NCBI GenBank assembly: GCA_964631415.1
Contig: CAZVZC010000017.1
Coordinates: forward strand, 9,249-37,565
DNA length: 28,317 nucleotides
Direction: 5' to 3'
Source: an uncultured archaeon
GTDB lineage: Archaea > Asgardarchaeota > Thorarchaeia > Thorarchaeales > Thorarchaeaceae
Below the pieces are notes generated by a model. That model did no database searches and was not told the DNA's origin. It saw only the letters and a program-made list of their open reading frames with translations. The position numbers were made by a program, and so were the translations under genes. Position 1 is the first letter of the stretch, and each line of letters begins with the position of its first letter. Shown in pieces: positions 1-28,317 of this stretch.

Positions 1-295
1 AGACACGGCCCGTGTTGAGAAGGACAAGTGAGGGCTTTGTCGTTAGTTTCTATGCGTACGACCACGAGCTGTTGCAGCTCACTGACTGAACAGTCACAAT
101 GGAATCAGGTAGAGCACTTTTCGACTTAGTGAAGTTTCCAAGGCAGTAGAGAGAGCCCAAGCACGTGCTACTATTCCTTCGAGGCAACACTCCAGTCGCT
201 CGAGAGGAACCACCATTGAGAAGACCTTGGCGAAGCCCAAGTAAGAACATAATCACGAATGTGCGGCAACATCCAGCGGCAGACGTGGATGCATG

Positions 296-2110
296 TTAGT
301 CTTCCTCGCCCGCGAAGTAGGGGTCAAACGAACCGACCTCGAAACCGTTCTGGCGCAGCTTTGACGTCAGACTTAGGTCTCCACTCTTGCAGGCTAGAAA
401 CACCTGATTGTCCTTGAATCCCAGAACTGCATCAGGCAACTTTCCGAGAAGACTGGGGTCGCTTGCCATGGCCTCTTGGTAGGCGCCGGTCAGGGCTATC
501 AGAAAGTAAGACCCCTTCAGGGCTTCGACGGATGGAATGGGGATGCCTATCGCTGTCTCGCTCTTCGGCCCAGTCAGCGGCCGCCAGTCGCTTGTTATGA
601 GCTGAGCGCCATCGTTGTGTTCCCTACGCACGAAAGTGGAGATCTCGCCGTCGCTGTCGCAGGTCATGTCTACCAAACGAACCAAGGTTTCCGGCTGTCT
701 GTCGAGGCCTGTGATAGGTATGACGGGGAAGTGCTGGTTTACTAGTATGTGGTCAAGACAGCTGTTGAACACGCTGAAGTTGCCTAGGGCGATGACATCG
801 GGGTACATTGACCACTCTGGTGGGATGATGTCTGCAGTGCTCTGTCCGAACTCAACGATTCTTTTCCTGATGACCTCCTTCATGCAGGCCAAAACCTGCT
901 CCCGTTTTTCCAGTTCGTCGATGTTGCTGGCTGCACTTTCGACTTCCTTGCTGAAACGGGACCAGACCCTGAGTATGCCTGGAATGTCCTTCGCCTTCTG
1001 GACTGCCTTAGTCCATTTTGCGATCTGTTCGCTCGCTTTGGCCGTCAATGTGCCAGTAACGGGTGATGATCTCTTATGGCCAACGACCCTGACAAGAATC
1101 ATGGAACTATGAGCTGTGACTGCACGACCTGTTTCTGTCAATATGCTCGGCACCATGGTGAGGCCTAGATTGCCGCAAGCGGTACTCACCGTTTCGACAA
1201 CCGTCTTTGCGTACTTGTCAACCGTGATATCGTCATGACTCCCTTCGTAGTCGACTGGTAGTCCTCCACCTAGGTCAATCATCTTCAGGCCAGTCAGACC
1301 ACCATCTCTCTCAAGCCAGGAGTAGACCTTCATCACGAATATCGCGAGTTCGTGTACACTGCCAAGGTCAGTTACCTGTGACCCAATGTGTCCGTGGATC
1401 GAACAGACGTCTTTCTTCAGGTCATAGTTCCTGAGAACGTCAACCACTGCCTTCAAGTCATGGATCGTCAGACCGAACTTGGAGTGTCTGCCGCCTGAAG
1501 GCCCCCAGTGTCCGCTCGGTTCGACATATGGTATGACACGGATGCCGATAGGGATGCCGCCATGAGGGAAGCTTTTGCCAAGAAGATGAGCCTCCGGAAC
1601 GTTCTCGACGCACACGACCACGCTGTGGCCCGCGTCGTGGGCATCCTCAATCATCCTCATGTACTTCCTATCCTTGATACCATTGCAGACAATCAGCCTG
1701 GATTTGTCTTGGCCTAGGATGCTTCGGGCCATTAGAAACTCGGTCTTGGAACCCACTTCTACTCCGTACATCGGATCAGACGCTAGCACGGTTCTCACGA
1801 CGTCGTAGTGCTGGTTGACTTTCATCGGAAAGAGCGGAATGTACCGGCCGCGGTATGATGACTCTTTAATGGCGTCGCGAAACACTTTTGTCAGATTGGC
1901 GGCCCTTTCAGCCGCAAAGAGAGGAATCCTGAGAGTGAACGAGGAACAGTCTGCCTGACTGCTCTTCACGAACCTTTCAACGATGCTGGAGAGCGACACT
2001 TGCGTGTTACCGATGCGCAGGCAGAGCCGTCCCTGATTGTCTATGTCCAGAATATACAGATCACTGCGACCTATCCCATAGATGTACTTGCTCTGCTCTA
2101 TCGACCACAA
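296..2110 (-). CDS. speA: Biosynthetic PLP-dependent arginine decarboxylase (fold type III)
   Basis: SpeA motifs in the correct order: FPMKVNQ (PLP lysine, cf. YPIKVNQ), GVEVGSKTE, CNGIKD, GHWGPSGGRHSKFGL, HGHIGSQ, DLGGGLPVDYEG, TETGRAVTAH, NFSVFNSCLD, FPVIPITGLD, DMTCDSDG, GAYQE. TTG start. Confidence 0.95.
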   Translation of the reverse strand: MWSIEQSKYIYGIGRSDLYILDIDNQGRLCLRIGNTQVSLSSIVERFVKSSQADCSSFTLRIPLFAAERAANLTKVFRDAIKESSYRGRYIPLFPMKVNQHYDVVRTVLASDPMYGVEVGSKTEFLMARSILGQDKSRLIVCNGIKDRKYMRMIEDAHDAGHSVVVCVENVPEAHLLGKSFPHGGIPIGIRVIPYVEPSGHWGPSGGRHSKFGLTIHDLKAVVDVLRNYDLKKDVCSIHGHIGSQVTDLGSVHELAIFVMKVYSWLERDGGLTGLKMIDLGGGLPVDYEGSHDDITVDKYAKTVVETVSTACGNLGLTMVPSILTETGRAVTAHSSMILVRVVGHKRSSPVTGTLTAKASEQIAKWTKAVQKAKDIPGILRVWSRFSKEVESAASNIDELEKREQVLACMKEVIRKRIVEFGQSTADIIPPEWSMYPDVIALGNFSVFNSCLDHILVNQHFPVIPITGLDRQPETLVRLVDMTCDSDGEISTFVRREHNDGAQLITSDWRPLTGPKSETAIGIPIPSVEALKGSYFLIALTGAYQEAMASDPSLLGKLPDAVLGFKDNQVFLACKSGDLSLTSKLRQNGFEVGSFDPYFAGEED

Positions 2111-2272
2111 TGTCCGTTGTCCATCTCTCAGAAAGTTGTCCTCTACATGGTTTTGGAGGTTTTGTCTTCGAAGTTCTATACTGACCCGTCGCTACTACCT
2201 TATCACCATTCTTAGTCGGCACCCAATATGGCACGTCCTGTGGGCTACGTAGATGCTAGTGAACAAAGAGGA

Positions 2273-2354
2273 GCAGGTTGGATTATGCCTTCCTAGCGGA
2301 GGAGAAATCTCCCCAGTCACACTGGTTCCGCAAGAGATGGCATCCTCAACCTGC
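2273..2354. promoter_or_regulatory. Candidate structured RNA element (three-way junction on a long stem) upstream of speA
   Basis: Nested complementarity: GCAGGTTG 2273-2280/CAACCTGC 2347-2354; ATGCC 2285-2289/GGCAT 2339-2343; GCGGA 2296-2300/TCCGC 2327-2331. These close two hairpins, GGAG-aaat-CTCC and CCAGT-cac-ACTGG. No known family recognised. Confidence 0.35.
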
Positions 2355-2404
2355 AAGATTCTGAACTCGATTCAGGGGAGGCTTCAGCGGCCCCCGCTTC
2401 CGCT

Positions 2405-2614
2405 CTACTTGAGAGCACCGATAATCAACAGGAGGAAGCCGAACCCTATCAGGCCCAACATGAGCTCTGAGAACTCATATGTGCCTACCATCAAGGTGTA
2501 GTACCCAAGGTAGAAGTAAGCGGCGTATGCCGCATACCCTACCATGGACAGGATTATCGGCAGGATTCCAATGATTATCAGGAGTAACCCAAAACAGGCA
2601 AGAGCTTTTCCCAT
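2405..2614 (-). CDS. Small two-TM membrane protein, unknown function
   Basis: 69 aa with two hydrophobic segments and an aromatic loop. ATG start preceded by GGAGATGA RBS and an AT-rich TATA-like box about 50 nt upstream. Confidence 0.7.
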   Translation of the reverse strand: MGKALACFGLLLIIIGILPIILSMVGYAAYAAYFYLGYYTLMVGTYEFSELMLGLIGFGFLLLIIGALK

Positions 2615-2832
2615 TTCGATATCATCTCCACAACGGCTCCCTACTCTGTGACTTCCGGGTATTTTAACTATTCCAGCGTGAATGCCGCATTCTGCCTCGA
2701 GATTAGCCGTATGTATGAGGAAGATACGTCTTGGTATGTGATGGCTGCGGGAAGCATGGCCAGTTGTGGGAATTCTTCAAGGGAGTGCTTGGGCCCGCGG
2801 CCAGGTCGGTTTCTGAGAGTTCTTTGGTGGCG

Positions 2833-3804
2833 CTATCTCACAATTCTCCCGGGCAGAATGTATGGGTAATACCTTCTCAGCACCTTGCTGCTGACGAACC
2901 TGTGCACTCTCCTGAGCCTGAGGTAAAGCCTCCATGTCGAGGCGTCACTGTCGTAGTAGCGCTTGACCTCGCCAGGTGTGAGTGGGGCCAGATGCTCTGT
3001 GGCTGCTTCGTTCCTGAAGAACTCGTTGGTGACGTCGATGAGCCCAGGTACTAAGTCGCTTCGCTGTTCCTTCAGGAAGTTCGCAACCAGATCAAGGCAA
3101 ACGCGGCGAAGGTCGTAGTATCTATCAAGTATGTCCTGCAGGTAGAACCTCTTGAGAACCCATCTCATCACAGGAGGCGTCGGTTTCAGGAAGAGGAGCG
3201 CATCAAGCAGTTCCTTTCCATTTTCCCGCATTAAGGGGGTGCTCGTGTCGAGGTACTCGAGTCTCGTGTCGCGGCCAATGCTGGGGTTGTTCGGGTTCAT
3301 TTCCTGCACTGACCAGTTGGACACTTGTCCATCGATAGCCACCTCAAGCTTGCCTCTATGTTTGCTGTTGAACTTCCAGACCTTGTTCAGTTCTCTGAGC
3401 ACGTTGCGAGCAAGTGAGAAGCATTCGTCGTTTGAAACCTTGTGAATCACCTTGTTGCCGATCGCGTCTGGGAGCTGCTTCTCTTGGTAGAGGTACAGAA
3501 CAATCCTTCCACTGTGTGTGACAATATGCGTCGCCCCATACTCAGGTATTTGCAGTCCGATCTTCATGAGCTGCTCGTTGTATCTCTCATATAGGCTCTC
3601 GTAGTTCTCGACCTGTGCCACCGTGTCGAACAGAGGCATTCTCTTGAACGCGATGTCCGCTTGTTCTCCTTGCAGAATCTCGAACACTGTGCTGATCTCG
3701 CCGTAACCTAACACCTTCGCAGGCATGGACGACTCCTCAGGTCTGGACGGATCGAGTTGCTCCTCAAACGCCTTCAGCAGATCGTCGTCAACAAGTATTG
3801 TCAC
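2833..3804 (-). CDS. DUF6206-like protein with protein-kinase-like/phosphotransferase motifs
   Basis: 323 aa. VLGYGEIS (Gly-rich loop), IAFKR (VAIK-like Lys), IDGQVSNW (catalytic D-x4-N), YLDTS (DFG-like Asp). GTG start with GGAGGT RBS overlapping the upstream stop, so it is operonic with the aminotransferase. The family name is from recall. Confidence 0.8.
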   Translation of the reverse strand: MTILVDDDLLKAFEEQLDPSRPEESSMPAKVLGYGEISTVFEILQGEQADIAFKRMPLFDTVAQVENYESLYERYNEQLMKIGLQIPEYGATHIVTHSGRIVLYLYQEKQLPDAIGNKVIHKVSNDECFSLARNVLRELNKVWKFNSKHRGKLEVAIDGQVSNWSVQEMNPNNPSIGRDTRLEYLDTSTPLMRENGKELLDALLFLKPTPPVMRWVLKRFYLQDILDRYYDLRRVCLDLVANFLKEQRSDLVPGLIDVTNEFFRNEAATEHLAPLTPGEVKRYYDSDASTWRLYLRLRRVHRFVSSKVLRRYYPYILPGRIVR

Positions 3805-3816
3805 TTAATATACCTC

Positions 3817-5100
3817 CTATGCTACCAGTGCTCTTGCGAGCTCAAGATACTTGGGGTTGTTCCTTGCCCACGAATATGCCCTGTTGAGGCTCCTGAACAT
3901 GTATGATGTTTCCGCATCACTAATAGTCAGTGGCGGCAGAAACTGTAGCACGGATTTGTCGTTCTCAGCATATACTGCGAACAGTCCATTGTTGTAGCAG
4001 GCTATGCTCATGAGCGGCCCATATCCCACGTCATTCATCTTAAGACCGATGAACAGACCGAGCTGTCGCACCTCGGTGAGGATATCTGAAAACTGCCGAC
4101 GCAGTTCATCAAGTCCGTTCTCGACTTTGGCTGCCAAGATGTTGACACGGCTGAGGAACGGTTTTGAAGAGGAGATATCGAGAACTCTCTCCGCAACAGG
4201 ACACCCAAGCTCGGCCCCTCCAAAGGTTGACACGTGTATGAACGGATTCTCATGCATGAATGAGTCCAGTTCCTCTCGATAGCACGTCGCCGACATCGGA
4301 TAGAGACCTCCAGAGAGTCCCTTGCCAATCGTAAAGATGTCAGGCGTGATGCCGTAGTGCTGGAACGCCCATAGCTTCCCTGTCCTCCCCAAACCTGTTT
4401 GTATCTCATCTAGTATCAGGAGGACGCCCTTCATGTCACATAACTCCCTCACCGCCTTGTAGAATCCATCAGGAGGAATGGGCATGCCAAGGGTTGCTGG
4501 GATCGTTTCGAATAACACTGCGGCAGTCTGCTCGTCAATCACCTTGGAAACCGCCTCAGTGTCACCAAATGGCACTTCGACGAAACCGGGTGCCAGAGGC
4601 TCGAACGGCCTCTTGAAGTGGTCTGCTCCAGCGGCAAGTGCGAGTCCGGTGTGCCCGTGATATCCTCCAGATGCATAGACAATCTTCTGCCGCCTTGTAT
4701 GAGCCCGCGCGAGCTTTATGGCGAAGTCAACTGCTTCTCCGCCACTCACACCAAACACAACTCGACTCAGACCTAGCGGGTTTACCTTGGCAATCTTCTT
4801 GCCAAGTCTTGCTCTTTGCTCACTGATGAGATGATGGTTCCCAATGTCGAGTTCTCTCAGGGCATCCATCATAACACGGATCAGTACTGGATTACGGTGC
4901 CCAAGGTTGAACACCCCTCCGTTGCAATGACAGTTGAGGAGCTTGGTCTTGCCGGATACATCATACATCCACGAGCCTCTTCTCTTGCCCATGACAAAGT
5001 CAAGGTCGACCGCAGTATAGAAGTCCACCTTGCCTGATGATACATGAGAGGCAAAGTTCCTGATAATGCTCTTCTTCGAATCCTTACCCACGAAAGACAT
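3817..5100 (-). CDS. Class-III PLP aminotransferase (putrescine/acetylornithine aminotransferase-like)
   Basis: FNLGHRNP, SGGEAVDFAIKLAR, YHGHT, DEIQTGLGRTG, GKGLSGG (PLP Lys) and NPFIHVSTFGG (PatA-like). ATG at 5100 has a GGGAG RBS. The ORF track extends to an alternative ATG at 5127. Confidence 0.92.
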   Translation of the reverse strand: MSFVGKDSKKSIIRNFASHVSSGKVDFYTAVDLDFVMGKRRGSWMYDVSGKTKLLNCHCNGGVFNLGHRNPVLIRVMMDALRELDIGNHHLISEQRARLGKKIAKVNPLGLSRVVFGVSGGEAVDFAIKLARAHTRRQKIVYASGGYHGHTGLALAAGADHFKRPFEPLAPGFVEVPFGDTEAVSKVIDEQTAAVLFETIPATLGMPIPPDGFYKAVRELCDMKGVLLILDEIQTGLGRTGKLWAFQHYGITPDIFTIGKGLSGGLYPMSATCYREELDSFMHENPFIHVSTFGGAELGCPVAERVLDISSSKPFLSRVNILAAKVENGLDELRRQFSDILTEVRQLGLFIGLKMNDVGYGPLMSIACYNNGLFAVYAENDKSVLQFLPPLTISDAETSYMFRSLNRAYSWARNNPKYLELARALVA

Positions 5101-5638
5101 TGCTGTCGGCTCCCGGAAACACCACATCGCCGCTCTGCAGATGAGGGGATGTGTACTATTCAGGCAGACCTAGATTGAAGGCCCTCTTCTCTTATGAACG
5201 TGGTCCCACCCTTTTCTGCTATGACCGTTTCTCTCCGGGACCGCTTGTTCTGTGCTCGGACTCATGACAACCGTTCTGCAGTTGTCGCTCGGGAAGTGCA
5301 GACTCCTGTACCTTTCAGGTCACCAATAGTGACTATGCGCTTTATTAGGAGCCCAAAGCAGAGTATCCAGACTCATTAACATAGGGTCACATCTATTGAG
5401 CCATTACTCTCGTAATAGAAAGTGATGCAGCCTTCGCGTAACCAAGACAAGAGCATAAGTTGTCTTGCGTTATGGTCTTCTCAGTACATCGCCAAAGGTG
5501 CGACGGATGCGAGGCGAGGAATTGCTGGATAGAAATCACAAGAAACACCCCTATGCAGAATCCAGGAAGAAGAGCCAAGGCGATCTCAACGGTCTGCTCA
5601 TGTTCCTTAGCAACTTGGGTGTCATTATCTGAAGATTC

Positions 5639-5723
5639 AGTCCCGGCACAACCCGGCCCTTAGTTTCTGCTTTGGTCTCTGGGGAGGGTCAGCCGTTGGG
5701 TCCGTAGGCCGGGTCCCGGGACT
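5639..5723 (-). other. GC-rich two-tier stem with a large loop in the non-coding region between the peptide gene and the aminotransferase
   Basis: AGTCCCGG 5639-5646/CCGGGACT 5716-5723 and ACCCGGCC 5651-5658/GGCCGGGT 5707-5714. Both pairs flanking the inner stem are G-U only on the minus strand. Confidence 0.4.
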
Positions 5724-5803
5724 CCCGAGCACCACAAATCCACATTGTTGACACCATGCCTCTTTGCGTGCGAAAATCAGCATTGGCCTAAGCCATGGAT
5801 GGT

Positions 5804-5847
5804 GGCAGAGTGTATCCCCGTCTCATAAGGCGGTTGGACACTCTGCC
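5804..5847 (-). terminator. Strong hairpin just downstream of the repeat-peptide stop codon (terminator/attenuator or 3' stability stem)
   Basis: Perfect 10-bp stem GGCAGAGTGT 5804-5813/ACACTCTGCC 5838-5847 with an additional inner stem, 22 nt after the TAG at 5870. No clear U-tract. Confidence 0.4.
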
Positions 5848-5869
5848 TGTGTACAGCTTGGTTGTTCCT

Positions 5870-6004
5870 CTAGAATAGCCAAGGCTCATTGGGAGGGTCT
5901 GCTGGAAACAGACACTGCCATGGCTCATTCGGAGGATCAGCTGGGAACAGACACTGCCAAGGTTCGTTTGGCGGGTCTGCAGGAAATGCTTGTGTTGTCT
6001 TCAT
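5870..6004 (-). CDS. 44-aa tandem-repeat peptide MKTTQA-FPADPPNEPWQCL-FPADPPNEPWQCL-FPADPPNEPWLF (not in the ORF track)
   Basis: ATG at 6004, TAG at 5872-5870, GGTGA RBS at 6018-6014. All nucleotide differences between the three 10-codon cores are synonymous in this frame: copies 1 and 2 differ in 9 of 10 codons with no amino-acid change. Confidence 0.88.
   Translation of the reverse strand: MKTTQAFPADPPNEPWQCLFPADPPNEPWQCLFPADPPNEPWLF
5879..5986. repeat. 39-bp tandem repeat, about 2.8 copies
   Basis: Period-39 repeats (for example ggctcattgggagggtctgctggaaacagacactgccat) with variation only at every third base. Confidence 0.95.
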
Positions 6005-6284
6005 GGTGTTTGTTCACCGAAAGCATACTGTCGGTGAGGCTCGAAGCACTCCTGAAGCAAGACCAAGGCAGTCCACGACTGTCTGAGTGAAGTAATATAC
6101 CAATCCATGACCTCAGTCTCGTGGGAGTTCAAAAGGAGCGATACGACTAGCTCGTCAGAGATGGTTCTCCGTCTGCCTTTATGATTCGCGACTCTCTCGC
6201 CGCCATGGTCCCTACTGCGCATCTATGTGGAGTGAAATGAATGCACGACCCAAAGCTTGACACTAATAGAGGCTAGCACGCCCG

Positions 6285-7040
6285 CTAGAACAGGATCGAG
6301 AGACACGTCAGCGCCCCTTCACACTTCTCGAACTCGCTAACGTCCAAACGTGTGACCTCATAACCTGCATCGGTGATCATCTCTGCAGTCCGGTCGAATC
6401 CTGCAGGCATGATGACGGCATTTCCTATGGTAAGGGTGTTAGCCGCGTACCCCTCATTGTCATCGACAATCAGCAACTCGTACCCTTCAAGTGCAGGGTG
6501 GTCTGCATAGCTCTTCCTGCAGACCATTGTCTTTCCGCTCAAGTAGGTGACATGGCTTTTGAGGTGCACAATGTACGGGTCCCTGATTGCATCGACTTGG
6601 ACCTTGAACCAGTCACTCATCTGGAAGACGCCCTTAACATTCGTCCGCTGTGAAACCCCGCTGATGAGCTTGTCGGGAAGATGAATCACATCGCCCCCTT
6701 CTAGGGTCCCAGGCTCGCTCACTCTGCGAACAGGAAGATACTGACCGAGGAGTGACTCAACTGTGTCCTCCTCCCCTTGTCTGCTCTTCGCCGCCATCCT
6801 TGCGATCAGGGCCCTGCTGTTGTGTATGACAGCAGTGTCCTCAACGAAGCATGAGTCGGGGTAAGCATCCTCAGCTTTCATTGTGAGCAGCTCAAGACCG
6901 AGCTCCTTGAGTGTGGTGCAGTAGGCACGATGTTGCTCCATGGCTTTCTTCGCACTCGCAGTGCTGTGCAATGGATGAGAGGAGATACAGCGTGGGAAGC
7001 TGCGGCTTGGAGGGCGCACAATTGCTCTCTTGGGTGCCAT
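6285..7040 (-). CDS. Dimethylarginine dimethylaminohydrolase (DDAH)/amidinotransferase-superfamily hydrolase
   Basis: YPDSCFVEDTAV, RQGEE, LEGGDV, RTN, HLKS, YAAN, SEFEKCEGALTCLS. The Glu-His-Cys catalytic residues are present, and 251 aa is typical DDAH length. Confidence 0.92.
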   Translation of the reverse strand: MAPKRAIVRPPSRSFPRCISSHPLHSTASAKKAMEQHRAYCTTLKELGLELLTMKAEDAYPDSCFVEDTAVIHNSRALIARMAAKSRQGEEDTVESLLGQYLPVRRVSEPGTLEGGDVIHLPDKLISGVSQRTNVKGVFQMSDWFKVQVDAIRDPYIVHLKSHVTYLSGKTMVCRKSYADHPALEGYELLIVDDNEGYAANTLTIGNAVIMPAGFDRTAEMITDAGYEVTRLDVSEFEKCEGALTCLSILF

Positions 7041-7348
7041 AGCGAAGGCGACCCTCGAATGAACCTAATCAGTCTATCGCACACATTTGCACAGGGCCGA
7101 CCTACTCACGCAAACCTGTGATGTGCATTCTGTTAGAACACGTGTTCCAACGAATCCCCGCGAGAACGAGAAGAGCAACTGTAATAGGCGCGACCGATTC
7201 TCGGAACTCCGATGAACACGAAGAGGCTTCTATGGTGGCTGCTAGCCTGTACAAGAGGAGGCTCCAACAGGGCTAGGATCATCGATATTCGGACCAGACA
7301 ATCGTTGCTGTCTTGGGGACCATGAAGTGAGCCGCAGTCTGGCTCCGG

Positions 7349-7618
7349 CTACCCCCGTTCATACACCACGCCCTTTCCACCAGAGGGATAATGGAAGTCG
7401 ATGGCGTCCGCTTCGCACACCTGATAACAGGCTCCACACTCCACACACCTTGACTTGTAGTCATCAGCAATGTACGCTTTATTGCCTTTCTTTTTCCAGA
7501 GCCCCATTGTACATACTACCAGACATCGTCCGCACATATTGCACTTTGCCGAGTCGATCTTGATGAAGTCAGTGGACCCTGGGATTCTTGTGACCAACGA
7601 ATCGATGCTTGCTCTCAA
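7349..7618 (-). CDS. 2x[4Fe-4S] ferredoxin, FixX-like
   Basis: CNMCGRCLVVC and CVECGACYQVC, with the FixX-like tail YPSGGKGVVYERG. TTG start overlaps the upstream stop (TTGA). Confidence 0.93.
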   Translation of the reverse strand: MRASIDSLVTRIPGSTDFIKIDSAKCNMCGRCLVVCTMGLWKKKGNKAYIADDYKSRCVECGACYQVCEADAIDFHYPSGGKGVVYERG

Positions 7619-9015
7619 GTTCTTCCCTCCTTCTCTTCAAACGCAGAGGCGATAGATTCCTGAAGCTCAGGCATTGAGGCTATCAGTTTCTCGGGATTCG
7701 TGAGGAGTTCCATCTTGTCCCCCAGAATCTTCTCCAATAGCGGAAGGACATCTCTCATCACAAATGGTATTGCCTGTGGCAGATACGACTTGACATGTCG
7801 CATCACCTGTCTGACGCGGACGGCGTGAGGCTGCGACCAGTCAAGTATGCCTCCGAGTATCTCCATTATCATTGGCACGAACCAAGACATTGTTTCTTTG
7901 GGACTGAACGGGAGTGCTCTCCATATTCGAGCGAGCTCTGGACCAGTCTTGAACTCTTCACCAATACTTGTCTGCTGCCACTTCTGATCATAGAGGTCCA
8001 GAAATTCCTTAGACGTGTCGCTTGATGAAATGGCGTCAGCCGCAGCTTCGGCGGCTGCTCTTCCAGTGACCATCGCGGGATAGATCCCTTCGGCCTCGAG
8101 GGGACATGGAAAACCACCGGCATCGCCGACCAGGATCACATTGTCAGTGTGGGTGCTCGTGGGACTACCGAGCCACGGCAGCAAGTGAGCATGGTACTCT
8201 CGCGGTCGCGCGTCAAGTATCCTCACGAGTTTCTGAAAGTACTCCAGTTTGACCACTTGATCGAGGTAGTGGAGTGGGTTCTTGTCCCACCATGTCATCC
8301 AGTTACCCAGTCCGAGATGAAAGCCGTCATGAAAGAATACTTGGTAGGCCGCCGGGAATAGTGCCGACCACCAGACAGCCAGTGTTTCATCGCCCATTAT
8401 ATCGTCGATCTTCTGCGGGTCAACTGCGAAGTCGTATTGCGGCACGAGTGTAACATGGTCTTGGTCCCATCTCTTGCGGAGACCGCTCTGTCTGGCTACC
8501 ATGGAAACGACTCCGTCAGCACCTATGACCAGACCGTGATACTTCTCACCATGCTCGTCGACGACACCTACGACTCTGTCATTCTCCTTGAGAAGTCCGG
8601 TCACGAGTGTTGAGGTCTTGAGTTCTGCACCTGCATTGGTCGCGAGTCCTGCGAGCCAAGGATCGAAGTCGCTCCTGTACACGTTCATTGTGATGAAGCT
8701 CTTCGCTGGCTCGTAAGAAACAGACTCTGTCGGCCTCGCCATGACATAGCCAGCCACGACCCCCTGCTTGTTCACAAAGTAGCTTCTAGATGCAGCCCCG
8801 GCTCTCATTGATGGACACACTTCGGGGGTGAGGTCCTTCATGAAACGAAAGTCGGCCCACATTCTTGGGCCAAGTCCACATCCAGAGGAGTTCTTCTCAC
8901 CAGGTTTCCGGCCCCTCTCGAAGAAGACTGTCTTTAGTCCCCGGCTAGCGGCTTCCATTGCCGCAATTGACCCGCCTGGACCAGCTCCGACAACGACAAT
9001 GTCATAGTTCTTCAA
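7615..9015 (-). CDS. FAD-dependent oxidoreductase, FixC/geranylgeranyl-reductase family
   Basis: DIVVVGAGPGG Rossmann motif, ERGRKPGEKNSSG (FixC-like), RSDFDPWLA, VIGADGVVS, ILVGDAGG..EGI..AM. Translationally coupled to the ferredoxin. Confidence 0.9.
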   Translation of the reverse strand: MKNYDIVVVGAGPGGSIAAMEAASRGLKTVFFERGRKPGEKNSSGCGLGPRMWADFRFMKDLTPEVCPSMRAGAASRSYFVNKQGVVAGYVMARPTESVSYEPAKSFITMNVYRSDFDPWLAGLATNAGAELKTSTLVTGLLKENDRVVGVVDEHGEKYHGLVIGADGVVSMVARQSGLRKRWDQDHVTLVPQYDFAVDPQKIDDIMGDETLAVWWSALFPAAYQVFFHDGFHLGLGNWMTWWDKNPLHYLDQVVKLEYFQKLVRILDARPREYHAHLLPWLGSPTSTHTDNVILVGDAGGFPCPLEAEGIYPAMVTGRAAAEAAADAISSSDTSKEFLDLYDQKWQQTSIGEEFKTGPELARIWRALPFSPKETMSWFVPMIMEILGGILDWSQPHAVRVRQVMRHVKSYLPQAIPFVMRDVLPLLEKILGDKMELLTNPEKLIASMPELQESIASAFEEKEGRT

Positions 9016-9457
9016 TCTTGTCCACCTGACTGCCTATTCTCTTCCAAGACCCTTCAAGGCTTCCAGAAACGCGAATCCCTGGTCTCATGTAATTCGGCAG
9101 GCGGACATATAAGTGGTAGCCCGAGAGAAGAGATGAATTCGACGCATTCCTAACATCGCATAACTTGTCAGGCATGTCAACTCGTTTGCAGGGACTGAAT
9201 AATCCAACCATGCTCAAAGCTGAGCAGATGATTCCTCAGGTTCTCTCACTCTGCTTGCCCTTGCGAGTAGAGAGCAAAGCGTTATTAGTGCCCTGTGTTA
9301 TTGGCGTTTCAGTTCGCTGGGCGACCGAAGGATGAGGAAGTCGAGCACCCCCCAGCGGAACGTCTGGCAGGACTCCTAAAGAGACTGCCACCGTCCTGTG
9401 CGGCTGGATACGATCCCTCTTCGTTCGGCTTCGCTTGATAGAGGAGGCTCCGAGAGC

Positions 9458-12400
9458 TTGCATAGGAATCTGTTCCGTGTTCAGCTATTGTCAGTTCTTC
9501 TTGTTCTTCTGATGGTTATTGGAATCGCACCTCAGGCCGTATGGGCAGGTCAGGTGCTGGAACGCAACGAGGAGGCGTTGTCGCGGCCATTCATGGGTTA
9601 TGACCTCGATTCAATCTATGTGTTCTATGATCCGGATGATGAGGTCATGAGAGCCGTGGCCGATGGTATTCAGGAGATACTGTGTGTTAGGATAATCAAT
9701 GTCATCATGGTTCCAGTCAACTCATACAGTGATTTTGAGTTTTGGCTGCTAGATGACCCGTGGATTGCTGTCTATGCTCTTCGGTCAAACCTCAACCATG
9801 TCCTCTTCTCTGACCAAGAGCTGCTGTGGAAACAGTTCTATCAAGTCCTGAACGAGCATCGGTCGACCCAGCACATTGTGGCGATGGGGAATACCCTGTC
9901 GCTTCAGCCGTTCCTGACTGAGAACGACAAGATGATCCACACAAGCGAGTCGGAGCAGACTGACGGTCTCATTATGATTCTCTACGGCGTCTGGGGTATC
10001 ATGGACATATGCAAGCAGCGCGCTCAGTATGACCCAACCTATCAGGGTGCAGCCGACGACCTTGAGAAGATGGTCCTCACCATCTATGGTAATCAATTCA
10101 ATGAGTTTTTCAAACGGACAGTCGAGCCCGTTAATCCTGTCGGCGAGATGGATCCCGCAGCCGCAGAGATAAGGCGGCAGAGGATGTGGGCGAGACATCC
10201 CGGGAGCGTTGCTGACTCGGCATACACGTTGTTGGAGAACGGTTCTCTTGAGCAAGTGCCGCTCGACCAACTGCCTGAGAGTTTTGCGCCGGTCATTCAG
10301 CTGAGCACCTTGGCTGAGGTAGAAACCGGTTCATTCGTTCTTGGCGAACTGCCCCTCTTCTCAGGCCTTAGTGGTCCTATCGGGGCGATTCTCGACGTGC
10401 TCCTTGATCTCCTTGTGGGAAGTGGAGAGAGTGTCATATCCATTCCCGAAGACACAATGAGCAATCTCAAAGACATCTTTGACGCGATTCAGCCGTTTCT
10501 CGGAATTGTCAGTGACTTCGACCTTGACAGCCCGCTCAAGTCCATCATTAGCGGACTTATCAGCGAGTTTCCATTCCCTGAGGACTTGAAGAAGTATCTT
10601 GAGCCCATACTCAAAGCCCTCTTCAACATGCGAGGAGATTTCAGCAGTATTCTCGGAGTCGTTGGCGAGCTGCTTGAGGGCCTCCTCCCAGAGATAATCC
10701 CACAGGAGATTATGGACTGGCTGGACACAGTTCTGGATCTGGGCGGTGAGTTCTGGAGCCTTGTTGAGGAAGTGATAGCGGGTGGCAAAGGCGCTTTCAA
10801 CACAATCCTTAGCTATGTCACAGGTAATATTCTGAGTGGCCTGCTGAACAAGGTCCTGACTGCCACGTTAGGCCTATCACCGGGCGATGTTGTAGACCTG
10901 ATTGACAAGGCTGTCGCGACAATCAGCTCGATTGTGGACTATATAGCCAGTCTCGATTTCTCCCAGTTTATTGCAGATGTTGGGCAGAAGCTCATTCAGA
11001 CCGCATTCGGACTTCTAACCGATGCAGTAGGTCAGGACACGCTTGACCGAATCATGGCTATCATCAAGATGGGGGTTTCTGCTCTCGACCTTGTTGACAA
11101 CTTCGACCAGAACTCGCTCATTGAGCTCGTCACCAGTCTCGTAGACGAGTTCTTCGGACCCGGAATAATCACTACTGCGGAAGACTTCGCCCGCGATTTG
11201 ATGGAGGTAGTCAAGAACTACTCAGAGCGGGTCGAGTCAAGCATCTCTGCGTTCCAGACGGAGATCATGAACATCATAAACAGTCAGACAAATGGGATTG
11301 CACAGAACGTGAAGGATGTTGTGCGTGACGGTCTGACTCTCATTGGTGGCTTCTTCAATGAGGGCTTCAACCCCGCTGACGTTCCTGACATCTTTGATGT
11401 AGTCGAAGGAGCTGTGAACCTCCTTCCGACCATGTCGTACGAGTACACTCTGGCAGATGCTGCAGAGGTGATGGAAGTAATCAACGGCGCTGTGAAGCCC
11501 GTACTCGGCGTGATCGCAACAGCTACTGACTCCGATGGTCTGAAGAAGATGGTCAGTCGGACTGTCAGTAGCTTCGAGTCCGAACTTGGGTCGATACCCG
11601 ACGTCTTCGCTGACCTAATCAAGTTTGTCGACGTCGGTGATGTTCTTCCATCTCTACCCAACCTTGACTCTGTGCTAAGCACGTTTGGAGAGATCAGCGG
11701 TGGAATAATGAACATGATTGGCGCTGTCCGCCATCAGAGTTTCCAAGGCATCATGCAATCCCTGCTGATGGCAGTGGGCTCCATGGTCGGCATGTTCCCG
11801 TCCTTTGACGACGTGGACATCAGCGCTTACCTGAAGCTCCTTCAGGCGTTCTTCCCTGAGTCGTTTGACCTGGACAAGTACAGTATCAACACGAACGAGA
11901 TAGTCAACGAGATAGTCAGCATGGCTCAGGGCTTGCTGTCAGGTGTCGTTGACATAACAATGCTGAAGGACATTCTCAACTTCCTGATGGACGTCAAGGG
12001 GATATTCACTGACGGTATTGAGTGGCTACTTGGGAAGGCGTTCGACTGGTTGACTGGCATGATTACGCCTTTGCTGAAGGACCTTGAGGATACAATCAAC
12101 GGGCTATTCGGCGGCGCGAATGACCTGATGGGAAAGGATGGAACCCTACCGATCGGCCTTGGGGACTGGTCTCTGTTTGAGCTGACCTATGACTTGGGCA
12201 TTCGTGTTAACTTCAAACTGGACCCGACTCCCTTCTTTGAGTTGCTCAGGGGTGTGATCTTTGAGGGCAGAAACCCATTTGCTCTCGGTGACGTTGGCGA
12301 CTTCTTCAAGATCATATTCTCGTTCTTTGAGATCTCTCCTCAGTTCTATGCCGAGGTCGGTGTGACTGGGTTCGACTCTTCAAAGAATCCCTTCATGGAC

Positions 12401-15400
12401 TTTCTTCTGAGTATGCTCGGCTTGGAACTGAGCTTCTCGGGCTCAGCCCACTTCGTTCTCACCCTGTTCACATTCCGTGGTGGTGAGTTCGAGTGGGAGG
12501 ACTTCTTCAACATAGTCGAGTGGGGCCTTTCGCTCGATGTGGGCATGAAGAGGACAATCACCCTACTTGACTTTGTGACAGGCGGCGTTGGCGGTGGTGT
12601 GCTTGGAAAGCTCGGCAAATATCTTGGACTCGATTCAATCAGTGTTGACATATGGCTGAACATAGAGCTTGACATAGTCAAGAAGGCTGCCACTGCTCTG
12701 GAAGCTGAGGTTTCAACACTAACGCTTGCTCTGACCCTCGGCGTTGCTATCAATTTGGGCATAGACCTACTGATTGCAGCCGCAAAACTGAGGGGCTCGC
12801 TTGAGATAATCCTGACTTTCTTCCAAGACTTATCATCATCGGCTCCTATGCACATAGTCCTTCGGCTGATCTTCACGCTGAAGCTGACCATCAGGTTCCT
12901 GTTCTGGGACTGGGACAATACATGGACGTGGGAGCCAGGCGGCCCGTGGGACCTGTCACCCGGCAAGGACGACGAGGAAACCAAGAACTCGGGCATTGGG
13001 TTCGATAGCGATGATGACGGGTTAGGTGACGAGTATGAGGCAACTGTGCCCGGTCTGAACCCGAATGCAGCGGACACTGATAATGACGGAGCAAGTGACA
13101 AGCTCGAGGTCAAGACAATGGGGAGCGACCCAGTCAATCCTGACTCAGATGGCGACGGACTTCTTGATGGCGAGGAATGGGACTTAGGCACCAATCCAAT
13201 GTTTCCCGACTCGGATTGGGACGACCTCTCTGACTACGATGAAGCGAGGGTATACATGACTGACCCTCTGTGTCAAGACACTGATGGCGACGCTCTGACG
13301 GACGCCTACGAGGTTTTCACGGCGTGGAACATCAGCACAGTCACCCCAACCGTTACTGAGGTAGTGATTGGTGGTACATCCTACAACGATCACACTGATC
13401 CGTTGAACCCGGACACAGATGGCGATGGACTCATGGATGGAGATGAGGGTCCGACCGGGTGTTACTACGGTCTGCCGTCTCTCTACAACACAAGCGCAAG
13501 CTCTCCAATGGATCCGAACCCGCTCATATTCGGCGGCGGTTACACACATCCGCTCGATAGCGACACAGACGACGACTCGTACCTCCAGCTGTACAACGGT
13601 GCGGTCGACACTCAGGCGCTCTTGTTCCTCAAGGACATGAATGATGGAGCTGAGGTCGCAGGTTTCTGGATCATCCTCTATGACTCAGAGGGTGAACCCG
13701 AGCGTAAGCAGGTCTTCACTAATCCATGCAACCCAGACACCGACGGAGACACTGGTGTGACTGATAGGACGCCACAGCCCGGCGCATGGCTAAACTCGGA
13801 CGGCTATGAGCTCGCACAGACGCCCCCCACAGACCCGACCGATGGCGATACAGATGATGACGGTCTGCTCGATGGTCTCGAAGGTGTCCTGAACCAGAAC
13901 AGCAACCACACTGATCCTACAGACCCTGACACTGACGATGATGGACTGTTTGACATGCAGGAAATGCTTCTACGATGTGACCCGAGGAGCTCCGATACTG
14001 ACCTCGACATGATCAGTGACGGCGAAGAGTTCTATCGCTTCTTCACAAACCCCTTCTTACCCGACTCGGACTTCGATGGTTTGAGTGACGGCGAGGAGGT
14101 GTGGATGTGGCACACCAACCCATTGGCCGATGACTCAGACGGTGACTATCTCAGTGATGGACTGGAGGTCTTAGTCTACGGCTCGGACCCGATGGATGAG
14201 GACGGTGATAACGACGGCCTGACCGACTACGAAGAGATACTCGTCTACGGCACAGACCCATTCGACTACGACTCGGACGATGATCAGCTCAGCGATGGCG
14301 AAGAGATTCTGTACTATGGCTGCAACCCACTTGCATGGGACACTGATTTGGACTCGATCACTGAACCGAACGAACTGGGCGACATGACTTGGCCCATGTC
14401 AGACTATGACGAGGTCATGATTTGGGGCACGAACGTGACAGAGCCTGACAGTGACATGGATGGTCTGTCCGATGGAATAGAGCTGTACCTTGGCTCGGGT
14501 CTAGTCCCATGGCTCGACCCAATCCCACTCGACCCGCTGTCCAAAGACACTGATCACGATTGGCTTGCTGACGGTACAGAGCTGAACCTGATGAACGTGA
14601 GCGATATCGTGTATCCGTTCTTGTCTGTCACTGTCGTCCTGAAGTATAACACATCGCCCGTCGAGATGGACTCGGACGGAGACACTCTAACGGACTATCA
14701 AGAGGTCAATGTCTTCAACACGAACCCCGCCTGCAACGACACTGACAATGACACGCTCGGAGACTGGTGGGAGGTCTGGGTATACAACACCTCCGCAATA
14801 AGCAATGACACTGATGGCGACCAACTGTGGGACTTTGAAGAGAACGTGACTGCTCTCTATCCACACGGGCCATGGCCCCCGTCAAGCTGGAATGAGGGAA
14901 TGACTTCTGAGAACGAGATCCCATGGGGTGAACCGCCACCGGAACCTGTGTATCCTGTAACGCCAGCGAGCATCGGTCCCCCGAGTGGCTTCGTAATCTC
15001 GCAGACCAAGTATCAGACCTCGGCGACCGACTGGGACTCTGACGGAGACTGGCTCCCTGACGGCGCGGAGGTCTACATGTATGGGTCCAACCCTCTGAAC
15101 GATGACTCGGATTCTGACGGCATCGCGGACACATATGAGTTCGATACGGACTACGACGGTCTTCCAGACGGGATTGAGTTCCGCATGGGTCTCCAGACGC
15201 TGCCTAACGGTGGTATCTTCCAGCCGGACTCTGATTTTGATGGTCTGCTTGACGGAGAGGAGTACTTTGTCTACCACACCCACTGTGCGAAGGCTGACAC
15301 TGATGGTGACGGTTATTCTGATGGACTTGAGGTTGCTCTGGGCCTAAACCCGTTGGAGTACACCTCAGGAGAAGAGTTCAATCTCAAGCTCGCTGTCGAA

Positions 15401-15940
15401 CGCGGCACGAGATCGCTCCGCATCATGACGCCGGCGAACAGTACCAAGGTATACCAGAACACTCCTGTCAGTGTTGCGAACTTCACGCCATTCCAGAACA
15501 TGTGGTTCAGGTTCCGGAACGGAAGTGATTGGAGCCAAAACCATACGCTGGGCTACAACCCCTCATCAGGGATGTGGCAGAACGTTTCAATCCGTTGGCA
15601 GCCTGGGTCGTACGAGCTTCAAGTCTTCGGACTGAACAACACCGGGGTGACACATGCAGCGGTGTCCTATTTCGTCGCACAGCCTGGAGATGATCCATTC
15701 TGGCGCAATGTGATGATAGCTGGTGCGGCTGCGGCTGGTACAATCTTCCTCGTTGGACTCATAGACTACAAGACAGGCAAGGTGAGAGCTGGCTTGAGGA
15801 GACTCGTCAGACGCGGAGGGACAAAGCCTGCCACAGCTGCGTCAGCTCCAAAGACAAAGGAGAATGCCGAACCTGAGTCAAGTGGTGAAGAAGTGAAAAA
15901 GAAACGCCCATCGAAGGGCAAGAAGACGGGAGGCGAGTAG
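9458..15940 (+). CDS. Giant (about 2160 aa) membrane-anchored surface protein: alpha/beta N-domain, long amphipathic helical region, amphipathic beta region, TSP3-like Ca2+-binding repeats, Ig-like domain, C-terminal TM
   Basis: 6.5-kb ORF. The likely start is TTG 9458 after GAGGAGG (9441-9447), while the ORF track starts at 9398. It has a signal-like N-terminus, about 25 D-[ST]-D-x-D-G-L-x-D-x-x-E units, TM VMIAGAAAAGTIFLVGLI and a Lys/Arg-rich tail. Confidence 0.92.
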   Translation: MHRNLFRVQLLSVLLVLLMVIGIAPQAVWAGQVLERNEEALSRPFMGYDLDSIYVFYDPDDEVMRAVADGIQEILCVRIINVIMVPVNSYSDFEFWLLDDPWIAVYALRSNLNHVLFSDQELLWKQFYQVLNEHRSTQHIVAMGNTLSLQPFLTENDKMIHTSESEQTDGLIMILYGVWGIMDICKQRAQYDPTYQGAADDLEKMVLTIYGNQFNEFFKRTVEPVNPVGEMDPAAAEIRRQRMWARHPGSVADSAYTLLENGSLEQVPLDQLPESFAPVIQLSTLAEVETGSFVLGELPLFSGLSGPIGAILDVLLDLLVGSGESVISIPEDTMSNLKDIFDAIQPFLGIVSDFDLDSPLKSIISGLISEFPFPEDLKKYLEPILKALFNMRGDFSSILGVVGELLEGLLPEIIPQEIMDWLDTVLDLGGEFWSLVEEVIAGGKGAFNTILSYVTGNILSGLLNKVLTATLGLSPGDVVDLIDKAVATISSIVDYIASLDFSQFIADVGQKLIQTAFGLLTDAVGQDTLDRIMAIIKMGVSALDLVDNFDQNSLIELVTSLVDEFFGPGIITTAEDFARDLMEVVKNYSERVESSISAFQTEIMNIINSQTNGIAQNVKDVVRDGLTLIGGFFNEGFNPADVPDIFDVVEGAVNLLPTMSYEYTLADAAEVMEVINGAVKPVLGVIATATDSDGLKKMVSRTVSSFESELGSIPDVFADLIKFVDVGDVLPSLPNLDSVLSTFGEISGGIMNMIGAVRHQSFQGIMQSLLMAVGSMVGMFPSFDDVDISAYLKLLQAFFPESFDLDKYSINTNEIVNEIVSMAQGLLSGVVDITMLKDILNFLMDVKGIFTDGIEWLLGKAFDWLTGMITPLLKDLEDTINGLFGGANDLMGKDGTLPIGLGDWSLFELTYDLGIRVNFKLDPTPFFELLRGVIFEGRNPFALGDVGDFFKIIFSFFEISPQFYAEVGVTGFDSSKNPFMDFLLSMLGLELSFSGSAHFVLTLFTFRGGEFEWEDFFNIVEWGLSLDVGMKRTITLLDFVTGGVGGGVLGKLGKYLGLDSISVDIWLNIELDIVKKAATALEAEVSTLTLALTLGVAINLGIDLLIAAAKLRGSLEIILTFFQDLSSSAPMHIVLRLIFTLKLTIRFLFWDWDNTWTWEPGGPWDLSPGKDDEETKNSGIGFDSDDDGLGDEYEATVPGLNPNAADTDNDGASDKLEVKTMGSDPVNPDSDGDGLLDGEEWDLGTNPMFPDSDWDDLSDYDEARVYMTDPLCQDTDGDALTDAYEVFTAWNISTVTPTVTEVVIGGTSYNDHTDPLNPDTDGDGLMDGDEGPTGCYYGLPSLYNTSASSPMDPNPLIFGGGYTHPLDSDTDDDSYLQLYNGAVDTQALLFLKDMNDGAEVAGFWIILYDSEGEPERKQVFTNPCNPDTDGDTGVTDRTPQPGAWLNSDGYELAQTPPTDPTDGDTDDDGLLDGLEGVLNQNSNHTDPTDPDTDDDGLFDMQEMLLRCDPRSSDTDLDMISDGEEFYRFFTNPFLPDSDFDGLSDGEEVWMWHTNPLADDSDGDYLSDGLEVLVYGSDPMDEDGDNDGLTDYEEILVYGTDPFDYDSDDDQLSDGEEILYYGCNPLAWDTDLDSITEPNELGDMTWPMSDYDEVMIWGTNVTEPDSDMDGLSDGIELYLGSGLVPWLDPIPLDPLSKDTDHDWLADGTELNLMNVSDIVYPFLSVTVVLKYNTSPVEMDSDGDTLTDYQEVNVFNTNPACNDTDNDTLGDWWEVWVYNTSAISNDTDGDQLWDFEENVTALYPHGPWPPSSWNEGMTSENEIPWGEPPPEPVYPVTPASIGPPSGFVISQTKYQTSATDWDSDGDWLPDGAEVYMYGSNPLNDDSDSDGIADTYEFDTDYDGLPDGIEFRMGLQTLPNGGIFQPDSDFDGLLDGEEYFVYHTHCAKADTDGDGYSDGLEVALGLNPLEYTSGEEFNLKLAVERGTRSLRIMTPANSTKVYQNTPVSVANFTPFQNMWFRFRNGSDWSQNHTLGYNPSSGMWQNVSIRWQPGSYELQVFGLNNTGVTHAAVSYFVAQPGDDPFWRNVMIAGAAAAGTIFLVGLIDYKTGKVRAGLRRLVRRGGTKPATAASAPKTKENAEPESSGEEVKKKRPSKGKKTGGE
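13004..15350 (+). repeat. Coding repeat array: thrombospondin type-3-like Ca2+-binding repeats
   Basis: Repeated G[TS][DN]PxxxD[ST]DxDGLxDxxE units of about 22-24 aa, diverged at the DNA level and interrupted by variable inserts. Confidence 0.88.
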
Positions 15941-15941
15941 A

Positions 15942-26099: not shown

Positions 26100-26189
26100 T
26101 ACCCGATCATCTCCTCACCGTTCGTTCCTGATAAATCAGGGATCAGCGGTTTCGTTCTCCTGGCTTATTGAACCTCCTGCTCTACGAGC

Positions 26190-26852
26190 GTCAATGCCAA
26201 CCTAGGCCCTCCGGGAATCGCTTGAGGTAATAGGAGCTAATGAAGCATTGGGCCCACAGCTCGGCCTTCGAGAGCTCTGCGTTGTGAGGTCATCTCCTGT
26301 GGGGCTTCTTGATCCTGGACTTGAGGATTCCCGAACCACTGTTCCAATGGTTTCCTCTCTCCGAAAACCACATGCTTCCACGGCATACTAGAGTTGTTCA
26401 GAGCCCACAGATACCAAGGTGCACAGTCCACATAGACTGTTGCACGCCCCCATATCTTCTCAGGACGAACCTGAGGAACACCCTCGTCTCATGACTCGAC
26501 TCCCCTTTGTAACCCGGACAGATGGGCTTCCCAGTTGTTCAGGTCCATGGCTGCCCAGAGGTATCTCCACTGATCTTGGATTCTGGTCTTGGTTTCGTTG
26601 ATGGCCACTGCTCTCCGACGTTATCTCACAACGTCGAAGAGTCTAGATAGTTTCTGGCATTACTCTGTCACACCTCAATAGCTCCTGTGTCCCTTAAGGA
26701 CCAGACTGGTGTCCCTGAGTGACAGACCAAGGTGATGGAGGAGTGTCCCCGTGGCACGAGTCTGGTCATCAGCCCTCTGCCGATTGAACAGACTACTGGC
26801 CCTCAGGACGTTGATTTAGTAATCTAACCTGATTCCCTAAGCAGTCAGTGAA
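26190..26852 (-). mobile_element. Decayed IS6-family insertion sequence (archaeal type, about 660 bp)
   Basis: Contains a disrupted IS6 transposase. Degenerate terminal inverted repeats GTCAATGCCAACCTAGG 26190-26206 and CCTAAGCAGTCAGTGAA 26836-26852 match at 11 of 17 positions. No target-site duplication seen. Confidence 0.75.
26240..26830 (-). pseudogene. IS6-family DDE transposase pseudogene
   Basis: Across frames it reads FNRQR...LHHLGLSLRDT...RSY*...RRRAVAINETKTRIQDQWRYLWAAMD...VFLRFVL...VYVDCAPWYLWAL...WKHVVFGERKPLEQWFGILKSRIKK. It has several in-frame stops, at least three frameshifts and DET changed to NET. Confidence 0.88.
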
Positions 26853-26981
26853 CCTTCTTCTTCCTACTGGCCTCGGTCAAGTTGATATCCATCTCCGAGT
26901 TCAGCTGGGGCAATGAATTGGCACTGCGTAGGGTCGAACATGATTCAACTCCGTTCTTCTGGACTATCAAGGGCAGAGAAG

Positions 26982-27560
26982 TCATGCAGACTCGGAGTCA
27001 TGGACGTTTAGGGTGTGCCCGCGCTCTGCTAGCATCGACAAGAACTGCTCGCGTGGGCTCTCAGTATCCGACTCGGAATGCCCTCGACTCTTATAACGTT
27101 CATGAGTGACAAGAACGACCCCGATAGACACCGAAGCAATCGAAACATAGAGTAGTCCGAGATGAGGAGTAATACTCTTCATCTCCATTCCATAAGCGGC
27201 CATTTCATGGTAGGGCGTTATGATGATGCAGTACCAACCACGAGATTGTAGAGACATGAAGCCAACATAGCTCGTCACGTTCTCAGCCAGAGGTGTCACG
27301 CCAATATCGTGAAGAGATGTGTTCTGCAGGAATGTCATGGTTTCATTCAGATCTAGTAGGTAGAGAGTTACTCCCCTGTTGTCGTACGCCTCCACTTCTA
27401 TGTACATGTTCTCCGTATACTTGAACAGATAGCAATCGTACTCACCATAGATGATAGGGGTGTCACCTGATCCCCCTATTACTGCATCGCCCGGAATCCA
27501 CGAAGCCATTGCTAGCGCAGTCCCCAGAATCAGGATAAGCTTCGCCAACCGTGTCACCAC
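26982..27560 (-). CDS. Membrane protein: N- and C-terminal hydrophobic helices flanking a beta-sandwich
   Basis: 192 aa starting 7 nt after the permease stop (operonic). Pattern MYIEVEA..GVTLYLLD...GWYCIII. Confidence 0.75.
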   Translation of the reverse strand: MVTRLAKLILILGTALAMASWIPGDAVIGGSGDTPIIYGEYDCYLFKYTENMYIEVEAYDNRGVTLYLLDLNETMTFLQNTSLHDIGVTPLAENVTSYVGFMSLQSRGWYCIIITPYHEMAAYGMEMKSITPHLGLLYVSIASVSIGVVLVTHERYKSRGHSESDTESPREQFLSMLAERGHTLNVHDSESA

Positions 27561-27567
27561 TGAATTC

Positions 27568-28317
27568 TCAGACCTCCATTCGCTGAACAGTGAAAAGACA
27601 TAGCACTAAAGCTAGAAAACTCATCAGAACGCAGCCAGAAAGGCCAAGAAGAACACTACCAAGCTCTGCAGGTGGACCACTGCCGGTTAGGTATCTGATT
27701 GTGAACTCCAATGGATTGATGACTGCAACCACATATGCCGGGGCCTCGTAGAAGACTCCGGCACCTAGCATGGCATAGGACACGCCCACTCCCCCAATAG
27801 ATGTAGTAAGTACATTCTTGGACAGCAGAGAGAGTAGAAGCGTGAGTGATACTGTCATCAGTATGAACAGACATAGCGCTGCTGTAGCCAAGACAAACGA
27901 ATCGATTGACGGGAGGTAGGGGTTGAAAATGTAGATCGATAGAGCTAGCCCGAGGGTGATTGGGGCAACGACCACAGCGAGAACAAGCAGAACAGAGAGT
28001 ACCAGTATGCTGCAGCGGCCAATCGGATATGAGAGATAAGTGCGAAGCAGTCCCGTTTCAACCAAGCGAGCATAACTGAAGGCAACCAAAAGCGGAACCA
28101 AGAGAGCCAGCAGAGATGAGAAGTTGAGCAGCGAAATGCACAAAGCATTGATGACGGATTGCTCAATGATATCAAGGATAACACCAACAAATGGGGTCCC
28201 AGGTCCAGGTACTACCCGAAACGCGTTAGACAGACTCGCGTTGGCCATGAAGTATGCCGACACAGACGAGCATCCTTCGCATACGTCAGGGACTTGCCGG
28301 TCTGTCGCGAAGTTCTG
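27568..28317 (-). CDS. ABC-2 type transporter permease (5'-truncated by the window edge)
   Basis: ETGLLRTYLSYPIGR matches the ABC-2 E-x-G-x-L-x-x-x-L-x-x-P-x-x-R signature, with multiple TM helices. The frame stays open from 28263 to the window end. Confidence 0.88.
   Translation of the reverse strand, partial: QNFATDRQVPDVCEGCSSVSAYFMANASLSNAFRVVPGPGTPFVGVILDIIEQSVINALCISLLNFSSLLALLVPLLVAFSYARLVETGLLRTYLSYPIGRCSILVLSVLLVLAVVVAPITLGLALSIYIFNPYLPSIDSFVLATAALCLFILMTVSLTLLLSLLSKNVLTTSIGGVGVSYAMLGAGVFYEAPAYVVAVINPLEFTIRYLTGSGPPAELGSVLLGLSGCVLMSFLALVLCLFTVQRMEV

Follow-up and report, generated by a model that had tools for sequence, protein, structure and literature searches.

What two giant, adjoining surface-protein genes do for the archaeon that carries them is the question raised by this locus from a Thorarchaeota (Asgard) host. 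The initial annotation of the window (the whole 28,317-nt stretch of DNA that was analysed) had described two such genes 1 nt apart over 14.4 kb as a candidate adhesion or cell-contact apparatus, of special interest if the host proved to be an Asgard archaeon, which it did. The ORF coordinates agree with that layout: gene A (9458–15940, 2160 aa) and gene B (15942–23882, 2646 aa) lie back-to-back on the + strand, as do all features given below, and span 14,425 nt, with the TAG of A ending at 15940 and the GTG of B starting at 15942. From the ORFs and Pfam matches, A is predicted to be a type-I membrane protein with TSP3_bac repeats, and B a membrane protein formed by a chain of beta-propellers. 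The ORF list gives A as 9398–15940 from a GTG; we adopted the TTG at 9458, which has a GGAGG ribosome-binding site 10 nt upstream (9443–9447, direct sequence reading) and near which the alignments of A homologues begin. The GGAGG of B (15929–15933) lies within the last codons of A, an arrangement of translational coupling, and at the junctions in two other genomes (G040 and G051) and in a paralogue in the host's own genome, the reading frames overlap by ATGA and the GGAGG is placed likewise. A tRNA scan of the window found none. Directly past the stop codon of B, an 8-bp G+C stem (23891–23916) is followed by TTTCTTTTT, and the whole element (23891–23929) is a possible end of the transcript. 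No terminator would fit between the genes. The stability of the hairpin does not exceed that of shuffled sequence (z -0.75), and it is absent from the pattern-scan list; the shared terminator proposed earlier is plausible only.

Protein A begins with a predicted signal peptide (9458–9550; basic n-region, hydrophobic core with a hydropathy of 2.5, sequence pattern only), whose hydrophobic segment corresponds by hydropathy to residues 23–54 of the long frame and ends at AVWA, before GQ. The head that follows was divided into three domains. Domain 1 (9590–10492, residues 45–345) was modelled as a three-layer alpha/beta sandwich (AF2 pLDDT 82–94) with VIA matches to many unrelated Rossmann/flavodoxin-like folds, all tied at Z 9–10.7. 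A caspase-like reading of this domain would draw on SAVED-CHAT (Z 10.3, 160 residues aligned, rmsd 4.3) and legumain (Z 8.9), neither of which stands out from the periplasmic-binding, LacI, PurE and flavodoxin-like folds at Z 9–10.7, and no VWA or I-domain occurred among the 50 best VIA matches. Domain 2 (10535–12112, residues 360–885) is all-helical over approximately 520 aa according to the AF2 secondary structure, and had no match in Pfam, PDB or Atlas. Domain 3 (12122–12898) was modelled as a sheet of ten long strands of 8–19 residues (AF2 of residues 830–1160, pLDDT 82), interrupted by short hydrophobic helices and carrying a conserved Gly-rich loop; most strands alternate strictly, with one face 78–100% hydrophobic. 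It is the best-conserved domain of the head, with a mean identity of 59% against 41–45% for the other domains. All 50 VIA matches listed for domain 3 were membrane beta-barrel walls, nearly all from bacterial outer-membrane proteins (Z 8.4–11.8, 133–227 residues aligned, rmsd 3–8.6, about ten strands), including CymA (Z 11.8, 192 residues, rmsd 5.3) and TonB-dependent receptors (Z ~10, ~200 residues, rmsd ~4).

For the whole head, Foldseek returned marginal matches to lipovitellin and microsomal triglyceride transfer protein (MTP) (1lsh, E 9.9e-4, and 6i7s, E 1.4e-3; probability 0.33–0.38, TM 0.06), and the sheet domain alone retrieved MTP at E 0.018; neither protein was among the top VIA re-alignments of the head. 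A phmmer search of the head against the PDB gave only a chance match (E 0.9), an ESM Atlas feature search stayed at noise level (scores <=0.83), and Pfam and NCBIfam found nothing in A beyond the repeats. As modelled, the head of A is a fold without a convincing solved relative. It is followed by a stalk (13004–15337) of 23 TSP3-type calcium-binding loops with a period of ~23 residues, a C-terminal membrane helix (15707–15769, hydropathy 1.99) and a basic cytoplasmic tail (15770–15937, 56 aa, net +11), which is weakly conserved except for its final GG, where it overlaps the ribosome-binding site of B.

Protein B starts with a predicted signal or signal-anchor (15942–16025, segment 1–28, hydropathy 2.33). 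Propeller 1 (16119–17090) has FG-GAP/BBS7-like blades and is common to the paralogue B'; it is followed by a weak, tentative F5/8 type C (discoidin)-like stretch (17226–17459; Pfam 19.8 bits, where the cut-off is 28.2) and by propeller region 2 (18339–19901), composed of FG-GAP repeats with DxDxDG loops. A central region of 420 aa (19899–21161) had no Pfam match at E<=1, and among 5.8 billion sequences it matched only Asgard B proteins. Propeller regions 3–4 (21162–23741) contain lambda-carrageenase-type, PQQ-type and FG-GAP-type blades, and the repeats reach up to the C-terminal membrane helix (23781–23861, segment 2614–2640, hydropathy 2.46), which is followed by KRRRDES. The Pfam matches of B were FG-GAP_3 (99.8 bits), FG-GAP (25.2 bits), Beta-prop_CGLA (86.7 bits) and PQQ_2.

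The calcium-binding character of both proteins is supported by counts well above expectation. A has 14 strict DxDxDG motifs and B has 9, where shuffles give 0.28 and 0.17, respectively, and the looser DxDxD was counted 33 and 19 times; accordingly, the 'dozens of DxDxDG loops' noted initially hold for both genes combined or for the looser motif, but not for the strict motif in either gene. By type, 23 TSP3-like 12-residue loops were counted in A and 14 FG-GAP-type (DxDxDG-type) loops in B, and TSP3_bac (PF18884) scored 58.1 bits on A against a cut-off of 25, in six stretches; the assignment of TSP3-like and FG-GAP repeats was thus confirmed by both Pfam and motif counts. For the many N-glycosylation sequons noted initially, the excess was significant in B (34 against 18.9 expected, P=0.001) but not in A (19 against 12.6, P=0.055). 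The outer parts carry net charges of -270 (A) and -238 (B), and both tails are positive. As judged from hydropathy, the N-terminal signal, C-terminal membrane helix and basic tail previously ascribed to both proteins were all recovered. Together with the positive-inside tails, the calcium repeats and the sequons, these features suggest that A and B are located on the cell surface.

The conservation of the pair across archaeal genomes, which the initial annotation had named as its check, was assessed in a sample of 400 Asgard genomes, in which A was counted by its head. The head of A was found in 93 and B in 88 of the 400, in nearly the same families: 46 and 44 of 85 genomes in f1, 10 and 10 of 31 in f5, 10 and 9 of 12 in f14, and 12 and 12 of 22 in f21, respectively, with neither in the 135 genomes of f9. 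In our reading of the coordinates, A and B are adjacent and co-oriented in >50 loci across ~10 families, with no exception among the loci in which a single contig contains the two; in Lokiarchaeum ossiferum, for example, the two genes carry consecutive NCBI locus tags (NEF87_004127 for A and 004126 for B). Independent occurrence of the genes in relatives, which the initial annotation had set as a refuting condition, is clearly contradicted by this near-identical distribution across families. The one seeming B without A, in G019, was discarded as a counter-example, as B is cut by the contig end there. Full-length A homologues share 42–95% identity, and all named ones are from Asgard archaea; B homologues of 2630–2700 aa are likewise confined to Asgard. 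Copies from Lokiarchaeia, at 43–47% identity, resemble the present Thorarchaeota copy as closely as do some copies from its own family. In genus g6, A and B are fused in frame into single frames of 4716–4901 aa (G023, G366, G367 and G375), and a 4271-aa fused frame in G379 is cut by the contig end. At the fusion junction of G023, the A membrane helix, a basic loop and the B signal helix are retained, the last as an internal membrane helix, which implies that both outer parts lie outside the cell, side by side, at 1:1. As defined here, an Asgard A-B cassette has a head, a TSP3 stalk, membrane helices and an adjoining, co-oriented and coupled multi-propeller B, and the present locus possesses all of these.

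The distribution of the cassette is patchy. It is absent from ~77–78% of the 400 genomes, from 10–11 of the 14 genomes of the family of L. ossiferum and, within the host genus, from two of three further genomes. In one of these two, G003, the syntenic site is empty, and this insertion or deletion relative to a genome of the same genus marks the cassette as accessory. Given its absence from most Asgard genomes and from genomes of its own genus, the cassette cannot serve Asgard archaea in general as a contact apparatus, and contact or adhesion in Asgard archaea does not generally depend on it.

The host genome also contains a shorter paralogous cassette of three genes, A'-B'-C', which is retained as a unit in six relatives. 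A' aligns only to residues 13–364 and 877–1817 of A, so that domain 2 is missing, and matches TSP3_bac with 148.6 bits; B' matches the NHL, SGL and Vgb-lyase-like six-bladed propellers of Pfam. Other large genes were observed around such loci: NosD/beta-helix protein genes flank the A-B pair in G040, in G025, B is followed by an additional B-like gene, and a gene for an fn3 protein lies after B'.

A and B constitute an accessory cassette of Asgard archaea that is inherited as a unit and coupled in translation, and we propose that it encodes a two-subunit, calcium-dependent surface adhesion assembly, a reading whose chances we put at about even. Both proteins are giant, very acidic and calcium-binding, with predicted C-terminal helix anchors that would leave nearly the whole chain extracellular. 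A has a three-domain head on top of a stalk of 23 bacterial-type TSP3 loops, and B consists of four or more FG-GAP/PQQ-type beta-propellers in a row. The two would be produced in roughly equal amounts and act together as one two-subunit surface assembly, by which the cell may attach in a calcium-dependent manner to partner cells, to particles or to the substrate, as optional equipment rather than as part of the basic cell envelope. A physical complex of A and B is suggested by the coupling and the fusion, and the adhesion role is a candidate role. A more specific version, to which we assign only a small probability, is a heterodimeric calcium-dependent adhesion receptor in which the distal, barrel-wall-like hydrophobic sheet and the Gly-rich loop would engage a substrate or the membrane or surface of a partner bacterium, and the long basic tail of A would provide a link to the cell interior.

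Adjacency and fusion show that function is shared, though not necessarily that the two bind, and A and B might be co-expressed but physically independent surface proteins in a 'surface toolkit' operon, with shared regulation and perhaps a shared pathway. Giant surface-protein genes often cluster, as the neighbours in G040 and G025 and the fn3 gene after B' illustrate. We nevertheless consider such independence rather unlikely: co-presence is near-perfect in ~10 families, coupling is conserved, the in-frame fusion is heritable and the paralogous cassette was duplicated as a pair, which exceeds what co-regulation usually preserves. The function itself could also differ from adhesion. The mostly strict amphipathic alternation of the sheet, its hydrophobic Gly-rich loop, its conservation within the head, its listed likeness to membrane-embedded barrel walls and the lipovitellin and MTP matches of the whole head would all suit a lipid-binding or membrane-engaging module on a calcium-stiffened stalk, acting on hydrophobic ligands or on the membrane of another cell, with B as the targeting partner. 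However, the lipid-transfer matches were marginal and were lost on re-alignment, the barrel-wall likeness may reflect only long antiparallel strands, and the domain may bury its hydrophobic face beneath hydrophobic helices of its own, so we regard this module as improbable.

Beta-propellers and calcium repeats occur also in enzymes and nutrient-binding proteins, and the pair may be an extracellular device for nutrient capture or glycan processing, whose polymer-binding or polymer-cleaving part would be the propellers of B and whose scaffold would be A. The Beta-prop_CGLA and PQQ_2 matches of B, its discoidin-like stretch and the propeller families found in B' point in this direction, but they are matches at the level of fold repeats, and the loci read show no conserved transporter or glycoside hydrolase next to the pair; we judge this quite improbable. 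The size, membrane anchoring and potential glycosylation of the proteins, together with the lack of an S-layer in cultured members of the lineage (PMC9834061), would be compatible with a main surface coat that substitutes for an S-layer. That function is already disfavoured, and very improbable, as the cassette is absent from two genomes of the same genus, including the empty G003 site, and from 77% of the phylum sample. The initial annotation had drawn on integrin-alpha heads and thrombospondin stalks, a framing that reaches no further than repeat types common in prokaryotes. Taken literally, it would make the pair an archaeal forerunner or true homologue of eukaryotic integrin alpha/beta with a thrombospondin-like partner, and B indeed has FG-GAP repeats with calcium loops, while both subunits are single-pass, each with a tail that is short or basic. 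Nevertheless, B matched no PDB chain, and hence no solved integrin, at E<=0.01 (phmmer), its tail (HTLKRRRDES) has no GFFKR-type motif, and a Pfam scan of A at the same threshold returned TSP3_bac, a bacterial model, with no TSP_C, EGF, TSP_1, VWA or integrin-beta. FG-GAP/VCBS propellers are moreover widespread in bacteria, and the pair is patchy within Asgard; homology to integrins has next to no probability and is refuted for practical purposes.

The cassette is among the largest predicted surface-protein units of the genomes that carry it, and its named carriers are all Asgard. We found no paper that describes the A-B pair, combines Asgard with FG-GAP, or connects thrombospondin-type repeats in these proteins to Asgard archaea, and none that mentions NEF87_004126/004127 or UYP47842. 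New here are the accessory status, the A'-B'-C' paralogous cassette and the three-domain head of A with its ten-stranded sheet, whose conserved, barrel-wall-like form with a hydrophobic face is notable because the host lacks an outer membrane. Its presence in a cultured strain, L. ossiferum, makes the cassette a concrete candidate for checking against proteomes and tomograms. Cultured Asgard cells have no S-layer, display unidentified 'complex surface proteins', adhere while crawling and touch their syntrophic partners (PMC9834061; PMC13716822; 10.1101/2025.07.22.663070). To our knowledge, these structures have yet to be assigned to a gene. Should the more specific receptor reading be true, the A-B receptor would have arisen independently in the archaea most closely related to eukaryotes and would be analogous in function to the adhesion receptors of eukaryotes. 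The patchy gain and loss of the cassette makes it an option at the level of strains, not a hallmark of the phylum, which limits claims about eukaryogenesis.

Among known systems, the integrin alpha/FG-GAP-VCBS superfamily (ITFG1/2, FAM234, BBS2/BBS7 and bacterial VCBS proteins) resembles B in its FG-GAP blades with DxDxDG loops, and integrin alpha also shares with B a single C-terminal membrane helix, a short basic tail and a second single-pass partner. B differs in having several tandem propellers and unmatched domains, with no thigh or calf legs matched by Pfam, and membership of A in the eukaryotic thrombospondins was rejected, as the TSP_C, EGF and TSP_1 models are lacking. The order of a helical domain followed by a large sheet in the head of A recalls lipovitellin and MTP (Foldseek E 1e-3, marginal), with no sequence similarity; the VIA re-alignment did not reproduce the matches, and the lipid-transfer reading was kept only as a minor rival. 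Bacterial outer-membrane barrels (CymA, EspP and TonB-dependent receptors) are similar to the sheet in their long, curved, strictly amphipathic antiparallel strands, whereas no closed barrel is predicted for A and sequence similarity is absent. An outer-membrane beta-barrel identity was likewise rejected, as the similarity is wall-like only, helices interrupt the sheet and the cultured relatives of the host have a single membrane (PMC9834061). The 'Badge' protein LOKIASV2_13140 of Nerearchaeum marumarumayae is likewise a predicted Asgard surface protein of very large size; its fold is novel and its beta-sheets are very large, and homologues are reported from all Promethearchaeaceae genomes (10.1101/2025.07.22.663070). 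The sheet domain of A occurs in 3 of the 14 genomes of the family of L. ossiferum, and by this comparison of distributions 'Badge' is probably a different protein from A.

The long runs of 12-residue Asp-rich calcium loops in A are shared with the Myxococcus xanthus gliding adhesin CglD and the cell-cell cohesion proteins MtsD/MtsC. The NCBIfam model of CglD (NF033765) aligns to residues 1550–1815 of A with 133.7 bits against a cut-off of 400 (profile positions 141–408 of 1124), and MtsD gave a second sub-threshold match in the repeats only (40.6 bits against 800); membership in CglD was rejected, with a score below the equivalog cut-off and confined to the repeat region. CglD comes from a diderm bacterium and is a lipoprotein, whereas A is a single-pass archaeal protein with an unrelated head of 1150 aa and an obligate propeller partner. 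RTX/Bap/LapA-type adhesins follow the same logic, in which a calcium-stiffened stalk holds a distal head, and are also very acidic with few cysteines. They are single chains that use type I secretion and an outer membrane, whereas the A-B cassette consists of two genes, sometimes fused, whose products carry membrane helices in a single-membrane archaeon.

Two very long, co-oriented ORFs, here called A and B, were found in the window. The listed start of A is a GTG at 9398, with a TTG at 9458 as the alternative; the latter is more likely because GGAGG lies 10 nt upstream (9443–9447) and homologues align from about there. A (9458–15940; 2160 aa) ends in a TAG stop codon and B (15942–23882; 2646 aa) starts with GTG, in agreement with the 1-nt gap reported in the initial annotation, and the GGAGG of B (15929–15933) lies inside the last codons of A. 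Junctions in two other Asgard genomes (G040 and G051) and in a paralogous operon had ATGA overlaps, with GGAGG within the last codons of the upstream gene. The terminator proposed to be shared by the two genes is only plausible: an 8-bp G+C stem and then TTTCTTTTT are present 3' of B (23891–23929), but the hairpin was not distinctive against shuffled sequences (z −0.75) and was missed by a pattern scan.

By hydropathy, both proteins possess the N-terminal signal, the single C-terminal membrane helix and the basic tail ascribed to them earlier. The tail comprises 56 aa with a net charge of +11 in A and is KRRRDES in B, and the regions between the termini are extremely acidic (net charges of −270 and −238, respectively). 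The strict DxDxDG motif occurred 14 and 9 times (0.28 and 0.17 in shuffles), and the dozens of such loops originally described are thus true for both genes summed or for a looser motif, but not for the strict motif in each gene. A contained 23 TSP3-type 12-residue loops at ~23-residue spacing, and B contained 14 FG-GAP-type loops. Pfam searches yielded TSP3_bac for A and FG-GAP_3, FG-GAP, Beta-prop_CGLA, and PQQ_2 for B; the NCBIfam models CglD and MtsD matched only the repeat region of A, with scores far below the cut-offs. A carries 19 N-glycosylation sequons against an expectation of 12.6 (P=0.055), and B carries 34 against 18.9 (P=0.001). Apart from the caveats on the loop count and the terminator, the observation of paired giant surface-protein genes was borne out.

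The N-terminal part of A (~1160 aa, the head) showed no sequence matches in Pfam, NCBIfam, or PDB. It had 53 relatives among 5.8 billion proteins, nearly all 2050–2350 aa in length and always annotated as hypothetical; those with names all belonged to Thorarchaeota, Lokiarchaeota (including the cultured Lokiarchaeum ossiferum), Promethearchaeota, or Heimdallarchaeota. When 1.84 billion representatives were searched exhaustively with HMMER, only 89 clusters were found, and the 10 looked up were Asgard or metagenome sequences. The central 420-aa region of B, which lacks a family match, retrieved only Asgard proteins of 2630–2700 aa. Because the named relatives of A and these matches of B were all Asgard, the host is a Thorarchaeota archaeon, as the initial annotation had hoped. 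The NCBI locus tags of these B proteins adjoin those of the A relatives (EAX95_11350/11355, ACTSYL_12885/12880, and NEF87_004127/004126).

The two genes were inherited together. Among 400 sampled Asgard genomes, the A head (E≤1e-20) was present in 93 and B (first 1300 residues, E≤1e-40) in 88, with almost identical tallies by family; for example, A and B were counted in 46 and 44 genomes of f1 (n = 85), 10 and 10 of f5 (n = 31), 10 and 9 of f14 (n = 12), 12 and 12 of f21 (n = 22), and in none of f9 (n = 135). Judged from match coordinates, A and B were adjacent and co-oriented on one contig at more than 50 loci in approximately ten families, in the order A then B, reversed at five or more loci (G051:C23, G060:C7, second copies in G120 and G125, and G128:C49). 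Neither gene was found without the other on any contig long enough to judge; a candidate exception (G019) was rejected, the locus being cut by the contig end. In genus g6, a single frame of 4716–4901 aa spanned both genes in four genomes (G023, G366, G367, and G375), and a fifth (G379) had a fused frame of 4271 aa cut by the contig end. The fused ORF of G023 (4897 aa) retains the A membrane helix, a basic loop of ~55 aa, and the N-terminal hydrophobic helix of B at its junction, and its predicted topology is one in which both large parts are extracellular and tethered side by side at 1:1. In another genome (G025:C621:5174–7966), B was followed immediately by a further gene that resembles it (2342-aa frame, 47% identity over B residues 361–1300). 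At a locus from a different family (L034, G040:C1:63000–82500), NosD/right-handed beta-helix proteins of ~630 aa, possibly further surface proteins, occurred on both sides of the pair (2–1924 and 17445–19319).

The cassette varied among close relatives. Three further genomes from the genus were compared: G002 carried both genes (A at 93–94% identity), and neither was present in G001 (93% complete) or G003 (88% complete, 20 contigs). In G003, the amidinotransferase-like gene (window 6285–7040) lies ~1.7 kb from homologues of a non-coding element (24178–24332) and an ORF (24432–24998), and no remnant of A or B was detected; in the window, the same flanks are 17 kb apart, with an FAD-dependent oxidoreductase gene (7615–9015), A, and B between them. 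Close relatives thus differ by insertion or deletion of the cassette. The oxidoreductase gene lies ~55 kb from these flanks in G003 (G003:C3:278000–290000, L037), and jointly with A and B it is an insertion/deletion or rearrangement. The element at 24178–24332, just 3' of B, shares 76% identity with the G003 syntenic site, is more conserved than the DNA of the neighbouring ORF, and overlaps a structured-RNA candidate. The sheet domain of A was found in 3 of 14 genomes of the family of L. ossiferum, and this patchy presence rules out the cassette as a basic envelope or general Asgard contact device.

An AF2 model of the A head (38 sequences, mean pLDDT 77.8) contained three domains, whose relative arrangement is uncertain (pTM 0.46). 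Domain 1 (residues 45–345) is predicted as a three-layer alpha/beta sandwich; its best VIA matches were effectively tied, with caspase-like proteins (SAVED-CHAT, Z 10.3; legumain, 8.9) among unrelated folds (a designed protein, Z 10.7; periplasmic-binding and LacI lobes, ~10; PurE, ~10). Domain 2 (residues 360–885) is all-helical, and no informative match was found for it. Domain 3 (residues 889–1147), modelled alone as residues 830–1160 (59 sequences, pLDDT 82, pTM 0.64), is predicted to be a sheet of ten long strands. All 50 VIA matches listed for it were membrane beta-barrel walls, nearly all from bacterial outer-membrane proteins, including CymA (Z 11.8, 192 aligned, rmsd 5.3), EspP (Z 10.8), and TonB-dependent receptors (Z ~10, ~200 aligned, rmsd ~4), and Foldseek agreed (FepA, E 4e-4). 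Strict alternation holds in most strands, with one face 78–100% hydrophobic and the other mostly polar, and the strands are interspersed with short hydrophobic helices and a Gly-rich loop that is conserved. No other domain of the head is as well conserved: mean identity is 59%, versus 41–45% for the others, and it stays at 59–60% between Thorarchaeota and Lokiarchaeia. Overall, the A head has no convincing solved relative.

A shorter three-gene operon, A'-B'-C', joined by 4-nt overlaps, was found elsewhere in the same genome (G000:C18:9938–22460; L036:3939–16461). A' (1594 aa; TSP3_bac, 148.6 bits) aligns to A residues 13–364 and 877–1817 and is without the helical domain (about 510 aa); the alpha/beta and sheet domains make up the conserved core of the A head. 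B' (1982 aa) has FG-GAP propellers and an NHL six-bladed propeller, and C' (598 aa) has an fn3 domain. Six relatives (G008, G009, G010, G011, G012, and G017) were found to have C', always as the next gene after B', and two genomes (G012 and G034) had the short cassette and lacked the long one. The cassette therefore duplicated and diverged as one unit. Several Thorarchaeota genomes contained two long cassettes, and the A heads of Lokiarchaeia (G184, G187, and G190) were 43–47% identical to the Thorarchaeota copy of the window, as compared with 44–45% for some copies within f1; this suggests old paralogy or between-class transfer. Separately, a giant ORF of the same genome (G000:C6:61935–67814; L003–L008 and L013; 2297-aa frame) matched TSP3-like repeats more than a dozen times and, weakly, the B propeller region 1848–1971, and would combine both repeat types in a single chain.

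A and B are thus coupled, inherited together, and in some genomes fused; between them they carry calcium-loop repeats, propellers, and single membrane helices with basic tails. TSP3-type loops fold around calcium, and propellers of the FG-GAP and related types commonly serve as platforms for ligand binding. We consider the chances about even that A and B assemble 1:1 on the surface as two subunits of a device that mediates attachment in a calcium-dependent manner and is an optional extra; the loops of A could form an extended stalk in calcium-rich surroundings, and both basic tails would be cytoplasmic by the positive-inside rule. Co-expressed yet independent surface proteins would also share an operon, and we hold this to be a lesser possibility; co-presence, adjacency, fusion, and coupled junctions together show the pair to be one functional unit, and the independent occurrence in relatives that the initial annotation named as refuting evidence was not seen.

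Lipid binding or membrane engagement by the A head would be compatible with the two-subunit attachment model and is rather unlikely; by Foldseek the whole head came closest to lipovitellin and microsomal triglyceride transfer protein (E ~1e-3, probability ~0.35, TM 0.06), matches that were not kept on re-alignment, and the sheet domain resembles membrane barrel walls. Glycan or nutrient capture, a role open to ligand-binding propellers, appears improbable. It is very improbable that so patchily distributed a pair of large, acidic proteins forms the main surface coat. A true integrin homologue is the least probable reading: despite its FG-GAP loops, B had no sequence match to solved integrins and no GFFKR motif, and on these two tests it does not qualify as an integrin alpha.

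The cassette is real and well conserved, and we found no description of it in print: among the papers searched, none combined Asgard with FG-GAP or named the L. ossiferum genes of the pair. The Nerearchaeum preprint (10.1101/2025.07.22.663070) describes an irregular, unassigned cell surface, numerous surface proteins of propeller and fibronectin type, and a 'badge' protein, with very large beta-sheets, whose homologues are reported from all Promethearchaeaceae. Compared by distribution only, the latter is probably not A, whose sheet domain is far from universal. The stalk of A, its TSP3 repeat region, belongs to the bacterial TSP3 repeat family and not to the thrombospondin or CglD families, and B falls within the FG-GAP/VCBS propeller superfamily. 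The cassette, an accessory trait of its carriers with a putative function, combines known repeat types with a head that has no convincing solved relative and is kin in kind to the giant calcium-stiffened surface adhesins of prokaryotes.
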